Assembly (NCBI GenBank): GCA_023228195.1
Contig: JALOBR010000001.1
Coordinates: 1 to 42,665 of the forward strand
Direction of reading: 5' to 3'
Length of the DNA stretch: 42,665 bases
DNA from: Candidatus Omnitrophota bacterium
GTDB taxonomy: Bacteria > Omnitrophota > Gorgyraeia > Duberdicusellales > 4484-171
Part shown: in pieces, positions 1-42,665 of the stretch
Position numbering within the stretch: position 1 is the first letter of the stretch
How the letters are laid out: every line of letters starts with the position of its first letter
The notes under the pieces: generated by a model
What the model was told of the DNA's origin: nothing
Database searches by the model: none
Seen by the model: only the letters and a program-made list of their open reading frames with translations
Position numbers and translations under genes: made by a program

Positions 1-1
1 T

Positions 2-256
2 TTGCTTGATGAACTTAAGAAAAAACTTGAAATCATAAAGAGCCATGGAGAAGGTTTGGTATTTATGGTAAACTCTATGTTAAGAAAGAAGATATTGCGG
101 GAATACGCCTATGAAGAAAGCCGCATCATAAAGCAACTGCTTGGAGATAAATTCAAAATAGTAGGCATATACGCCGATTATTCTTTTTTCTCCGAACCAG
201 AGAGAAGAGAAATAAATCTTGAAGCCGGGAACATCTTAATGACTTTGTGGAAATAA
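2..256 (+). CDS. C-terminal fragment of an upstream signalling-operon protein (possibly a FIST_C-type sensor domain); 5' end lies outside the window
   Basis: The ORF is open to the window edge and stops 5 nt before the histidine-kinase start. The tail ...KIVGIYADYSFFSEP... only loosely resembles a FIST C-domain. Confidence 0.35.
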   Translation: MLDELKKKLEIIKSHGEGLVFMVNSMLRKKILREYAYEESRIIKQLLGDKFKIVGIYADYSFFSEPERREINLEAGNILMTLWK

Positions 257-260
257 TTAA

Positions 261-1724
261 ATGTCATATTCTATTAATCCTATTTTAGGTTCAGCGATTT
301 TTCTATGCTTTTTGGTAATTGTTCTTGTGGTTTATATTATAAATAAACTGCAACTTATAAATATCCTCAAAAAAAGCATCGAGCATCTTAACAAAACGGT
401 CCGGGAACTTGATTACCAGGCAAAGCTGATAATCAAGGGTGATATGGAACTAAAGCTCTACCAGGAAGAAGTTGAGGACAAGCTTAACAAACTTACTCTT
501 CTTAAAAATCTCATAATATCTTCACTGCACATTTTGGATAAAGAAAATCTTTTCTCGCAAATAGACGACAAAACCATAAATGACTTGGGCTTTAAAAAAG
601 GCCTGATACTTACAATGGAAGGCGAGACAAAATTGAGTGTCGGTTTTGAACCCAAAGAAGTCGATACCTTAAAAGATTTCGTAAAATATAAAAAGAACTT
701 CATCCAGGCCATACCCTTAATTTCAGCTGAAACCGAAGCGGGTTCAGAATTGATAACTACCCTCCAAACAAAAGATTTTTTAATAGCGCCGATAAAAGCG
801 CGGGAAAAAATATACGCTGTGTTTGTTTTGGCCAATCTTATTATGCCAACCGATGTAAGACGGGCAGAGAAAGAAATTTTCTCAATTATATGTATGTATC
901 TTGGCCAGTGCCTTGACAACATTCAGCTTTTCGAAGAAATCTACAACGCGAAAGATGAACTTGAGAAAAAGGTGAAAGAAAGGACAAATGAACTGGTAAA
1001 AAGCTTACGCGAAATAGAAGCGATAAGCCGGACAAAATCAGATTTCATCTCCAATGTATCGCATGAACTGCGCACTCCGCTTACTTCAGTAAAAGGCTTC
1101 TCCTCTCTTCTGGTTGCTGAAAAATTCGGAAAGCTGCCTGAAGAAGCCAAGAAACGGCTTGAAACAATAGATGAAAACGTTGATAAGCTTGTAAACATGG
1201 TCAATACACTTTTGGATATCGCGCGTATAGAATCGGGGAAAACAGAGGTAAAAATTGCTCCTGCCGATATCGCTAAATTAATCAGAGACACGGGGGAATT
1301 CCTCTCTCCTCAAATGCAGGCAAAATCAATAAAGTTAGTTTTGGATACACCGGAAACACTTTTGGTCTATATGGATAAAAACCTTATTGACCAGGTATTT
1401 ATAAATCTGATAGGAAACGCCGTTAAATTTACGCCTGAAGGGGGCCAGATAAAACTAAGCGTGAAAGCCGGTGGCAGCCAAGCTGTTATCTCAATAGCAG
1501 ATACCGGTTACGGAATAGAACAAGAAAATTTAGAAAAGATTTTTCAGGAATTTTTTAGAGTAGATAATACGATAAATGTTAAAGCCAAAGGAACAGGCTT
1601 AGGGTTATCTCTTGTAAAAAGAATTATCGAAATACACAAAGAAAAAATATGGGTTGAATCGGAAATGGGAAAAGGAAGCACCTTTTATTTTACACTTAAA
1701 TTGGCAAAAGAAAAGACGTTATAG
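261..1724 (+). CDS. Sensor histidine kinase (TM helix, coiled coil, GAF-like region, HisKA, HATPase_c)
   Basis: H-box SHELRTPLTSV. N/G boxes NLIGNAVKFT, DTGYGI, GTGLGLSLVKRI. Hydrophobic N-terminal helix ILGSAIFLCFLVIVLVVYII. Confidence 0.9.
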   Translation: MSYSINPILGSAIFLCFLVIVLVVYIINKLQLINILKKSIEHLNKTVRELDYQAKLIIKGDMELKLYQEEVEDKLNKLTLLKNLIISSLHILDKENLFSQIDDKTINDLGFKKGLILTMEGETKLSVGFEPKEVDTLKDFVKYKKNFIQAIPLISAETEAGSELITTLQTKDFLIAPIKAREKIYAVFVLANLIMPTDVRRAEKEIFSIICMYLGQCLDNIQLFEEIYNAKDELEKKVKERTNELVKSLREIEAISRTKSDFISNVSHELRTPLTSVKGFSSLLVAEKFGKLPEEAKKRLETIDENVDKLVNMVNTLLDIARIESGKTEVKIAPADIAKLIRDTGEFLSPQMQAKSIKLVLDTPETLLVYMDKNLIDQVFINLIGNAVKFTPEGGQIKLSVKAGGSQAVISIADTGYGIEQENLEKIFQEFFRVDNTINVKAKGTGLGLSLVKRIIEIHKEKIWVESEMGKGSTFYFTLKLAKEKTL

Positions 1725-1737
1725 CATTACTTATAAT

Positions 1738-1807
1738 TCTGTAACACGCCGCAAGTATCACGTAACACGTTTTTAAGACTTGCTACCTGTTACTTGTTAC
1801 GTGATAC
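1738..1807. repeat. Twin-word palindrome between the kinase and regulator genes (GTAACAC words; 12-bp perfect inverted repeat)
   Basis: GTATCACGTAAC (1755-1766) is the exact reverse complement of GTTACGTGATAC (1796-1807). GTAACACG occurs twice (1741, 1762) and GTTAC twice on the 3' arm. Confidence 0.8.
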
Positions 1808-1829
1808 ATAAACAAAAAACGAAAATACT

Positions 1830-2768
1830 ATGGTTAAATTAAAAATAATGGTAGTTGACGACGATCCTGATATTTTGGAACTTCTTAAGGCAACTCTGGA
1901 AGAAGAATATGAAGTGACCAGTGCCGCGCTTGGCAATGAAGCTATAGAAAAGTTGAAGAAAGAAGTGCCTGACCTTTTGGTTTTAGATTATGTGCTTCCC
2001 GACCTTCATGGCCCGGAAATATGTAAGATATTAAGAAAAGACCCGCTGCTTGTACATCTGCCAGTGCTTATGCTTACCGGTAAAGGAGAAATTGAAGATA
2101 AAGTAAAAGGGCTTGAGTCCGGCGCTGATGATTATATGGTAAAACCTTTTTCACCGCAGGAGCTTACCGCGAGAGTACGAATGCTTATAAGGCGTTCGAA
2201 TATAAACCTAGACGCGAACCCCCTGACACGGCTTCCCGGAAATGTTTCAATAAGCCGGGAACTGGATGAAAAGATAAAAAGCAAAGAAAAGTTTGCCGCG
2301 CTTTATATCGACTTGGATAATTTTAAAGCGGTAAATGACTACTATGGCTTTGAAAGGGGTGACGAAGTAATAAAAGAAACTGCCCGCATTATAATCAGTG
2401 CCATTTCAGAAAAAGGCACAACCCGTGATTTTATAGGCCATATCGGCGGAGATGATTTCTTTGTAATAACCTCTCCGGAAAAAGGCGAAGAAATAGCAAA
2501 AAAAATAATAAGTGATTTCGACAAGGTATCTCCTAAATTTTTCGACGAAACCGACAGGATAAAAGGTTTTATCGAAACAAAAGGGCGCGACAACGAAATA
2601 CATAAATTCGGATTTATTACCATTTCGGTAGGCATAATAACCAATCTTTACAGGGAATTTACGCATACCGCGCAAATAAGCTCGCTTGGAGCGGAAGTTA
2701 AAGGGTTTGCAAAAAAATTCGCTCAAAGCAAGTATATTTTCGATAAGAGGACGGAACAGAAATACTAA
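1830..2768 (+). CDS. Response regulator: REC domain fused to a variant GGDEF-fold domain (GGDDF)
   Basis: REC: VVDDDPD, acceptor Asp in LLVLDYVLPD, MLTGKG, KPF. Output domain: NPLTRLPGN, YIDLDNFKAVNDYYGFERGD, GHIGGDDFF. Confidence 0.85.
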   Translation: MVKLKIMVVDDDPDILELLKATLEEEYEVTSAALGNEAIEKLKKEVPDLLVLDYVLPDLHGPEICKILRKDPLLVHLPVLMLTGKGEIEDKVKGLESGADDYMVKPFSPQELTARVRMLIRRSNINLDANPLTRLPGNVSISRELDEKIKSKEKFAALYIDLDNFKAVNDYYGFERGDEVIKETARIIISAISEKGTTRDFIGHIGGDDFFVITSPEKGEEIAKKIISDFDKVSPKFFDETDRIKGFIETKGRDNEIHKFGFITISVGIITNLYREFTHTAQISSLGAEVKGFAKKFAQSKYIFDKRTEQKY

Positions 2769-2804
2769 AAACTTCTGTTAGGAAAATTTAAGATATAAAT
2801 CTAG

Positions 2805-2833
2805 TTGTCAGAGAAATGGTTGTGTGGTATATA
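2805..2833 (+). promoter_or_regulatory. Sigma70-like promoter upstream of the tRNA-derived repeats and tRNA-Leu
   Basis: TTGTCA (2805-2810), 17-nt spacer, TATATA (2828-2833). The -10 is preceded by TGG, giving an extended -10 TGn. Confidence 0.5.
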
Positions 2834-2883
2834 TATTATTCATCTAGATAGAAGCAATAAGTTCTTAAACAATCCAAGGGTAT

Positions 2884-3134
2884 GTCGCACGAGTGGTGTC
2901 AACAGTCTTTACCGAAAGATCGAGTTTCTTTAGCGCTGTTGCCACCATAAGCTAACAAATTAAATAAATCCCCTTAGAAGCTAAAAGCTCTTGACCGACC
3001 CGAAAACTTTGTAGCGCGAGCGGTGTAACAAGTCTTCGTCGAAGACGAAGTTTCTTCACACTTGTTCCACCTAAGCTACAAACTAAAGAAAGCTCTTTTA
3101 GAAGAAAAAGGTTTTTGACCAAACTGAAAAGTTA
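2884..3134 (+). repeat. Two tandem structured units (periods 127 and 124 nt) derived from the adjacent tRNA-Leu gene
   Basis: Units start GTCGCACGAGTGGTG (2884) and GTAGCGCGAGCGGTG (3011), compared with the tRNA 5' end GCGCGAGTGGTG (3138). Their 3' parts are CCACCATAAGCTA and CCACCTAAGCTAC, compared with the tRNA CCCACCTCGCGCA. Each unit ends with a TTGACC-containing spacer. Confidence 0.8.
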
Positions 3135-3137
3135 CTA

Positions 3138-3221
3138 GCGCGAGTGGTGAAATGGCATACACTTACGTTTGAGGGGCGTATGGCGAAAGCCGTGTGGGTT
3201 CAAGTCCCACCTCGCGCACCA
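3138..3221 (+). tRNA. tRNA-Leu (anticodon GAG), class II with a long variable arm and encoded CCA
   Basis: Hand-folded cloverleaf. Acceptor GCGCGAG/CTCGCGC. 3-bp D stem GTG/CAC with GG in the loop. Anticodon stem TACGT/GCGTA with loop TTGAGGG (U33, GAG, G37). Variable arm GGC-GAAA-GCC. T arm GTGGG-TTCAAGT-CCCAC. Discriminator A plus CCA. Confidence 0.9.
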
Positions 3222-3580
3222 TTTATTTTACTTCAAAAAATCATTGCTCTTTAGATTGTCTTACTTGAACAATAAAAATACTTGGATGTATGATAAAGAA
3301 ACCCCGCCTGCGGCGGAGCATACATACAAGTCCTCCTCCTTCGCCCTTTAAGCTTCGGCGGACAGGCACCTCGCGCATTGCTTTATTTTGATAAAGGAAG
3401 AAACAACAATGGGTTCTCCGCCACTTTAGTTTTTTTATATGGGCGGATCCGCCTTCGGCGGAAAATCCCCTCTCTCGCATATTTTTTTATCAGATTACAT
3501 ATGCCTAAAAATAGTTTAGTATTTAGCAAAACTCTCTATCCGCTCTGCGCTAATAAAATGGCTAACTAGTTTTTCTCGAG

Positions 3581-3770
3581 CTATTGCAAATTTACTCTTT
3601 CCAAAAGTTTTAGCTTATAAGTAAGGCGAGTAAGCTGGCGGGGTAAATCTACATCTTTAAAAAATAATATCTTGCGACAAATCAAACTTAATCGGCATAA
3701 AATTCAGTATTGCGCGTATCCCGCATTCATATAAACTATCTGCGATTTCTTTAATAGGAAAAGTCTTTTC
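3581..3770 (-). pseudogene. Remnant of a Rex-like redox-sensing repressor C-terminus (frameshifted and truncated)
   Basis: The minus strand translates as ...FPIKEIADSLYECGIRAILNFMPIKFDLSQDIIF*. After a frame change it reads FKDVDLPRQLTRLTYKLKLL. The GI(K/R)xILNFxP...VDL...L pattern matches the Rex C-terminus. No N-terminal part is present. Confidence 0.4.
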
Positions 3771-3945
3771 TTAATTGATGACGGATTATTTTCAAGAAAC
3801 TCGCAAACTGACAGCTTGATACTACCTTTTTATTTTATTCAAGAAAATAAATAAATGCGCGCGGACAATAAGACAAACGTATAATGATTTCTTAGGGAAT
3901 TTTTTTAAACATTTGAGAAATAGTTACACGGGTTAATGCCTTCGC

Positions 3946-4316
3946 TTAGCAGATTCTTGGTAAGTTAAACGAATGTGGAAAATCGAGAATCCTTTCGCCC
4001 CCCCCGGAGACCGTTTCAAGCACAATACCTTTTATATTATCGTCAATCTCGCCTATTATCGATGCGGATTTGGATATTTTCTTTAAAGAATTCAAAACTT
4101 TCTTTGAAATTTTATCCGGCGCGGCAAGAACAGCTCTTCCTTCGCAAGCAAGATAATACGGGTTTATCCCTAATATTTCACAGTCGACCCTAACGTCGCG
4201 GCATCTGCTAACTGCGCAATAACCGGATTAGAAAGTTTTTTCAGGAAAACTTCTCTGATTAAATTGTAACTTGCTTTTGCGCCTTCGCCGCGTTTTAAGG
4301 TTATTATCTCTTGCAT
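3946..4316 (-). pseudogene. hypE: hypE remnant (hydrogenase maturation protein): N-terminal about 48 aa, a stop and frameshift, then the C-terminal about 75 aa; the central about 200 aa are missing
   Basis: Minus strand: MQEIITLKRGEGAKASYNLIREVF...DAATLGSTVKY*. In another frame: GINPYYLACEGRAVLAAP...IIGEIDD...VLETVSGGGERILDF...LPRIC*. A terminal PRIC is the HypE signature. Confidence 0.55.
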
Positions 4317-4375
4317 ATTGTTTGCTTAGTCTGAGGTTAAAGTTGGGTAAAATAAAAACTTAACCTTACCTTAGC

Positions 4376-5173
4376 CTAAACCTTTTCGAGCATATTTTTC
4401 GACACACCTATATCCGCAACATATATTTTACCGCAAAGCTTGGGGCCGCTATTTGATAAGAACCCTTTTTTAGGGGCGATAAAGGTGATTGTATAATCTG
4501 CTTTTATCGCTTCTCCCAATATAGCTCCGGAGTCCGGGGACAGCCCTGAAGGGACATCGCATGAGACTATCTTTTTACCGCTTTCATTTATCTCGCTTAT
4601 TATTTTTTTAAGAAAATCCGAAATTCCGCCTTTTGCGCCTATACCCAATATGCCGTCTAAAACAAAATCTGAGGCCTTGAGGTATTTTTTAAGCTTTTTT
4701 ATATTACCAAGGTTAATCGCGCATACAGGGATTTTGATTTTATCCAAAAGTTCTTTCTGGAATTTTACTTCTTCATTAAAATCTTTTTCTTCTGGGGCCC
4801 CACTGAAAAAGCCTGTGAATCCTTTTTTGTTTGCCCCTGTGGAGCGACGTCCCGTTCCTTGATTGCCCACGGGCTGTCCACCAGGACGCCCTGTTGGGCT
4901 GCCGAAGGCGTGCCCATGGAATTCCGGCGAGGGGATTAGAATCACAGCTTTTACGTTGTAATTCTTAGCGGCAAGTTTTCTTGCGCAGGCAAGCGCATCC
5001 GCTCCGTTATTACCCTTGCCTGCCACCACGCATACCTTTTTCCCCAGATTCAAATTATCTATTATGGACGCTAAATTGCTGGAAGCATTTTCTATAAGAA
5101 TTCTTTCGGTAAGGCCAATTTTTTTAGCAGCATGCTCAAGCTTTCTTATTTTTTCTACACTTAAGGCTTTCAT
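4376..5173 (-). CDS. nnrE: NAD(P)H-hydrate epimerase (YjeF N-terminal domain family) with a repeat-encoded insertion
   Basis: VCVVAGKGNNGADALACARKL motif. C-terminal DVPSGL. An extra Gly/Pro-rich segment of about 45 aa (EFHGHAFGSPTGRPGGQPVGNQGTGRRSTGANKKGFTGFFSGAP) is encoded by a GC-rich repeat. Confidence 0.75.
   Translation of the reverse strand: MKALSVEKIRKLEHAAKKIGLTERILIENASSNLASIIDNLNLGKKVCVVAGKGNNGADALACARKLAAKNYNVKAVILIPSPEFHGHAFGSPTGRPGGQPVGNQGTGRRSTGANKKGFTGFFSGAPEEKDFNEEVKFQKELLDKIKIPVCAINLGNIKKLKKYLKASDFVLDGILGIGAKGGISDFLKKIISEINESGKKIVSCDVPSGLSPDSGAILGEAIKADYTITFIAPKKGFLSNSGPKLCGKIYVADIGVSKNMLEKV
4836..4945. repeat. GC-rich palindromic element, copy A (intragenic and in-frame in nnrE)
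   Basis: The 45-nt core CCACGGGCTGTCCACCAGGACGCCCTGTTGGGCTGCCGAAGGCGT (4867-4911) is identical to 9170-9214. The flanks CCCCTGTGGAGCGACGTCCC and GAATCA are also shared with copy B. Confidence 0.85.
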
Positions 5174-5261
5174 GCTGGTTTTAGAAAAGTTTGAGGGTGG
5201 CGGTCAAATTACCTACCCCATTCGCACGCCCGCCTTCGGCGGTCAGGCTCAGGGGTAATTC

Positions 5262-5307
5262 GGTTACACAACTTTTCGGCGCTCTTTGAGCTTGAAAAGT
5301 TGTTACC
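5262..5307 (-). terminator. Stem-loop immediately downstream of the PAC2 gene (possible terminator; no U-tract)
   Basis: ACAACTTTTC / GAAAAGTTGT form a 10-bp perfect stem, extended by GGT/ACC, with a 16-nt loop. Confidence 0.3.
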
Positions 5308-5310
5308 TCA

Positions 5311-6282
5311 TTAATGTGATTCGTCTTTTTTATCTTTCTTCCTGAAAAGATCGAGAAACTTATCTTCGTATTCAACATAAACATTCCAATGGTCAAGCTC
5401 TTCTTTAAGCTTGGCGGCCTTGGTGATGTCTTTCTGCGCTTCCTTAAAAAACCCCTCTATTCTTTCCCTGGCAGACTGTGGAAGTTTGCTGTAAGCAGCT
5501 AAATCTTTTTTAAGTTTTTCTATGTCATCTTCACTTAAAGGGGTTGTGGTTGGCTCAGGGACTTCTCCTTTAAGATAACTTATCAATTTATCTATTTCTG
5601 TTTCGATAAATTTTGCCCTGTCGGTTAAAGGCAAAAGATTTAAATTTAAACCAAGGTAATCATTTATGATTTTTAGAATGCTCGCGCTCGCTTTTGGATT
5701 TTCTATCTGCACGGTATAAAAAGGAATTTCTCCCAAAAGACAAGCCCCCTTAAACCCGCGGGATTTCGCAACTCCAAGGATGAGGCCATTAAGCCCGCTG
5801 ATTTGGCCTTCTTTTAACGGTTTTACGCCCAGCTTATCAAATTCTTCCAATATTTCCTCGTGCGTTGCTACAATTTTTACCAGAGACTCTGCCTTGTGGT
5901 CTATAGCCTCCGGTTTTGCGGCAAAAGTAAGTATAAATTTTGATTTATATTTTTTAACAAAATCAATTATAGCCGAAGACAGCTCTTCTGCTCGCTCAAG
6001 AGGCGGCTGCACTTCACCCATAAACAGAATTATATCCGGTGATTTTTTTCGCTTTACGTAATAGAAAAATCCGGCAGGCATTGAAGGCAATTCAAGGAGC
6101 CCCTTTTCAACAACCACGGCGGCGGGCTTAAAAAATTCTCCGGATTCAAGCTTGGCAAACATCTTAAAACCCATTACCTCGCGAAGAAATAATACGCTTC
6201 TATACGCTACCTCGCCCATCCCAGGCCATGCAGCAATAAAAATAGGGCTCTTTAATTTTGGAGTTGCTACTTCTTTAATCAT
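5311..6282 (-). CDS. PAC2 (proteasome assembly chaperone 2-like) family protein with a C-terminal helical extension
   Basis: N-terminal pattern SPIFIAAWPGMGEVAYRSVLFL is typical of PAC2/PF09754-type proteins. The start was moved to MIKEVATP (6282) because the upstream GTG lies inside a repeat. Confidence 0.5.
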   Translation of the reverse strand: MIKEVATPKLKSPIFIAAWPGMGEVAYRSVLFLREVMGFKMFAKLESGEFFKPAAVVVEKGLLELPSMPAGFFYYVKRKKSPDIILFMGEVQPPLERAEELSSAIIDFVKKYKSKFILTFAAKPEAIDHKAESLVKIVATHEEILEEFDKLGVKPLKEGQISGLNGLILGVAKSRGFKGACLLGEIPFYTVQIENPKASASILKIINDYLGLNLNLLPLTDRAKFIETEIDKLISYLKGEVPEPTTTPLSEDDIEKLKKDLAAYSKLPQSARERIEGFFKEAQKDITKAAKLKEELDHWNVYVEYEDKFLDLFRKKDKKDESH

Positions 6283-6289
6283 TTTTGTT

Positions 6290-6348
6290 GCACAGATTAG
6301 CACAGATTTTGAAGCGGATGATCACAGATATTAATCTGTTATCTGTGT
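6290..6348. repeat. Mini-element: CACAGAT-word hairpin, homologous to the left arm of the 190-bp MITE-like elements
   Basis: GCACAGATTAGCACAGATTTTGAAGCGGATGATCACAGATATTAATCTGTTATCTGTG aligns with the reverse complement of 16455-16522. Confidence 0.75.
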
Positions 6349-6424
6349 TGTATAATCTATCATAAACTACTCAAAAAACAAGGACGATTTACTTTAATGA
6401 CAGATAGGAGCTGATAACTGACAA

Positions 6425-7669
6425 CTATTTGTTTTTATGCAGATTATCGAGGAATTCTTTTATTTTTTTCTCTTCGCCTATGTCTTTCGGTAAATAATAT
6501 TTATTCCTTGCGCCATAATCCTGCTCAACAAAACCACCGAATGAGTGAGGATATTTATAATCTTTGGAATGCGTTTTTATATTTTTAGGCACCTCTTTGG
6601 TTTCTTCTTCTTCGATGTCCTTTTTAGCGCTATCTATTGCAAGATAAGCTGAATTTGATTTCGGTGAACCAGCGAGATAAATTGTTGCCTGGGCTAAAAT
6701 TAAATCTGATTCCGGCTTACCTATAAATTCAACGGCCTTAAAAGCGCTTGTAGCTAAGACAAGCGCGAAAGGATTTGCGTTGCCGATATCTTCACTGGCT
6801 AAAATTACAATCCGCCTTGCGATAAAACGGGGATCCTCTCCCGATTTAATCATTTTGGCAAGCCAATAAAGAGCGCTGTCAACGTCGCTTCCTCTTACTG
6901 ATTTTATAAATGCGGAAATAGTATCGTAATGATACGAATCTTTTTTATCGTAAAATATATTTTTCTGGATACTTTCACGGGCGATATTTAAATCTAAATT
7001 TATCTTCCCTGATGAGTCTTCCTTGGTGCTAAGAGCCCCTATCTCTAAAGAGCCAAGCGCTTTGCGCGCATCCCCTGCCGATAATACGGCTATGTGTTCG
7101 ATTGCCTCATCACTACAAACAATATTCATATTTCCTAGGCCATTTTCTTTATCAAGCAGGGCGCGCTTAAGAATTGTAATGATATCTTCTTTAGCTAAAG
7201 GCTTGAATTCAGCGACAATGGCACGTGAGATAAGCGATGGTATAAGGTAATAATAAGGATTATATATGGTTGCGCCGATAAGATTTATATTTGCGCTTTC
7301 GGTGTCCGGCACAAGGGACTCCTGCTGCAGCTTATTAAACCGGTGGATTTCATCTATGAATAGAATGGTTTTTCTGCCCTTATCTGCCAATATTTTTTTC
7401 GCATTAAGGATTATCTTTCTGACTTCAACGGAAGAAGTAAAAGAAGCATTCAAATATATAAAATCAGCATCTATACTTTGGGAAACAATAAGGCCAAGTG
7501 TGGTTTTTCCGCATCCGGCAGGCCCGTGGAAAATGAGCGAAGGGAGCCTCTTTGCGATAATCGCGCGCTTTAAGAGCTTCCCTTCTCCTAAAATGTGTTT
7601 CTGGCCGATAAAGTCTTCAAGTGTTTTGGGTCGTAATCGAATTGCAAGAGGCGTATCGCTTTGCAGCAT
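6425..7669 (-). CDS. rarA: Replication-associated recombination protein A (AAA+ ATPase, MgsA/RarA)
   Basis: Walker A GPAGCGKTT, Walker B ILFIDEIHRF, and the conserved C-terminal MgsA domain (DSALYWLAKM, GEDPRFIARR). Confidence 0.9.
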   Translation of the reverse strand: MLQSDTPLAIRLRPKTLEDFIGQKHILGEGKLLKRAIIAKRLPSLIFHGPAGCGKTTLGLIVSQSIDADFIYLNASFTSSVEVRKIILNAKKILADKGRKTILFIDEIHRFNKLQQESLVPDTESANINLIGATIYNPYYYLIPSLISRAIVAEFKPLAKEDIITILKRALLDKENGLGNMNIVCSDEAIEHIAVLSAGDARKALGSLEIGALSTKEDSSGKINLDLNIARESIQKNIFYDKKDSYHYDTISAFIKSVRGSDVDSALYWLAKMIKSGEDPRFIARRIVILASEDIGNANPFALVLATSAFKAVEFIGKPESDLILAQATIYLAGSPKSNSAYLAIDSAKKDIEEEETKEVPKNIKTHSKDYKYPHSFGGFVEQDYGARNKYYLPKDIGEEKKIKEFLDNLHKNK

Positions 7670-7720
7670 GTATTCTCCACGGATTGGTTAATTATTCACG
7701 CTGTGATTTCTCTACGTTTC

Positions 7721-7801
7721 ATTATCCCTTCACTTCGTTCAGGGATAATTCACAGACGGCCTTCGGCCTATGATTTTTTCGTCTACAGACGAAAAAATCA
7801 T
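7721..7801. repeat. Array of three hairpins upstream of rarA, including an ATTATCCC-family hairpin
   Basis: ATTATCCCT(7721)...AGGGATAAT(7749). GGCC-TTCG-GCC. ATGATTTTTTCGTC-TACA-GACGAAAAAATCAT, a 14-bp perfect stem (7770-7801). Confidence 0.8.
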
Positions 7802-8192
7802 CTGTTCATTAAAAAACCCTGCCATAAGTCCGTCTCAGGCTGGTTGCATACAGTCCGTTTCTCATACAAGTGGGTGCTTCATCCTAATCGCCTCAGCGAA
7901 AGGAAATTCAGCTCCCGTGTATTAGGTGTTGGCTGTAGCACTTTAACCTGTTGACGCAACAGGCAGGGTTAATTTCCTTTTCTTACACCTTAGTATAACA
8001 TTCGCGTAGTGTTATTTCAAGGCAATCAGCCAATCTTTGTGAAAACGTTTACACGATTGTAAACATTATGCGTCCGGATAATTACCAGATCCCTTCCTCA
8101 ACCATAAAACAGGCATTTGAAACAATGGAAGGCTTCATTTTCCTTGTGCGAAACGCCTGCGGCAACTCTTGTTTTTTTCTTTATGCCCGGCA

Positions 8193-8975
8193 TTACTTTT
8201 CTATTTTTTTAAGTTCTTCTTTATCTAATTTCCCAAAATCGGCTTTTAAAAAATCAGCCGTTTGCGGAAGCTTAATATAAAAATCATTGGATTCATCTAT
8301 CGCGATATAGCCGTCAGATATTACACAATCCAAAACATGGCCTCCGGCTGATTTATCTTTACTGATAAAATGAAGGTGCCAGCCAGCCATGTTAATTTCT
8401 GACATGTAATCAGGAAATCTAAACCCTAAAAGCGTGCCATCTATATCTTTAAATTCAAACACGCCCTGTTCTTTGGCTGCTTCAGAAAGCGTCTTGTAGG
8501 GCTTTGCCTGCCTGGGGACGCTTCGCGCTTTAACAAAGCTGAATCTTCCTTCTATTTTTGCCGCATAGAAAATATTTTTTGAGGCTATCTCTTTTTCGAG
8601 GCAGGCGATGATACTGGCGTAGTCATTTTGACCTGTTAAGTTTATTGTTTTGTCGGGGCTAAAAAATTTAACTATACAGAAAGCGCTCTTTGACGAATCA
8701 TCTACGATTATAACCGAGCCATTTGATTTTACTTGGTAAAATTTCCCATCTAAGCCAACCATTTCTCCGTCTAACTCGTTAAAAGTGCCGATACCAAAAT
8801 TCCCATATTTTTTAATTTGGGCGTAATTAAAATCAGCTTCGTATAAACCCTGCATCAAAGCGCCCATTGTTGAGAATTGAGAAACAGCATCTTTATTCGT
8901 ACGCACGCATAAACAGCCCTGTGTGAATATTGACAGTAAAAACAGGCCTGTAAAAAGAAAATGACTTTTCTTCAT
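8193..8975 (-). CDS. budA: Alpha-acetolactate decarboxylase with an N-terminal signal peptide / lipobox-like sequence
   Basis: GIGTFNELDGEMVGLDGKFYQV and GWHLHFIS..GGHVLD motifs. The start was set at MKKSHFLFTGLFLLSIFTQGC (8975). The longer ORF extension runs into the GC-rich repeat. Confidence 0.8.
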   Translation of the reverse strand: MKKSHFLFTGLFLLSIFTQGCLCVRTNKDAVSQFSTMGALMQGLYEADFNYAQIKKYGNFGIGTFNELDGEMVGLDGKFYQVKSNGSVIIVDDSSKSAFCIVKFFSPDKTINLTGQNDYASIIACLEKEIASKNIFYAAKIEGRFSFVKARSVPRQAKPYKTLSEAAKEQGVFEFKDIDGTLLGFRFPDYMSEINMAGWHLHFISKDKSAGGHVLDCVISDGYIAIDESNDFYIKLPQTADFLKADFGKLDKEELKKIEK

Positions 8976-9058
8976 TCGTTTATGTTTAAAAATATTACGC
9001 TGGTTAAGGAAAGAGCCACTCTGGAGCTTCACGGGTAAAACCCGTGGTACTTTGTAAT

Positions 9059-9237
9059 GCACCCCGTGGGGCGACGTCTCCCCAGAAATTTCCTAACCCG
9101 TATGGGAGGAAATTTCGGGGACTTTATCCCGGGAATCCTCCGGATTCCTCGGGACCGCTCCACCATTCGCCACGGGCTGTCCACCAGGACGCCCTGTTGG
9201 GCTGCCGAAGGCGTACCCGTGCTGGCAATGGGAATCA
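9059..9237. repeat. GC-rich palindromic element, copy B (intergenic, longer, with two extra hairpins)
   Basis: The core at 9170-9214 is identical to 4867-4911. Extra hairpins are CCCCAGAAATTTCC...GGAAATTTCGGGG and CCCGGGAATCC-TCC-GGATTCCTCGGG. Confidence 0.85.
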
Positions 9238-10269
9238 GCGTTTAACAAAATTTTCTACTGCTTTTACCGCAAGTTCAATTACCGCGTTTAAATCATCTGC
9301 GCAAAAAACGCCGGTTGGTGAATGCGCATAGCGGCTGGGCACGCTTAATACTCCGGTAAGAATGCCTTCTCTGTTCATATTAATCATCGCTCCGTCAGTC
9401 ATTCCCCCCTCAACCACATCAAGCTGGTATTTTATTTTATTTGCTTTCGCCGTATCTATAAAAAGATTTTTTATTTTTTCGCTGACAATTATCCCCCTTC
9501 CTGCTGCTTCAACCATCGTAATGCAGGCACCGCACCCAAGCTTAAGATTTGACTCACTTTCCTTTATCATAGGAGTGTCTCCCGCGCTGGTTGTGTCTAT
9601 CGCTATAGCAAAATCCGGATTTATCTTAAAAGAAGATGTGCGCGCGCCCTTTAAGCCTACCTCCTCCTGCACTGTGCTAACCACATAGATTTGAGCATTG
9701 ACTTTTAAGCGCTCTAAAATTTTTATTAAGGCAAAACACCCTACCCTGTCGTCTATGGCTTTCCCGTAAAAAAGGTTTCCTGAAAGCGGCCCTGCATTTG
9801 GTTCAAAGATGATTGAGTCGGCTATAGAAACTTTGTTTTCCGCTTCCTCTCTTGTTTTTGCTCCGATATCTATGAACATATCGGTATACTTTATCGGATT
9901 TTTTCTTTCTTCTTCTTTAACAAGATGGGGCGGCTTCATTCCGATAACTCCATGGACATCCCCTTTTTTGGATTTAACGATTACCCGCTGGCCCACAAGC
10001 ACACGATCGTCTATTCCGCCTATTTTGATAAAATTAAGATATCCATCTTTTGTTATATATTTTACAAGAAGGCCTATTTCATCCATATGCGCCGCGATCA
10101 TGATCTTCTTTGCGCCTTTGCCTTTACGCGCTATTACGTTGCCAAAATTGTCAATTTCTACTTCTTTTGTAATTTTCCTGAACTCATCATACATTATTTT
10201 TGTGATCTCGCTTTCATACCCGGAAACACCTGCTGCATTAATTATCTTTTTAAGTAACGGATCCATCAA
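9235..10269 (-). CDS. M42 family metallopeptidase (glutamyl aminopeptidase / FrvX-like)
   Basis: IAAHMDEIGLLV, AIDDRVGC, VQEEVGLKGA, and a C-terminal YAHSP motif. Confidence 0.85.
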   Translation of the reverse strand: MMDPLLKKIINAAGVSGYESEITKIMYDEFRKITKEVEIDNFGNVIARKGKGAKKIMIAAHMDEIGLLVKYITKDGYLNFIKIGGIDDRVLVGQRVIVKSKKGDVHGVIGMKPPHLVKEEERKNPIKYTDMFIDIGAKTREEAENKVSIADSIIFEPNAGPLSGNLFYGKAIDDRVGCFALIKILERLKVNAQIYVVSTVQEEVGLKGARTSSFKINPDFAIAIDTTSAGDTPMIKESESNLKLGCGACITMVEAAGRGIIVSEKIKNLFIDTAKANKIKYQLDVVEGGMTDGAMINMNREGILTGVLSVPSRYAHSPTGVFCADDLNAVIELAVKAVENFVKR

Positions 10270-10287
10270 AACCTCCTAATGAGCACA

Positions 10288-10455
10288 GTATTTTTTCAAG
10301 CTGCTTGCCCGGGGCAAGCGTGTAGAAAAAATACTAGTGCGAATTATCCCCGAGTGAAACGAGGGGATAATGACAATTCGACCATGTAGTTTTTCCATCC
10401 CCAGGAAAAACTACAGTCTCGTTGGAATTATCCCCGAGTGAAACGAGGGGATATT
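10288..10455. repeat. Intergenic hairpin array with two copies of a 31-nt ATTATCCCC hairpin
   Basis: AGTATTTTTTC...GAAAAAATACT encloses GCTTGCCC-G-GGGCAAGC. GAATTATCCCCGAGTGAAACGAGGGGATA(A/T)T occurs at 10341-10371 and 10425-10455. TGTAGTTTTTCC...GGAAAAACTACA spans 10385-10415. Confidence 0.85.
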
Positions 10456-10472
10456 ACTATATATTCTTACAC

Positions 10473-10913
10473 TCATTTTCCAGCTACATTCAAATTAGCG
10501 TGCGCGAACCACTGCCAGCCTTTTTCTGTTTTAATCCAGACGCTCATTCGGGGCGTAGGCGTATCGGATAAGAGCTTTCCGTCTACAGATTCCTTGACTA
10601 CCTGCGCTAAATAAGTGACTACTACGGTATCTGCCTGCCTTGTAACATAGAATTTACTTAACTTATAATCTCCCAGATGTAATTCTTTCAGCAGTTTAAT
10701 GTCCTGGTCCCTGCCGCGCATACCGTCTTCGTGGACAGATTGAAATACATCTGCTATTTTTAATTCATACATTTCTGTTTTACCTGTTTGTATGTCTTCC
10801 CACATCTGCCTTTCAAGCATTTCCCCAAGGCTCATATCCTGCTGAGCATAGATATCCGTACAAAGAGCTATAGATAAGATAACAAATATTGCGGCGGGTA
10901 TTTTCCTATCCAT
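10473..10913 (-). CDS. Secreted NTF2-like / DUF4440-type protein
   Basis: Signal peptide MDRKIPAAIFVILSIALCTDIYAQQ. The size and the C-terminal pattern (VVVTY...R.SVWIKTEKGWQWFAHAN) are typical of SnoaL/DUF4440 folds. Confidence 0.5.
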   Translation of the reverse strand: MDRKIPAAIFVILSIALCTDIYAQQDMSLGEMLERQMWEDIQTGKTEMYELKIADVFQSVHEDGMRGRDQDIKLLKELHLGDYKLSKFYVTRQADTVVVTYLAQVVKESVDGKLLSDTPTPRMSVWIKTEKGWQWFAHANLNVAGK

Positions 10914-11011
10914 ATCTTATTACCTCCCTATGACTTTATGTTACAAAAGCTATCTTTAAAAGATTGAACCACAACTTAATTTATTCATCTTACTGCCAGA
11001 TGGTAACTTTT

Positions 11012-11908
11012 TCAATCTGCATTTTTAATGAAACTTCCGACAACTTCCAGGTAGTCATTTGTTTTTTCAAGATGGTGATTGTGCGAAGCATCTTTAAAAA
11101 CAAAAATTTCTGATTGAGGAATTTTTTTGTGGTAATAATCTGTGGTTTGGGGCGATGCTTCGTCGAATTGCCCGCAGGTAAATAAAGTAGGTATTTTTAT
11201 CCTATTCAGATCATTTATCCTGTCATATTTTTTAAGGATTCCTGTAATTGTAAATTCACTAGGACCCCACATGTATTTATAAATTTCGTAATTCATCTCG
11301 CTGAAAGCTCGCTTTAGGCAATCCGGCCAGGGGGAAAGCCTGCAAACATGGGACTGATAATAATTAATCATTACATCCTGGTATTCTTTGGAATCAAAGT
11401 TTCCTTTTTCTTCAGTTTTAGAAATTATTTCCCGCGCTTTCAAGGGAAACTCTGATAAATAATTTCTTTGATCAAGCCCCCACATTGTCGCTGAAAGACA
11501 GGCCCCTGAAAACACGAGGCTGGCAATACCTTTAGGCATATACTTAATAATATAATCCGTTGCGAGCATCGCCCCCCAGGAATGCCCGAGTATGTGCACA
11601 TTTTTCAAATTGAGCGCGGCGCGCACCTGGCCAAGCTCTTCTACAAAATGTTCTATTGTCCAAAGTGATTTTACGTTTGCTTTATCAGACAATCCACAGC
11701 CAAGCTGGTCGTAAAAAATGACCGGTCGCTCGCTGGACAAAGCTTCCAGCGGCTCAAGATAATAATGCGTAGCCGCCGGACCGCCGTGCAAGATAATGAC
11801 AGGTATTTTATTCTTGTCGGAACCGCAAATTTTATACCATATGTTTCCTCCGGTAACCTTAATATACCCTTCTTGTACGTTGCCGGATTTTTTTATCTCT
11901 TTTTCCAT
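11012..11908 (-). CDS. Proline iminopeptidase-family alpha/beta hydrolase
   Basis: HGGPAATH oxyanion region, nucleophile elbow GHSWGAML, and a C-terminal ASHNHHLE His. Confidence 0.8.
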   Translation of the reverse strand: MEKEIKKSGNVQEGYIKVTGGNIWYKICGSDKNKIPVIILHGGPAATHYYLEPLEALSSERPVIFYDQLGCGLSDKANVKSLWTIEHFVEELGQVRAALNLKNVHILGHSWGAMLATDYIIKYMPKGIASLVFSGACLSATMWGLDQRNYLSEFPLKAREIISKTEEKGNFDSKEYQDVMINYYQSHVCRLSPWPDCLKRAFSEMNYEIYKYMWGPSEFTITGILKKYDRINDLNRIKIPTLFTCGQFDEASPQTTDYYHKKIPQSEIFVFKDASHNHHLEKTNDYLEVVGSFIKNAD

Positions 11909-11911
11909 TAA

Positions 11912-13069
11912 TTATATTTCCTTTTTAATTTGTTTTAATAATACGAGCGTCTCCAAATGCGGAGTGTGCGGAAAGAAATCGAATGGTTCAATCAATTGCG
12001 GCCTGTAGGAGGCTGACAATGCTTTAAGATTTGCAAAAAGCGTATCTGGATTACAGGAAGAATAGAATATCGTTTTAGGGCTTAGCCTTAAAATCGCTCT
12101 TATTATTTTATTAGACAGTCCGCAACGCGGGGGATTAATTATTAAAACATCGACATCTTTATAAAAGGCGCCTTGAGTGTTTAAAAAGGCTCTTGCATCG
12201 GCAGTGAAAAAAGAAATATTTTCGATATTGTTTTCCTTGGCATTCTGCCAGGCACAATCAACTATTGGCTGTGATACCTCTACCCCCCAAACAAATTTTG
12301 CGCTGCCGGCAAGGAAAATACCTATAGAGCCGCCTCCGCAAAAAAGATCTAAAACCTTTTCGCGCTTTTCAAGCTTTGCATAATTTCTTATTTTACCGTA
12401 AAGATTTTTTATGGCGAGTGGATTCACCTGGAAAAAAGAGTCAATTGCTATTTTAAATTTGAATTCATCGAGCTTTTCTTCGATAAAAGGCTCTCCAAAA
12501 AGCAACTCCTTCTTTTCGAATACAACCGCGTCAGAAAGCGAATCATTAACAATCCAATAAACCGATTTTAGGGTTGAATTAAGGCTCAACCCCTTAAGCA
12601 TGTTTACAAAGCCGTCTTTATCCAATTCTTCGCTACTTGTCGTAACTAACCCCAGCATCAATTCATTGGTAAACTTGGTTTCCCGCAGAATGAGGTTTCT
12701 TAAAAAACCTTTATGCGAAAACTTGTTATGAACGGAATTTCCTTTGAGCATAAAGTAATCTTTGACTGCTTTTAATATGGTTCCTGCGTCCTTTGAAAAA
12801 ATAAGGCATTCGGAAATGTCAATCAATTCGCCGTGACTGGCCTTTTTATACAAACCGCAGCTGATACCCTCTTTTTGCCCAAAACTAAATTCCATTTTGT
12901 TGCGGTAGAACCACTCACTATAAGAATTAATCGGCTTTAATTCACAGTTAATTCCATATACCGACATTAACTCTCTTATGCTTTCTTCTTTGCAAAGAGT
13001 CTGTACGGAATAAGGTATATCCTGGAAGCTGCATCCGCCGCAAGTACCGAAATGTTTACAAATATCCAT
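11912..13069 (-). CDS. 23S rRNA (uracil-C5)-methyltransferase family enzyme (RumA/TrmA-like, Fe-S cluster type)
   Basis: Cys cluster CKHFGTCGGCSFQ, SAM motif VLDLFCGGGSIG, PPRCGL, and catalytic YSSCNP. Confidence 0.8.
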   Translation of the reverse strand: MDICKHFGTCGGCSFQDIPYSVQTLCKEESIRELMSVYGINCELKPINSYSEWFYRNKMEFSFGQKEGISCGLYKKASHGELIDISECLIFSKDAGTILKAVKDYFMLKGNSVHNKFSHKGFLRNLILRETKFTNELMLGLVTTSSEELDKDGFVNMLKGLSLNSTLKSVYWIVNDSLSDAVVFEKKELLFGEPFIEEKLDEFKFKIAIDSFFQVNPLAIKNLYGKIRNYAKLEKREKVLDLFCGGGSIGIFLAGSAKFVWGVEVSQPIVDCAWQNAKENNIENISFFTADARAFLNTQGAFYKDVDVLIINPPRCGLSNKIIRAILRLSPKTIFYSSCNPDTLFANLKALSASYRPQLIEPFDFFPHTPHLETLVLLKQIKKEI

Positions 13070-13071
13070 AA

Positions 13072-13106
13072 TCAGCTCTCAGCTATCAGGCGTCAGCCTT
13101 CAGCTC
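13072..13106. repeat. Five tandem heptamers (TCAGCTC TCAGCTA TCAGGCG TCAGCCT TCAGCTC) filling the whole intergenic spacer
   Basis: Read directly. On the coding (minus) strand the unit is nnGCTGA, which puts a TGA in every reading frame. Confidence 0.85.
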
Positions 13107-13609
13107 TAAAAAATTTTGAGGATTAAGTTTTTTAAATTTTTTCTTTTACCTTTTTTAGCAGGTTCGGCAGAATAACCCATTGCTAGAACCGCTTTCAATT
13201 CCAAATTTTTTGGGAGCTTAAGGAGTTTTTTGATTTCCTTGCGTTTATTTAATATTTCACCAAGCCAGCAGGCGCCAAGATTCCGCGAATGAATAAATAA
13301 AAGCATATTTTGAATACAGGCTCCAATTGCCATTAAATCTTTCTCACGGCTGTAAGAAAGTTTTTTATCTAAAAACACGAGGATAATTTTATTTGCGCCT
13401 TTTATTATGTAACTGTAATGAGTGAAGTGAGCCAGGGAATCTTTCTCATCTTCATCCAAAACCAGAAACCGCCAGGGCTGGTTGTTAAGGCCTGACGGGG
13501 CCCAGCTGGCTGCCTCTAAAATTTTTTCTATTGTTTTAGAAGAAATGCTGGTTTTTTTAAATTTTCTGATTGAACGGCGGGATTTGATTAATTGTAGAAT
13601 ATCTTTCAT
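13106..13609 (-). CDS. Nitroreductase family protein
   Basis: RRSIRKFK, PSGLNNQPWRFLV, and a small (167 aa) FMN-nitroreductase-like layout. Confidence 0.8.
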   Translation of the reverse strand: MKDILQLIKSRRSIRKFKKTSISSKTIEKILEAASWAPSGLNNQPWRFLVLDEDEKDSLAHFTHYSYIIKGANKIILVFLDKKLSYSREKDLMAIGACIQNMLLFIHSRNLGACWLGEILNKRKEIKKLLKLPKNLELKAVLAMGYSAEPAKKGKRKNLKNLILKIF

Positions 13610-13654
13610 TTGCCGTTATTATAGGCAAAACATGAAATAGTTCAAGTTTTTTTC

Positions 13655-13683
13655 TTTACACACATCTGAAACCGTGCTATAAA
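13655..13683 (+). promoter_or_regulatory. Sigma70-like promoter for the plus-strand HEPN-like/2-TM islet
   Basis: TTTACA (13655-13660), 17-nt spacer, TATAAA (13678-13683), about 66 nt upstream of the ATG. Confidence 0.45.
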
Positions 13684-13749
13684 TGAACCGAAAAAGAACT
13701 TTTTGATAGGACGGGGAAAGATCAACTAGCAATTGTTAAAGTAAATAAA

Positions 13750-14538
13750 ATGGAAACAAATATTTCTAAATATAAAATTGATCTGGAAAAACTTATTGAT
13801 AAGGGTTATTTATTATACTATAGTATGGCGATCGAATTGAATATTGGGGATCCTAAGGAAAAGAAGGAACTCAAAAAGATCGCTGATGAGAAAAATTTAC
13901 CTAGTTTTAAGCTCGAATACGAGACATGGTATTCAGAAGCACAACAAGTCATAAAACAAATTATTCCCGATAGGCTAAACGACTTTATAAAACTTTACAA
14001 AGAGGAAAAAAGAAAAGAAATTTCTTTCCTTACTTACACTATCTCTGATTGTATGCTTGGCTTAAGAACCAGCCGACTGGGCGAAACTATCGCAGATGGG
14101 ACAGCAGCATTTCCCAAATTTGAACAACAATTGAATATTCTAAAATCAGCTCAACAAAGATTTGCAAGTTCTCTTTTTGATATAAAACAGGTATTGCAAG
14201 CAGATATTTTTGACAATGAACTGGCTGCTGCTCAAGAACTTATCAAAAAAGGATTTGTTCGAGGTGCAGGGGCGATAGCAGGTGTTATTCTAGAAAAGCA
14301 CCTTGCTCAAGTTTGTGAAAATCATAAAATCGGCATAAAAAATAAGAATTTTTCTCTAAGCGAATATAACGACGCATTAAAAAACTTAGAAGTTATAGAT
14401 ATTCCTCAATGGCGCTTTATTCAACATTTAACTGACCTCAGAAATGTTTGTGACCACAAAAAACAAAATGATCCTAAAAAAGATGAGATTGAAGGTTTAA
14501 TTTCGGGGGTAGAAAAAATAATAAAAACAATATTTTAA
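13750..14538 (+). CDS. Helical N-terminal domain plus C-terminal HEPN-like domain (Rx4H motif) protein
   Basis: The C-terminal about 110 aa read AGAIAGVILEKHLAQVCENHKI...LSEYNDALKNL...FIQHLTDLRNVCDHKK. R231-x4-H236 is encoded at 14440-14457. The all-helical pattern resembles DUF4145/HEPN domains. The N-terminal 150 aa were not recognised. Confidence 0.55.
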   Translation: METNISKYKIDLEKLIDKGYLLYYSMAIELNIGDPKEKKELKKIADEKNLPSFKLEYETWYSEAQQVIKQIIPDRLNDFIKLYKEEKRKEISFLTYTISDCMLGLRTSRLGETIADGTAAFPKFEQQLNILKSAQQRFASSLFDIKQVLQADIFDNELAAAQELIKKGFVRGAGAIAGVILEKHLAQVCENHKIGIKNKNFSLSEYNDALKNLEVIDIPQWRFIQHLTDLRNVCDHKKQNDPKKDEIEGLISGVEKIIKTIF

Positions 14539-14608
14539 CCTTAATAACTTATCTCGCCGGAATGTATTTGTATGTTTTTGAAACTGCTCATCCAGCCGGT
14601 GGATTAGA

Positions 14609-15172
14609 ATGTTCGGAGATATAATGAAAAAACTATTTTCGAAAATCACAACAGGAAGTCCTATAATTGATGGTCTAATAATTATTGTAATTACGGCATT
14701 TTTAGGTTTTTTGTTGCGAATAAAATTTAATTTTAAATTATTAGAATTTTTGTTATTTCCATTTAAAATTCCCTTAGGGTTTATGGTAGTTTTTTTAAGC
14801 CTATCACTTATTTTTATAAAACGCCTTTGTTTCAATTTACCTTACGAATCTAAATTGGGACACTTATTAATTAATCGAAAATACCGTTTAATATATAACC
14901 CTAAAGACGGTCGAAGCAAAGAAATAGGGTTTGGAAAATACGGGAAGATAACAGAAGGTCAGAATGATAATGAGTATTCTTGGCATATATCCTCGAAAAG
15001 ATTAGAAATTTTTGGAGCTGATGGAAAGATTTATAGTAGATTTCGATACGACAAAGACCGGCAACAGTTTTTACATACTAATGATTCAGATACTAGGTCT
15101 ATACAAAACCAAGTTATAGAACCAATTCAAGCTGGAATAATTGATTGGGCTAAGCAAAAGAAAAACTTCTAA
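14609..15172 (+). CDS. Two-TM membrane protein with an uncharacterised soluble C-terminal domain of about 110 aa
   Basis: Hydrophobic helices IIDGLIIIVITAFLGFLL and IPLGFMVVFLSLSLIFI. Same strand as the HEPN-like gene and 70 nt downstream of it. The start could instead be MKKLF at 14624. Confidence 0.55.
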   Translation: MFGDIMKKLFSKITTGSPIIDGLIIIVITAFLGFLLRIKFNFKLLEFLLFPFKIPLGFMVVFLSLSLIFIKRLCFNLPYESKLGHLLINRKYRLIYNPKDGRSKEIGFGKYGKITEGQNDNEYSWHISSKRLEIFGADGKIYSRFRYDKDRQQFLHTNDSDTRSIQNQVIEPIQAGIIDWAKQKKNF

Positions 15173-15214
15173 CACTCCCACCCCACCAACGGAATAAAAA
15201 GTTCATTTTTCGGG

Positions 15215-16318
15215 CTAAGTAAGCCAATAGCCGAGTTCTTGGAGTATCCTTGGTTTATCCTGCCAATCCCTTAAGACTGTTACCCAGATATCCAGAAAAA
15301 CTTTTTTATTGAAAATTGCTTCTATTTCCTTGCGTGCTTCTCTGCCTATTTCCTTTAAAAGTTCTCCTTTGGCTCCTATTACTATTTTTTTCTGCGATGG
15401 ACGGTTTACGTAAATGTTTACCCTCACATAGACAAATCCGGTTTTTACAAAATCTTCCGGAACGCTTGATGAAGAAAGCAAAGAATCTTCACTTTCTTCA
15501 ATTTCTTCATCTTCAACCCCTTCTTCACCGGACGTTTCCTCTGGGTTATCTTCCATTTCTTCTTCCACTTCCATCTCTTCGCTAGCCTCATACGTTTCTT
15601 CGGTTTCTTCAATCTTGCCGCCTTGGGGCATATCTTTAATTGCCCGAATTTCAACAGCTAACGAATGCGGCAATTCTTTCGCTAACACAATAAATAATTT
15701 CTCCCTTACTATATCTGCTATGCGGAACTTAAGCGGAAAATCAGTTAATGTCTTATTGTCGTAAAAAGGCACTTGCCTTGGAAGATTTTCTAAAATTACC
15801 TCACGAAGAACGTCGATATTTTTATTTAGCTTTGCCGAGATAGGAAGGTAATAAACAAGGGGGTCATTTTTAACTCCCTTATTGCTTATTATCTTTCTCC
15901 AACAGTCTATATATTCATTTAAAGCCTTCGTTCCCAAATCAAGCTTGTTTAAAACCATTATGGTCTTTATGTTTTGCTGGGTAAGAAAATCCACTATCTC
16001 AAGTTCTTCTTTCCCGAAAGTGCGCGAAATGTCAACGACGTATAGAATCAAATCGCAGCCTTCAATTGATTGCTTTGCAATTGTATTTAGCTGGGTTGCA
16101 AGATTATCTTTAAATGAATGTATGCCGGGAGTATCGACAAAAACAACCTGCGCGTCTTTTAAATTCAAAATACCCTTTATCTGATGGCGGGTAGTTTGCG
16201 GGATGGGCGAAACAATGCTTACTTTTGTTTTGAGCAACGCGTTAAGCATCGTGGACTTACCGACATTGGGCCTACCCATAATTGCCACAAAACCTGATTT
16301 GAAATTTTCGTTTGTCAT
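15215..16318 (-). CDS. era: GTPase Era with an acidic insertion of about 60 aa in the KH domain
   Basis: G1 GRPNVGKST, G3 DTPG, G4 NKLD. KH-domain residues VNRPSQKKIVIGAKG. The start was set at MTNENF (16318) because the ORF-track extension MAICVIKN lies in the MITE-like element. Confidence 0.9.
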   Translation of the reverse strand: MTNENFKSGFVAIMGRPNVGKSTMLNALLKTKVSIVSPIPQTTRHQIKGILNLKDAQVVFVDTPGIHSFKDNLATQLNTIAKQSIEGCDLILYVVDISRTFGKEELEIVDFLTQQNIKTIMVLNKLDLGTKALNEYIDCWRKIISNKGVKNDPLVYYLPISAKLNKNIDVLREVILENLPRQVPFYDNKTLTDFPLKFRIADIVREKLFIVLAKELPHSLAVEIRAIKDMPQGGKIEETEETYEASEEMEVEEEMEDNPEETSGEEGVEDEEIEESEDSLLSSSSVPEDFVKTGFVYVRVNIYVNRPSQKKIVIGAKGELLKEIGREARKEIEAIFNKKVFLDIWVTVLRDWQDKPRILQELGYWLT

Positions 16319-16329
16319 ATTTTTTATTA

Positions 16330-16522
16330 CACAGATGGCCACAGATAATAAATCACAACCCCGTTACCCTAGATAAATATATTAAGGTTCGGGGCGTCCC
16401 GCACCTTAATAATTATATATAGCCCAGCAGGCTGAAAGCCTGGTGAATAGGAAACGGGACAGATGATCGCAGATGAATTTATCTGTGCTCATCCGCTTGC
16501 AAATCTGCGCTAATCTGTGCGC
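16330..16522 (-). mobile_element. MITE-like element, copy X (about 190 bp, CACAGAT-word terminal inverted repeats)
   Basis: The ends are CACAGATGGCCACAGAT and, in reverse complement, GCGCACAGATTAGCGCAGAT. The core 16343-16468 is the reverse complement of 20149-20274 with 2 mismatches counted by eye. Confidence 0.8.
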
Positions 16523-17646
16523 TCAAAATATTCATCCAGCTGCTTAACATAATCTTCCAGCACTTTTACGCCTTTTTCAAGATTAGCTGTTTTAACCGAT
16601 TCATTCTTTATGTGGGCGTTTCCTTTTGATCCGAAACCGAAAGAAAAAGACTCAATACCTAAGTCTTTTAGGAAAGTTATGACTGTCGCGCCAAAACTTG
16701 GGGCTATTTTTCCTGTTATTTTATTTTTCTTTAAAACGCTACGTAATATTTTAATAGCCGGTAAATTTTCATCTATTTCAAGCGGAGCTTGATTGGCGAG
16801 TATCTTTATCTTGTATTTTATTTTCTGCTTCTTTATTATTTTCTCTATACTTTTAATAATTTCTTTTTCTTCCATTGCCGGAAGATATCTTATGTCTATA
16901 TCGAAAAAAGCGTAACCGGCAACTATATTCACCTTGTCTCCGCCGTTGAATCTGCCGATATTTAAAGTAGGCTTTTTTAGCAAGGCATGCGAAACAAAAG
17001 GAAATTTTCTTGTTAGAATTTCATTTAGTATAAATACTCCTTTTTCTACTGCGTTTATTCCTTCCTCCGGATATGCTCCGTGAGCTTCTTTTCCGAAAAG
17101 TTCGACTCTTAAATGCAGAAGCCCCTTTTGAGCGACAATAATATCAAACTCATCACTATCAAGAACTACCCCGTAGTCCGCTCCTTTTAGATATTTAGCA
17201 AGCGGGATTATGCCATTGTGGCTGCCGGTTTCTTCGTCACCGGTAAAGGCAAAGATTAAATCAATATTTTTAAGGGTTATTTTTTTCTCTTTTAACTTTT
17301 TTATAAGATAAAGGGCGGCTGCCACATTAACTTTGCAATCCGTTGCCCCGCGGCCGTATATTTTACCTTTATATACTTTTGCCGAAAACGGAGGTATGCG
17401 CCAAGCGCCGGTTGCCGGCACTGTATCTACGTGGGGAGTGAATAGAATTTTTTTCTTTGAATTTCGTGAAGTTAGCTTACAGACTAAATTAGGCCTGTTT
17501 TTTTTAAATTCATAAATTTTAGAAGCAACACCCAAGCCTTTAAGGTAATTTTGGATAAAACGAATTATCTCTTTTTCATTACCCGGAGGATTTTGCGAAT
17601 CTATTTTAATTAGCTTTTGAAGCAAATTTATCGGGCTCTGTTTCAT
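16510..17646 (-). CDS. M20 family metallopeptidase (ArgE/DapE-like deacylase)
   Basis: LIKIDSQNPPGNE, FTPHVDTVP, GRGATDCK, FTGDEETGS. The last 3 codons and the stop lie in MITE copy X. Confidence 0.8.
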   Translation of the reverse strand: MKQSPINLLQKLIKIDSQNPPGNEKEIIRFIQNYLKGLGVASKIYEFKKNRPNLVCKLTSRNSKKKILFTPHVDTVPATGAWRIPPFSAKVYKGKIYGRGATDCKVNVAAALYLIKKLKEKKITLKNIDLIFAFTGDEETGSHNGIIPLAKYLKGADYGVVLDSDEFDIIVAQKGLLHLRVELFGKEAHGAYPEEGINAVEKGVFILNEILTRKFPFVSHALLKKPTLNIGRFNGGDKVNIVAGYAFFDIDIRYLPAMEEKEIIKSIEKIIKKQKIKYKIKILANQAPLEIDENLPAIKILRSVLKKNKITGKIAPSFGATVITFLKDLGIESFSFGFGSKGNAHIKNESVKTANLEKGVKVLEDYVKQLDEYFERTD

Positions 17647-19594
17647 ATATTTCCTTTAAAGATAAACTTAAATATTCTCCTTTTAATGGATTATACCCTA
17701 AATAAGCAATAAGAAAATAGGCCGAAGAAGAAAGGGAGCCCGTCCTGTCTCCGCTTGGAGTGCGCCATCCATGGCCGGTATCAACTTGCGCGCTTGATGC
17801 ATAAGGAAGGCACGGGTCTTCCACGCCTATTTTTGAGGCAGATGTAATAAGCATCTTCTGAAGCTCATCGGAATAAAAAACAGATTTATTTAAGTACTCC
17901 CTGGATTTACCGGGATCTTTCGCTTTATAATAGTCTGCCATTATTTCGAAAGAAAGGATCATTTGCGCTGTCCATTCGCAAGATACGATCCCGCCGCGCG
18001 CGCAATTCCTGAATTTAGCGAAATCGAAACCTCTCACAAAAACCTCCCCCTCTTTGCGCTTAAAACTGACGGATACCTCGCAATTTTCAACTGCAAATTC
18101 GAGTATCCTTTCCGGATTCATCTTCAAAGATATCAGCTCTTCCACGCCAAAAGCCGTAACCGACCAGGCATACGTATCGGTTGCTATCGTGCTGTCGCCT
18201 TTGCCCCTGTTAACCGGCGGGCCATAACTTGTGTATGCATATTTTAAAATCCATTTTTTTATTTTTTCTGCCGCATCACGGTATTTGTCCTGTTTGGTTA
18301 TTTTATAAAAAGAATCAAAGAAAGCAAAAGCATCAAGATTGTGCTCCGTAGCATACCACTCAACTGTCGGGCCTCCCTTTATCCCGCCCTCTTTATCCAT
18401 CATCGCTAAAAGAAAATCGGAAACCTTCTCAGCTACGGGAAGGTATTTTGCGCTTTTGGTTTCTTTATAATAATCTAAAACGGCGATACCGAGCCAGGCG
18501 TTCGGCCCGCTATGAGCGACATATTCTGCGCAATCGCCCTGGGTATAATACGCATTGTATATATTTTCTCCTTTGTTTACTTTTTTTAGATAAAAATCAA
18601 AAATCTTTTCAGCTCGCTCCCTGTCGTTTAAGATAACAAAGGTAATTGCGGCAAGCGCCTGGTCATAGGTAAAACTCATCTTTTTAAGGCTTTCGTCGCC
18701 TTCATAGCTTAAGACAAGGCCGCTTACCAAATCCTGGCGGTTTTTTATCCAGGAATATACACCTTTTATTATTTTGTCTTCCGCGCGTATTTTTGCGCGC
18801 CCCAAATCTTTGAATTCTTTTTTTAAGCCTACGGTTGTTTCATTGTATTCTTTTTGTTTTACCTTTAAAAAGTCGCTTTCTTTGCGTAAGATCTCAATTT
18901 CTTTTTTTATAGAATTTATTTTCTCACTAAGCAAGCCTGAACCGTTACTTTCAACTTTCGCATAGTCTTTCAGCTGAGTTTCCAGCAAGGTTATCTTTTC
19001 GCTTAAGTTATTCCGGATTTCATTGAAAGACGCGTTTTTATTTTTTTCTTCATCGATAAATTCTTTAAGGCCGCTGCTACGGTCTAAAATATTAACATAA
19101 CTTTTAACCAGGGACCTGTTTTCAACTGTAAGCATATGGGACTTCAAAAAGAAGGCTGCCGCGAAAAGAAAAAGCGTAACCATTGCCCCTGTCGCGGCCA
19201 AAGGTGTAAATTTATGAAATAATGCGTAATGGAAAAGTTTTTTAGCGTCTTGCTCTTTTGCGAATAACTGAAGACCTATTACATATCGATAGAAATCTTT
19301 TTGTTTCTCCTGGGAAGCCCAAGCCACCTTTGCGGATGACTCTATTACGTCTTTCTTAAATGGTATGTTTATATGCAGCAATAATTTGGCGTCTCTGGTT
19401 TTAAGCTTATCCCAGAAACCCCACCATAGGTCATTTATCAAAAGGCACAAACCGCCACGGCCGATATCATGAGTGAATCCCTGCAGCCAGGGGGTTATTC
19501 GTTTATTTTCTTCATCAACAATGCAAAATTCAATCGGCACAACGGTTGAAATTCTTATATACTTTCTTCTGTTATCCATATTTTTTGTACACAA
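17606..19594 (-). CDS. PilZ domain - TM helix - coiled coil - large (alpha/alpha)-toroid-like extracytoplasmic domain protein
   Basis: PilZ motifs RRKYIR and DIGRGG. TM helix LAATGAMVTLFLFAAAFFL. Heptad-rich residues 160-280. The C-terminal about 370 aa have repeated helical-hairpin signatures (TYDQALAAITF, NAWLGIAVLDYY, EHNLDAFAFF, TYAWSVTAF, SSSAYFLIAYLG). Confidence 0.6.
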   Translation of the reverse strand: MCTKNMDNRRKYIRISTVVPIEFCIVDEENKRITPWLQGFTHDIGRGGLCLLINDLWWGFWDKLKTRDAKLLLHINIPFKKDVIESSAKVAWASQEKQKDFYRYVIGLQLFAKEQDAKKLFHYALFHKFTPLAATGAMVTLFLFAAAFFLKSHMLTVENRSLVKSYVNILDRSSGLKEFIDEEKNKNASFNEIRNNLSEKITLLETQLKDYAKVESNGSGLLSEKINSIKKEIEILRKESDFLKVKQKEYNETTVGLKKEFKDLGRAKIRAEDKIIKGVYSWIKNRQDLVSGLVLSYEGDESLKKMSFTYDQALAAITFVILNDRERAEKIFDFYLKKVNKGENIYNAYYTQGDCAEYVAHSGPNAWLGIAVLDYYKETKSAKYLPVAEKVSDFLLAMMDKEGGIKGGPTVEWYATEHNLDAFAFFDSFYKITKQDKYRDAAEKIKKWILKYAYTSYGPPVNRGKGDSTIATDTYAWSVTAFGVEELISLKMNPERILEFAVENCEVSVSFKRKEGEVFVRGFDFAKFRNCARGGIVSCEWTAQMILSFEIMADYYKAKDPGKSREYLNKSVFYSDELQKMLITSASKIGVEDPCLPYASSAQVDTGHGWRTPSGDRTGSLSSSAYFLIAYLGYNPLKGEYLSLSLKEIYETEPDKFASKAN

Positions 19595-19599
19595 ATTAC

Positions 19600-19657
19600 C
19601 ACGAATTTGAAACGAATTTACACGAATAACCTGTTCTCCTATTCGTGGAAATTCGTG
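19600..19657. repeat. Twin-word palindrome (CACGAAT words) just upstream of the PilZ-toroid gene
   Basis: CACGAAT..ACGAAT..CACGAAT is followed by ATTCGTG-GAA-ATTCGTG. Confidence 0.8.
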
Positions 19658-19711
19658 TTCTAAACTTTATATAACAGATTTTTTGCGAATATGCAAATTT
19701 GATTGGATGGA

Positions 19712-20080
19712 CTATTTAAGTTTTTTAATTTTATTCAGAAATGCGCTGAATTTCTGATGCTTTCTTAAGTTTTCAAGATCCGGGTCTTCAAGTATATAGG
19801 AAAAATCGTCATAACCGAAAAGAATTGCCTTCTTAAGCTCTTTGAATGCCTCCTCTGTTTCCCCCATAAGAGAAAGGCTACAGGCAAAATTATAGCGGGC
19901 AACAGGGTCTTCCGGCTTGAGGTTTACGAGTCTCCTGTCGACTTCAAGGCCTTCCTGGTAAAAACCTTTTCTCGTGTATGCATCACCGAGAGTAGCGAGC
20001 GCGTGGAAAAAATTAGGGTTTTTCGAAAGCAGGCCTTCGTAAAATCTTATTTCAAAATCTTTTCTTTTTCTCTTTGCCAT
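19712..20080 (-). CDS. Small TPR-repeat protein
   Basis: TPR-like helices (ALATLGDAYTRKGFYQEGLEV, ARYNFACSLSLMGETEEAFKEL). The start was placed at MAKRKRK (20080). M at 20095 is an alternative, and the MAIC extension lies in MITE copy Y. Confidence 0.7.
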   Translation of the reverse strand: MAKRKRKDFEIRFYEGLLSKNPNFFHALATLGDAYTRKGFYQEGLEVDRRLVNLKPEDPVARYNFACSLSLMGETEEAFKELKKAILFGYDDFSYILEDPDLENLRKHQKFSAFLNKIKKLK

Positions 20081-20096
20081 GTCGCTTCGCCCCATT

Positions 20097-20287
20097 GCAC
20101 AGATGGCCACAGATTTAAAAGCGAATAATCGCAGGCGATTCCATCTGTGATCATCTGTTCCGTTTCCTATTCACCAGGCTTTCAGCCTGCTGGGCTATAT
20201 ATAATTATTAAGGTGCGGGACGCCCCGAACCTTAATATATTTATCTAGGATAACGGGGTTGTGATTTATTATCTATGACTATCTGTG
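20097..20287 (+). mobile_element. MITE-like element, copy Y (about 190 bp), inverted relative to copy X
   Basis: GCACAGATGGCCACAGAT ... ATCTATGACTATCTGTG ends. Internal hairpins are CCAGGCT-TTC-AGCCTG and TTAAGGT...ACCTTAA. The core is near-identical to copy X. Confidence 0.8.
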
Positions 20288-22628
20288 ATTTTTCCAAAAT
20301 AGCTTCTTCCTTTAAAAGATAAAATATCTCTTCCATGTTTTTCTTAAATTCCTTATATTCTGCCGGCTCGATAAATCTTTTAATTACATCAAATTCCCTG
20401 TATATCTCTATTGAATTTTTATTTTGGCTGCATATTGATTTGAACTTAAACCAGGGGGTAATTATCTCTTTGGAGGTTGGAAGAAATTTTACCTGTAAGT
20501 TTGCGGGTAAGTTTATTTTTATTTTTGATGCTTTTTTAAATATTCCTTCAAACTCTATCGGAAAATTCCTTTGTTCCTTACCCGCGTAAGAAGTATCTAT
20601 GTCTATGTCGTCAAAAAATGGAAGTATTCTTAAGCCGTCCGCGGGATTTAAAACTTTTTTGGCGCTGAATGAATACTGCAAAAATGAATCCTTATCAAAA
20701 TCGTCCACGTTGCCCGGATTATATTCTATGAGCTTGGAAAACGGGCTTATCTGAACCATTCTTTTTTGTATGTCATTTTTTAAAACATCCGGATGAGTAT
20801 ATTTTAAATAGTAACGCTGAAAACTCGCGAAAAAACCTGTGCCGGTTACTTTTCTGTTGATTACGGCGTCTTCGTTACTGTCGATATCTACTTGCATCTC
20901 ATAAAGCACGCTATTTGCGTCCAATGCCGGAGTTGTAACGATTTCATATTTATCGTCCAAAAATACAATGACATTTCTCTCCTGGTCATCAAGCGGAATA
21001 TCCGAAAAACTGACAGTTGAAGCTGTCGCGTCCATAAAAATCATTTTTCCTTCGTAGGAAAGCGCGGCTATTGCGTGGTTAAAATTAACGCAGGGAAAAT
21101 CTTTTTGCATTTGATAAATTCCCCTTGTCGGAATAAGCACAGGATAAGCTTTAAGGCCCACTTCTTTCATCATCGCAACTAAAAGTATGGCCTTATCTTT
21201 GCAATCTCCGTAACGGTTTACGAAAATATCGTTTGCATAATGCGGCTCAAAACCGCTTTCGCCATATTCTACGGCAACGTAGCGCACGTTACGGGAACAA
21301 AAATCATATATTTTTTTTGCCTTTTCCAGGTCATCTTTCGCGTCTTTTATGAGGTTTGCCGTAAATTCTTTTACTTCTTTATTCAGCACTATTTTGTCCT
21401 TATAAAGACCGTGCCACCATTTATAAATTTCTTCCCAACTTGAAAAATTAGATATACCAATCGCCGGGTTAATAATGGAAATCGAAGGCATCGGCTCTTC
21501 CGGAATAATCGGACCTATCTCTTTAAACTTCCATAAATAGCTGATAGATTTTTCTGTTTCTTCTTTTGCCGGGTTTAAATTTATTCCTTTAGAGTATGTT
21601 TCATTGAAAAATTTTAACTCTACTTTGTTTTTCCTGGGTACGGTAAGGGTAAAATTAGCCCGGGCAATAGGGAAAGCTTCCCGCAGACGATATATAAAAC
21701 TGAACTTTCCGTCAGTGATTAGTTTCGAAGAATAAATTTTTAATTTATATTCGATGATAGAGCCGACATCCACCGAAGGCATGGAAATTATAAGAGCCCT
21801 GGCGTTACTATAAAGAGGGAAATTAAGGTATTTGGTAACATCCCTTGTATTCTCAGCCCCGGCATAAACTACCCGTCCGGCAGGAGTGATTGTCCGGGCA
21901 TATTCAAGTTCAACTCTTTCATAGGTTGAATCGTATCCGATTTCTACCTCTGCCAGATCCTTCCCCTTTTCTTTTAAAACTTTCTGCACCATATGAACGT
22001 CCGCCACAGAGGTATTATCATCATTTATCCGGTGGTCTTCATCCACAAGCAAAACCACCGCTTCTTCCTTATCGATACTTTCAAGAAACTTTTGCTCTTC
22101 CTGGAGAAGGGTATTTAAAAATTGCGGCATACCCTCTTCCACCTTAAGTCCTATTTTTAAAATACGCTGTTTTGCTTGCGGCTGAAATTCACCGTTAACC
22201 TTTCTGTAAATTGCAATAGCCTTAGGGTAAAGATTCTTCGACTCAAGAGTCGTCGCGTATAAATACATATACTCGCCATCTTCGATTTCTCCAACCTGAT
22301 CAAAAACATTCAAAGCGCTGGAATATTCTTTAAGATTTGCGTACGCCTTAGCAAGCATGATTTTTGCTTTTACATCGGTTTCGTTTTTAAGCAACGCTAC
22401 AGCTTTTTCAAAATCCTTGAAATCATAATAAATTTGCGCAAGCTTTATGCGTAAATTCAGATCTTTCGGATTTTTGTTTATAAGCTCTTCGTAATGCCTG
22501 GTTTCTTCGCTGTAAATTTCATGCAATTTTTCAGATTCATATTTACAGCCGCAAAGAAAAATGAATAAAAATACCCACGGCACCAGGGAATGGGTTAGGA
22601 GGGAAGTTTTTTTTGTTATTATTTTCAT
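20241..22628 (-). CDS. TPR + DUF3857-like + transglutaminase-core + DUF3858-like protein
   Basis: Signal/lipobox-like N-terminus (FLCGC). TPR-like helices. Transglutaminase Cys motif YGDCKDKAILLVAMM, followed by HAIAAL and MDAT. The last 15 codons lie in MITE copy Y. Confidence 0.7.
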   Translation of the reverse strand: MKIITKKTSLLTHSLVPWVFLFIFLCGCKYESEKLHEIYSEETRHYEELINKNPKDLNLRIKLAQIYYDFKDFEKAVALLKNETDVKAKIMLAKAYANLKEYSSALNVFDQVGEIEDGEYMYLYATTLESKNLYPKAIAIYRKVNGEFQPQAKQRILKIGLKVEEGMPQFLNTLLQEEQKFLESIDKEEAVVLLVDEDHRINDDNTSVADVHMVQKVLKEKGKDLAEVEIGYDSTYERVELEYARTITPAGRVVYAGAENTRDVTKYLNFPLYSNARALIISMPSVDVGSIIEYKLKIYSSKLITDGKFSFIYRLREAFPIARANFTLTVPRKNKVELKFFNETYSKGINLNPAKEETEKSISYLWKFKEIGPIIPEEPMPSISIINPAIGISNFSSWEEIYKWWHGLYKDKIVLNKEVKEFTANLIKDAKDDLEKAKKIYDFCSRNVRYVAVEYGESGFEPHYANDIFVNRYGDCKDKAILLVAMMKEVGLKAYPVLIPTRGIYQMQKDFPCVNFNHAIAALSYEGKMIFMDATASTVSFSDIPLDDQERNVIVFLDDKYEIVTTPALDANSVLYEMQVDIDSNEDAVINRKVTGTGFFASFQRYYLKYTHPDVLKNDIQKRMVQISPFSKLIEYNPGNVDDFDKDSFLQYSFSAKKVLNPADGLRILPFFDDIDIDTSYAGKEQRNFPIEFEGIFKKASKIKINLPANLQVKFLPTSKEIITPWFKFKSICSQNKNSIEIYREFDVIKRFIEPAEYKEFKKNMEEIFYLLKEEAILEKSQIVIDNKSQPRYPR

Positions 22629-22695
22629 ATCTTTTTGTTCGAGAATTCTTCGAAAAAACCGAAACTTTAATCCCCCGCTTTACGCGGGCTCCAGG

Positions 22696-22989
22696 TTACG
22701 CGATTTTTTCTAGAACATCCTTAACTGGTTGGCCTTTTTTAATGCCCAACTTTTTTGCGGCAGACGTACAGGAATGAACGCTTGCTGAAATTGCGCCGGC
22801 TATCGTTGAAACTCCCACTATCCTTGCGGCAACGTCATCAAATTTTTCAGCAACTTTTAAATTAAGGTATCCGCACATCACATAGCCGCGACTTCCCCGC
22901 AATATAATTAATTTTTTGCTTTGAAGCGGCACAATTAACGCGATAATGTGCTTTTTTCCGATTTTAATCTTTCCTAAAGCTGGCCTCAT
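22696..22989 (-). CDS. DUF1805 (YunC-like) protein
   Basis: Pattern RGSRGYVMCGYLNLKVAEKFDDVAARIVGVSTI...AKKLGIKKG, which is typical of YunC/DUF1805. Confidence 0.65.
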   Translation of the reverse strand: MRPALGKIKIGKKHIIALIVPLQSKKLIILRGSRGYVMCGYLNLKVAEKFDDVAARIVGVSTIAGAISASVHSCTSAAKKLGIKKGQPVKDVLEKIA

Positions 22990-22992
22990 AGC

Positions 22993-24141
22993 TTATAATT
23001 TACTCAAAAAACGCTCTATCCTTATTATTGCTTCCTTAAGATTATCCAATGTATTCGCATAAGAAATTCTTACATACGAATCGTATTCTTTTCCGAAAGC
23101 GCTGCCCGGGACCAAGGCAACCTTTTCCTCGAAAAGCAGCCGCTTTGCGAAATCAAGCGAACTGATTTTAAAATTCTCGATTGAAGGAAAACAGTAAAAA
23201 GCCCCCTGGGGCTTTGGCGTAACAAGCCCTACCCTGTTTAATTCTTTAACAATAAAATCTCTTCGCCTTTTATACTCGGAGCGCATTTGGGCTACTTCTT
23301 TTTGGGCACGAAGCGCCTCCGTTGCCGCGACCTGGGATAAAATGGGAGCGCACATCATGGCAAATGAATGTATCTTTGTCATGGCCGAAATAATATCCTT
23401 GTTTGCGCAGGCAAAACCTATTCTAAAACCTGTCATAGCGTAAGCTTTAGAGAAACCATTAAGAAGAATCGTCCTTCTTTTTGCCTCTTCATCCAGTGCG
23501 GCAAAAGATGTAGTTCTGCCTTCATAAATCAGCTCATCATAGACCTCATCGCTTATAACAAGCGTGTCTTTGCTGGATATTACTTTCCAAATTTTTTTAA
23601 GTTCCTCCGTATTATAAGCTGTGCCTGTCGGGTTAGAAGGGTTATTAAATATTATGGCTTTAGGATTTTCCTTCATCAACCTTTTCAACTCTTTAAGGTC
23701 TATCTTAAAATTATCCTCCTGCCTGGTTTTAAGGTACAAAACCTGCCCCCCGACTATTTCTACAAGCGCAGGATAAGCTACAAAATGAGGGCTCACCACA
23801 ATCACCTTGTCTCCGCGTTCAACTATTGAACGAACTATTAAATCCAGGCCCTCACTAACACCTACAGTGATTAATATTTCTTCTTCGGGGTCATATTCCA
23901 AGTTATGCCTCTTTTCAAGAAAATTTGTTATGCTTTTACGAAGCACAAAAAGGCCCTTGTTTGAAGTATACGTTGTCATACCTTCCTCAAGCGCAGTAAT
24001 GGCCTTCTCTCTCGCGCGCCAGGGCGTGATAAAATCAGGCTCGCCGACGCCAAGAGATATAACATCGGGCATTCCAAGCACTAAATCGAAAAACTGCCTT
24101 ATCCCCGAAGGTGGCAAATTTTTTATATGTTTTGCAATCAT
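22993..24141 (-). CDS. Class I/II PLP-dependent aminotransferase (aspartate/aromatic type)
   Basis: NNPSNPTG, DEVYDEL, the PLP-lysine motif SFSKAYAMTGFRIG, and RISYA. Confidence 0.85.
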   Translation of the reverse strand: MIAKHIKNLPPSGIRQFFDLVLGMPDVISLGVGEPDFITPWRAREKAITALEEGMTTYTSNKGLFVLRKSITNFLEKRHNLEYDPEEEILITVGVSEGLDLIVRSIVERGDKVIVVSPHFVAYPALVEIVGGQVLYLKTRQEDNFKIDLKELKRLMKENPKAIIFNNPSNPTGTAYNTEELKKIWKVISSKDTLVISDEVYDELIYEGRTTSFAALDEEAKRRTILLNGFSKAYAMTGFRIGFACANKDIISAMTKIHSFAMMCAPILSQVAATEALRAQKEVAQMRSEYKRRRDFIVKELNRVGLVTPKPQGAFYCFPSIENFKISSLDFAKRLLFEEKVALVPGSAFGKEYDSYVRISYANTLDNLKEAIIRIERFLSKL

Positions 24142-24145
24142 TTTT

Positions 24146-24237
24146 TAAAAGCTCCCAAATTCCAGATATCAGCTGTCAGCTGCCGCAAGCTGCCCCTAAA
24201 GGGCGCCCTCGATGGACTGACGCCTGACACCTTATAG
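24146..24237. repeat. TCAG/CTGA-word palindromic spacer with 7-nt periodicity plus a GC-rich hairpin
   Basis: Plus strand: ATCAGCTGTCAGCTG ... GACTGACGCCTGACACC. On the coding strand this reads GTCAGGCGTCAG ... CAGCTGACAGCTGATATCTGG. Confidence 0.7.
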
Positions 24238-24720
24238 CTAATAAGTAATAGCTAGCCTTTCGTTCTTCTCTCTTTTACTTAAAATTACTCCGTCTTCTTT
24301 GTATTTCTTAAGCATAAAATGGGTAACTGCCCCTTTTACCGAACTTAAGGGGGCGAGTTTCTCCGAAACAAAACTCGCTACCGTATGTATATCTTTTCCT
24401 TCAATCGTAAGCAGCAAATCATAAGTTCCTGAAAGAAGATAGCAGTTTTTTACTTCCGGGAACTTGAATATTCGCTCTGCCACCGCGTCAAAACCTACAT
24501 CTTTCTGGGGAGTTATTCTTACCTCAATTAAAGCAACCACCCCGTTTGAGCTTTTAAGCTTTTCTTTGTTTATTACGGCTTTATATTTTACTATTATTCC
24601 TTTTTTCTCGTAATCTTTTATCGCCTTTTCAATTTCCTTTTTACTTTTACCCGTAAGCTTTTCTAAATCTTCCAAAGGAATCCTGGCATTAGTTTCTAAT
24701 ATCTCTAATATTTCATCCAT
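24238..24720 (-). CDS. Lrp/AsnC family transcriptional regulator
   Basis: An N-terminal HTH (ILEILETNARIPLEDLEKLTGKSKKEIEKAIKDYEKKGII) and a C-terminal RAM domain of about 75 aa. Confidence 0.8.
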   Translation of the reverse strand: MDEILEILETNARIPLEDLEKLTGKSKKEIEKAIKDYEKKGIIVKYKAVINKEKLKSSNGVVALIEVRITPQKDVGFDAVAERIFKFPEVKNCYLLSGTYDLLLTIEGKDIHTVASFVSEKLAPLSSVKGAVTHFMLKKYKEDGVILSKREKNERLAITY

Positions 24721-25063
24721 ACGCTACCCCCTTTATTGTTAGGATTTTCAAACTATTTCCATTGTATTTTACCAAATTAAGCTGAATATTCATAGTAAAT
24801 TCTGCAAGTGGCCTCAAAAGACACCATGCAGGGTCCGAGGGGATTGTCCACAATGCAATTCTTTTTAAATTGCGGGCATTCGAAAGGGCTTATTTTTCCT
24901 TTTACTACTGTGAAGCTTTACTCATTGCTTCATGATAATATGGGCTTACGATTGGAATTAACACATTCCCCCGCTCACCCCCTTTGGCCGCCCTGACGCT
25001 TTACGTCAGGACAATTCGGCTAAGCATTTTTTATACAGGAGGCATAAAAGGGTGTGAGTCTCG

Positions 25064-25882
25064 TTAAACAATTTCTAGATCAAGAATGTGGTTTAAACTA
25101 ATGCGGACGTTTTTTCCCTGCTTGCTTTCATACCACAGAAAAAAACTTTTGTTTTCCTGGGACAAATTAAGCGGTTTTATGTTGTTACTCTCTATCATAT
25201 TTTGATAAGAAAGATACCTTGCCTTAAGGGGCAATTTTTCTTCAATTGCTTTTTTTATCAAGTGAAGCTTCATTTCTTCTTTAGTCCTAAAAATTTCGTT
25301 ACTTAACCCATAAAGCGATATAAAATCTTCTAAATTATCCAGGCTGCTTTCTCTTAGTATGTCTCTTAGTTTAAAGAATGCTTTTGAGGCAACATAAGCA
25401 TCGTCCATAGCACGATGCAATTTGCCTGGGCATTCTATATTAAAATATGAAACAATTTCGCTTAAATTATACCTGGGCAAACGCAGGGTCTTTCTAGCCA
25501 TGCAAAGTATGTCTATGGCAGGAAGCTCAAGCGGCTGCCGATTCATCTGCTTTAACCTGTAATTTATAAATCCCAGGTCAAAATCAATATTGTATGCCAG
25601 TATTATTGAGCCATTCAAAAAATCGACAAATTTATCCGCTATATCTTCGAAGTAAGGTGCATCTTTCAAGTCTTCGTCACAAATCCGGTGTATTCTAAAA
25701 GCCACCTCTGGCATGGGTTTTTTGGGGTTTACAAGGCTGTGGAATTTATCTATAGTTTCTCGGCCTTTTACCTTAAGCGCGCCTATTTCGCAGATAGAAT
25801 CTCCGCCTAAGGCATCTAACCCCGTTGTTTCCAAATCGAAAAATACCAGGTTAAAATCTTCTATGCTTTTCTTTAAATCCAT
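25064..25882 (-). CDS. DnaQ-like 3'-5' exonuclease (DEDDh) with an extra C-terminal domain
   Basis: ExoI FFDLETTGL, ExoII AYNIDFDLGF, ExoIII HRAMDDAY. A C-terminal region of about 90 aa is unassigned. Confidence 0.8.
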   Translation of the reverse strand: MDLKKSIEDFNLVFFDLETTGLDALGGDSICEIGALKVKGRETIDKFHSLVNPKKPMPEVAFRIHRICDEDLKDAPYFEDIADKFVDFLNGSIILAYNIDFDLGFINYRLKQMNRQPLELPAIDILCMARKTLRLPRYNLSEIVSYFNIECPGKLHRAMDDAYVASKAFFKLRDILRESSLDNLEDFISLYGLSNEIFRTKEEMKLHLIKKAIEEKLPLKARYLSYQNMIESNNIKPLNLSQENKSFFLWYESKQGKNVRISLNHILDLEIV

Positions 25883-25895
25883 CTTTTTTATTAAA

Positions 25896-26312
25896 TTAAG
25901 TTACAATTTTTACTACGATCTCTCTCTCGCGTTTGCGCGTATCAAAATCAATTAGAACAACCTGTTGCCAAGTGCCTAAATCAAGCTTTCCGTCAGTTGC
26001 CGAAACAAAAAAGTTAGTTTTTATAAAAGAACTGCGCAGGTGCGAATGGCCGTTTGCATCATTCCAAGTAAGGTTGTGTGCATAATTTTTATCAAAAGGT
26101 ATAGTTTTTTCAAAAATTTCTTTTAAATCCGTTACTAACCCGGGCTCATATTCCATGGTAGTTATAGCCGCGGTTGAGCCGATGACCGAAAGAAACATTA
26201 GTGCATCTTTCAGCTTTTCTTCTATCAGTATTTTTTCTAGTTGTTTTGTAATATCAATTATATCGGTATTTCCTTTGGTGCTTGTCCTTATATACTTAGT
26301 CAACATAGGCAT
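25896..26312 (-). CDS. yjbQ: YjbQ/UPF0047 family protein (secondary thiamine-phosphate synthase-like)
   Basis: GSTAAITTMEYEPGL, NGHSHLRSS, LGTWQQVVLIDFD. The start at 26312 overlaps the upstream stop as TAATG. Confidence 0.75.
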   Translation of the reverse strand: MPMLTKYIRTSTKGNTDIIDITKQLEKILIEEKLKDALMFLSVIGSTAAITTMEYEPGLVTDLKEIFEKTIPFDKNYAHNLTWNDANGHSHLRSSFIKTNFFVSATDGKLDLGTWQQVVLIDFDTRKREREIVVKIVT

Positions 26313-26632
26313 TATTTTATGAAACTGCCCGGCAGACACTGCCTGTCTGTCGTAAGTATTACTATTTTATCCTCTGAATGAGCGGCAAGAAGCATTCCGT
26401 TTGATTCAACTCCTCTTAACATTTTAGGTTCAAGATTTACAACTATAACTGCGGATTTTCCGACTAATTCCTCTGGCGTATAATAGTTCCTTATTCCGGC
26501 TACCAGTTGAGTTGTTTTTTCTCCCAAGTCTACTTTTATCACGTAAAGCTTATCCGCGTTCGGATGAACAGCTACTTCCAAAATTTTACCTACTTTTAGC
26601 TCCAGTTTTGAAAAATCTTCAAATGTTGCCAT
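26312..26632 (-). CDS. csaA: tRNA-binding domain protein (CsaA/EMAP-II-like)
   Basis: FSKLELKVGKILEV..HPNADKLYVIKVDLGE...VAGIRNYYTPEELVGK..VVNLEP..LRGVESNGMLLAA. The start was set at MATFEDF (26632), preceded by AGGAGG. Confidence 0.8.
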   Translation of the reverse strand: MATFEDFSKLELKVGKILEVAVHPNADKLYVIKVDLGEKTTQLVAGIRNYYTPEELVGKSAVIVVNLEPKMLRGVESNGMLLAAHSEDKIVILTTDRQCLPGSFIK

Positions 26633-26782
26633 ATTTTCCTCCTTTCTAAATAACACCTATAATATGCTTCTCAGCAGCCTGGCAGGCGTTTAGCCTGTTA
26701 GCGGGAAATTACGCTTATACTATCAATATAAAATAGGGGGTATTCTAACAACGGAAGCCGCTAAAGTAAACAATTTATTTAG

Positions 26783-27712
26783 CTACTTAAATTTCTTTAC
26801 AAATTCTATCTTTTCGATGCCCTGCGCAGGATGCGTTTTAACCGTTAGCTCATCCAGATAGATGTCAATCATATCAGGCGTTACGCTAAATTCATAGATA
26901 TCCGTTTCGCCCTCAGAAAATGTTTTTTTAAAATGGCCGAAAAGATGATTGTTTTTATATAATGAAATTTCGGGATTCTCTGATTTTTTCATATAAATCT
27001 TTACATCCAAAGCAATATTTATATGTGGAAAATTGTATTTCTTAAAATCTATTTCCGGCCCCGGCATAAACACAACGAAACCTAATTGCCTTTTTTTCTC
27101 ATCGAAATAAAGGCTAGCCGACCCCCTCACGTCTTCTTTAACTTCCTTCATAACATTACGCCAGGCTATATTGCGGCCATAATATAGCGTCAAAAGAATA
27201 TTGCTAAAAGCTTCTTTTTCTTTTTTGTTTTTCAGGCAATATTTTGAAAAATATAAATAATTGCGGTAATATGTCGGGTAAAGTTCAATTGCTTTTAGCA
27301 TTTCATTTTTCGCCTTATCATCTTTCACCTGGGCATAAAACCACCCAAGTTTTAAATGATATTCGAAATTAATAGGATTGAAGCTTACAGCTTTAATGTA
27401 TAAATTTTCAATTTCTTTTTCTTTAATATGCTCCATGCTGCTTAAATTTTCGCTAAGCGCGCTGAAAAGTAAATCTGCCTTTAAAGCTAAGTAATCAGCA
27501 TTCAGCCTATTCAATATTGTGGCCTGCGACACAAAAGAGATAGCATCGTTGTAATAATTTATTTTTTCTATTTTTACTATTGGCGCTTTCATGCTCAAAG
27601 TTTTCTCATAAAGAATATATGCTTTTAAATTAAAAAATATGGCCACGATAAACACGACTATAACTGTTGACATAAAAATCAAGAATAAACTGCCAATATT
27701 TTTTTCTTTCAT
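26783..27712 (-). CDS. Membrane-anchored TPR-like protein of unknown function (first gene of the glycan locus in transcription-distal order)
   Basis: N-terminal TM helix LFLIFMSTVIVVFIVAIFF. Helical repeats (AVSFNPINFEYHLKLGWFYAQ, AIELYPTYYRNYLYFSKY). Confidence 0.45.
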   Translation of the reverse strand: MKEKNIGSLFLIFMSTVIVVFIVAIFFNLKAYILYEKTLSMKAPIVKIEKINYYNDAISFVSQATILNRLNADYLALKADLLFSALSENLSSMEHIKEKEIENLYIKAVSFNPINFEYHLKLGWFYAQVKDDKAKNEMLKAIELYPTYYRNYLYFSKYCLKNKKEKEAFSNILLTLYYGRNIAWRNVMKEVKEDVRGSASLYFDEKKRQLGFVVFMPGPEIDFKKYNFPHINIALDVKIYMKKSENPEISLYKNNHLFGHFKKTFSEGETDIYEFSVTPDMIDIYLDELTVKTHPAQGIEKIEFVKKFK

Positions 27713-27724
27713 ACCTTTAATAAT

Positions 27725-29053
27725 TTATTCATCTTCTGTTGTTCCTGAGGAGTAAAAATGTGTAGATAAGCATTTGTAAGTTAGCCCTAAGAGGAACCAA
27801 AATAAAAGCGCTACTGCGGGAATATGAAAATTAAAATCGACAAAACTATGCATAATAACACCAAGCAGCCCACAAAAGCCCCCCATAATTATAGTTTTGG
27901 CAAATGGATCATGCCTCTTATTTAACCCAACCAGGACATTCTTAAAAAGATTAAAGAAGAAAACCAATGATAACGTTGCACAAATCAGGCCAGTTTCAAT
28001 AAGAAACTGCAGATGATCGTTATGCAAATAATCATAGTAAATAGTAGCTTGTTTGCTTTTCTGGTAAAGGGTAAAAACATATTTAAAATTGCCTAGCCCA
28101 ATTCCAAAAAAAGGAAAATTCTTTAAAATATTAAGGGAATCGGACACCGTAAGCCACCTGCCCACTAAGCCATCCCTTAAGATGCTCATTCTGTCTTGTA
28201 TCGGGCCAAAGCCTGACAAAGAAACCAATATAAACGCAAAAATAACTACCGCGGCAATTATCCAATATTGCTTACCATGCGATTTTTCTTTCACAACAAG
28301 ATAAAACAGAAAGGCCAATGAAATTATCAGGCTTATCGAGCCTGCACGTGACAACGAAAGAAAAACTGCTGAGCAAATTATCGTAGAGATAAAACCAAAT
28401 ATTATCTTTTTGTTTTTGTTTTTGCAGTATAACGCATATGTCACGGAAAGAGGGGCAATCATTATCATATACGCTGCAAAATGATTCCTGTTCCCGAATG
28501 TGCTAAACGACAGAGTAATTTGTTTTTGCAAAAAGAAATATTTTGTGACGACTCCGTAAAAAGACAACAAAAGCCCCAGAAAAATAAGAATTAATGTTAT
28601 TCTTTCAAATTGTTCTTTTTTTTCAAAAATATTTAAAACGCAGACAAAAACAAAAAGAAAAGAAACGAATTTTATAAGTTCTTCTATGGTTGCAAGAGGG
28701 TAGAAAGATAGTTGCGAAAAACCAAAATTGCTGAAATCAAGGCTATATTGCTGTCTAAGAAGGTAAGTGTGCGGTGAAATTATTCTTAGAAGAAAGTTAG
28801 GCACAGATACTATCTGAAAAAAAATAATCAATAGAGAAAATACCAGAAAAATTACTCTGGGGGGATAAACCAGCTTTCGGTTAGAAATTTTTATGTGAAT
28901 AATAAACGACAAAAATACACAAAGCGAAATTACCTCTATAATAAAAAGCGGTAGGTGGCCGACTGAACCATGAAGAAGCGAACTGAAAATTATGAGAAGG
29001 ATCAAAAACCATTCTAGAATTTTCACATTATTTTTTTTGCTGTTGGGTAGCAA
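27725..29053 (-). CDS. O-antigen ligase / Wzy-like polymerase family membrane protein
   Basis: About 10-12 TM helices with the Wzy_C-like segment FLSLSRAGSISLIISLAF. Confidence 0.6.
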   Translation of the reverse strand: MLPNSKKNNVKILEWFLILLIIFSSLLHGSVGHLPLFIIEVISLCVFLSFIIHIKISNRKLVYPPRVIFLVFSLLIIFFQIVSVPNFLLRIISPHTYLLRQQYSLDFSNFGFSQLSFYPLATIEELIKFVSFLFVFVCVLNIFEKKEQFERITLILIFLGLLLSFYGVVTKYFFLQKQITLSFSTFGNRNHFAAYMIMIAPLSVTYALYCKNKNKKIIFGFISTIICSAVFLSLSRAGSISLIISLAFLFYLVVKEKSHGKQYWIIAAVVIFAFILVSLSGFGPIQDRMSILRDGLVGRWLTVSDSLNILKNFPFFGIGLGNFKYVFTLYQKSKQATIYYDYLHNDHLQFLIETGLICATLSLVFFFNLFKNVLVGLNKRHDPFAKTIIMGGFCGLLGVIMHSFVDFNFHIPAVALLFWFLLGLTYKCLSTHFYSSGTTEDE

Positions 29054-30864
29054 TAATGATAATAATAGTAGTGGTCTTGCCCCATATTTGTGTTATTTAA
29101 AATTGCGCCTATTAATTTTACGCGCGTATCCATAATTTTTCTAGTCTCTAATATATATTTTATCGAGGTGTGCCCTGATCTTATAACAAAAAGTACACCG
29201 TCACATTTATCCCCTAAAATCAAAGCCTCTGATACATTCAATATCGGGGTCGAGTCGATTATTATTCTTTTGTACCTCTTCTCCAGCTCGCGTAAAACTA
29301 AAGGCAGCTTTTCGGAACCAAGCAACTCTGTAGGATTTGGGGTATAAGGCCCGGCCGAAAGTATAGACAAGCTAGGAATAGAGGTAGTCGATATTGCATC
29401 TTCTATTGAACACATACCTGTAAGCAAAGTACTTAGCCCATTTTTTGGTTTCACCCCAAAAGCCTGATGCAAATTGCCTTTACGCATATCCGCGTCTATA
29501 AGCAAGGTTGGTTCTCCGGCCTGAGCGAATATTATGGCGAGGTTTGAGGAAACAAAACTTTTGCCTTCTGCCGGGATAGAACTGGTAACCACAACTGTTC
29601 TTAAAGACTTATCCTGCGGAAAAGAAAAAAGCAGAGAGACCTTAAGGTTCCTAAATGATTCCGCGGCCCTTGAACGAGGCTCTACAAAAGAAACCAAATT
29701 GATATTTTTATTTTTTGCCGTTCCTTCTTTCGTTGACGGGATATAACCAAGAAACGGAAGTTTTACATAAAACTCAACTTCATCGGAGGTCTTGATAGTT
29801 GAATCCATTTTTTCCAGGAATAATGCCAACAATGCTCCTGATACCAACCCCACCATAAAGGCTAATGGAATCTCTTTTTCCGGATTAGGTTTTATGGGAC
29901 TTTTTGGCTCTTGCGCTGGATCAATCACTCTTATGTTTGAAAGCGTTAGCTCTTTAGAAACATCCAATTCTTTCGCGCGTTTAAGAAAGTCGTCGTACAA
30001 AGAATTGTAAGTGTTTACTTTCCTTTTTAGGATACCATATTCTGACATTTTTTCCTGCAATCCCAACTTCTTATCTGTTTCTTCATTTAATTTATCTTCA
30101 ACAACTCTTAATTGCGTTAAAAGAGAAATCATTTTGGGATGTTTTTCTTTATACCTTTGTGATGCATCAGCCACTTCTTTTCCTAATTGAGCTCTTTGCC
30201 CTTTTAAACTTTCTAATAATGCGTCAGTTTTTGTTTCAATATCTGGTATGGTAACTATTCGGTTGTCTTTTATAAAAGTATTTAAATCCTTTTCCGAATC
30301 ATTTAATTTTTTAAGAGTGTCTGTCAGCTGGCTCTCTAAAAAAGTTATACCATACTTAGCGGTCCCGACTTTCCTTTCAATATCCTGATAAATAAATTCC
30401 CTCACCCATGCATTTGCAATTGCCGTGATTTTTATAGGGTTTTTCCCTTCCACCGATATTATTGCAGTAGCGCCTTGACGTGCCGGTTCTATTTTTACCA
30501 TAGCAAGAAGCTGTCCCGCGGGGTCTTTTGAATTCATAAATTCCGGATCACGGTCTAATTCTAAGACTTTAACAACACGCTCTGCCAAAGAGCGAGATAA
30601 CGCAATATTAATTTGGGTCAGGTAATAATCTTTGCCTGTAACTTCTCGTTCATAAACGTCTTCGATTTTATCTGCAATTTTTGTTTTTTCCATTTCCACA
30701 ACAACTGTTGTTGTAGCCCTATATATTTTGGGAGAAGAAAATTCATAAAATGAAACGGTTCCAACAATAACTAACGTAACCGCGGATATAAGCATAAAAT
30801 GCTTACGCAATAAATCAAAATAATCTTTTATCGTTAGTTCTTTTACTTCTGCTGGTGGTATCAT
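29023..30864 (-). CDS. wzc: Polysaccharide co-polymerase / tyrosine autokinase (Wzc/GumC-like)
   Basis: Wzz-type N-terminus with 2 TM helices and a coiled coil. Walker A SSIPAEGKS, Walker A' LLIDADMRKG, Walker B IIIDSTPIL. C-terminal Tyr cluster DHYYYYHYCY. Confidence 0.85.
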   Translation of the reverse strand: MIPPAEVKELTIKDYFDLLRKHFMLISAVTLVIVGTVSFYEFSSPKIYRATTTVVVEMEKTKIADKIEDVYEREVTGKDYYLTQINIALSRSLAERVVKVLELDRDPEFMNSKDPAGQLLAMVKIEPARQGATAIISVEGKNPIKITAIANAWVREFIYQDIERKVGTAKYGITFLESQLTDTLKKLNDSEKDLNTFIKDNRIVTIPDIETKTDALLESLKGQRAQLGKEVADASQRYKEKHPKMISLLTQLRVVEDKLNEETDKKLGLQEKMSEYGILKRKVNTYNSLYDDFLKRAKELDVSKELTLSNIRVIDPAQEPKSPIKPNPEKEIPLAFMVGLVSGALLALFLEKMDSTIKTSDEVEFYVKLPFLGYIPSTKEGTAKNKNINLVSFVEPRSRAAESFRNLKVSLLFSFPQDKSLRTVVVTSSIPAEGKSFVSSNLAIIFAQAGEPTLLIDADMRKGNLHQAFGVKPKNGLSTLLTGMCSIEDAISTTSIPSLSILSAGPYTPNPTELLGSEKLPLVLRELEKRYKRIIIDSTPILNVSEALILGDKCDGVLFVIRSGHTSIKYILETRKIMDTRVKLIGAILNNTNMGQDHYYYYHYCYPTAKKIM

Positions 30865-30910
30865 AATTATTAAAAACTCCTAATAATCGCCTCCGATTTC
30901 GTAGGTGCAA

Positions 30911-31747
30911 TTAAAAAAACGATTCAGGAATAGAAACTATGTCGCCTTCTTTTAACATTACATCCTTTGATTTATCTCCGCTTTTTAAAATGTGTGCTAC
31001 CGGGACATTAAATATTTCTTTTTTACCTTCTTTTGTCTCTCTTATCACCTTAACAGCATTTTGATTGGCTATATCGGAAAATCCTCCGGCTGAAGCTATC
31101 GCATCAACAGCAGTAAGGCCCTTGGTAAATGCGTAATTGCCGGGCCTCCTTACCTCTCCCAGAACAGAAATTGCTCCATATTTTTCAACAATAATCCTAT
31201 CCAAAGATTCAAGCATGAAATCTTTTCCTTTAGTATACAAATCCACGTTATATTGCTTTTCTTCTTTGCCTAGATTTCTTACAACTTTTATATTTGATAA
31301 ATTTGCATTAGGGTTTGCCCCGCCGGCTAAAGCTATTGCGTCAAGCAGAGTTAAGTTTCCTTTTAGCTCAAATCTTCCTTCTTCTTTGACCGCTCCGACA
31401 ATGAAGAATTTTGAATATTCTTTCACGAAAATATTCACCTGCGGATTTACAAAATAATCTTTTCTAAGAAAAGCCTCTATCGCGTCAACTGCCTCTTTTA
31501 ATGTCATATTTATGACATTCATCTCACCAATAAACGGATAAATTATCTTTCCTTCTTCGGTAACCTTAACTGTTTTCACTAAATCAGGCTCTCCGTATAC
31601 CGAAATTTCCAGTGTATCTCCGGCTTTTATGCGATATGAAGAATTATCCTCCCCAAAAGCTATGGCTTGTCCAAAACCCTCATTGATTCCAAAAGGATAA
31701 GAAATAAGAATACTTATGGAAAAAAATATTAGTAAAACTAGCCTCAT
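30911..31747 (-). CDS. wza: Polysaccharide export protein (Wza-like; Poly_export + SLBB domains)
   Basis: Signal peptide. YRIKAGDTLEISVYGEPDL, PFIGEMNV, and two SLBB-like repeats (LLDAIALAGG, AVDAIASAGG). Confidence 0.85.
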   Translation of the reverse strand: MRLVLLIFFSISILISYPFGINEGFGQAIAFGEDNSSYRIKAGDTLEISVYGEPDLVKTVKVTEEGKIIYPFIGEMNVINMTLKEAVDAIEAFLRKDYFVNPQVNIFVKEYSKFFIVGAVKEEGRFELKGNLTLLDAIALAGGANPNANLSNIKVVRNLGKEEKQYNVDLYTKGKDFMLESLDRIIVEKYGAISVLGEVRRPGNYAFTKGLTAVDAIASAGGFSDIANQNAVKVIRETKEGKKEIFNVPVAHILKSGDKSKDVMLKEGDIVSIPESFF

Positions 31748-31749
31748 CG

Positions 31750-33303
31750 TTAGAACTCCGAAAACATGCTTAATTCAATCCTATTGTTTCTATAGTCGTT
31801 AAACTGTGCCTTAGAATCCCTGTTTTGAAAGGTGTAGCCTATTCCAAACATAAGCCAATCTTTAAGTTTATACTCCGGTTTAAACGACACTTCCCAATAA
31901 TTATCCTTAGTTTGGTAATCCGAACCTCTTTGCCAATAACCGACCTTACTCTTTACTCGTAATTTCTTCAAGAATGGAGGCAAATAGCTAATGCCAACAG
32001 AAGCCCCCTTATACTTAGTTACGCCTTCAGTAATCAAGTTAAGACTACCCAACCCATTCATGACGTCTAAATTATAATGCAAACGAGGCGAAGCTTTATA
32101 TGTTAATAACGCACTGAATACAGTTCCGTTTAAATCTTTTAGAGTTTTTCTTCTGTTAAAATTATAACCTACTTTGATTGTGCCTTCAAGTTTCCTAAAA
32201 ATTTTCCCATTCAAACCCAGGATAGGCCTGTCATAATCATAATTGCTTTCTGTATTTTTATCGTAATTTAACCAGCCATGGGCGTATTCCGCAAAAAGTT
32301 TTGTTTTTGGCAAAATTTTTATTGAACTCCTCAAAGCAATTACGTCTTTGGCGTGGTTCGATAACTTAAATTCCTCATCCTCGTAACTGTACAAAGACTT
32401 ATTATATTGAAAATTAACATCGAATCTGTTGAAATTAATTTTAAAATCTTGGCTCATATCATACTGCCAGGAATCTATAAACTCTTTTATTTCCTCATCG
32501 GCAAGATCGCTGGGCGTACCCCGAAGGCGCCTGCTGTAAGCGGAAGTGATAAAACCAAGGTTACCAAAATTATACCTGAGAAACCCTTTTGCAAAAGGAC
32601 TCGCAGTATTGTGCTGGCTGTTCTTTGCATACGTTAGGACATTTGCTCCGGTGTTTAAATATACATCGAAATTCTTTGAGTTTGTTTTGGTTTTAAATTC
32701 AAAACCAGGATATAATTGTGTTATATAATCATATGTTTCATTTCCTTTCACATGATAAATATTATCATTAAATTCTCCTTTTCCAATTATAAAAGGATGT
32801 GTATTTTTTAATATGCCTTTTATGTAATTTGGCTTTTTTTCGATAGCCCCCGTTGATTTTGTGTCTTTTTTTAGCTCATTTTTTTTGGAAACAAAGGTAT
32901 CTTTTTCTTTAAGTTTATCTGAAGCCTTGGAAAAAGACAATTTCGTGCCATATCCTTTTTCATTTTCTCTTGATTTCAACAACGCTTCCCTTTTTTCTGC
33001 TTTGCTTTTTTTCCTTATAGCTTTCTTTGCTTTTATTTCTTCCATCGAAATTGCTTTATTCACTTTTTTTTGTTTATTTTCCACTTGTATCAACTTATAT
33101 GATTTTGAGAAATATCCCGGAGAAGATATCCTTTCTCCCTGCCGTACTGTTTCTTCCAATTGCTTTTTTACTTTCGTATCTTTTTCTTCTGTCTTATCTG
33201 TATAAAAATCAAGGGTGTAAGACACAAGGTCTTTGCGCGATAATTCCGCATAAACCGAATTCAATAGCAGTAAATTAATACAAAAAACTAAAGCTATTTT
33301 CAC
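31750..33303 (-). CDS. Outer-membrane beta-barrel protein (EPS-associated porin-like) with a Lys-rich N-terminal region
   Basis: Signal peptide. An alternating hydrophobic beta-strand pattern over the C-terminal about 330 aa, with terminal ...ELSMFSEF (C-terminal Phe). Confidence 0.55.
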   Translation of the reverse strand: MKIALVFCINLLLLNSVYAELSRKDLVSYTLDFYTDKTEEKDTKVKKQLEETVRQGERISSPGYFSKSYKLIQVENKQKKVNKAISMEEIKAKKAIRKKSKAEKREALLKSRENEKGYGTKLSFSKASDKLKEKDTFVSKKNELKKDTKSTGAIEKKPNYIKGILKNTHPFIIGKGEFNDNIYHVKGNETYDYITQLYPGFEFKTKTNSKNFDVYLNTGANVLTYAKNSQHNTASPFAKGFLRYNFGNLGFITSAYSRRLRGTPSDLADEEIKEFIDSWQYDMSQDFKINFNRFDVNFQYNKSLYSYEDEEFKLSNHAKDVIALRSSIKILPKTKLFAEYAHGWLNYDKNTESNYDYDRPILGLNGKIFRKLEGTIKVGYNFNRRKTLKDLNGTVFSALLTYKASPRLHYNLDVMNGLGSLNLITEGVTKYKGASVGISYLPPFLKKLRVKSKVGYWQRGSDYQTKDNYWEVSFKPEYKLKDWLMFGIGYTFQNRDSKAQFNDYRNNRIELSMFSEF

Positions 33304-33319
33304 TTTAGAATTATATTTA

Positions 33320-33868
33320 TTAACTATTTGCCTTGTTTTTAATCAAGCTTAGAGCTATTGAAAAGAGCAATAAGGCATTGACAATGTTAAGCCAGGTTAG
33401 CGCGCTAAAAAAGAGAGATGGAATTAAGTTAAATCTTGTTGATAGCGCTATGACACCGGCGATGACCCCTAAACAAATAAAAATTGACGCAAGAATCTTC
33501 ATGTCAGCCTCCTTTGTTTTCTCGAAGGTATGTCCTATTTTTTTAGCTATAAACTTTTTAACGTCTTCACCCAAATCCAAGAACTCAACAGCCACATCAA
33601 ATCCGCCCATAGTCTCTAAATTCTCTGCCCGCAAGACCTTGGCTTTTATTTTTACGGAATCAGGTGATGGCGGAAAACTTATATCTAATTCTAAAATGCT
33701 TGCCGGTTTCATATATTCATTTGAATGGAAAAGAGTACCGCCCGCACTTATATTTCTTACAAAAGAAAGTACACCTTCTTTGCCTGATCCATCAAGCAAT
33801 TTATACTTAAGAAGATGGTGCGCATTCAGCCGTAAAAACCGTCTTTTATTTCTTCCGAGTAGGTTCAT
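33320..33868 (-). CDS. PilZ domain protein with two C-terminal TM helices
   Basis: Canonical PilZ motifs RRFLR and NISAGG. C-terminal helices ILASIFICLGVIAGVIAL and ALTWLNIVNALLLFSIALSLI. The start overlaps the upstream stop (TAATG). Confidence 0.8.
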   Translation of the reverse strand: MNLLGRNKRRFLRLNAHHLLKYKLLDGSGKEGVLSFVRNISAGGTLFHSNEYMKPASILELDISFPPSPDSVKIKAKVLRAENLETMGGFDVAVEFLDLGEDVKKFIAKKIGHTFEKTKEADMKILASIFICLGVIAGVIALSTRFNLIPSLFFSALTWLNIVNALLLFSIALSLIKNKANS

Positions 33869-35607
33869 TATTGTGCTTTATACCCTAATTTTGAATCTAT
33901 CTGCTTAAGATACCAAAAAGTCTGCCTGAATTTAGGTTGTAATAATTCTACGTTTATAAATTCTTTTCTTGCTTCCTCGTAATTGCCTAAAACAAAATAA
34001 ACTACTCCCAGGTTATAATGAGAGTCTATGTAATTTGAGTTAAGTGCGATTGCTTTCTGAAAACTACCCCTGGCTTCATTGTATTGACCTTGCGCCCACA
34101 ATGCGTAACCTAAATTATTGTAAGCGTAAGCATAGTCGGGCTTAATGTTTAAAGTTTTTTTAAAAAATTCCTCTGAAAGTTTATATTTTTCCTTAAGAAG
34201 AAAAAGTGTGGCCAAATTGTAATTATAAATATAAGAACGGGGGTAAATGTTAATTGCTTTCCTGTATTGCTCTATAGCTGTATCTATCATTCCAAGATTA
34301 AAATATATAAAACCTAAATTGGCAACTGCTTCGTAATCGCTGGGGTTAAACCCAACCGCTTTTTCACCCTGAGCTATTGCTTCATCAGGATTTTTTAAAA
34401 AATAAAACGCTAAAGCCCTGCCCGTGTAAGAAGTGCTATGCTTTGGTAGAATAGCAAGAGCCGAGTCAAACTTGTCTAATGCTTCCGTATATTTTTGATC
34501 CAGAGATAGTTTATATCCAGTCTCGAGCAACTCGAAACCGGATTTACAGTATTGCCACGCTATATCAGGATCTATTTTATTCTTAATGTATCCACTTAAC
34601 TCTACGCCCGGCTCATCTTTCTCCAATAAAACAAATGCCGCTTTTGCTTTTTTGGAATCCTGTAAATCATAAAGATAAGTATAGCCTGCACGAAACTGGG
34701 ATAGCTGTGGTACTTCCAAAGATGGGTCAAGCTTAAAAAGTTCTTCAAATAAAACTATTGCTTTATCTATTTCCCCGCTTTTATACAAACAATCTGCCTC
34801 CTGGTAGTAGGCAAATAATTTCCATTGTTTGGGCAGCTGATTTTTTATCTTACCGAAGATTTGTGAAGCTTTTATAAAATCTTTTTTTGATTTATAGAGA
34901 ATACCTAAGAAAAATTCCGCTTTTGTAGCTTTTTCGTTTTTAGAATTAACTTTGACCGCGCTGTTGAAATGTCTCTCGGCTGACATCCAATCTTTTAGCA
35001 GCAAGTATATTTTACCTATCTCTAAATGCGCATCCTGCAATTTCTTTCCTTTATACCTAGATATATCTTTTTCTATTTTAGCGATTTGCGATTTCAGCGA
35101 TTCCTCGTTAGCTTGCCTTCTTCCAGGAAATAATTTTAATGATATATCATCCAGCAAATTGACAAGAGCCGGCCTTTCGGCTATTTTTTTATCGATTGCT
35201 TTTTTGATAAAATGCTTTATATCGCTAATTTGAGAGTCTTTTGATATTTTTTCTGCAATTACTGCAGAAAAATCTATATTCGCAGCGGAAGACAATGTAA
35301 CTACGTATTCTTTTGTTGAAATTTCTTCTTTTAGTTCTTGTTCGACAATTTGTTGGGAAAGCTCTAGTTTTACCGCGAAAGTAAGGTCAAAATCACCCTT
35401 GGCTAGCTCATTTAGAAAAGAATCATCAAGAATATCTGTTATGTTTTTAACATCCCTTAAATTTTTTGCCCCGTCCAAGTCGCGCAGAGAAATCTTTAGG
35501 TTTGCCAAAGAAGCATCCAGTAGATAATGATTATATCCGAGAAAAAAAATAAAAGCGCCGAAAAAAGCGATAATTAACGGTATAAAATGGCGAAGTATTT
35601 TTTTCAT
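33868..35607 (-). CDS. Large TPR-repeat protein (N-terminal membrane anchor)
   Basis: Many TPR units (e.g. AVANLGFIYFNLGMIDTAIEQYRKAINIYP, AYNNLGYALWAQGQYNEARGSFQKAIALN). Confidence 0.8.
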   Translation of the reverse strand: MKKILRHFIPLIIAFFGAFIFFLGYNHYLLDASLANLKISLRDLDGAKNLRDVKNITDILDDSFLNELAKGDFDLTFAVKLELSQQIVEQELKEEISTKEYVVTLSSAANIDFSAVIAEKISKDSQISDIKHFIKKAIDKKIAERPALVNLLDDISLKLFPGRRQANEESLKSQIAKIEKDISRYKGKKLQDAHLEIGKIYLLLKDWMSAERHFNSAVKVNSKNEKATKAEFFLGILYKSKKDFIKASQIFGKIKNQLPKQWKLFAYYQEADCLYKSGEIDKAIVLFEELFKLDPSLEVPQLSQFRAGYTYLYDLQDSKKAKAAFVLLEKDEPGVELSGYIKNKIDPDIAWQYCKSGFELLETGYKLSLDQKYTEALDKFDSALAILPKHSTSYTGRALAFYFLKNPDEAIAQGEKAVGFNPSDYEAVANLGFIYFNLGMIDTAIEQYRKAINIYPRSYIYNYNLATLFLLKEKYKLSEEFFKKTLNIKPDYAYAYNNLGYALWAQGQYNEARGSFQKAIALNSNYIDSHYNLGVVYFVLGNYEEARKEFINVELLQPKFRQTFWYLKQIDSKLGYKAQ

Positions 35608-35684
35608 TACCCTTACTATATCATTGTTTTAGGCGCTGTCAATACAAAACGGCTTTCGGGCAAAAAAACACATAAACAATGTGC

Positions 35685-36173
35685 CTATTTTGCTTTAATT
35701 GCCTTTTTTATTTGTTTCCTTAATTTTCCAATTTTCCTTTTGTTTAATTCACTGAACAAAATAAATATATAATACGCGAGAAGGCTTGAAAGCAAAAAAT
35801 TTACGATGATGCTTATGACGACCAAAGGCTTTTCTACCGCAAGAAAAGCTATTTTTTCCCCTTTTATAGTTAAAAGTGGAATTTTTCCGAAAAGCATTTG
35901 GCTGTTATTTATGACAAAAATCAGCTGGAAAATAAACGCTAAAAAAAATCCTATGAGCTTTATGTGCCATATCGCGTCATAAAGAAAATACAAAAAAGCA
36001 ATAAATAGCACTATCGCTAATACTACCGGAAAGGAACTTAATTTTTGTCCGAACAAATAAACACCGGTAGAAAATACATATAACGGCAATATATGCAAAA
36101 CGATCAGGAAAAGATAAAACCTTGAAAGAATAATTATTCCTAAATCTTTGCGGGACAAACGCTTATGTTCCAT
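35685..36173 (-). CDS. Integral membrane protein of unknown function (4-5 TM helices)
   Basis: Hydrophobic throughout. The start was tentatively placed at MEHKRLSRK (36173), because the ORF-track start at 36209 leaves only 11 nt before the divergent gene. Confidence 0.5.
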   Translation of the reverse strand: MEHKRLSRKDLGIIILSRFYLFLIVLHILPLYVFSTGVYLFGQKLSSFPVVLAIVLFIAFLYFLYDAIWHIKLIGFFLAFIFQLIFVINNSQMLFGKIPLLTIKGEKIAFLAVEKPLVVISIIVNFLLSSLLAYYIFILFSELNKRKIGKLRKQIKKAIKAK

Positions 36174-36220
36174 TGACAATAAGTGGTTTTTATGGTATCT
36201 TTTAACCAAAGGGGGAAAAA

Positions 36221-36448
36221 ATGATTACAAAGCTAATATTATCAATATTTATGGTGGTTATACCACTTTGCGCATTTGCTCAGCCTATTGTGGAAACAAG
36301 CCCTGATGGGAATACGGCCTCTCCTACGATTACAACTGAAGAAAGACAAGCATCAAAAGGTGAGAAAAAATCACTAAAAGATATGGTTATCACTGAGCCG
36401 CAATTTCCGGCTGTTATAACTACGGAAGAAAAAGAGAAAAAAGAATAG
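36221..36448 (+). CDS. Small secreted protein (75 aa) with an internal ITTEE repeat
   Basis: A GGGGGA Shine-Dalgarno sequence lies 5 nt upstream. Signal peptide MITKLILSIFMVVIPLCAFAQP. PTITTEERQ and AVITTEEKE repeats. Confidence 0.55.
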   Translation: MITKLILSIFMVVIPLCAFAQPIVETSPDGNTASPTITTEERQASKGEKKSLKDMVITEPQFPAVITTEEKEKKE

Positions 36449-36458
36449 GTTCATATTT

Positions 36459-37772
36459 TCAACCTTGTTCTTCTTTCCGCTGGTCTAAAACAAAACAACT
36501 TCTTTCGAGATTTTTTGCTTTCTTTTTCATTTCCGCAGCACGATTGGTTACCTCCGCGTAACTCGCTATACGACGGTATTCATTAGTAACCCCTGCCATA
36601 GAAATTGTCATTATAGGAAATTGCTTTATTGAGCCATCACGCGCATGAGAAACTATATGACCCCTTTCGAGATCGTCCTTATCAAACAAATTCCGTATTC
36701 GCTTATTAAACTCTGAGATTATATAATCGGTAACATTTTTGGTTTCTTGCAGCTCTGTAACAAGAAGGAAATCATCCCCTCCTTCATGCCCAACTAAATC
36801 GTCATTACTACCTTTGTTTTTTACAGCTTCCTTAAGAATTTCTCCGGTCAACGTTATTGCTTCGTCTCCCTTTGCTATACCATATTTATCATTATAAGCT
36901 TTAAAGTTGTCCAAATCACAATATATAACAGCAAATTTCTTGCCTTCGTTAATTCTTTTTTCTATCTCTTCTCTTATTACGATATTGCCCGGGAGCTTGG
37001 TCAAAGGATTTGCGTTTTCTGCCTTTTCTTTCATTCTTATCAATTCTTCAGTCATAGAATTAAATGTTTTTGCAAGTATCTCCAATTCATCTCCAGTTGC
37101 GACATTTACACGCAAATCCAAACGGCCCGAAGCAATGACTTTAGCCGCACCGCTAAAAACCTTTATTGGCCCGATTACCAAATGAGAGAGAAATACTCCC
37201 AGTATAAAATTTATAAAGATAATCATTAATCCAACGATGATTCCGGTTTGATATATCTGGCTATACGCACTTGATAAATTTGCCAGGGAAAAAAACAGCC
37301 GAACCGCGAAGACACCCTGCCCCTTTTCCCCTAACGGAACATAGAAAGAAAACACGTTACGGTCTTTATCTATAATTGCTTCTCTTACCAAACTCTCTCC
37401 CTTATTCATCTTATCGACAATATAGTCATCAGTAAAATCTCCTTTTTTGTTTTCCAAATGCTTTTCGGTTGAAAAAACGATTACTCCTTCTTTATTTAAA
37501 ACATAGGCCTGAGCTATTTCCTGTGTTTCTTTTAACGTATTTATCTTTTTCTGCATGAATTCTATCTTCTTATCATCGGGGAGTCCAAAGCTTACGATCT
37601 TTTCCCAGGTATTTTCTAAAACCAGGGACACTATTTTTGCACGCGACTCGTTAAAGGAATTAAGTATATTCATTTGCTGGAAAAGCTGGATGCCCACAAA
37701 AATCGAAATAATGATTATTGTGAAAGTCGTAAGAAGCACGACAATTCTGCTTTGTAAAGTAATAAGCCGCAT
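36459..37772 (-). CDS. Membrane sensor with a HAMP domain and a variant GGDEF-fold domain (GGDDF)
   Basis: Two TM helices flank a periplasmic segment of about 150 aa. HAMP (PIKVFSGAAKVIASGRLD...DELEILAKTFNSM). NPLTKLPGN, YCDLDNFKAYNDKYGIAKGD, GHEGGDDFL. Confidence 0.8.
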   Translation of the reverse strand: MRLITLQSRIVVLLTTFTIIIISIFVGIQLFQQMNILNSFNESRAKIVSLVLENTWEKIVSFGLPDDKKIEFMQKKINTLKETQEIAQAYVLNKEGVIVFSTEKHLENKKGDFTDDYIVDKMNKGESLVREAIIDKDRNVFSFYVPLGEKGQGVFAVRLFFSLANLSSAYSQIYQTGIIVGLMIIFINFILGVFLSHLVIGPIKVFSGAAKVIASGRLDLRVNVATGDELEILAKTFNSMTEELIRMKEKAENANPLTKLPGNIVIREEIEKRINEGKKFAVIYCDLDNFKAYNDKYGIAKGDEAITLTGEILKEAVKNKGSNDDLVGHEGGDDFLLVTELQETKNVTDYIISEFNKRIRNLFDKDDLERGHIVSHARDGSIKQFPIMTISMAGVTNEYRRIASYAEVTNRAAEMKKKAKNLERSCFVLDQRKEEQG

Positions 37773-37776
37773 ATGT

Positions 37777-38895
37777 TTAGTTATCGTTTTCCCAGAAAAA
37801 ATTTAAATTATTTTTTATTATTTTCAACATTATGCCTAATACGTCTTTTGAAATAGCCGGATGTTTTAAAAATTCCCAAAAAATAGTTGCATGATTTTCG
37901 AAGTCTCCCTTTTGTTCAATTATATCAGTTTTTTTCTTAACAAAATTAAATATCTTTTCAATGTCTTCGTCTGTTAATTTGGCAAAAATATGCCTTGCCT
38001 TTAGGGCGATATCTATTTCTTTTCCAAACCTCTTCATCCACCGCAGATTATAGTCATTAGGCTTTTCGGTTACAATGCACTCTGAAAGTATTTCCGCTGA
38101 CCGCATACCCATATATATTCCGCCATAGCTTAACGGTTTTACCTGACAGGCACTGTCGCCCACCAAAAATATACCTTCCTTTGACAATGGGCCGAACGGA
38201 GTAAGAGGGACCAAACCGGCAAATTTTTCGAGTATCTCCCCATTTAATTTCTTTTCTTTAATAAAATCCAGAAGGTCATGATAGGGATTTTGAGATAAAA
38301 CCCCTATACGCACTATTTCTTCAGATTCCGGAATAATCCAATAAAAATAAGGTTTTTTCACATAAACTTCAACCATATCCTTATGCCGGGGTTTTATCTT
38401 AATACGAAACTGTACGCCTTTTAGATACTCCATACGTTTATCTGTGACGAATTCACGCACGGTTGAGCGTGCACCTTCAGCGCCAATTATAATACTGGCA
38501 TCCATACTTCCTTTGTCGGTTTCGATAATATACTGCCCGTTTTCTTTCTCAAGCCCCAGGAAGCGTGTTTCGAAATGAATTTCTAATCCTTTCCCTAAAC
38601 TTTTGTCGAATTTCTCTCTGTCAACAACATAAGCAACATTTTTGCGCTTAATAAAAATTTCATTTTTACCGGCATAAACAATTGCACCGTTAATTGCATT
38701 AAGTATGCAATCGGAAGATAAGGAAATTTTTGCTTCCTCGAATACTTTTTTACCCACCAAGCCCGCGCAATGAACTGGCCTGCCTATTTCCTTATGCTCT
38801 TCAATCAATAAAGAATTGATACCCTTTTTTCGCAGTAATTGCGCCAGATAGCAGCCTATGGGACCCGCTCCAATAATAACAATTTTTGATGTCAT
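37777..38895 (-). CDS. Geranylgeranyl reductase family FAD-dependent oxidoreductase
   Basis: IVIIGAGPIGCYLA dinucleotide fold, EEHKEIGRPVHCAGLV, GDSACQVKPLSYGGI. Confidence 0.75.
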   Translation of the reverse strand: MTSKIVIIGAGPIGCYLAQLLRKKGINSLLIEEHKEIGRPVHCAGLVGKKVFEEAKISLSSDCILNAINGAIVYAGKNEIFIKRKNVAYVVDREKFDKSLGKGLEIHFETRFLGLEKENGQYIIETDKGSMDASIIIGAEGARSTVREFVTDKRMEYLKGVQFRIKIKPRHKDMVEVYVKKPYFYWIIPESEEIVRIGVLSQNPYHDLLDFIKEKKLNGEILEKFAGLVPLTPFGPLSKEGIFLVGDSACQVKPLSYGGIYMGMRSAEILSECIVTEKPNDYNLRWMKRFGKEIDIALKARHIFAKLTDEDIEKIFNFVKKKTDIIEQKGDFENHATIFWEFLKHPAISKDVLGIMLKIIKNNLNFFWENDN

Positions 38896-38964
38896 TTATA
38901 TAATGATTTTTTTTATCTGATTAATGAAGCCTTCCATAACTCCTCGGGCTATACCCCACAGGAT

Positions 38965-38996
38965 GGCCCTTCCTGATGCCTTGTTAAGGAAGGCCC
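38965..38996 (-). terminator. GC-rich stem-loop downstream of the sugar transferase gene (weak terminator candidate; no U-tract)
   Basis: GGCCCTTCCT / AGGAAGGCCC pair at 9 of 10 bp, with a 12-nt loop. Confidence 0.25.
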
Positions 38997-39017
38997 TAAG
39001 GCTCGGTCCGCTAAGGA

Positions 39018-39614
39018 TTAAATTTTGCGGCTTGTATCCTCCCATTTTTTTCTAAAAGTAATCCAAATAGACATAAAAATAAGGCGTAAATCAAAAATAA
39101 AGTTTCTGTTTTTGATATATTGCAAATCCAATCTTAGCACTTCTTCATCGCTTGCATGTTTCGGGGCACAGATTTGGGCTAGGCCAGTTAACCCCGGCAT
39201 AACTTTCAGGCGTTTTGAAAAATTTACTATATCTGAATTTAAATTTTGCGGATTTATCATTTTACCCAAAGCATCTTCTGCTATGCCATATTTATTTATT
39301 GAATAGTTTCTCGGCCCCACGAATGACATCTCTCCTTTGGCGATATTAATCAACTGCGGCAATTCATCCATGGCAGTTTGACGGAGTAATTTTCCTACTT
39401 TAGTAATTGCTAACGAATTCTCCTCCATGGACCGAAATTTTAACGCATTGAGTATTCTCCCATTTTTTCCCAGAGATTTTTTGATATATAAAACAGGCGG
39501 GCCGTCTTCCAGCAATATCAATACTACAATAACGGCAATCAGCGGGGAGAATAGAATAAGGCCGAATAAGGCAAGATTAAAGTCAAAAATTCTTTTTACT
39601 ATAAAATAACTCAA
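39018..39614 (-). CDS. Polyprenyl-phosphate sugar phosphotransferase (small bacterial sugar transferase family)
   Basis: KRIFDF, one TM helix, KFRSM, DELPQLINIAKGEMSFVGPR. Confidence 0.85.
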   Translation of the reverse strand: MSYFIVKRIFDFNLALFGLILFSPLIAVIVVLILLEDGPPVLYIKKSLGKNGRILNALKFRSMEENSLAITKVGKLLRQTAMDELPQLINIAKGEMSFVGPRNYSINKYGIAEDALGKMINPQNLNSDIVNFSKRLKVMPGLTGLAQICAPKHASDEEVLRLDLQYIKNRNFIFDLRLIFMSIWITFRKKWEDTSRKI

Positions 39615-39616
39615 AA

Positions 39617-40195
39617 TTATTTTTCAGTTAATCGACTTTTCACAAGTATATATTTTCGCTTGCACTTTTGACAGATGTAATTTGTTTGGGCGGTTTTTGT
39701 TAATTTCTTTCCGCATTCACACATCCAACCCTGTAATTTAGCGGGATTGCCGTATAATAAAGCAAAATCCGGCACATCTTTTGTCGCCACGCTTCCTGCA
39801 CCAATGAATGCATGCCTTCCTATGATTATGCCGCAGACTATAGTTGCATTTGCACCTATAGTTGCGCCTTTTCGTATCAAGGTCTTTTTGTAGTGTTTAT
39901 TAACCGGATACAGCGAACGAGGGTTTTTTACGTTTGTAAAAACGGCTGATGGACCGCAAAATACCCCATCTTCTAACGTAATACCGGAGTATATTGAAAC
40001 ATTATTTTGAATTTTGACATTGCTGCCGATTTTTGTATTATCCGCTATAAAAACATTCTGCCCTATTGTGCAATTTTTACCAATCTGGCTACCTGCCATA
40101 ATATGGCTAAAATGCCATACTTTTGTACCTCTACCGATTTTTGCGCCATTATCAACTACGGCACCCTTGGCAATAAAATATTCTGGTTTAGACAA
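39617..40195 (-). CDS. Left-handed beta-helix N-acetyltransferase (WbpD/WlbB-like) with a C-terminal Cys4 ribbon
   Basis: Hexapeptide repeats (GAKIGRGTKVWHFSHIMAGSQIGKNCTIGQNVFI...). The tail is GWMCECGKKL...CQKCKRKY. Confidence 0.75.
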   Translation of the reverse strand: MSKPEYFIAKGAVVDNGAKIGRGTKVWHFSHIMAGSQIGKNCTIGQNVFIADNTKIGSNVKIQNNVSIYSGITLEDGVFCGPSAVFTNVKNPRSLYPVNKHYKKTLIRKGATIGANATIVCGIIIGRHAFIGAGSVATKDVPDFALLYGNPAKLQGWMCECGKKLTKTAQTNYICQKCKRKYILVKSRLTEK

Positions 40196-41195
40196 TTTTA
40201 ATCACCTTCCTTTTCCTTAAAGAATCCTGCGCGGCTTTCAATACCTTTAATACCCTTAACCCGTCTTCTCCGCTGCTGCGAGGCTGCTTTCTTGATTTGA
40301 CACACTCAATAAAATGTTCGCATTCAATCTTGAGAGGCTCTTCTAATTTAACTTTCGGAATGGATATAGAGCCAAATTTTAATTTGGGTAAGGTCTGATA
40401 AGAAACAAACCTTTCCTCTTCTTTATATTGATTCCATATTTTAAGTTTCTCTTCTGAAACCATGTCATCGAAGATAGCCATTTTATGCGAACCCACCACA
40501 GTTATCTCCCTTATCTTACGTGGGCTAAGCCAATTAACACTCACGTGGCCTAAAATGTTGCCCGGAAAACGTAAAGTTAGAAATGCCAGGTCCTCAATTT
40601 GTTTTTGAATATAACTGTTGCCTGTAGCATCAACAGAGACAGGCATTTTGCCCAAAAGAAAAATCATTGTTGCAATATCGTGCGTGGCTAAACTCCAAAT
40701 TACATTTTCTTCCCTGCGGATTTTTCCTAAATTAAGGCGGCGGGATTCTAAATAATAAATATCTCCCAATGTTTTACCTTCAATTAAACCTTTAAGTTTT
40801 AAAACAGCAGGATGATATTCCAATAAATGCCCCACCATAAGAATTCTTTTATTATTTTGTGCTATTCTTATCAACTCCTCTGCATGCTTAACCTTTAAAG
40901 CGACGGGCTTTTCTACGAACACATCTTTCCCCGAAAGTAAAGTCAACATTGCTATTTCATAATGAGTGATTGCCGGGGTAGAAATCACTACCGCGTTTAT
41001 ATTTTTGTCCTCCACAACCGATTTAAAATCGGTTATAAACCTTATATTTGGGTATATTGATTTGTATTTATCTATAGCTGATTTATTTTTATCGCAGACA
41101 ACGCACACTTTTACCTGCGGTAAGGAAACAAATGTCCTTAATAAATTCGGGCCCCAATAACCAATACCTACTAAAGCAATATTAACCATAGACAT
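40188..41195 (-). CDS. Gfo/Idh/MocA family sugar-nucleotide oxidoreductase (WbpB-like)
   Basis: N-terminal Rossmann fold VGIGYWGPN, and the EKP motif VFVEKPVA. An 8-nt overlap with the acetyltransferase gene. Confidence 0.75.
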   Translation of the reverse strand: MSMVNIALVGIGYWGPNLLRTFVSLPQVKVCVVCDKNKSAIDKYKSIYPNIRFITDFKSVVEDKNINAVVISTPAITHYEIAMLTLLSGKDVFVEKPVALKVKHAEELIRIAQNNKRILMVGHLLEYHPAVLKLKGLIEGKTLGDIYYLESRRLNLGKIRREENVIWSLATHDIATMIFLLGKMPVSVDATGNSYIQKQIEDLAFLTLRFPGNILGHVSVNWLSPRKIREITVVGSHKMAIFDDMVSEEKLKIWNQYKEEERFVSYQTLPKLKFGSISIPKVKLEEPLKIECEHFIECVKSRKQPRSSGEDGLRVLKVLKAAQDSLRKRKVIKIV

Positions 41196-41288
41196 ATTTA
41201 AAAATTACCTGCGGTCCGGGTTATTTTTATTATAGCTGTATTTTGTTAATTCGCAAAACTTTAGCAACTTAGCTCCTTTTGCAAAACC

Positions 41289-42491
41289 TTACTTACGAAG
41301 TTTTGGAATATAAACGCTATCGATTATTAATGCAAAGATAAGGTACATAAGTATATGGGAAAATAAACCAAGCCTTAAATCGTCTGTTATGCCGAAAGAA
41401 GTCACGGCGTTATCATATAAAAACAGTAGACCCATAAATATTAAATCTCTTTTTTTCAAAAAAACAATAACTTTTCCGCCTTTAAGAAGACAGGTCACTA
41501 TAATTAAAAATACGATAATATTTTTAGCTATCAATGACCTCCTTAAAAACGAGTAATTTTTCCGCGAATCAAGCACCCTGAAAGGAAAATTTAGCTTAGT
41601 GAAATTATTAATATAATTTTTAAACATTATTACAGGGTGCTCTTGAAGGTTATCTAAAAAAAGCTTAAAATATCTCTCGTCTATTGTCGCTATATTCTGC
41701 TTGATGCCACTCTTTGAATGATTATCTTCGGCTGGCGAACATTTTATGCCGCGGTAAAAAAATTCCCCACCATGGAAAGAAAGTCTGTATCGTCCAAAAA
41801 CAATTTTATTCCTAATCAAAACCGGCGAAATAATAATAAATGACACTAAAAAAAGAAGAAAAGCTTTTTGAAAAAATTTTCTTCTACCCACCAGGAACGA
41901 TACGGCCAGAAGAAACAACGGCAACAATTGGAATTTATTTCTTACCAGGATTAGGCATCCGCAGGAAATACTTGCCAATAAAATCCATTTTGTTTTTGGA
42001 GAAGAAAAATATTTTACGCTTAATAATATAAACGATAGAAAAAAGAAAATTCCGAGTGTTTCGGATAGAATCATGCTTGTTAAATAGAAAATAACGTGAT
42101 GTGTGAGGTATAAAAAAAGTGCGATATATTTTACTAAATCCGAACGTAACGTTGAATCTAATATCAAGAAAAACAAAACAATATTGATAGCCCCCAAGAT
42201 ATATTGAGTTATCAAAACCGGCACCAGATTGCTGCCGAAAACCGTGAACAACCCGCCCAGAAACAGGGGATACCCGATTTGATATATCCCGTGCGGTGTA
42301 ATGCCGTCAAAAGTATAACCTAAACCGCGCGAAAGATTATATCCGGATATTTTATAAAATAAGGCGTCGCTCGGCAGGAATTGATTATTGTATAATCTTC
42401 CGGTGACAAGACCATATCCTAGAGCTAAAAAAAAGTACAAAAAAAATAACGCTAGTGCTATTTTTTGTTTATTCCTTCCGGCGTATATCAT
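41289..42491 (-). CDS. Multi-pass membrane glycosyltransferase-like protein (GT-C, ArnT/PMT-like)
   Basis: At least 9 hydrophobic helices and an N-terminal loop with an Asp-containing motif (FLPSDALFY). The assignment rests on topology only. Confidence 0.45.
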   Translation of the reverse strand: MIYAGRNKQKIALALFFLYFFLALGYGLVTGRLYNNQFLPSDALFYKISGYNLSRGLGYTFDGITPHGIYQIGYPLFLGGLFTVFGSNLVPVLITQYILGAINIVLFFLILDSTLRSDLVKYIALFLYLTHHVIFYLTSMILSETLGIFFFLSFILLSVKYFSSPKTKWILLASISCGCLILVRNKFQLLPLFLLAVSFLVGRRKFFQKAFLLFLVSFIIISPVLIRNKIVFGRYRLSFHGGEFFYRGIKCSPAEDNHSKSGIKQNIATIDERYFKLFLDNLQEHPVIMFKNYINNFTKLNFPFRVLDSRKNYSFLRRSLIAKNIIVFLIIVTCLLKGGKVIVFLKKRDLIFMGLLFLYDNAVTSFGITDDLRLGLFSHILMYLIFALIIDSVYIPKLRK

Positions 42492-42664
42492 AAAAATCTT
42501 TTCGCCAGTGACAATATGCCTTGTTTCCAGGCCACCCTATGGGTAACCCCCGACTTGCCTAATTCTTTTTTATGCTCTAAATACCATTTGTATGATTTTC
42601 TCAGGGCTTCTTTATTGCTATATTTAGGCGACCAGTCAATTGCGGATTTTATTTTATCGTTAGA
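42488..42664 (-). CDS. C-terminal fragment of an NAD-dependent epimerase/dehydratase family protein (N-terminus outside the window)
   Basis: Own translation of the minus strand: SNDKIKSAIDWSPKYSNKEALRKSYKWYLEHKK...KRFL*. The stop overlaps the next start as ATGA. This ORF is not in the ORF track because it has no start codon in the window. Confidence 0.5.
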   Translation of the reverse strand, partial: SNDKIKSAIDWSPKYSNKEALRKSYKWYLEHKKELGKSGVTHRVAWKQGILSLAKRFL

Positions 42665-42665
42665 T

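Follow-up and report, generated by a model that had tools for sequence, protein, structure and literature searches.

Hairpin modules linked to tRNA gene ends form a lineage-specific family in one group of uncultured Omnitrophota

Why should the first bases of a tRNA-Leu(GAG) gene be found three times in a row, when a tRNA follows only the last of them? In the window analyzed here, a stretch of 42,665 nucleotides from a Candidatus Omnitrophota contig, the 12-nt box GC(A/G)CGAG(T/C)GGTG occurs at positions 2887, 3014 and 3138 with spacings of 127 and 124 nt (repeat family D3; Table 1), which are the three units and periods reported in the first-pass annotation of this DNA. That annotation also proposed that the last unit alone is a tRNA, and ARAGORN as well as the Rfam tRNA model RF00005 call only this one of the three boxes, RF00005 giving no match on units 1 and 2 even at E up to 10. 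The repetition extends beyond the boxes: about 45 nt on the 5' side of each are repeated as well (families D1/D2 and alignment), the D2 direct-repeat copies at 2849, 2975 and 3099 being 70-74% alike, and the D1 repeat that defines spacer 1 spanning 81 nt and being 70% identical to 3072-3152. The units are too diverged for Tandem Repeats Finder, which reported nothing over 2000-4000; BLASTN of the units against their own genome gave no further copy, and the others were found by the covariance model alone.

Table 1. Repeated modules and associated features around the tRNA-Leu(GAG) gene
Feature	Positions	Strand	Basis or content
Candidate promoter at the head of the array	2805-2833	+	TTGTCA, 17 nt, TG-g-TATATA; read from sequence
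Partial copy of the tRNA upstream flank (F), before unit 1	2849-2886	+	D2 family
Unit 1, 5'-type module	2887-2956	+	Model matches 69.4 bits (R1) and 54.9 bits (R2); fold
Unit 1, E	2887-2898	+	Copy of tRNA positions 1-12, one mismatch
Unit 1, P1	2895-2898 with 2943-2946	+	
Unit 1, T.C mismatch	2899 / 2942	+	
Unit 1, P2	2900-2905 with 2936-2941	+	
Unit 1, inner hairpin P3	2906-2919	+	
Unit 1, T-rich bulge	2920-2935	+	
Unit 1, tail	2947-2956	+	
Spacer 1, copy of the tRNA leader (F)	2957-3013	+	Contains TTAGAAG..TTGACC..GAAAA
Unit 2, 5'-type module	3014-3080	+	Model match 70 bits (R2); fold z = -3.95
Unit 2, E	3014-3025	+	
Unit 2, P1	3022-3025 with 3068-3071	+	
Unit 2, T.C mismatch	3026 / 3067	+	
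Unit 2, P2	3027-3033 with 3060-3066	+	
Unit 2, P3	3034-3050	+	CTTCGTC GAA GACGAAG
Unit 2, bulge	3051-3059	+	TTTCTTCAC
Unit 2, tail	3072-3080	+	
Spacer 2, actual tRNA leader	3081-3137	+	Repeat families and alignment
tRNA-Leu(GAG), CCA end encoded	3138-3221	+	ARAGORN; RF00005 48.2 bits
Mirror-image 3'-type module	3280-3377	-	R2 match 3272-3338, 41.6 bits, E 1.2e-8
X of the 3'-type module	3280-3331	-	Read on the - strand
Split copy of the tRNA 3' end, first part	3327-3333		CAAGTCC
GC-rich insert in the split copy	3334-3366		33 nt
Split copy of the tRNA 3' end, second part	3367-3377		CACCTCGCGCA

Units 1 and 2 had been described as sharing one bulged-hairpin pairing, including a T-C mismatch, in different sequences, and both folds are as claimed: an inner hairpin is enclosed by GGTG-T-CAACAG.../...CTGTTG-C-CACC in unit 1 and by GGTG-T-AACAAG.../...CTTGTT-C-CACC in unit 2. 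Compared with chance, the fold is much better in unit 2 (Table 1) and weaker in unit 1 (z = -1.84). We call the single bulged hairpin of each unit X. It consists, in this order, of P1 (4 bp), the T.C mismatch, P2 (6-7 bp), the GC-rich P3 and, directly after P3, a bulge of the TTTCTT type; the 5' strand of P1 is formed by the last 4 nt of the tRNA copy, and P3, with a mean free energy of -7.9 kcal/mol, is most commonly closed by a C-GNA-G loop. In 93 distinct copies of X, 92.3% of the cells are standard pairs versus 33-55% when the partners are slid, and 421 cells are doubly changed versus 50-88 in the slid controls, with double changes seen at 18 of the 19 pairs. This agrees with the earlier argument that the pairing is under selection and not simply decaying, and supports the view that units 1 and 2 are real folded modules selected for pairing. 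P1 covaries with the identity of the tRNA (GGTG/CACC, GCGG/CCGC, GGAG/CTCC, GTTG/CAAC); the mismatch, loop and bulge are all conserved in the family, and conservation within X is strongest in its single-stranded motifs (loop GAA, bulge UUUCUU).

The first-pass annotation regarded each unit as a tRNA with a replaced interior, in which the 5' end and the T-stem/acceptor 3' side, CCACC(A)TAAGCTA, had been kept. The 5' 12 nt are indeed kept, but only positions 1-12 derive from the tRNA, and the 3' sequence is not a T-stem/acceptor remnant, CCACC pairing instead with GGTG. CCACC follows its pairing partner and not the tRNA, because in genome G001, where the box reads GGCGG and the tRNA T-stem CCCCT, the corresponding CCGC tracks the box.

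The bulge has the consensus T-T-T-(C/T)-T-(T/C), with at least 4 T among the first 8 nt in 81-97% of the units, and its T tract is polar (5.3 T per 8 nt in the direction of X versus 3.5 in the other direction). The ratio of G.U to A.C on the strand of X is 21:10 in units upstream of tRNA genes (5'-type) and 11:1 in those downstream (3'-type), and may favour X's own strand; as seven of the eleven G.U pairs of the 3'-type units occur at one pair at the base of P3, this strand evidence is suggestive.

A covariance-model search for homologs, which the first-pass annotation had recommended, was done with two models, R1, built from ten 5'-type Leu(GAG) units only, and the broader R2. Among the 74 genomes of the same Omnitrophota family, R1 has matches in 32 and R2 in 52; R2 also matches in 3 of 9 and 0 of 2 genomes of two sister families and in 3 of 151 genomes of a phylum-wide sample, and phage and plasmid records gave no match except to the tRNA itself. 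The number of copies per genome ranges from 2 to 14. The genome studied here has five significant copies, every one beside a tRNA gene, and all matches with a tRNA in the fetched locus likewise adjoin a tRNA gene. X is dispensable, since it is missing from 22 of the 74 family genomes, some of them near complete. These distributions give good support to X being a lineage-specific family of one uncultured Omnitrophota group, linked to tRNA ends. The family is apparently undescribed so far; literature searches on Omnitrophota tRNA repeats found nothing relevant.

The modules occur in two mirror-image forms, each composed of E (a copy of the neighbouring tRNA end), X on a fixed strand, and a copy of the tRNA's own flank. 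The 5'-type lies upstream, on the tRNA strand, after a copy of the tRNA 5' end, and belongs nearly always to tRNA-Leu; the 3'-type follows the gene, is read on the opposite strand and adjoins a copy of the tRNA 3' end. Most tRNAs bear the downstream form only, and tRNA-Leu genes are often bracketed by both. This is also the case here, as a 3'-type module absent from the first-pass annotation follows the gene at 3280-3377. Its X reads in the tRNA sense ACTTG-G-ATGTATG-ATAAAGAAA-[CCCCGCC TGC GGCGGAG]-CATACAT-A-CAAGT; the exact 11-nt repeat of the tRNA 3' end in this module is repeat family D6, and in the ortholog from G071 the copy of the tRNA 3' end is uninterrupted (19/19 nt).

The rule of orientation, by which X either precedes the tRNA and shares its strand or follows it on the opposite one, holds for 75 of the 79 matches with a tRNA in the locus; three of the four exceptions sit inside 5'-type arrays, and the remaining one belongs, as a 3'-type unit, to a tRNA-Arg(TCG) nearby. 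R1 detects 3'-type units solely on the strand antisense to the tRNA. Read along X, the modules thus aim at the tRNA gene end from both sides, the nearest unit lying 50-62 nt from it in both forms, and the junctions look alike (GAGTGGTG, GGGAGTTG and GAGAGTTG, each joined to T). In the tRNA sense, upstream and downstream forms are complementary in their single-stranded motifs, for example GTTTCTTTA at 2924-2932 versus TAAAGAAAC at 3294-3302. The E copies match their own tRNA, most of them without mismatch; in the 5'-type they are 12-13 nt long for Leu and 22 nt for Ala(CGC), and in the 3'-type 13-21 nt, the 3'-type copy beginning in the T-loop. Several units, both proximal and distal, have a tRNA copy whose first 2-3 nt are decayed (ACACGAG, AAGCGAG, ACGCGAG). 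The inward-pointing rule excludes the simplest explanations by a sense RNA and leaves as options polar transcription control around tRNA genes or a tRNA-specific, structure-guided element.

The tRNA flank is duplicated along with the tRNA end, units inside one array are often identical (loci L043, L040 and L069), and copy number and order of units vary between close relatives: the orthologous Leu(GAG) locus has one unit in G001, two in G000 and G005, three in G002 and G006, and four in G071. From these patterns we infer that the arrays originate by local duplication, unequal crossing-over or gene conversion; acting between the repeated flank-plus-end segments, such events would let the arrays grow, shrink and stay identical to their tRNA.

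The candidate promoter in front of unit 1 is conserved before the orthologous arrays of G002, G005 and G071, and is absent from the promoter-scan list because the last base of its -10 element is not T. In other relatives a clearer, sigma-70-like promoter likewise precedes the array (TTGACA-17-TATATT in L040, 11/12; TTGACA-18-TAAAAT in L043; TTTACA-16-TATAGT in L045, 10/12). A separate promoter in each spacer, built on the TTGACC block, was rejected: this block is situated 17 nt before the tRNA +1 with no -10 element, and the scans of the present locus and of L040, L043 and L045 gave no same-strand site in the inner spacers. Because they lie between the sole recognisable promoter and the tRNA, the upstream units would form a repetitive and structured leader on the transcript of pre-tRNA-Leu, to be removed during maturation.

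Our preferred reading, which we hold tentatively and rate slightly below an even chance, is that X is a polar transcription-attenuating or insulating hairpin carried by locally duplicated leader and trailer modules. P3 and its U-rich tract could act as a weak, one-directional intrinsic terminator or pause site, damping transcription that enters the tRNA gene from upstream or from downstream, to a degree that the number of copies would tune; transcription of the leader, termination and processing of the modules are steps that we infer from the arrangement of the sequence. A terminator scan lists P3 with its tail in unit 2, in the 3' unit at 3280-3377 and, among relatives, in units of L040 and L043. 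Unit 1, with a P3 of just 5 bp, and the L045 units are not listed. Terminator-like sites elsewhere in the window are not enriched by a crude motif scan (20 found versus 20.3 expected).

Several points speak against a terminator. Between the sole promoter and an indispensable single-copy tRNA it would be costly, which demands that it leak or be regulated; for termination P3 and the U tract suffice, so that the strong covariation of P1 and P2 stays unexplained, as does the copy of the tRNA end on each X. Of 19 genes adjoining 3'-type modules, 17 run in the direction of the tRNA, so there is no convergent gene to stop, which rules out the terminator of a convergent neighbour, and as terminators the 3'-type modules could act only on stray antisense transcription. 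We also considered a single-stranded DNA hairpin on the lagging-strand template or on the displaced non-template strand, which is disfavoured, as both orientations share a locus.

A close rival, which we consider possible but on the whole rather unlikely, is that X is a selfish or formerly mobile hairpin element targeting tRNA gene ends, its hairpin being kept for mobility and not for a benefit to the host. Its joining rule would be a 4-nt pairing of the hairpin foot (P1b) with G-K-Y-G in the tRNA gene, that is, with positions 9-12 of tRNA-Leu or with the reverse complement of the T-loop in other tRNAs, in a logic akin to guide-target recognition of IS200/IS605 and REP/RAYT or to a miniature cis-mobilised integrative element. 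The 4-nt helix of foot and tRNA would set the joining point at the 5' end of tRNA-Leu and at the 3' end of a dozen others, and X, once attached, would multiply in tandem. With such a retargetable X the mirrored orientation is natural, as a tRNA gene read inward from either end offers the same acceptor sequence, and so is the likeness of the junctions in the direction of X. X is homologous across loci of different tRNAs and must therefore have spread between loci; it is patchy inside one bacterial family, with whole genera lacking it, and its arrays shift in copy number and unit order among close relatives. Copies of tRNA ends at integrase attachment sites begin in the T-loop, as those of the 3'-type do, and C-GNA-G, the commonest loop of X, is the motif of very stable DNA mini-hairpins. 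The genome moreover has further families of hairpin repeats and further tRNA fragments that a hairpin interrupts.

A possible enzyme for such an element was sought among Y1 transposases (IS200/RAYT-type, PF01797), whose genes are present in 57 of the 74 family genomes. However, they occur as often with X (40 of 52 genomes) as without it (17 of 22), they were not found in the X-carrying genomes G000, G002, G004 and G005, and the best IS200-like genes have no X beside them; no enzyme is linked to X, and the Y1/HUH link was dropped for want of an association, subject to the incompleteness of the assemblies. Mobility is also opposed by the structure of the repeats. The repeated segment carries 20-70 nt of locus-specific flank, unlike the target duplications of transposases and unlike an incoming element, and after a simple insertion X would be followed by the remainder of the tRNA, an arrangement never observed. 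No X was found elsewhere than at tRNA genes, and none in phage or plasmid records; across many genera the modules stay with one and the same tRNA at a constant distance, with compensatory changes in their stems, for example at tRNA-Gly(GCC). If the reading were nevertheless true, a retargetable X would represent a new class of miniature, structure-guided, tRNA-specific genetic element. In this sharper form, with a retargetable X reading tRNAs from either end, we would put it forward as an unlikely conjecture; host-encoded, inward-pointing polar terminators that insulate tRNA genes are equally compatible with the data.

Quite improbable, in our judgement, is a role in trans, in which the modules, once excised from the pre-tRNA, would persist as stable small RNAs, as RtT and RrA/B/F of E. 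coli do, and could serve, for example, as sponges for proteins, or, in a variant, in which the pyrimidine-rich upstream bulge would pair with the purine-rich downstream bulge. The layout resembles that of the E. coli tRNA-linked repeats, among which some undergo processing and are bound by Hfq and CsrA (PMC8144298); conservation of X peaks in its single-stranded loop and bulge motifs, and tRNA-Leu is often bracketed by forms complementary in these motifs. On the other hand, most tRNAs have the downstream form only, whose conserved features are antisense to the tRNA, so that a sense RNA would carry the complement of the motifs; a simple function of a sense-strand RNA is hard to reconcile with this mirrored form. 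No Rfam family matches, RtT included. A long duplex between leader and trailer at this locus was rejected, as the two hairpins have different P2 and P3 sequences and are complementary in the consensus bulge and loop only.

The first-pass annotation itself had suggested a regulatory leader with two alternative pairings, or decoys that mimic a tRNA for RNase P or RNase Z, a reading that is largely refuted by the comparative data and has in our view very little chance of being right. The units do sit in a tRNA leader, and in both units of the window the middle strand (AAAGA or GAAGA) can pair upstream or downstream; this alternative pairing is, however, not conserved, the mean longest helix being 2.84 bp versus 2.71 bp with shuffled bulges and only 3 of 93 units reaching 5 bp. 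A decoy is contradicted by the lack of an acceptor stem and T-arm for RNase P or RNase Z, by the tRNA model having no match on the units and by the decay of the first bases of the tRNA copy in several of them, and neither version explains the mirrored downstream form. Neutral decay of partial tRNA duplicates with no selection on structure, for which one could cite that tandem partial duplicates of tRNA genes do occur and that in unit 1 the inner hairpin is weak and the tRNA copy mismatched at one position, is already refuted by the 92% pairing and the 421 doubly changed cells in 93 copies from many genera and by the conserved mismatch, loop and bulge.

Among known systems, the nearest described things to the X modules are the tRNA-linked repeats (TLRs) of E. 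coli, which include the tyrT-distal 178-bp repeats/RtT RNA (Rfam RF00391) and rrA/rrB/rrF. Known since 1978 without an accepted function, they occur as one to five units per locus in tRNA or rRNA operons and finish with a perfect 18-19-bp repeat of the adjacent gene's 3' end (PMC8144298). The 3'-type X modules share this layout, with their tRNA 3'-end copies of the lengths given above, and the TLR type of copy is matched in kind by the module at 3280-3377 (7 + 11 nt, split) and by its 3'-type relatives only, as TLRs are downstream and copy the 3' end whereas in units 1 and 2, which precede the gene, it is the 5' end that is copied. The X modules differ also in having one conserved hairpin common to many tRNAs and mirrored between the two gene ends, and in an outer helix that uses bases of the tRNA copy. 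RF00391 gave no match in 2300-3700 at E up to 10, and the units have no match to riboswitch, T-box or other Rfam families at the same threshold. To our knowledge, upstream units copying the tRNA 5' end have not been described for TLRs.

The attL/attR sites of tyrosine integrases (T-loop class) are alike in the direct repeat of the tRNA 3' end from the T-loop past the gene end and in the possibility of tandem accretion. In contrast, the "insert" of X modules is about 55-90 nt long without an integrase, the repeat includes locus-specific flank, and a mirror form at the 5' end exists; at the present locus a 3' repeat starting in the T-loop is present and encloses about 90 nt of DNA, and units 1 and 2 are 5' repeats. 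With REP/BIME/REPIN sequences and their RAYTs, and with IS200/IS605, X shares the imperfect hairpin with its conserved mismatch, a motif of 4 nt at the 5' foot, and compensatory stem changes. REP sequences, however, are present in hundreds of copies and X in 2-14 per genome, only at tRNA gene ends; X has no association with Y1 genes, and its foot motif is paired and changes with the tRNA. In the genome studied here, the five copies are all beside tRNAs and PF01797 has no match. Integron attC sites were also rejected: the outer stem of X, G-K-Y-G ... C-R-M-C by eye in the alignment, varies with the tRNA, and where GTT/AAC are present in X their order is opposite to that in attC (RYYYAAC ... GTTRRRY).

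Intrinsic terminators and attenuators resemble X in the GC-rich hairpin of 6-8 bp followed immediately by a T-rich tract and in the position of the upstream form between promoter and gene. The hairpin of X differs in being nested in two more covarying helices, its tract is TTTCTT without a run of T, and it has no conserved antiterminator pairing. For annotation, it is of practical relevance that the modules are easily taken for tRNA pseudogenes or integration scars. In comparison with the E. coli repeats the X family is better defined, by one hairpin with strong covariation, a strict rule of orientation and distance, a helix tailored to the tRNA, and both upstream and downstream forms, and it makes the vague class of tRNA-end repeats testable. 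Either outcome, polar control or a structure-guided element, would be new for the biology of bacterial tRNA genes and would bear on how the supply of tRNAs is set in very small genomes.

The only tRNA gene of the window, tRNA-Leu(GAG), was identified by ARAGORN and scores 48.2 bits with the Rfam tRNA model. Its first 12 nt and about 45 nt of its upstream flank are repeated together in two upstream units, the 5'-end copies being spaced 124 and 127 nt (see the table). Neither unit is called as a tRNA by ARAGORN or matches any Rfam model at E up to 10. Thus ARAGORN, Rfam and a repeat search agree with the first-pass annotation, which described tandem units with periods of 127 and 124 nt, only the last being a tRNA. 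The hairpin that it proposed for units 1 and 2 was also obtained in our folds of both; unit 2 folds far better than its shuffles (z = -3.95), and unit 1 shows a modest gain only (z = -1.84).

Features of the window, of related loci and of the repeated module
Feature	Position	Description
Candidate promoter	2805-2833	TTGTCA-17-TGgTATATA; conserved in relatives, below the scan's criteria
Unit 1	2887-2956	begins with GCACGAGTGGTG
Unit 2	3014-3080	begins with GCGCGAGCGGTG
Leader stretch	3078-3089	ACAAACTAAAGA, 12 nt
tRNA-Leu(GAG)	3138-3221	begins with GCGCGAGTGGTG
Trailer stretch	3248-3259	TCTTTAGATTGT, 92% complementary to the leader stretch
Downstream module	3280-3377	minus strand; in the tRNA sense ACTTG-G-ATGTATG-ATAAAGAAA-[CCCCGCC TGC GGCGGAG]-CATACAT-A-CAAGT
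GC-rich insert	3334-3366	TCCTCCTTCGCCCTTTAAGCTTCGGCGGACAGG, 33 nt
CTTCGGCGGA/CTGCGGCGGA motifs	3308-3317, 3353-3362, ~3440-3465	related, recurring
Intergenic region	3378-4375	downstream module to next minus-strand gene; no credible gene
Candidate promoter, L040		TTGACA-17-TATATT, 11/12
Candidate promoter, L043		TTGACA-18-TAAAAT, 11/12
Candidate promoter, L045		TTTACA-16-TATAGT, 10/12
Divergent promoters, L040	1258-1315	share a palindromic -35 region, TTGTCAATTGACAA
tRNA-Gln, contig C93	2444-2518	intact; a 35-nt copy of its 5' half lies 377 nt upstream, with other hairpins after it; 11-nt copy of own 3' end 199 nt downstream
tRNA-end copy		in 5'-type units, first 12 nt of the tRNA
X: P1		4 bp; final 4 nt of the end copy serve as 5' strand (GGTG with CACC)
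X: mismatch		T.C after P1, in at least 66 of 93 distinct units
X: P2		6-7 bp, A-rich 5' strand
X: P3		stacked directly on P2; GC-rich hairpin, 6-8 bp, commonest loop C-GAA-G
X: bulge		9-16 nt directly after P3, consensus T-T-T-(C/T)-T-(T/C)
X: 3' part		3' strands of P2, then P1, then a short semi-conserved tail
Flank copy		copy of the tRNA leader

The same design, a tRNA-end copy, a bulged hairpin (X) and a copy of the tRNA's own flank, is constant among relatives, which are labelled Candidatus Omnitrophota MAGs. BLASTN searches of the window's genome with units 1 and 2 yielded no additional copies. Ten Leu(GAG) units from five genomes, all upstream and on the tRNA's strand (5'-type), served to build a covariance model (R1), which had matches in 32 of the 74 genomes of the family, usually as tandem arrays with a period of about 125 nt beside tRNA genes. 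Of these matches, 52 were used for a second model (R2), which identified X in 52 of the 74 genomes, in 3/9 and 0/2 genomes of two sister families of the order, and in three of 151 genomes evenly sampled from the phylum, the window's own being one of the three.

In 93 distinct copies of X, standard pairs occupy 92.3% of cells vs 33-55% in controls with partners shifted by 1-3 columns; 421 cells are doubly changed vs 50-88 in the controls, and double changes occur at 18 of 19 pairs. The alignment was fitted to a covariance model and is therefore biased toward structure, but the controls are surpassed by a very wide margin, and folding sequences one at a time leads to the same design, so that selection for pairing in X is not in doubt. 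This supports the earlier suggestion of selection on RNA structure rather than a decaying duplicate.

P1 varies with the tRNA (GGTG/CACC, GCGG/CCGC, GGAG/CTCC, GTTG/CAAC, CTTG/CAAG, GGG/CCC). In the close relative G001, GCGAGAGTGGCG is found both in the tRNA and in the unit; the 3' strand of the unit is CCGC, whereas the T-stem of the tRNA is CCCCT. Since the 3' strand tracks P1 and not the T-stem, the CCACC of the window units is the P1 partner and not, as first proposed, a T-stem remnant.

Seventy-nine model matches had a tRNA within the sequence retrieved around them; 40 of these are 5'-type and 35 are 3'-type (downstream, on the strand opposite to the tRNA). Of the other four, three are inner members of 5'-type arrays and one belongs, as a 3'-type unit, to a tRNA-Arg(TCG) nearby. 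In both forms the nearest unit lies 50-62 nt from the tRNA. R1 detects 3'-type units despite its 5'-type seed, and solely on the strand antisense to the tRNA; thus X has an intrinsic direction and is always aimed at the tRNA gene. The flank preceding X copies the gene end that X faces, mostly with zero mismatches: tRNA positions 1-12/13 at tRNA-Leu and 1-22 at tRNA-Ala(CGC) in 5'-type units, and in 3'-type units the final 13-21 nt (T-loop or T-stem to 3' end), in reverse complement. The former belong to tRNA-Leu in 41 of 43 cases, with all five anticodons represented; the latter occur at Phe, Gly, Leu, Ala, Met, Lys, Tyr, Thr, Arg and Ser tRNAs.

The window also contains a 3'-type module overlooked in the first-pass annotation (R2, 41.6 bits), so that tRNA-Leu(GAG) is bracketed by inward-pointing copies of X, two upstream and one downstream, as are Leu(GAG), Leu(CAA) and Leu(TAG) loci of relatives. 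The tRNA 3'-end copy next to this X is split into CAAGTCC and CACCTCGCGCA by the GC-rich insert; in the relative G071 it is unbroken (19/19 nt). Related motifs recur in and around the insert, which points to insertion of a second small hairpin repeat family. Two close relatives, G006 and G001, have different DNA immediately past tRNA-Leu(GAG), that side of the tRNA thus being a variable spot. The complementary leader and trailer stretches may form a helix enclosing the tRNA; this complementarity is kept only roughly in G002.

Elsewhere in the window's genome, 3' modules of the X type are found after Leu(TAG), Gly(GCC) and Tyr(GTA), and fragments of tRNA-Gln, Pro(CGG), Val(TAC) and Ala(TGC), the last three on contigs C100, C110 and C50, have hairpins of other types beside them. 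The tRNA-Gln lies between copies of both its own ends and looks like a whole gene nested within a split one. At tRNA-Pro(CGG) a 70-nt direct repeat comprises the 3' end and trailer; at tRNA-Ala(TGC) a GC palindrome of 20 nt, CCTGCCTGCCGGCAGGCAGG, interrupts the 5' copy behind position 21. Open frames for Y1_Tnp (PF01797; 180-440 aa) occur in 57 of the 74 family genomes, up to 16 per genome, which fits the many hairpin repeat families noted there.

The arrays probably arose by local tandem duplication, unequal crossing-over and gene conversion. The repeated segment comprises the tRNA end and 20-70 nt of locus-specific leader or trailer (at locus L040 it begins near the predicted transcription start), units within one array are often identical (L040, L043, L069), orthologous Leu(GAG) arrays contain one (G001), two (the window's genome, G005), three (G002, G006) or four (G071) units, and the order of unit types differs between the window's genome and G002. 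Repeated arrival of a foreign element does not fit these observations. Local duplication does not account for how each locus acquired its first unit, or for how homologous X reached loci of different tRNAs.

In the window and at L040, L043 and L045, a sigma-70-like promoter is predicted immediately upstream of the first 5' unit, and the inner spacers have no same-strand promoter site; transcription would thus run through the units, making them a long repetitive leader of pre-tRNA-Leu. At L040 (genome G076), the divergent promoters of tRNA-Ala(GGC) and the tRNA-Leu(CAA) array share a -35 region. P3 (mean free energy -7.9 kcal/mol) and the adjoining T-rich tract were scored as terminator-like in unit 2, in the downstream module and in units of relatives. 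In 3'-type units the tract has 5.3 T per 8 nt in the direction of X vs 3.5 in the opposite one. The ratio of G.U to A.C pairs on the strand of X, 21:10 in 5'-type and 11:1 in 3'-type units, is only suggestive, since seven of the eleven 3'-type G.U pairs fall at one pair. Our best guess from these sequence features is that X may work as a polar hairpin facing the tRNA gene on either side and causing weak termination or pausing; upstream it would attenuate transcription entering the gene and downstream it would block antisense transcription. However, this leaves P1, P2 and the tRNA copy unaccounted for, a terminator ahead of a single-copy tRNA would have to be leaky, the rest of the window has no excess of terminator-like sites, and the gene beyond 3' modules has the direction of the tRNA in 17 of 19 cases, leaving no convergent gene to stop.

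Alternatively, X could be a selfish hairpin element targeting tRNA genes. The mirror arrangement would follow, because both ends of a tRNA gene, when read inward, offer the same acceptor sequence. This reading would also account for the patchy distribution, for the resemblance among junctions (..GAGTKG|T) and for C-GNA-G loops of the DNA type. Yet no enzyme was found: Y1 transposase genes are equally frequent in genomes with X (40/52) and without it (17/22) and searches of four genomes of the genus that carry X found none, and no X lies beside IS200-like genes. In phage and plasmid records the tRNA alone matches, and the repeated locus-specific flank is at odds with transposition. X modules may also be processed into small RNAs, for which the E. 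coli tRNA-linked repeats provide a precedent (PMC8144298); conservation in X is highest in the single-stranded motifs, and those of upstream and downstream modules are complementary in the tRNA sense, but most tRNAs have one form only. Comparative data reject neutral decay, given the pairing in 93 copies, as well as the initially proposed decoys and pairing switch with a downstream TCTTT, which is not conserved (longest alternative helix 2.84 bp vs 2.71 bp with shuffled bulges; means of 93 units).

In summary, the identity of the X modules is on firm ground, while their mode of action is not. Literature searches found no description of the upstream form, the shared mirrored hairpin or an outer helix tailored to the tRNA. 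The downstream form has a layout like that of the E. coli tRNA-linked repeats and would act like them, but has no match to RF00391. The X modules are a real, conserved and apparently previously undescribed variant of tRNA-linked repeats.

Follow-up and report, generated by a model that had tools for sequence, protein, structure and literature searches.

The window analysed here, 42,665 nt of a genome of a Candidatus Omnitrophota bacterium, holds an otherwise ordinary gene for NAD(P)H-hydrate epimerase (nnrE), within which lies a segment of much higher GC content that leaves the reading frame open. The locus raises the question of where this segment came from, how it could enter the gene without breaking it and whether the enzyme carries it as part of its polypeptide chain. 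The answer proposed here, which we hold with good confidence, is that the segment is a copy of a mobile repeat of about 108 nt, with a second module nested in it, that lies in frame in nnrE and is carried by the protein as a tolerated loop.

The host protein belongs to the YjeF_N/NnrE family by profile and by fold: the ORF matches the Pfam profile YjeF_N (PF03853) at 9.5e-40, the match being broken into two stretches, and in the alignment the product retains the invariant GxGNNGxD motif together with the other family-invariant columns. An earlier note, made from the letters of the window, had described a GC-rich segment of about 140 nt inside the gene, and such a segment is indeed present, 144 nt long and with a GC content of 62% against 38.4% in the remainder of nnrE; windows of 100 nt over positions ~4800-4950 reach 58-62% GC, and those on both sides stay at 33-42%. 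The limits given in that note, 4793-4945, have to be moved to 4792-4935, and the inserted peptide (IPSPEFHG...FFSGAP) counts 48 residues, not the 45 that had been assigned to the loop. The insert splits an AAA lysine codon. When the 144 nt are taken out, the gene reads ATT CTA AAA GAA AAA GAT and encodes ILKEKD, as do the empty alleles of the relatives G036 and G038. Translation without stops, as had been claimed, holds for the whole ORF of 265 aa, which includes the peptide that had been quoted. The identity of 45 nt within the insert (4867-4911) with the intergenic positions 9170-9214 is also exact, and the similarity reaches 67 nt at 88% identity; an exact 45-mer repeat within 42.7 kb is not a chance event.

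The extra residues had been expected to be lineage-specific and to map to a surface loop; the first expectation was borne out, and the predicted structure agrees with the second. The names of the nearest homologues assign the organism to the Omnitrophota. Orthologues of about 220 aa lack the 48 residues, the insertion point falling in the alignment between the stretches AVIL and EEKDFN, and in all the 67 other species of the family with an nnrE match the insert is absent and the DNA that matches one half of the protein directly adjoins that matching the other. No homologous loop was found in unrelated nnrE orthologues. In the AlphaFold2 model of the nnrE product the core has block means of 83-97, and residues 1-6 and 83-127 are the only ones with a pLDDT below 50. 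The insert is accordingly predicted to be a disordered loop, in a YjeF_N fold that is otherwise modelled with confidence; the loop sits after strand β2, between strand 73-79 and helix 134-145. The best structural match given by Foldseek is Thermotoga maritima Nnr (2ax3), with mouse AIBP and yeast YNL200c (2dg2 and 1jzt) also among the best. The insert is most likely translated with nnrE as a Gly/Pro/Arg-rich surface loop. One ENA sample (ERZ27247350, loci L003 and L113) contains a filled nnrE allele alongside an empty sister allele, P0003. The protein of this filled allele is 98% identical to that of the window, with 100% identity over the ~300 aligned nt that span the insert, and the empty allele has 86% DNA identity; filled and empty lineages coexist in one metagenome.

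The genome of the window (G000) is a metagenome bin of 159 contigs and 1.475 Mb, with 38.9% GC, 88% completeness and 4.6% contamination. BLAST and iterated nhmmer searches of this genome revealed that the whole insert, and not the 45-nt core alone, is a copy of a dispersed repeat. The nhmmer search gave 21 matches, the nnrE copy being found across the full model at E=1.2e-20, and at least 22 copies are present in G000; the view that the segment is a repeated or mobile element, put forward in the earlier note, is thus strengthened by the existence of a dispersed family. The repeat unit measures ~108 nt (36 codons) and has three hairpins, and the youngest copies, on contigs C141, C138 and C84, are 107-108 nt long with 57-58% GC. 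The unit is made of three palindromic blocks, namely two hairpins of like sequence (CCACGGG..CCCGTGG), one near each end, and a central block that reads CGCCCC..GGGGCGACGTCCC; shortened copies retain both termini. The coordinates of the features in the window and of the copies in coding sequence are collected in Table 1.

Table 1. Features of the nnrE locus, the composite intergenic copy of the window, and further copies in coding sequence on other contigs (C numbers) of the genome G000
Feature	Position	Strand	Description
nnrE (YjeF_N, NAD(P)H-hydrate epimerase)	4376..5173	-	intact ORF of 265 aa, stop-free internally
Repeat insert	4792..4935	-	144 nt = 48 codons; gene-strand sequence TCCCC...CCCCAG
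CTAA (TTAA-like tetranucleotide)	4936..4939	-	on the gene strand, abutting the insert on its 5' side; belongs to the flank and not to the element
Left-end subterminal hairpin	4867..4919		arms CCACGGGC (4867-4874) and GCCCATGG (4912-4919); module B in the loop; 16 nt from the terminus
Module B	4875..4911		nested, 37 nt, TGTCCACCAGGACGCCCTGTTGGGCTGCCGAAGGCGT; stands in place of the 3-nt loop in the subterminal hairpin and adds a net 34 nt
Central conserved block (middle hairpin of the family)	4833..4853		GCCCC..GGAGCGACGTCCC
Right-end subterminal hairpin, decayed	4798..4817		CCCCACTG-AAAAA-GCCTGTG
Composite intergenic copy	9021..9233	-	between two minus-strand genes; module B in the same loop, 9178-9214
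prmC copy	C100:8304-8434		in frame
rlmN copy	C23:~669-766		in frame; orientation opposite to the other intragenic copies
DUF2905 membrane protein gene copy	C5		in frame
lptE signal peptide copy	C141:3799-3911		in frame; young, 108 nt, between MKKI and LIFAFILLCGC
uvrC copy	C141:~7650-7730		in frame; degenerate, 81 nt, between conserved Cys residues
pdxA copy	C97		supplies the final ~36 codons and the stop (C-terminus)

The positions of the three hairpins pair in 78% of cells as against 30-41% when the partners are slid. A covariation test gave no compensatory signal above shuffles in these hairpins, and therefore no selected RNA structure is claimed. Searches of Rfam with both copies, at the gathering thresholds and at E<=10, returned only noise. 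Two other loci of the window reach the Rfam gathering score, a 6S RNA at 7812-7972 on the minus strand (49.2 bits) and a tRNA at 3138-3218 on the plus strand. A covariance model (R1) found 21 matches in G000 and 2-16 in each of six congeners, which places the repeat in 7/7 species of the genus; among the other genomes of the family it was detected in 7 of 67, across five other genera. No such element has been reported from Omnitrophota in the literature, as far as could be found, and to the same extent the repeat constitutes an undescribed family, in-frame palindromic behaviour itself being already known from Rickettsia.

The 45-nt core that is shared with 9170-9214 is not a single unit: its identity stands, and it is composed of 8 nt of hairpin arm and a separate 37-nt module, module B, that is nested in the repeat. 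Module B has about 12 copies in G000, standalone, in tandem or nested, and repeat unit and module B together add exactly 48 codons to nnrE. The composite intergenic copy holds, besides module B, two further hairpin modules at 9080-9120 and 9126-9154, an arrangement which suggests that several small module families nest in one another. The hairpin module at 9126-9154 (ATCCCGGGAATCCTCCGGATTCCTCGGG) recurs on contigs C123, C108 and C60. On contig C97, at 11838-11885, two module-B units lie in direct tandem (ATCCACCAGGATGCCCTGTTGGGCT twice), from which it follows that the module also multiplies on its own. Repeats of other types are present in the window as well. Two 36-nt direct repeats (10334-10369 and 10418-10453), 84 nt apart, each end in the hairpin TATCCCCGAG-TGAAA-CGAGGGGATA and represent another repeat type, and two 191-nt inverted repeats (16330-16520 and 20097-20287), with 89% identity, form a different repeat family.

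The nnrE insert is not an isolated case. Seven of the 22 copies in G000 lie in coding sequence (nnrE, prmC, rlmN, uvrC, lptE, DUF2905 and pdxA), and the relatives are empty at the intragenic insertion sites. The copy count and the intragenic tally that the earlier note had left to be made come in this way to at least 22 and to 7/22, and the parallel it drew with the Rickettsia palindromic elements gains from in-frame copies, absent from relatives, in at least six more genes. The lengths of the intragenic inserts are all multiples of three (144, 108, 129, 99, 81, 81 and 108 nt), and in the young 108-nt copy of C141 three of the six combinations of phase and orientation are stop-free. The insert of prmC is common to G000 and its sister species G036; the G036 copy lacks 39 nt and has 3 extra nt in comparison with that of G000. 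The start of lptE is normal in four congeners (MKKLLIFAF...CGC), whereas in G000 the insert separates the charged MKKI start of the lipoprotein signal peptide from its hydrophobic LIFAFILLCGC stretch; if translated, the lptE insert would make the n-region 36 residues longer and would be removed with the signal peptide. A genome-wide scan for GC-rich islands in ORFs, with 882 matches, was too unspecific and served only to spot the uvrC copy.

Comparison of filled and empty alleles was possible in six cases, those of both nnrE lineages, prmC, rlmN, uvrC and lptE. Set in one orientation, all six inserts fit the form TCYC...CYCCAG, and the target has neither been duplicated nor lost any bases. The lptE gene minus 108 nt, for instance, reads ATGAAAAAAATAT|TAATTTTTGCG and has the same length as its counterpart in G036, ATGAAAAAACTTT|TAATTTTTGCC. 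Immediately 5' of the insert, almost every complete copy has one of the tetranucleotides TTAA, CTAA, TCAA, TTAT and ATAT. This tetranucleotide pre-exists in the empty alleles of uvrC (TTAA), prmC (CTAA/TTAA) and rlmN (TTAT); the empty alleles of nnrE have TTGA or GTGA where both filled alleles have CTAA. Between the hairpins CCACGGG..CCCGTGG and the ends of the element there are 16 nt on the left and 8 nt on the right, and the top strand of the element runs parallel to the neighbouring genes in 17 of the 22 copies, as judged by gene direction in the 159-contig bin. This strand bias could alternatively stem from stop-codon filtering of the intragenic copies or from selection at the RNA level.

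Such junctions bear on the possibility of a classical MITE, bounded by terminal inverted repeats and a TA duplication and moved by an IS630/Tc1-type DDE transposase, in the manner of the Correia and RUP elements. RNAalifold does pair both ends, CTGGAGCCCCACGG with CCGTGG..TTCTGG, and TA...TA or TAAA...TAAA is a permissible reading of several young copies. Duplication of TA (or TAAA) nevertheless leaves the pre-insertion alleles of nnrE, prmC and uvrC one codon short and was rejected, while the model without duplication fits the six filled/empty comparisons exactly, that of lptE included; in the classical MITE test, the missing target duplication counts against membership. The inverted repeat, moreover, is subterminal, imperfect and 15 nt long, the right end having 9 extra nt, and it is there because both hairpins share one sequence. 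A gene with the DDE_3 domain (PF13358) was not found in the 88%-complete G000, and we regard a classical MITE as unlikely. Less probable still is that the loop was recruited for a function, such as a new interaction surface or the regulation of NnrE, and that selection maintains it. It would agree with the persistence of the prmC copy across two species and with the presence of an insert at the same nnrE site in a second lineage, P0002. Yet the two nnrE inserts differ in architecture and are only 77% identical, either filled allele has empty alleles as its nearest relatives, the peptide is of low complexity and predicted to be disordered, and the same peptide frames occur in unrelated proteins, so we give this explanation little weight.

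Two further explanations would deprive the insert of its place in a working protein. According to one of them, the segment is removed after transcription or translation, as an intron, a ribozyme or an intein would be, and the protein never carries the loop. Processing of GC-rich hairpins within an AT-rich mRNA is conceivable, but neither copy has an Rfam match at any threshold, the segment lacks intein motifs and, at 48 aa, is too short for an intein, and intragenic copies occur in both orientations, that of rlmN being opposite. The intragenic copies are, in addition, stop-free multiples of three, and the orthologous copies of prmC have changed by in-frame indels only; if the segment were spliced out there would be no reason for a constraint on the frame. 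Lengths in multiples of three, frame-preserving indels and the use of both orientations within genes are what is expected of translated inserts and not of inserts removed from the RNA, and the 39-nt and 3-nt indels that keep the frame of the shared prmC copy argue, at the level of sequence comparison, for translation. Removal is therefore highly improbable. The other explanation, that of an assembly chimera or a dead gene, derives from the nature of the genome, a fragmented metagenome bin with 4.6% contamination, and is the least credible of all. Insert and flanks are 100% identical in two further assemblies from different projects, so that the insert is no chimera, and nnrE shows no pseudogene signs: the ORF is intact, its predicted fold is confident, and with all the family-invariant residues retained nothing points to a pseudogene.

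We favour instead the reading of the GC-rich segment as selfish mobile DNA that has no genes. The insert would be transcribed and translated with nnrE, and its loop would be tolerated by the enzyme and have no function of its own. Survival in frame would be easy because the unit measures 108 nt, does not duplicate its target and is free of stops in three of six combinations. As to its mobilisation, the element may move as single-stranded DNA through an HUH/Y1 transposase provided in trans, in the 'peel and paste' style of IS200/IS605. Insertion 3' of a TTAA-like tetranucleotide, subterminal hairpins of like sequence at 16 and 8 nt from the ends and the strand bias all point to this mechanism, the likeliest one in our opinion, although we would grant it somewhat less than an even chance. 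The guide/target match expected of such elements is found in two subfamilies, AATT with TTAA and AATA with TTAT, and fails for a third, the TCAT-type copies. The search for the enzyme gave no Y1_Tnp gene (PF01797) in the 88%-complete G000; the ends of the element were present at none of the 17 Y1_Tnp loci inspected in relatives, among them the canonical IS200-like tnpA of G035, and neither was a long parent element found, terminus pattern searches in the genus giving short copies only. With no enzyme found and a guide/target match that is partial, HUH mobilisation is the likeliest mechanism and not a demonstrated one. In this family genes with the Y1_Tnp domain are unusually frequent, being present in 59 of 74 genomes and numbering up to 16 per genome, mostly as ORFs of 200-340 aa.

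The distribution of filled sites adds a further aspect to the behaviour of the repeat. The metagenomic relative P0002 (loci L001 and L002) carries a 108-nt copy without module B whose position in nnrE, orientation and phase are exactly those of the window copy. In a tree built from the insert-free columns each filled nnrE allele clusters with empty alleles (support 100/99), and monophyly of the filled alleles is rejected in an AU test (p=4e-39). The frame is kept differently in the two, by the 34 nt added with module B in the window copy and by a 2-nt deletion in the P0002 copy. Both inserts carry 2 additional nt that are also present in copies C19, C54 and C5, and neither is derivable from the other through in-frame intermediates. 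With a copy from another place the P0002 insert shares 83% identity, as compared with 77% with the window insert; pairwise copy identities did not decide the orthology of the two nnrE inserts. Both filled alleles have a CTA leucine codon, which makes the CTAA flank, where the empty ones have TTG or GTG. A similar situation is found in uvrC, in which G000 and the non-sister G038 (C58:68-153) have 81-nt copies with the same truncated architecture and G036, G037 and G035 are seamlessly empty. Occupancy of the same site may be due to recurrent insertion at a preferred, tolerated site, to seamless excision or to short-patch recombination. One conceivable scenario, towards which we do not yet lean, is that of a reading-frame-neutral element mobilised by HUH/Y1, which by virtue of its 36 codons, the lack of duplication and seamless excision would enter and leave essential genes unbroken at TTAA-like sites. 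Seamless, frame-neutral excision, if true, would explain why the nnrE and uvrC sites are shared while closer relatives are empty.

Repeats inserted in frame in genes are known from the Rickettsia palindromic elements, or RPEs (Ogata et al. 2000; reviewed in PMC10969869). The element described here resembles them in being a palindromic repeat of 100-150 nt in a small AT-rich genome, in encoding, within unrelated housekeeping genes, a recurring peptide that would lie in loops and in having further copies in intergenic regions. It differs in its host, since Omnitrophota are another phylum, and the likeness is one of behaviour, the Rfam searches having shown no sign of a common sequence; given the different phylum, membership in RPE families 1-10 is unlikely. 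Here, in addition, the junctions are readable (no duplication, TTAA-like 5' flank, subterminal hairpins), a second module is nested within the first, and the copy number, ~22, is lower. With regard to the ends, IS608 inserts 3' of TTAC, no DNA being gained or lost, and the distance between hairpin and cleavage site is 19 nt at one end and 10 nt at the other (PMC3201880). IS200/IS605 elements and their gene-less derivatives (PATEs) share with the Omnitrophota repeat insertion 3' of a tetranucleotide with an unchanged target, seamless empty sites, a strand bias, seen here relative to the neighbouring genes, and asymmetric ends with subterminal hairpins of like sequence, the 16/8 nt measured here being comparable to the 19/10 nt of IS608. 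By contrast, no tnpA with the ends of the element was found, guide/target pairing is supported in part, the target is degenerate (TTAA, CTAA, TCAA, TTAT) and the element has just 108 nt and is compatible with coding.

The REP/BIME and REPIN-RAYT systems of proteobacteria consist of short GC-rich imperfect palindromes that are extragenic and have Y1-type presumed mobilisers. The present repeat is likewise built of GC-rich imperfect palindromes that combine into mosaics, and Y1_Tnp genes are abundant in the family. However, 7/22 copies are coding, so that the extragenic location typical of REP sequences does not hold, no RAYT gene with the repeat at its flanks was found, and a 5' tetranucleotide of the GTAG type is missing. 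GC-rich hairpins in AT-rich genomes, also in frame, are formed by the GC clusters of yeast mitochondria and by the double-hairpin elements of fungal mitochondria; these differ in being organellar, of unrelated sequence and of unknown mechanism. Taken together, these comparisons support the view that the element is RPE-like in its consequences and that its anatomy is closest to that of gene-less IS200/IS605 derivatives and REP-type repeats.

Inserts of this kind have consequences for annotation, as they inflate or split domain matches in metagenomes, add false extensions at the N- or C-terminus and may pass for protein innovations of a single lineage. To our knowledge, in-frame 'coding palindromes' have hitherto been regarded mainly as a peculiarity of Rickettsia. 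In the Omnitrophota the genes struck serve repair, rRNA modification, translation termination and outer-membrane assembly, and the clean pairs of filled and empty alleles provide a readable insertion signature, lacking for the Rickettsia elements, that indicates a transposition chemistry which can be put to the test. That an unrelated, uncultivated phylum shows this behaviour too suggests that coding palindromes are a general outcome of small hairpin repeats invading compact AT-rich genomes.

Follow-up and report, generated by a model that had tools for sequence, protein, structure and literature searches.

A DUF4145-like HEPN protein and a two-pass membrane β-barrel protein in a probable defence islet of a Candidatus Omnitrophota bacterium

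Introduction

HEPN domains of the DUF4145 type occur in single-gene defence proteins, of which RAZR (PMC13017515), BxaP (PMC10799925), and Ishtar, which has anti-plasmid activity (bioRxiv 10.64898/2026.07.06.735840), have been validated experimentally. In RAZR/PD-T7-4, BxaP, and Ishtar1, one HEPN or DUF4145-like domain with an Rx4-6H motif is combined with an unrelated, presumably sensing domain. RAZR carries an N-terminal Cys4 zinc ribbon and a C-terminal DUF4145 domain, BxaP an N-terminal HEPN domain and a C-terminal HEAT-like domain, and Ishtar an N-terminal HEPN domain and an α/β domain. The type II/VII HEPN-MNT (HepT-MntA) systems use the Rx4H logic together with an MNT antitoxin. PrrC and RloC are conceptually "second-line" suicidal RNases with an ABC-ATPase head. 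The prrC gene sits in a type I restriction-modification (R-M) operon between hsdS and a gene of hsdR size.

Membrane effectors form a second group of relevance here. The S-2TMβ proteins, Cap15 of CBASS and OptE of Panoptes, carry two transmembrane (TM) helices at the N-terminus and a compact β-barrel at the C-terminus. These effectors bind a small ligand, and their oligomerisation disrupts the membrane (PMC12657218).

Here, we analysed a window of 42,665 nt (the whole stretch of DNA under study) from a Candidatus Omnitrophota bacterium, in which a first-pass annotation had singled out two neighbouring genes, gene 1 and gene 2, as a candidate module of an HEPN-like protein and a two-TM protein. 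Our comparison indicates that the two genes, each from an uncharacterised family, are probably ordinary defence cargo.

Results

The islet is inserted between nitroreductase and era

Gene 1 (13750 to 14538, plus strand, 262 aa) and gene 2 (14624 or 14609 to 15172, plus strand) lie opposite to a block of minus-strand genes, between a nitroreductase gene (13106-13609, minus strand) and era (15215-16342, minus strand), confirming both ORFs and the strand layout given in the first-pass annotation. The other plus-strand ORFs from 4376 to the window end encode 97, 191, and 75 aa, and there are no other substantial ones. The blastn synteny with a relative (L130; 84-87% identity) ends at 15205 and restarts at 13591, and together with GC content it delimits an islet of ~1.6 kb (13610 to 15214). 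In L130, whose Era is 90% identical, era and nitroreductase are 18 nt apart, and in a further relative (L131) they overlap; synteny is otherwise identical in both. Since the two flanking genes adjoin in these close relatives, the islet is an insertion, and gene 1 and gene 2 are absent from the locus in L130 and L131 rather than conserved there as core genome. A different gene occupies the same junction in L132. As part of the explanation favoured below, we lean towards regarding the era/nitroreductase junction as a variable insertion point between core genes.

The GC content of the islet is 0.32 versus 0.375 for the window, and the GC3 values of gene 1 (0.25) and gene 2 (0.23) are the two lowest in the window (0.354 ± 0.041, 37 ORFs). 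These values bear out the earlier impressions that the islet is richer in AT than its neighbours and that its composition fits acquisition. Atypical GC3 and the empty site in L130 and L131 support horizontal acquisition of the islet. No tRNA was found at the insertion site, and no integrase or transposase within the islet. The ~25 nt adjoining era (about 15189-15214) look like the native spacer that separates era from nitroreductase in L130. The only candidate terminal inverted repeat (13688-13707 and 15194-15213; 20 nt, 75% complementary) was rejected as a chance occurrence, because 30 such pairs occur in 2 kb, this one among them, and because its right-hand arm falls in this native-like spacer.

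Upstream of gene 1, the promoter-like sequence TTTACA-17 nt-TATAAA (13655 to 13683, plus strand) proposed in the first-pass annotation is literally present. Scanning yielded 4 near-consensus promoter matches versus 7.5 ± 3.3 expected in shuffled sequence, and TTTACA-17-TATAAA was not scored by the scanner. Promoter-like matches thus occur at chance frequency, so this element is weak evidence for a promoter and statistically not distinguishable from background. Gene 2 probably starts at M6 (ATG at 14624), which gives 182 aa instead of the 187 aa read from 14609, since a GGAG Shine-Dalgarno sequence lies 8 nt upstream, relatives start there, and the NCBI entry has 182 aa. No intrinsic terminator was predicted, including in the spacer between gene 1 and gene 2 (14539 to 14623, plus strand), suggesting that gene 2 is likely co-transcribed with gene 1. 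The region 13400-15400 is devoid of the tandem-repeat family of a type III toxin-antitoxin RNA antitoxin, and a search for RNA antitoxins and riboswitches found neither, the best Rfam match being no better than E = 0.55.

Gene 1 has a C-terminal HEPN domain

The product of gene 1 is a stand-alone, DUF4145-like HEPN protein whose N-terminal domain is helical and conserved. Its HEPN domain comprises about aa 170-262 (14257 to 14535, plus strand). The first-pass annotation had based this assignment on the motif LRNVCDH, with R231-x4-H236, and on an upstream helix. The predicted catalytic Rx4H motif, R231-N-V-C-D-H236 (14440 to 14457, plus strand; R231 at 14440-14442 and H236 at 14455-14457), is present, and R231 and H236 are invariant in 116 of 116 close homologues. 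The same holds for E182 and H184, which lie in the "EKHL" helix within the domain. Among divergent representatives, the R is kept in 50 of 53 and the H in 47.

The AF2 model of gene 1 has a mean pLDDT of 86. Its Foldseek matches in the PDB are dominated by HEPN folds (5yep_C, 1o3u, 2hsb, 7bxo, 6m6w, 1wol, and Csm6), with probabilities of 0.9-1.0, TMt of 0.56-0.70, and 115-128 aligned columns, at weak E-values (0.16 or worse); they agree with the all-α up-and-down helical bundle of the superfamily. Pfam DUF4145 matches aa 187-251 with E = 0.028 and 14.9 bits, below the gathering cut-off of 23.1 bits. Among the 53 relatives, 26 match DUF4145 (counted at E ≤ 0.05; best 6.2e-5), 14 match HEPN, and 7 match HEPN_RiboL-PSP. 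The HEPN region is also matched by phrog_2039 of PHROGs (E = 2.4e-4), and PDB sequence searches with gene 1 family profiles returned chance-level matches only. Conservation of Rx4H, the fold matches, and the Pfam matches of the relatives support the HEPN/DUF4145-like assignment, with DUF4145 as the closest family. Judged by its sequence, gene 1 is best placed as a divergent sister or outlier of DUF4145 (PF13643), not as a clear member.

In the AF2 model, the N-terminal region (aa 1-166; 13750 to 14247, plus strand) is built from helices, with a small β-hairpin at aa 107-115 and a long helix spanning aa 117-166. Neither a family nor a fold match emerged for aa 1-166, in line with the earlier remark that the first ~150 aa match nothing recognisable, and Pfam searches with the 53 relatives gave no consistent match. 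The residues W60, R75, and Q127 are invariant even among divergent relatives. By column counts, the N-terminal domain is conserved more strictly than the active site, whose catalytic H is lost in 6 of the 53 divergent relatives, suggesting that the core function of gene 1 may not be RNA cleavage alone.

Gene 1 belongs to a large, patchily distributed family

Homologue searches yielded 2,781 sequences for gene 1 and 15 for gene 2, so that the family sizes differ about 100-fold. The gene 1 family forms 1,729 clusters at 50% identity and occurs in about 322 of 185,579 species genomes (about 0.17%), patchily and across many bacterial and archaeal phyla, with cross-phylum identities of 47-72%. Members also lie on 25 viral contigs of IMG/VR, for the most part close to a contig end, and none was found in GenBank phages.

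Integrases, HNH proteins, and subunits of type I R-M systems are over-represented among the neighbours of gene 1 homologues. Type I R-M subunits adjoin the homologue in about 7-12 of 82 loci; two of the loci examined (L041 and L060) have it placed between hsdS and a gene for about 1,050 aa, which is the size of hsdR, and in another (L001), it lies in an integrase/VapBC/BrnT island. Such defence and mobile-element neighbours agree with the link to defence made in the first-pass annotation. Most neighbours are ordinary housekeeping genes, so that the defence-island signal is only moderate, and the genomic context differs in every lineage. No recurrent partner emerged: the most frequent family of neighbours is present in 7 of the 86 loci. 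We also considered a hidden partner upstream of the closest homologues and rejected it: the ~300-aa proteins found there in two loci (L158 and L160) are mutually unrelated (E = 0.23). Neither gene 1 nor gene 2 matched PADLOC v2, NCBIfam, or Pfam above threshold, and gene 1 matched no PADLOC v2.0.0 model at E ≤ 10. For gene 2, PHROGs likewise gave no match.

Gene 2 encodes a predicted membrane-anchored β-barrel protein

Gene 2 (14624 to 15172, plus strand) combines two TM helices with a small C-terminal β-barrel. The hydropathy profile and AF2 helices place TM1 at aa 13-31 and TM2 at aa 47-67 (182-aa numbering; 14660 to 14824, plus strand), matching the two helices counted previously. The N-terminal tail and the stretch after TM2 carry positive charges, which suggests that both termini are cytoplasmic. 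The soluble domain, which the first-pass annotation had left unrecognised, indeed lacks a curated family match and is a lipocalin-like β-barrel. Family alignments, AF2, and Foldseek define it as a conserved domain of about aa 80-168 (14861 to 15127, plus strand) with the motif G-x-N-x-NE-x-x-W ... L-E-I ... Y-S-R-F ... H-T-N-D-x-D-x-R-S and seven strands predicted with pLDDT above 90. Foldseek related it to the 8-stranded barrels of U-Omp19, Inh-type inhibitors, and the lipocalin-like BT_0869 (7mhw, E = 1.3e-3; 6iy4; 1smp_I; 3hty) at 7-13% sequence identity, and one gene 2 relative matches Pfam Lipocalin_4 (E = 2.8e-4). A PDB sequence search with the family profile stayed at chance level, a BFVD fold search gave no credible match (a match named S-2TMβ had a probability of 0.14), and a scan of viral contigs for gene 2 found none.

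The relatives of gene 2 follow diverse defence genes. They are located directly after AbiEii plus Ymh-HEPN (L007), AbiEi/AbiEii (L010), SIR2 as part of a type I R-M operon (L012), AbiU (L098), and a PDC-S48-like DEDDh exonuclease (L093). In all 4 informative contexts of the closest relatives, the gene directly follows a defence effector and has the same orientation. The effectors upstream of the gene 2 family include two of HEPN type, namely the DUF4145-like protein of the window and Ymh in L007. Barrel relatives also occur with one TM helix or none, and the barrel is found fused to KAP_NTPase-LRR (L112), LRR (L109), and Ser/Thr kinase domains. The gene 2 family is rare and undescribed, and time and again its gene stands last, behind one of several kinds of defence effector.

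Gene 1 and gene 2 are not a conserved pair

Although adjacent here, the two genes do not form a conserved pair. A gene 2 relative was found in 0 of 86 gene 1 loci, and gene 1 in 0 of 6 gene 2-type loci and then in 0 of 43 in a larger set; the closest gene 1 homologues are solo. With no co-occurrence across genomes and no recurrent partner of gene 1, the dedicated HEPN and two-TM module of the first-pass annotation is not supported. What survives of that pairing is a weaker form, in which the gene 2 family recurs directly 3' of varied effectors. The missing MNT antitoxin, regarded earlier as unusual, is not so, since HEPN defence proteins of the DUF4145 type have already been described as stand-alone genes.

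Discussion

Gene 1 resembles RAZR/PD-T7-4, BxaP, and Ishtar1 in being a single gene with one HEPN/DUF4145-like domain and an unrelated second domain, and its family shares with them a patchy distribution, R-M or mobile-element neighbourhoods, and the lack of an MNT antitoxin. In contrast to the zinc ribbon of RAZR, the N-terminal ~165 aa of gene 1 are helical and without a match, and its HEPN domain is at the C-terminus, unlike those of BxaP and Ishtar. PD-T7-4 should be among the PADLOC v2.0.0 models. An identification of gene 1 as RAZR/PD-T7-4 was rejected on the absent PADLOC match, the helical N-terminus, and the cysteine content: aa 1-166 contain one cysteine, which makes a Cys4 zinc ribbon impossible, and the conserved N-terminal residues of the family include none.

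The best fold matches of the C-terminal domain of gene 1 are HEPN-MNT proteins (5yep, 7bxo, 6m6w, and 7ae6-9) with the same Rx4H logic; gene 1 is twice as long, owing to its extra N-terminal domain, and the kinship is at the superfamily level only. An HEPN-MNT system was likewise rejected, as the neighbours are nitroreductase, gene 2, and era, with no nucleotidyltransferase gene among them, and no partner recurs in the 86 loci.

We think it reasonably likely that the islet is defence cargo gained by horizontal transfer, with a stand-alone HEPN RNase of the abortive-infection type and, independent of it, a defence-island accessory membrane protein. Gene 1 combines an HEPN fold and a conserved motif with a patchy, mobile distribution, defence and mobile-element neighbours, and insertion at this locus. 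By analogy with characterised HEPN proteins, two copies would form a dimer, bringing R231 and H236 together in a composite, metal-independent RNase site. The N-terminal helical domain may keep the protein off until a phage or mobile-element trigger is sensed, and the activated protein would then cut cellular or invader RNA, leading to growth arrest and abortive infection as its defence phenotype. The lipocalin-like barrel of gene 2 would be held at the membrane, probably facing the cytoplasm, and its architecture and context make an accessory sensor or membrane effector the most likely role, in a layout shared with the S-2TMβ effectors Cap15 and OptE.

A genuine but rare two-component operon, in which a 2-TM effector answers an HEPN sensor or enzyme, or a membrane sensor releases the RNase, is unlikely in our view. 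The genes share a strand and are 71-85 nt apart without a terminator being predicted between them, gene 2 has a good Shine-Dalgarno sequence, both are equally low in GC3 within a single 1.6-kb insertion, and two TM helices plus a β-barrel make up an established effector class (Cap15/OptE). The position of gene 2 relatives 3' of defence effectors, two of them HEPN-type, also fits an operon. However, gene 1 lacks gene 2 in all 86 other loci, including the closest homologues, and the effectors preceding gene 2 relatives are unrelated, indicating that neither gene needs the other. Moreover, gene 1 has no β-barrel copy or obvious docking module, and gene 2 has no sequence link to S-2TMβ.

Still less likely, gene 2 would represent a class of promiscuous membrane-tethered β-barrel "tails", functionally analogous but not homologous to S-2TMβ, that serve many unrelated defence enzymes, either converting their activity or products into membrane disruption or delivering an envelope-derived infection signal, and that are here coupled to the HEPN family. 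Candidate partners in such a scheme are DUF4145- or Ymh-type HEPN proteins, the AbiEii nucleotidyltransferase, SIR2, AbiU, the DEDDh exonuclease, and KAP-NTPase-LRR.

Gene 2 matches S-2TMβ effectors in size, in the order of TM helices and barrel, in its defence contexts, and in being the last gene of the operon. By sequence, Pfam S_2TMBeta matched neither gene 2 (E ≤ 10) nor 35 family members (E ≤ 1). Cap15 is absent from the top 50 PDB fold matches of gene 2, and no CD-NTase or mCpol was found in the islet or in the operons of gene 2 relatives. The gene 2 family has HEPN, AbiEii, SIR2, AbiU, and DEDDh exonuclease partners, whereas S-2TMβ effectors share an operon with a nucleotide second-messenger synthase and bind its product. 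S-2TMβ is also described as obligately 2TM-fused, whereas the anchoring and fusions of gene 2 barrel relatives vary. The barrels that resemble its soluble domain best (Inh/AprI-type inhibitors, U-Omp19, and Lipocalin_4) belong to secreted, periplasmic, or lipoproteins, whereas the gene 2 barrel is predicted to be cytoplasmic and occurs in defence contexts.

Slightly below the scheme of β-barrel "tails" in probability, we place a role of gene 1 as a selfish or inter-element weapon, either an Ishtar-like anti-plasmid HEPN protein or a PrrC-like "guardian" that fires when its partner R-M system is inhibited. A minority of the family is embedded in operons of type I R-M systems, and the members in L041 and L060 hold a position like that of prrC; anti-plasmid HEPN/DUF4145 proteins have been reported, and the cross-phylum identity suggests rapid horizontal spread, as for selfish elements. 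Yet the window and most loci have no R-M system nearby, and gene 1, with a fold different from PrrC/RloC, has neither their ABC-ATPase nor an anticodon-binding domain; anti-phage and anti-plasmid roles are inseparable by these data. Finally, although some HEPN proteins serve housekeeping (PMC3710099) and most immediate neighbours of gene 1 homologues are ordinary, a native housekeeping pair (for example, RNA processing plus a membrane protein) with incidental composition is very improbable. The closest relatives, in which the locus is empty, refute it for the most part, and the scattered occurrence over bacteria and archaea, the GC3 values, and the changing context of gene 1 also speak against it.

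Recognising that the pair is not conserved prevents a false two-gene system annotation. Gene 1 represents a large and unusually well-conserved, uncharacterised bacterial and archaeal family without a match at threshold in PADLOC v2, NCBIfam, or Pfam. Its features are those expected of a single-gene RNase for abortive infection, and it is a cheap, well-defined candidate for functional testing, in which the invariant W60, R75, and Q127 point to a putative trigger-sensing surface. If the gene 2 barrel is a general accessory sensor or effector, the known set of bacterial immune modules would gain a new, reusable component.

An acquired islet between era and the nitroreductase gene

The two plus-strand open reading frames (ORFs) that the first-pass annotation proposed as an abortive-infection or toxin module both exist: gene 1 (13750-14538, 262 aa), encoding a HEPN protein, and gene 2 (14609-15172, 187 aa), encoding a protein with two transmembrane (TM) helices. 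Gene 2 most likely starts at its second ATG (14624), giving a 182-aa product, because a GGAG lies 8 nt upstream, the equivalent methionine begins all close relatives, and the NCBI entry has 182 aa. The opposite orientation described for the pair was also borne out, since all other substantial ORFs between 4376 and the window's end lie on the minus strand. The promoter-like TTTACA-17-TATAAA that had been read from the sequence is present at 13655-13683 (+), but promoter-like matches are not commoner here than in shuffled sequence, and it therefore counts for little. No terminator was predicted between the two genes or after them. The AT-richness judged by eye proved stronger than could be seen: third-position GC content (GC3) is 0.354±0.041 over 37 window ORFs and is lower in gene 1 (0.25) and gene 2 (0.23) than in any other ORF.

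We searched for Era homologs and compared the junction in the loci of the nearest ones. In L130, whose Era is 90% identical and whose DNA is 84-87% identical over the syntenic block, the nitroreductase gene follows 18 nt after era, and in L131, which has a 75% identical Era, era and the nitroreductase gene overlap. The flanking order in both loci is that of the window (M20 peptidase, era, nitroreductase, tRNA-U5 methyltransferase), and DNA synteny with L130 ends at window position 15205 and restarts at 13591. The ~1.6-kb islet (13610-15214) is an insertion, and its two genes are not core genome at this locus, the alternative that the annotation had set against its own proposal. At the same junction, L132 (Era 76% identical) holds an unrelated gene for a 152-aa protein with a signal peptide, oriented the other way (L132:7115-7573, -), and because this gene differs, the junction is a local, recurrent insertion hotspot. 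A search of the islet site for an integrase, a transposase, a tRNA and a convincing terminal repeat found none.

Two further features of the window were observed. Era (15215-16342, -) carries a poly-acidic insert of ~63 aa (aa ~238-300, window 15443-15631, -; EETEETYEASEEMEVEEEMEDNPEETSGEEGVEDEEIEESEDS...); of other Era proteins, only the closest from Omnitrophota (363-372 aa) have the extra length, and typical Era homologs of ~300 aa align over just ~60% of the window's Era. At ~3000-4400, where a tRNA-Leu lies at 3138-3221, the layout is more suggestive of a replication terminus than of an origin, because genes converge there from plus to minus strand and the cumulative GC skew reaches its maximum at ~3 kb.

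Gene 1 combines a divergent HEPN domain with a conserved N-terminal domain

The AlphaFold2 model of gene 1 is confident (mean pLDDT 86.4), and its fold matches in the PDB are mostly HEPN proteins, led by the HepT toxins 5yep, 7bxo and 6m6w and followed by TM0613, AF_0298, ST0689 and Csm6. Each match spans ~115-128 columns, about as long as the C-terminal HEPN domain itself; probabilities are near 1 and E-values weak. R231 and H236 (DLRNLCDH) and E182/H184 (EKHL) are invariant among 116 homologs. Gene 1 itself matches Pfam DUF4145 and HEPN_Apea below threshold, and of 53 divergent relatives 26 match DUF4145, 14 HEPN and 7 HEPN_RiboL-PSP; from these matches it follows that the C-terminal domain is a divergent HEPN near DUF4145. 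The HEPN/DUF4145 guess of the annotation is thus confirmed by the fold, the Rx4H invariance and the Pfam matches of relatives.

The first ~165 residues, consisting of helices, a β-hairpin and a long connecting helix, gave no match in Pfam, the PDB or PHROG. W60, R75 and Q127 are kept in all 53 divergent relatives, compared with 50 for R231 and 47 for H236, so that, judged by residue conservation, the N-terminal domain is no less constrained than the catalytic site. We infer that it is a regulatory or sensing part. In A6, the alignment of gene 1 relatives, the catalytic histidine is lost in 6 of the 53 (P0193, P0229, P0244, P0248, P0254 and P0259) and the arginine also in three. These six still keep W60, R75 and Q127 and may be catalytically dead HEPN variants in which the N-terminal function is kept.

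Gene 1 homologs are patchily distributed and mobile

Homologs of gene 1 number 2,781 at E≤1e-3 in a 90%-clustered database, forming 1,729 clusters at 50% identity, and occur in ~322 of 185,579 species in a one-genome-per-species collection. At 47-72% identity they turn up in dozens of phyla, CPR bacteria and Methanosarcinales/Methanophagales archaea among them, and this scatter indicates horizontal spread. One homolog is on a megaplasmid, and none was found in isolate phage genomes. In IMG/VR, 25 predicted viral contigs carry homologs (L133-L157), mostly <1 kb from the contig end, a position that fits cargo at a prophage border or host flank caught in the prediction.

No recurrent partner was found in 86 gene 1 loci, the commonest neighbour family being present in 7. 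Among the genes directly flanking the homologs, type I restriction-modification (R-M) subunits (Methylase_S 6, ResIII 6, N6_Mtase 3, HSDR_N 3) are enriched, as are integrases (3) and HNH (2), and the remainder are ordinary genes. In L041 and L060 (around 5001-5800), the homolog is flanked by hsdS (-1) and a ~1,050-aa gene (+1), presumably hsdR, and thereby stands where prrC, the anticodon nuclease gene, is located within its type I R-M operon. In L001, another Omnitrophica genome, the homolog lies inside an integrase/VapBC/BrnT island, and the nearest homologs, with 72% and 70% identity, stand alone as insertions next to mraZ/rsmH or dapB.

Gene 2 belongs to a rare family that follows defence effectors

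Two hydrophobic helices in gene 2 (aa 13-31 and 47-67) precede a C-terminal domain of ~85 aa modelled confidently (pLDDT above 90) as a small β-barrel. Its best fold matches are 8-stranded barrels, namely U-Omp19 (E=1.3e-3), Inh-type protease inhibitors and the lipocalin-like BT_0869. The window protein matched no model in Pfam, NCBIfam, PADLOC or PHROG, and one relative matched Pfam Lipocalin_4 (E=2.8e-4). The family is rare, with 15 proteins among 5.8 billion and 37 metagenome loci. Its barrel is always C-terminal, preceded by one or two TM helices or by soluble regions: it is the last domain of a 1,046-aa KAP-NTPase-LRR protein (L112:741-3878, +), terminates an LRR protein directly downstream of a KAP NTPase gene (L109:730-3605, +), and in one more member is fused to a Ser/Thr kinase domain. 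A cytoplasmic barrel is suggested by the charge distribution flanking the TM segments and by its fusion to cytoplasmic NTPases.

In all four informative contexts, the gene of the 2-TM subgroup is the next one downstream of a defence effector and is read in the same direction. The effector is the DUF4145-like HEPN gene 1 in the window, AbiEi/AbiEii in L010, and an LmuA/ThsA-like SIR2 within a type I R-M operon in L012; L007:2581-5528 is a compact four-gene array beside an integrase, encoding in order DUF6088 (AbiEi-like), AbiEii, a Hypoth_Ymh protein and the gene 2-like protein. More distant relatives are preceded by AbiU (L098, E=3.7e-206), a PDC-S48-like DEDDh exonuclease (L093) or a weak PLD-like protein (L104). 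Ymh has been treated as a HEPN family (PMC3710099), and L007 is a second case of a HEPN protein directly followed by a gene 2-type membrane protein.

The two genes are not a conserved unit

Relatives of gene 2 are absent from all 86 gene 1 loci, and gene 1 is absent from the gene 2-type loci. The proposed two-gene module does not hold: the genes are not syntenic in relatives, an outcome that the annotation had itself named as refuting the proposal, and are not a conserved unit. A softer idea survives, namely that the gene 2 family is an add-on that ends many different defence operons, and that it may have been combined with the HEPN gene in this genome. Local pairing is conceivable because the genes share a strand, a ~80-nt gap with no terminator, equal GC3 and one insertion; we consider functional pairing unlikely.

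Possible functions and significance

Gene 1 would act as a stand-alone abortive-infection-type HEPN RNase. A dimer would form the composite R/H site, the N-terminal domain would auto-inhibit or trigger-gate it, and the active protein would cut RNA and stop growth upon infection or invasion. Our data supply the fold, motif, conservation, mobility and context; the proposed RNase function draws on established HEPN biology and on the validated DUF4145 proteins RAZR/PD-T7-4 (PMC13017515), BxaP (PMC10799925) and Ishtar (bioRxiv 10.64898/2026.07.06.735840). The comparative HEPN framework of Anantharaman et al. 2013 describes variable N-terminal domains, linkage to R-M systems and retention of Rx4-6H in ~80% of DUF4145 (PMC3710099).

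The S-2TMβ effectors (Cap15/OptE) offer the nearest working model for gene 2. In that class two TM helices are joined to a β-barrel that binds nucleotides, and membrane disruption follows from oligomerisation (PMC12657218). Gene 2 likewise has two TM helices and a β-barrel, but it falls outside the class on sequence and on operon partner, so that we suggest, with low confidence, only that it may work like these effectors.

Both genes of the islet represent uncharacterised families within known architectural classes, the novelty lying in the N-terminal domain of the HEPN protein and in the barrel of the 2-TM protein. As an object the islet is unremarkable and would not surprise a specialist: it is a short, acquired piece of defence-type DNA at an insertion hotspot flanked by core genes. 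It merits attention as a candidate for experimental work on three counts: the gene 1 family is large, conserved and uncharacterised; the N-terminal domain of that family is more strictly conserved than its active site; and the gene 2 barrel has a promiscuous, defence-linked distribution.

What the first reader, a model, noticed from the sequence alone, without database searches (positions are those of the whole stretch)
16330..20287. 3.7-kb three-gene cassette bracketed by near-identical 190-bp MITE-like elements in inverted orientation
Element X (16330-16522) and element Y (20097-20287) are reverse complements of each other. Their 126-nt cores (16343-16468 and 20149-20274) differ at only 2 positions by my count. 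Each element has CACAGAT-word terminal inverted repeats and internal hairpins. Together they bracket the M20 peptidase, the PilZ-TM-toroid protein and a TPR protein. Inverted repeats this similar can drive segment inversion by homologous recombination, or they may mark a composite mobilised unit. Such high identity implies recent transposition or gene conversion.
Basis: seen in the sequence. Interest (0 to 1): 0.62.

Follow-up and report, generated by a model that had tools for sequence, protein, structure and literature searches.

The report
Two hairpin repeats flank conserved genes
The two inverted 190-base repeats are real, but they are two copies of a common gene-less hairpin repeat lodged in neighbouring gaps of an old, conserved operon of an uncultivated Omnitrophota bacterium, so the three genes between them are not a mobile or flip-flop cassette.

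Summary
X (16330-16519) and Y (20098-20287) are inverted copies, 170/191 identical, with a 126-nt tract that differs at 2 bases.

- Four relatives, with PilZ 56-94% identical, keep transglutaminase-TPR-PilZ-M20 in the same order and strand, and two also show era next. In a complete genome the Y junction is a 4-nt gene overlap.
- The three genes are therefore ancestral. They were neither mobilised nor inverted.

X and Y belong to a dispersed family of about 86-nt foldback elements.
- The arms are CACAGAT words spaced 10 nt apart.
- I collected about 30 distinct copies from Omnitrophota assemblies. The window holds a third copy at 6291-6347 and a CACGAAT-word relative at 19590-19657.
- The same 31-nt arm also occurs in four other phyla.

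What makes X and Y look near-identical is a roughly 105-nt hairpin module nested at the same internal position in both.
- The host arms are only 71% identical, against 98% for the module tract (p = 2e-8).
- A 93%-identical strain has a module-less element at the Y site.
- The module was therefore copied recently. I favour gene conversion between X and Y.

No transposase or recombinase is present in the window.

The parts
16330..16519 (-). Element X: a CACAGAT-word foldback element, canonical orientation on the minus strand, i.e. sense in the operon mRNA. It lies between the M20 stop and the era start.
   Evidence: model R1, 45 bits; fold z = -5.5. It is identical apart from flanking SNPs in independent assemblies L001 and L046.
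16330..16353 (-). X short arm: two words with 10-nt spacing plus the spacer AATAAAT. It ends 11 nt before the era ATG.
16354..16458 (-). X nested module: closing stem CCCCGTTACC / GGAAACGGG around hairpin 1 (16369-16422) and hairpin 2 (16423-16446). It sits between the 4th and 5th reverse words of the host element.
   Evidence: (I3). It is absent from canonical copies.
16459..16519 (-). X long arm: words W1, W2, the GCGGAT word and the central hairpin. W1 and the W1-W2 spacer encode the last two codons and the TAG of M20 (..RTD*).
   Evidence: Metagenome contig depth is 30-51 here against about 6 in the flanks.
20098..20287 (+). Element Y: the same family, canonical orientation on the plus strand, i.e. 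antisense in the operon mRNA. It lies between the transglutaminase-like gene and the TPR start.
   Evidence: 39.7 bits; fold z = -6.9
20159..20263 (+). Y nested module, the reverse complement of the X module. The near-identical tract runs 20149-20274.
   Evidence: It is missing at this site in strain L003. It is present in metagenome runs X1, X2 and X3.
20241..20287 (-). The last 15 codons and the stop of the transglutaminase-like gene, read out of element Y.
   Evidence: the tail after the conserved ..LLKEEAILEK differs in every relative (SQIVIDNKSQPRYPR*, SQTITDGKADSHR*, QTD*, YTDNHR*).
6291..6347 (+). Element Z: a truncated CACAGAT element without the module, 8 nt upstream of a minus-strand gene start.
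   Evidence: 42 bits. An identical copy lies at the orthologous site in relatives L011 and L055.
19590..19657 (+). CACGAAT-word element of the same architecture, in the TPR-PilZ gap, i.e. inside the supposed cassette.
   Evidence: (29 bits, E = 2e-5). The gap varies between strains (joints 19580/19584 to 19644-19661).
15215..16318 (-). era GTPase gene, downstream of X.
16510..17646 (-). M20 peptidase gene.
17606..19594 (-). PilZ-domain protein gene, a gene with more than 1000 Omnitrophota homologues.
19712..20080 (-). Small TPR protein gene.
20241..22628 (-). Gene for a transglutaminase-like DUF3857/DUF3858 protein, upstream of Y.

Best explanation
X and Y are two resident copies of a dispersed, gene-less foldback repeat of Omnitrophota. 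The canonical unit is about 86 nt and consists of four heptamer words (CACAGAT, CACAGAT, GCGGAT, CACAGAT; start-to-start spacings 10, 12-13 and 10 nt), a 6-nt loop, and the four words mirrored. Each copy lodged long ago in its own gene junction of a conserved co-directional operon: transglutaminase-like, TPR, PilZ, M20, era. These genes abut or overlap in relatives. The upstream genes now read into the repeats to find their stop codons. Later, a second, smaller hairpin module of about 105 nt (CCCGTTWCC closing stem, two inner hairpins) nested into one reverse word of one copy. It was then copied into the other copy. The most likely route is non-reciprocal homologous recombination (gene conversion) primed by the conserved word arms, and this created the 126-nt, 98%-identical tract. 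The three genes between X and Y are ordinary ancestral genes, and the 'bracketing' is a by-product of repeat density. In the polycistronic mRNA each element should fold into a long local hairpin, as REP and Correia elements do; a role in RNA processing or stability is inferred, not shown. Shown here: the family, its architecture, the nesting, strain polymorphism, conserved synteny and unequal divergence. Inferred: conversion rather than a second insertion, the mobilising enzyme (unknown), and any RNA-level effect.
For: Family and architecture:
- An exact 31-nt arm pattern finds 20 genome loci and 29 metagenome loci.
- Fifteen canonical 83-86-nt copies align at 88% column identity and fold as one long hairpin.
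- Covariance model R1 finds X, Y, Z and the CACGAAT element in the window and many copies in the loci.
- Metagenome contig depth is 4-8 times the flank depth over the arms, with many different flanks.

Nesting:
- Canonical copies read ..ATCATCTGTG|ATTTnnn.. exactly where X and Y hold the module.
- Strain L003 (92-95% DNA identity) has a module-less element at the Y site.
- Shorter relatives of the module sit in at least 6 other contexts in four metagenomes, always after ..CTGT and before CTG.

Conversion:
- Mismatches are 19/65 in the arms against 2/126 in the tract (Fisher p = 2e-8).
- The tract includes the family-variable spacer ATTTATT and the same imperfect flank TTGT in both copies.
- The last 16 nt of Y's long arm match X at 15/16 but the orthologous L003 element at only 12/16.
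- The full module occurs nowhere else in 385 kb of related loci.

Ancestral genes:
- The same gene order and strand are seen in L024, L026, L025, L003 and the complete genome CP070797.1, where transglutaminase and TPR overlap by 4 nt.
- The same two gaps already hold CACAGAT elements or remnants in L026. There the M20 tail ..HTD* is also encoded by a word.

Incidental bracketing: locus L053 has another inverted pair 2.2 kb apart around ordinary genes, and L037 has a direct pair 4 kb apart.

No mobilising gene: no transposase, integrase or invertase domain was found in 35 window ORFs.
Against: - No clean empty site or target-site duplication was found. The X-less allele in metagenomes has 36-37 unrelated nt in place of X. 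TA flanks one end often (16/30 and 12/30) but both ends in only 4/30. Transposition of the host element is therefore not demonstrated.
- Conversion versus two targeted insertions of the module is not settled. Module relatives do recur at the same kind of position in other host elements.
- Words are conserved as sequence, with almost no compensatory changes (1 of 25 pairs). They are conserved even across phyla. That would also fit a protein-binding function.
- No RNA data exist for this organism.
Confidence: 0.7

Rival explanations
1. Invertible segment. Homologous recombination between X and Y flips M20-PilZ-TPR, giving orientation heterogeneity, possibly with a regulatory (phase-variation) effect.
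For: The inverted repeats have a 90-nt identical run and 124/126 identity. That is enough for RecA-dependent recombination, from general knowledge of minimal homology lengths. A micro-scale precedent was seen: the 12-nt loop of the CACAGAT palindrome is flipped in one Saprospiraceae copy.
Against: All assemblies that span a junction show the reference arrangement. These are the window, L001 and L046 across X, and L003 across the Y site. The orientation equals the ancestral one in four relatives. Inversion would put three operon genes antisense to their transcript. No site-specific recombinase is in the window. No strand-switching joint between the two elements appeared in four metagenomes, but the contigs are too short to span the identical tract, so that test has no power.
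Confidence: 0.06
2. Composite mobile unit. X and Y act as the two ends of a transposon that carried M20, PilZ and TPR to this place.
For: Only the geometry: inverted MITE-like repeats at both ends.
Against: The three genes and their neighbours are syntenic and co-oriented in relatives from 94% down to 56% PilZ identity, including a complete genome with no spacer at the Y junction. PilZ overlaps M20, as in the relatives. The arms that would be the transposon ends are the most diverged parts. There is no duplication flanking the unit.
Confidence: 0.02
3. The module is itself a small mobile element that inserted independently, and recently, into X and into Y by targeting an ATCTGTG word and duplicating CTGT. 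There was no gene conversion between X and Y.
For: Relatives of the module (CCCGTTTC - hairpin 1 - GGTAACGGGG) lie in at least 6 other host contexts, always after ..CTGT and before CTG(TG). One of these hosts appears to use a different (GCGGGT-type) word. Depth over hairpin 1 is 5-10 times the flank depth.
Against: Both copies share the same imperfect right flank (TTGT, not CTGT) and the same variable host spacer (ATTTATT). They also share hairpin 2, which the other contexts lack, and no third full copy was found in 385 kb. Two independent insertions would also have to land at the same word and in the same orientation of two elements only 3.6 kb apart.
Confidence: 0.2
4. Functional cis-element. 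The phased words are binding sites of a conserved DNA-binding protein. Alternatively, X and Y, being complementary within one transcript, pair over about 126 nt and mark the three-gene RNA segment for RNase III processing.
For: Words are conserved as sequence with 10-nt phasing, even across five phyla. Elements sit within about 25 nt of start codons. X is sense and Y antisense in the same predicted transcript.
Against: Presence, absence and content vary between close strains at the same site. Neighbouring genes are unrelated housekeeping genes, so there is no apparent regulon. The elements occur in both orientations. Local folding of each palindrome is strongly favoured. There are no Rfam matches and no promoter or terminator signal within the elements.
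Confidence: 0.08

Closest known systems
Correia repeat-enclosed elements (CREE/NEMIS) of Neisseria and similar bacterial MITEs such as Nezha, Chunjie and ERIC (from general knowledge; reviews PMC3184786, PMC10969869 were listed but not read)
   Same: They are 100-200 nt long, gene-less and palindromic with inverted ends. They are dispersed in intergenic gaps of operons, co-transcribed and strain-variable, and they sometimes donate stop codons or protein tails.
   Different: No clean TA or other target duplication was found, and no cognate transposase is known. The arms are phased heptamer words rather than a plain TIR. Sibling families keep the architecture but swap the word (CACGAAT, CGCGGAT). 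The same arm occurs in five phyla.
REP / BIME / REPIN elements of proteobacteria
   Same: Both are extragenic palindromes arranged as mosaics of modules. They form hairpins in mRNA, occur in many copies, evolve within the genome, and show nested or composite forms.
   Different: No GTAG/CGTC head is present. The units are longer, built of repeated words. RAYT presence could not be tested. Copy density looks lower.
Foldback hairpin insertions such as 23S rRNA intervening sequences; earlier notes of this scan link CACAGAT palindromes to gene-carrying forms (e1-728405, e1-1195272)
   Same: Both are long imperfect hairpins inserted into transcribed DNA with no target duplication, and some relatives are reported to carry a small ORF in the loop.
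   Different: None of my ~30 distinct copies carries an ORF, and no GxxExxY ORF exists in 385 kb of fetched loci. The link remains an untested lead here.
IS- or MITE-bounded composite transposons and recombinase-driven invertible segments (hin, fim, shufflons)
   Same: Inverted repeats on both sides of a few genes.
   Different: The cargo is ancestral and syntenic, there is no recombinase, the ends are the most diverged part, and no alternative orientation has been seen.

Membership tests
Bacterial MITE (non-autonomous DDE-transposon derivative) | Short (<300 nt), non-coding, with terminal inverted repeats | tested here: met
   Canonical units are 83-86 nt and X and Y are 190 nt. The ends CACAGATnnnCACAGAT / ATCTGTGnnnATCTGTG are inverted, and there is no ORF.
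Bacterial MITE (non-autonomous DDE-transposon derivative) | Many dispersed copies with unrelated flanks | tested here: met
   About 30 distinct copies were found in Omnitrophota assemblies, and 4 family members in the 42.7-kb window. Unitigs carry many different flanks. The own-genome count was not possible.
Bacterial MITE (non-autonomous DDE-transposon derivative) | Target-site duplication flanking each copy | tested here: inconclusive
   TA is enriched at either end (16/30 and 12/30, against 7.9% background) but lies at both ends in only 4/30. The X-less allele is a replacement, not a clean empty site.
Bacterial MITE (non-autonomous DDE-transposon derivative) | Autonomous partner IS with the same ends | not testable with these tools
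There is none in the window or among the fetched loci.
REP / REPIN | 20-40-nt imperfect palindrome with a conserved GTAG or CGTC head | tested here: not met
   The ends read CACAGAT and no such tetranucleotide head is present. The criterion comes from PMC3733652 as listed (abstract only).
REP / REPIN | RAYT (Y1 transposase) gene in the genome | not testable with these tools
There is none in the window.
Composite transposon | Cargo genes absent from, or elsewhere in, relatives; a duplication flanks the whole unit | tested here: not met
   Synteny and strand are conserved in L003, L024, L025, L026 and L056. The flanks of X and Y share no duplication.
Invertible DNA segment | Both orientations present in a population | not testable with these tools
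   Only Logan contigs were available, with no raw or long reads. Three assemblies show the reference orientation.
Invertible DNA segment | Adjacent site-specific recombinase | tested here: not met
   No recombinase or invertase domain was found in 35 window ORFs.
Cyanobacterial STRR-type heptamer repeats | Contiguous tandem heptamers (period 7) | tested here: not met
   Words start 10 nt apart with variable 3-nt spacers.
   There is no ORF-bearing copy and no GxxExxY ORF in 385 kb of fetched loci. The collections could not be searched for such copies.

The most novel reading that the evidence does not exclude
A two-tier, self-nesting system. One tier is a family of heptamer-word foldback elements whose 31-nt arm is shared across at least five bacterial phyla. 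The other is a second, smaller hairpin module that inserts specifically inside the ATCTGTG words of the first, duplicating CTGT. Both would be moved by an undescribed enzyme that recognises words or hairpins rather than by a classical transposase. Sibling families that keep the architecture but swap the word (CACAGAT, CACGAAT, CGCGGAT) would then reflect co-evolving specificities.
Probability: 0.15. Interest if true: 0.7.

Novelty: new member of a known kind. Interest (0 to 1): 0.33.

Why it matters
For this locus, the result removes a false lead. The M20-PilZ-TPR genes are core, vertically inherited genes, not cargo, and annotators should not call a transposon or invertible switch here.

More generally, it documents that compact Omnitrophota operons are being pried apart at stop/start junctions by palindromic repeats. 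These repeats rewrite C-terminal tails, nest inside one another and exchange modules. That matters for gene calling, since both era and the TPR gene acquire false N-terminal extensions. It matters for MAG assembly, since contigs break in these repeats. It also bears on how non-autonomous repeats spread without a visible transposase. The occurrence of one arm sequence in several phyla is the one feature that deserves a dedicated follow-up.

Tried and rejected
- **Whole-genome census and transposase search.** I replaced them with one pattern scan each of genome contigs and metagenome contigs and with metagenome contig depth.
- **Orientation heterogeneity.** All listed runs are Logan contigs. Unitigs break inside the identical tract, so the absence of inversion joints carries no weight.
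- **RNA evidence.** No RNA run holds the locus.
- **Rfam.** Nothing matched at gathering threshold, and only chance-level hits appeared at E <= 5.
- **Promoter and terminator scan.** Only a weak 9/12 promoter-like match overlaps the edge of Y (20297-20268, minus strand). Both classes of site are at or below shuffle expectation over the whole region.
- **Other collections.** Viral contigs gave 0 hits for the arm pattern and plasmids gave no match to the canonical unit.
- **Literature.** Two full-text searches found no description of CACAGAT-word repeats or of Omnitrophota repeats.
- **Exact-protein look-ups.** The transglutaminase-like and era proteins were not on record.
- **Gene-carrying copies.** Two screens for ORFs flanked by inverted arms and one for GxxExxY ORFs found none.
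- **TA target-site duplication.** Rejected as a clean rule.
- **Ideas considered and dropped after inspecting the sequence, with no tool test.** DnaA boxes, sigma-54 promoter (spacing off by one and present only in some spacers), Pho-box-like sites (period 10, not 11, and no regulon), and Fur, IHF and LexA sites.

Full report
**1. The observation**

- The arms are 16330-16520 and 20097-20287, 191 nt, 89% complementary, 3576 nt apart.
The 126-nt tracts differ at two transitions, at 16367 and 16458. The longest identical run is 90 nt.
- Chance is excluded. The window shares 152 20-mers with its own reverse complement, against none in shuffles. CACAGAT occurs 16 times against 2.3 expected.
- Both elements fold far better than shuffled controls, with z = -5.5 and -6.9.
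- All five surrounding genes lie on the minus strand. They are a DUF3857/transglutaminase-like protein, a small TPR protein, a PilZ protein, an M20 peptidase and Era.

**2. What X and Y are made of**

A third CACAGAT cluster lies at 6291-6347. It aligns to the long arm of X and Y but lacks the central about 105 nt.

Contig L003 comes from a strain 92-95% identical in DNA. It has the same gene order but only a short CACAGAT element at the Y site. The alignment gap falls exactly at the borders of the central block.

The 190-nt 'element' is therefore composite. It is a word-built host element with a separate hairpin module nested in it.

**3. The host element is a dispersed family**

One arm pattern matches all four copies I then knew: CACAGATNNNCRCAGATTTNNAARCGRATRA. 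I calculate about 0.004 chance hits in 596 Gb.
- It found 20 loci in species-representative genomes and 29 in JGI metagenomes.
- It found none in viral contigs.

After removing duplicates there are about 30 distinct copies. Fifteen canonical copies of 83-86 nt align at 88% column identity. The canonical unit reads:

CACAGAT nnn CACAGAT TTGTAA GCGGAT GAT CACAGAT [GATTTT] ATCTGYG ATC ATCTGTG ATTTnnn ATCTGTG ATC ATCTGTG

RNAalifold folds it as one long hairpin of 25 pairs.
- There is almost no compensatory change (1 of 25 pairs), so the words are conserved as sequence.
- Two G.U pairs (GCGGAT opposite ATCTGT) are present in 13/15 and 15/15 copies. They give the unit a polarity.

A covariance model built from these copies (R1) was then used for searching.
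- In the window it recovers X, Y, Z and a fourth element at 19590-19657, whose words are CACGAAT.
- In the loci it finds further CACAGAT copies, CACGAAT copies and a G+C-rich CGCGGAT-word family with the same layout.

Extra hairpins occur at two preferred places:
- the central loop (L027, L028, L029, L048, L051, L054);
- the spacer after the fourth reverse word (X, Y, L035, L039, L041).

**4. Position and behaviour of the copies**

Nearly all copies lie between co-directional genes. They sit within a few nt of the upstream stop and 5-25 nt before the next start. Both orientations occur in roughly equal numbers. X is sense and Y is antisense in the same operon.

Upstream ORFs run into the elements.
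- The M20 tail ..RTD* comes from word 1 plus the TAG spacer.
- The transglutaminase-like protein ends in 15 element-encoded residues.
- The tails after the conserved ..LLKEEAILEK differ in every relative.

Between strains the same gap can hold a canonical unit, a truncated unit, a unit with an extra hairpin, another word type, or no element.
- L034, L041 and L049 show this at one orthologous site.
- L003, L024, L025 and L026 show it at the two gaps studied here.
- Metagenome contigs include an X-less allele with 36-37 unrelated nt in place of X.

Contig depth over the arms is 4-8 times the flank depth, with many different flanks.

TA is enriched next to either end (16/30 and 12/30, against 7.9% background) but lies at both ends in only 4/30. 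A TA target duplication is therefore not established.

No copy carries an ORF. No transposase, integrase or invertase domain occurs in 35 window ORFs.

**5. The three genes are not cargo**

The PilZ protein has more than 1000 Omnitrophota homologues. I compared loci around four of them, at 94%, 82%, 80% and 56% identity.
- All four keep transglutaminase-like - TPR - PilZ - M20 in the same order on one strand.
- L024, L026 and L056 also show AsnC - aminotransferase - DUF1805 upstream of that block.
- L024 and L026 show era next, downstream of M20.
- In the complete genome CP070797.1 the transglutaminase-like and TPR genes overlap by 4 nt. The Y gap was therefore opened by an insertion between coupled genes.
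- L026 already has a short CACAGAT element at the Y gap and a remnant at the X gap. There the M20 tail ..HTD* is again word-encoded. The host elements are therefore older than these species splits.

This rules out a composite mobilised unit. It also shows that the present orientation is the ancestral one.

Pairs of family members a few kb apart are common in other loci too. L053 has an inverted pair 2.2 kb apart, and L037 has a direct pair 4 kb apart.

**6. Why X and Y look nearly identical**

Divergence is very uneven. There are 19 mismatches in 65 arm positions, against 2 in the 126-nt tract (p = 2e-8). A single recent transposition of the whole 190-nt unit cannot explain this.

The full module is found only at X, at Y and at X orthologues (L001, L046) in 385 kb of related loci.

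Shorter relatives of the module do occur elsewhere.
- They have the form CCCGTTTC - hairpin 1 - GGTAACGGGG, without hairpin 2.
- They occur in at least six other contexts in four metagenomes.
- They always lie after ..CTGT and before CTG(TG). This suggests a nested element that enters an ATCTGTG word.

Several features point to one insertion followed by copying between X and Y.
- X and Y share hairpin 2.
- They share the same imperfect right flank (TTGT) and the same variable host spacer (ATTTATT).
- The 16 nt of Y's long arm next to the module match X at 15/16, but the orthologous L003 element at only 12/16.

I therefore favour gene conversion across 3.6 kb, primed by the conserved arms, over two independent insertions. 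My odds are roughly 3:1.

The module-bearing Y allele is present in three metagenome runs from two studies. The module-bearing X allele is in three assemblies.

**7. Inversion**

A 90-nt identical inverted run could support RecA-mediated inversion. However, I found no evidence that it happens.
- Every assembly that spans a junction has the reference arrangement.
- Inversion would place three operon genes antisense to their transcript.
- There is no recombinase nearby.

The decisive read-level test could not be run. Only Logan unitigs were served, and they break inside the identical tract.

One small-scale flip was seen elsewhere. The 12-nt loop of the CACAGAT palindrome is inverted in one Saprospiraceae copy.

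**8. Beyond Omnitrophota**

The same 31-nt arm occurs in MAGs labelled as follows:
- Saprospiraceae, seven loci, most at contig ends;
- Pyrinomonadaceae, two MAGs;
- Phycisphaerae;
- Ignavibacteria.

These loci have 39-65% G+C. In the Saprospiraceae MAG the palindrome is the centre of a 163-nt repeat that has its own 16-nt inverted ends. I cannot explain this breadth. Horizontal spread of a mobile module and a conserved binding protein are both open.

**9. Comparison with known systems, and verdict**

The elements behave like Correia-type MITEs and REP/BIME mosaics. They fail, or could not be given, the defining tests of either family: no clean duplication, no known transposase, no GTAG/CGTC head.

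Earlier notes of this scan describe the same kind of repeat in other Omnitrophota windows. One reports gene-carrying copies (e1-728405). I treated these notes as leads. My data agree on the nesting and the strain turnover, but they contain no gene-carrying copy.

The finding as posed, a bracketed cassette, is ordinary. The repeat family underneath it is an undescribed member of a known kind, with a few unexplained features.

Noticed in passing
window 19590-19657: A CACGAAT-word element with the same architecture as the CACAGAT family fills the TPR-PilZ gap. It scores 29 bits with model R1, is identical in strain L003, and is replaced by other sequences in other strains.
   Followed up: partly
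L015:3649-3732, L022:135-218 and 6798-6880, L010:5537-5620: A G+C-rich sibling family in a related Omnitrophota MAG. It has the same layout but CGCGGAT words and TAGA/TCTA outer ends.
   Followed up: partly
L012:243-407, L018:7350-7511, L023:1083-1247 (Saprospiraceae ATF_13): A 163-nt MITE-like repeat with its own 16-nt inverted ends (GTAACTATTTAGTACC) carries a three-word CACAGAT palindrome at its centre. At least seven copies exist, most at contig ends. In L023 the 12-nt loop is flipped relative to the arms.
   Followed up: partly
window 16312-16525 (allele seen in runs X2, X3, X4): Related strains have no element X. Instead 36-37 unrelated nt lie between M20 (tail ..EIK*) and era. This is a replacement rather than a clean empty site.
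   Followed up: partly
L056:5514-5517 (CP070797.1): In a complete Omnitrophota genome the transglutaminase-like and TPR genes overlap by 4 nt, which is the likely ancestral state of the Y junction.
   Followed up: yes
window 16319-16342 and 20081-20110: The elements create in-frame false N-terminal extensions of era (GTG at 16342) and of the TPR gene (GTG at 20110). Gene callers that take the longest ORF will mis-start both.
   Followed up: partly
window 7812-7972 and 3138-3218: Rfam finds a 6S RNA (minus strand, 49 bits) and a tRNA (plus strand).
   Followed up: no
window 4852-4918 and 9155-9221: A G+C-rich 67-nt direct repeat (88% identical). One copy lies inside the YjeF_N (nnrE) coding sequence. 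This is a different repeat family from the one studied here.
   Followed up: no
L002 (JGI 3300035208), end at 1580: The contig breaks inside element X, 10 nt into the nested module, which illustrates that these repeats fragment metagenome assemblies.
   Followed up: yes
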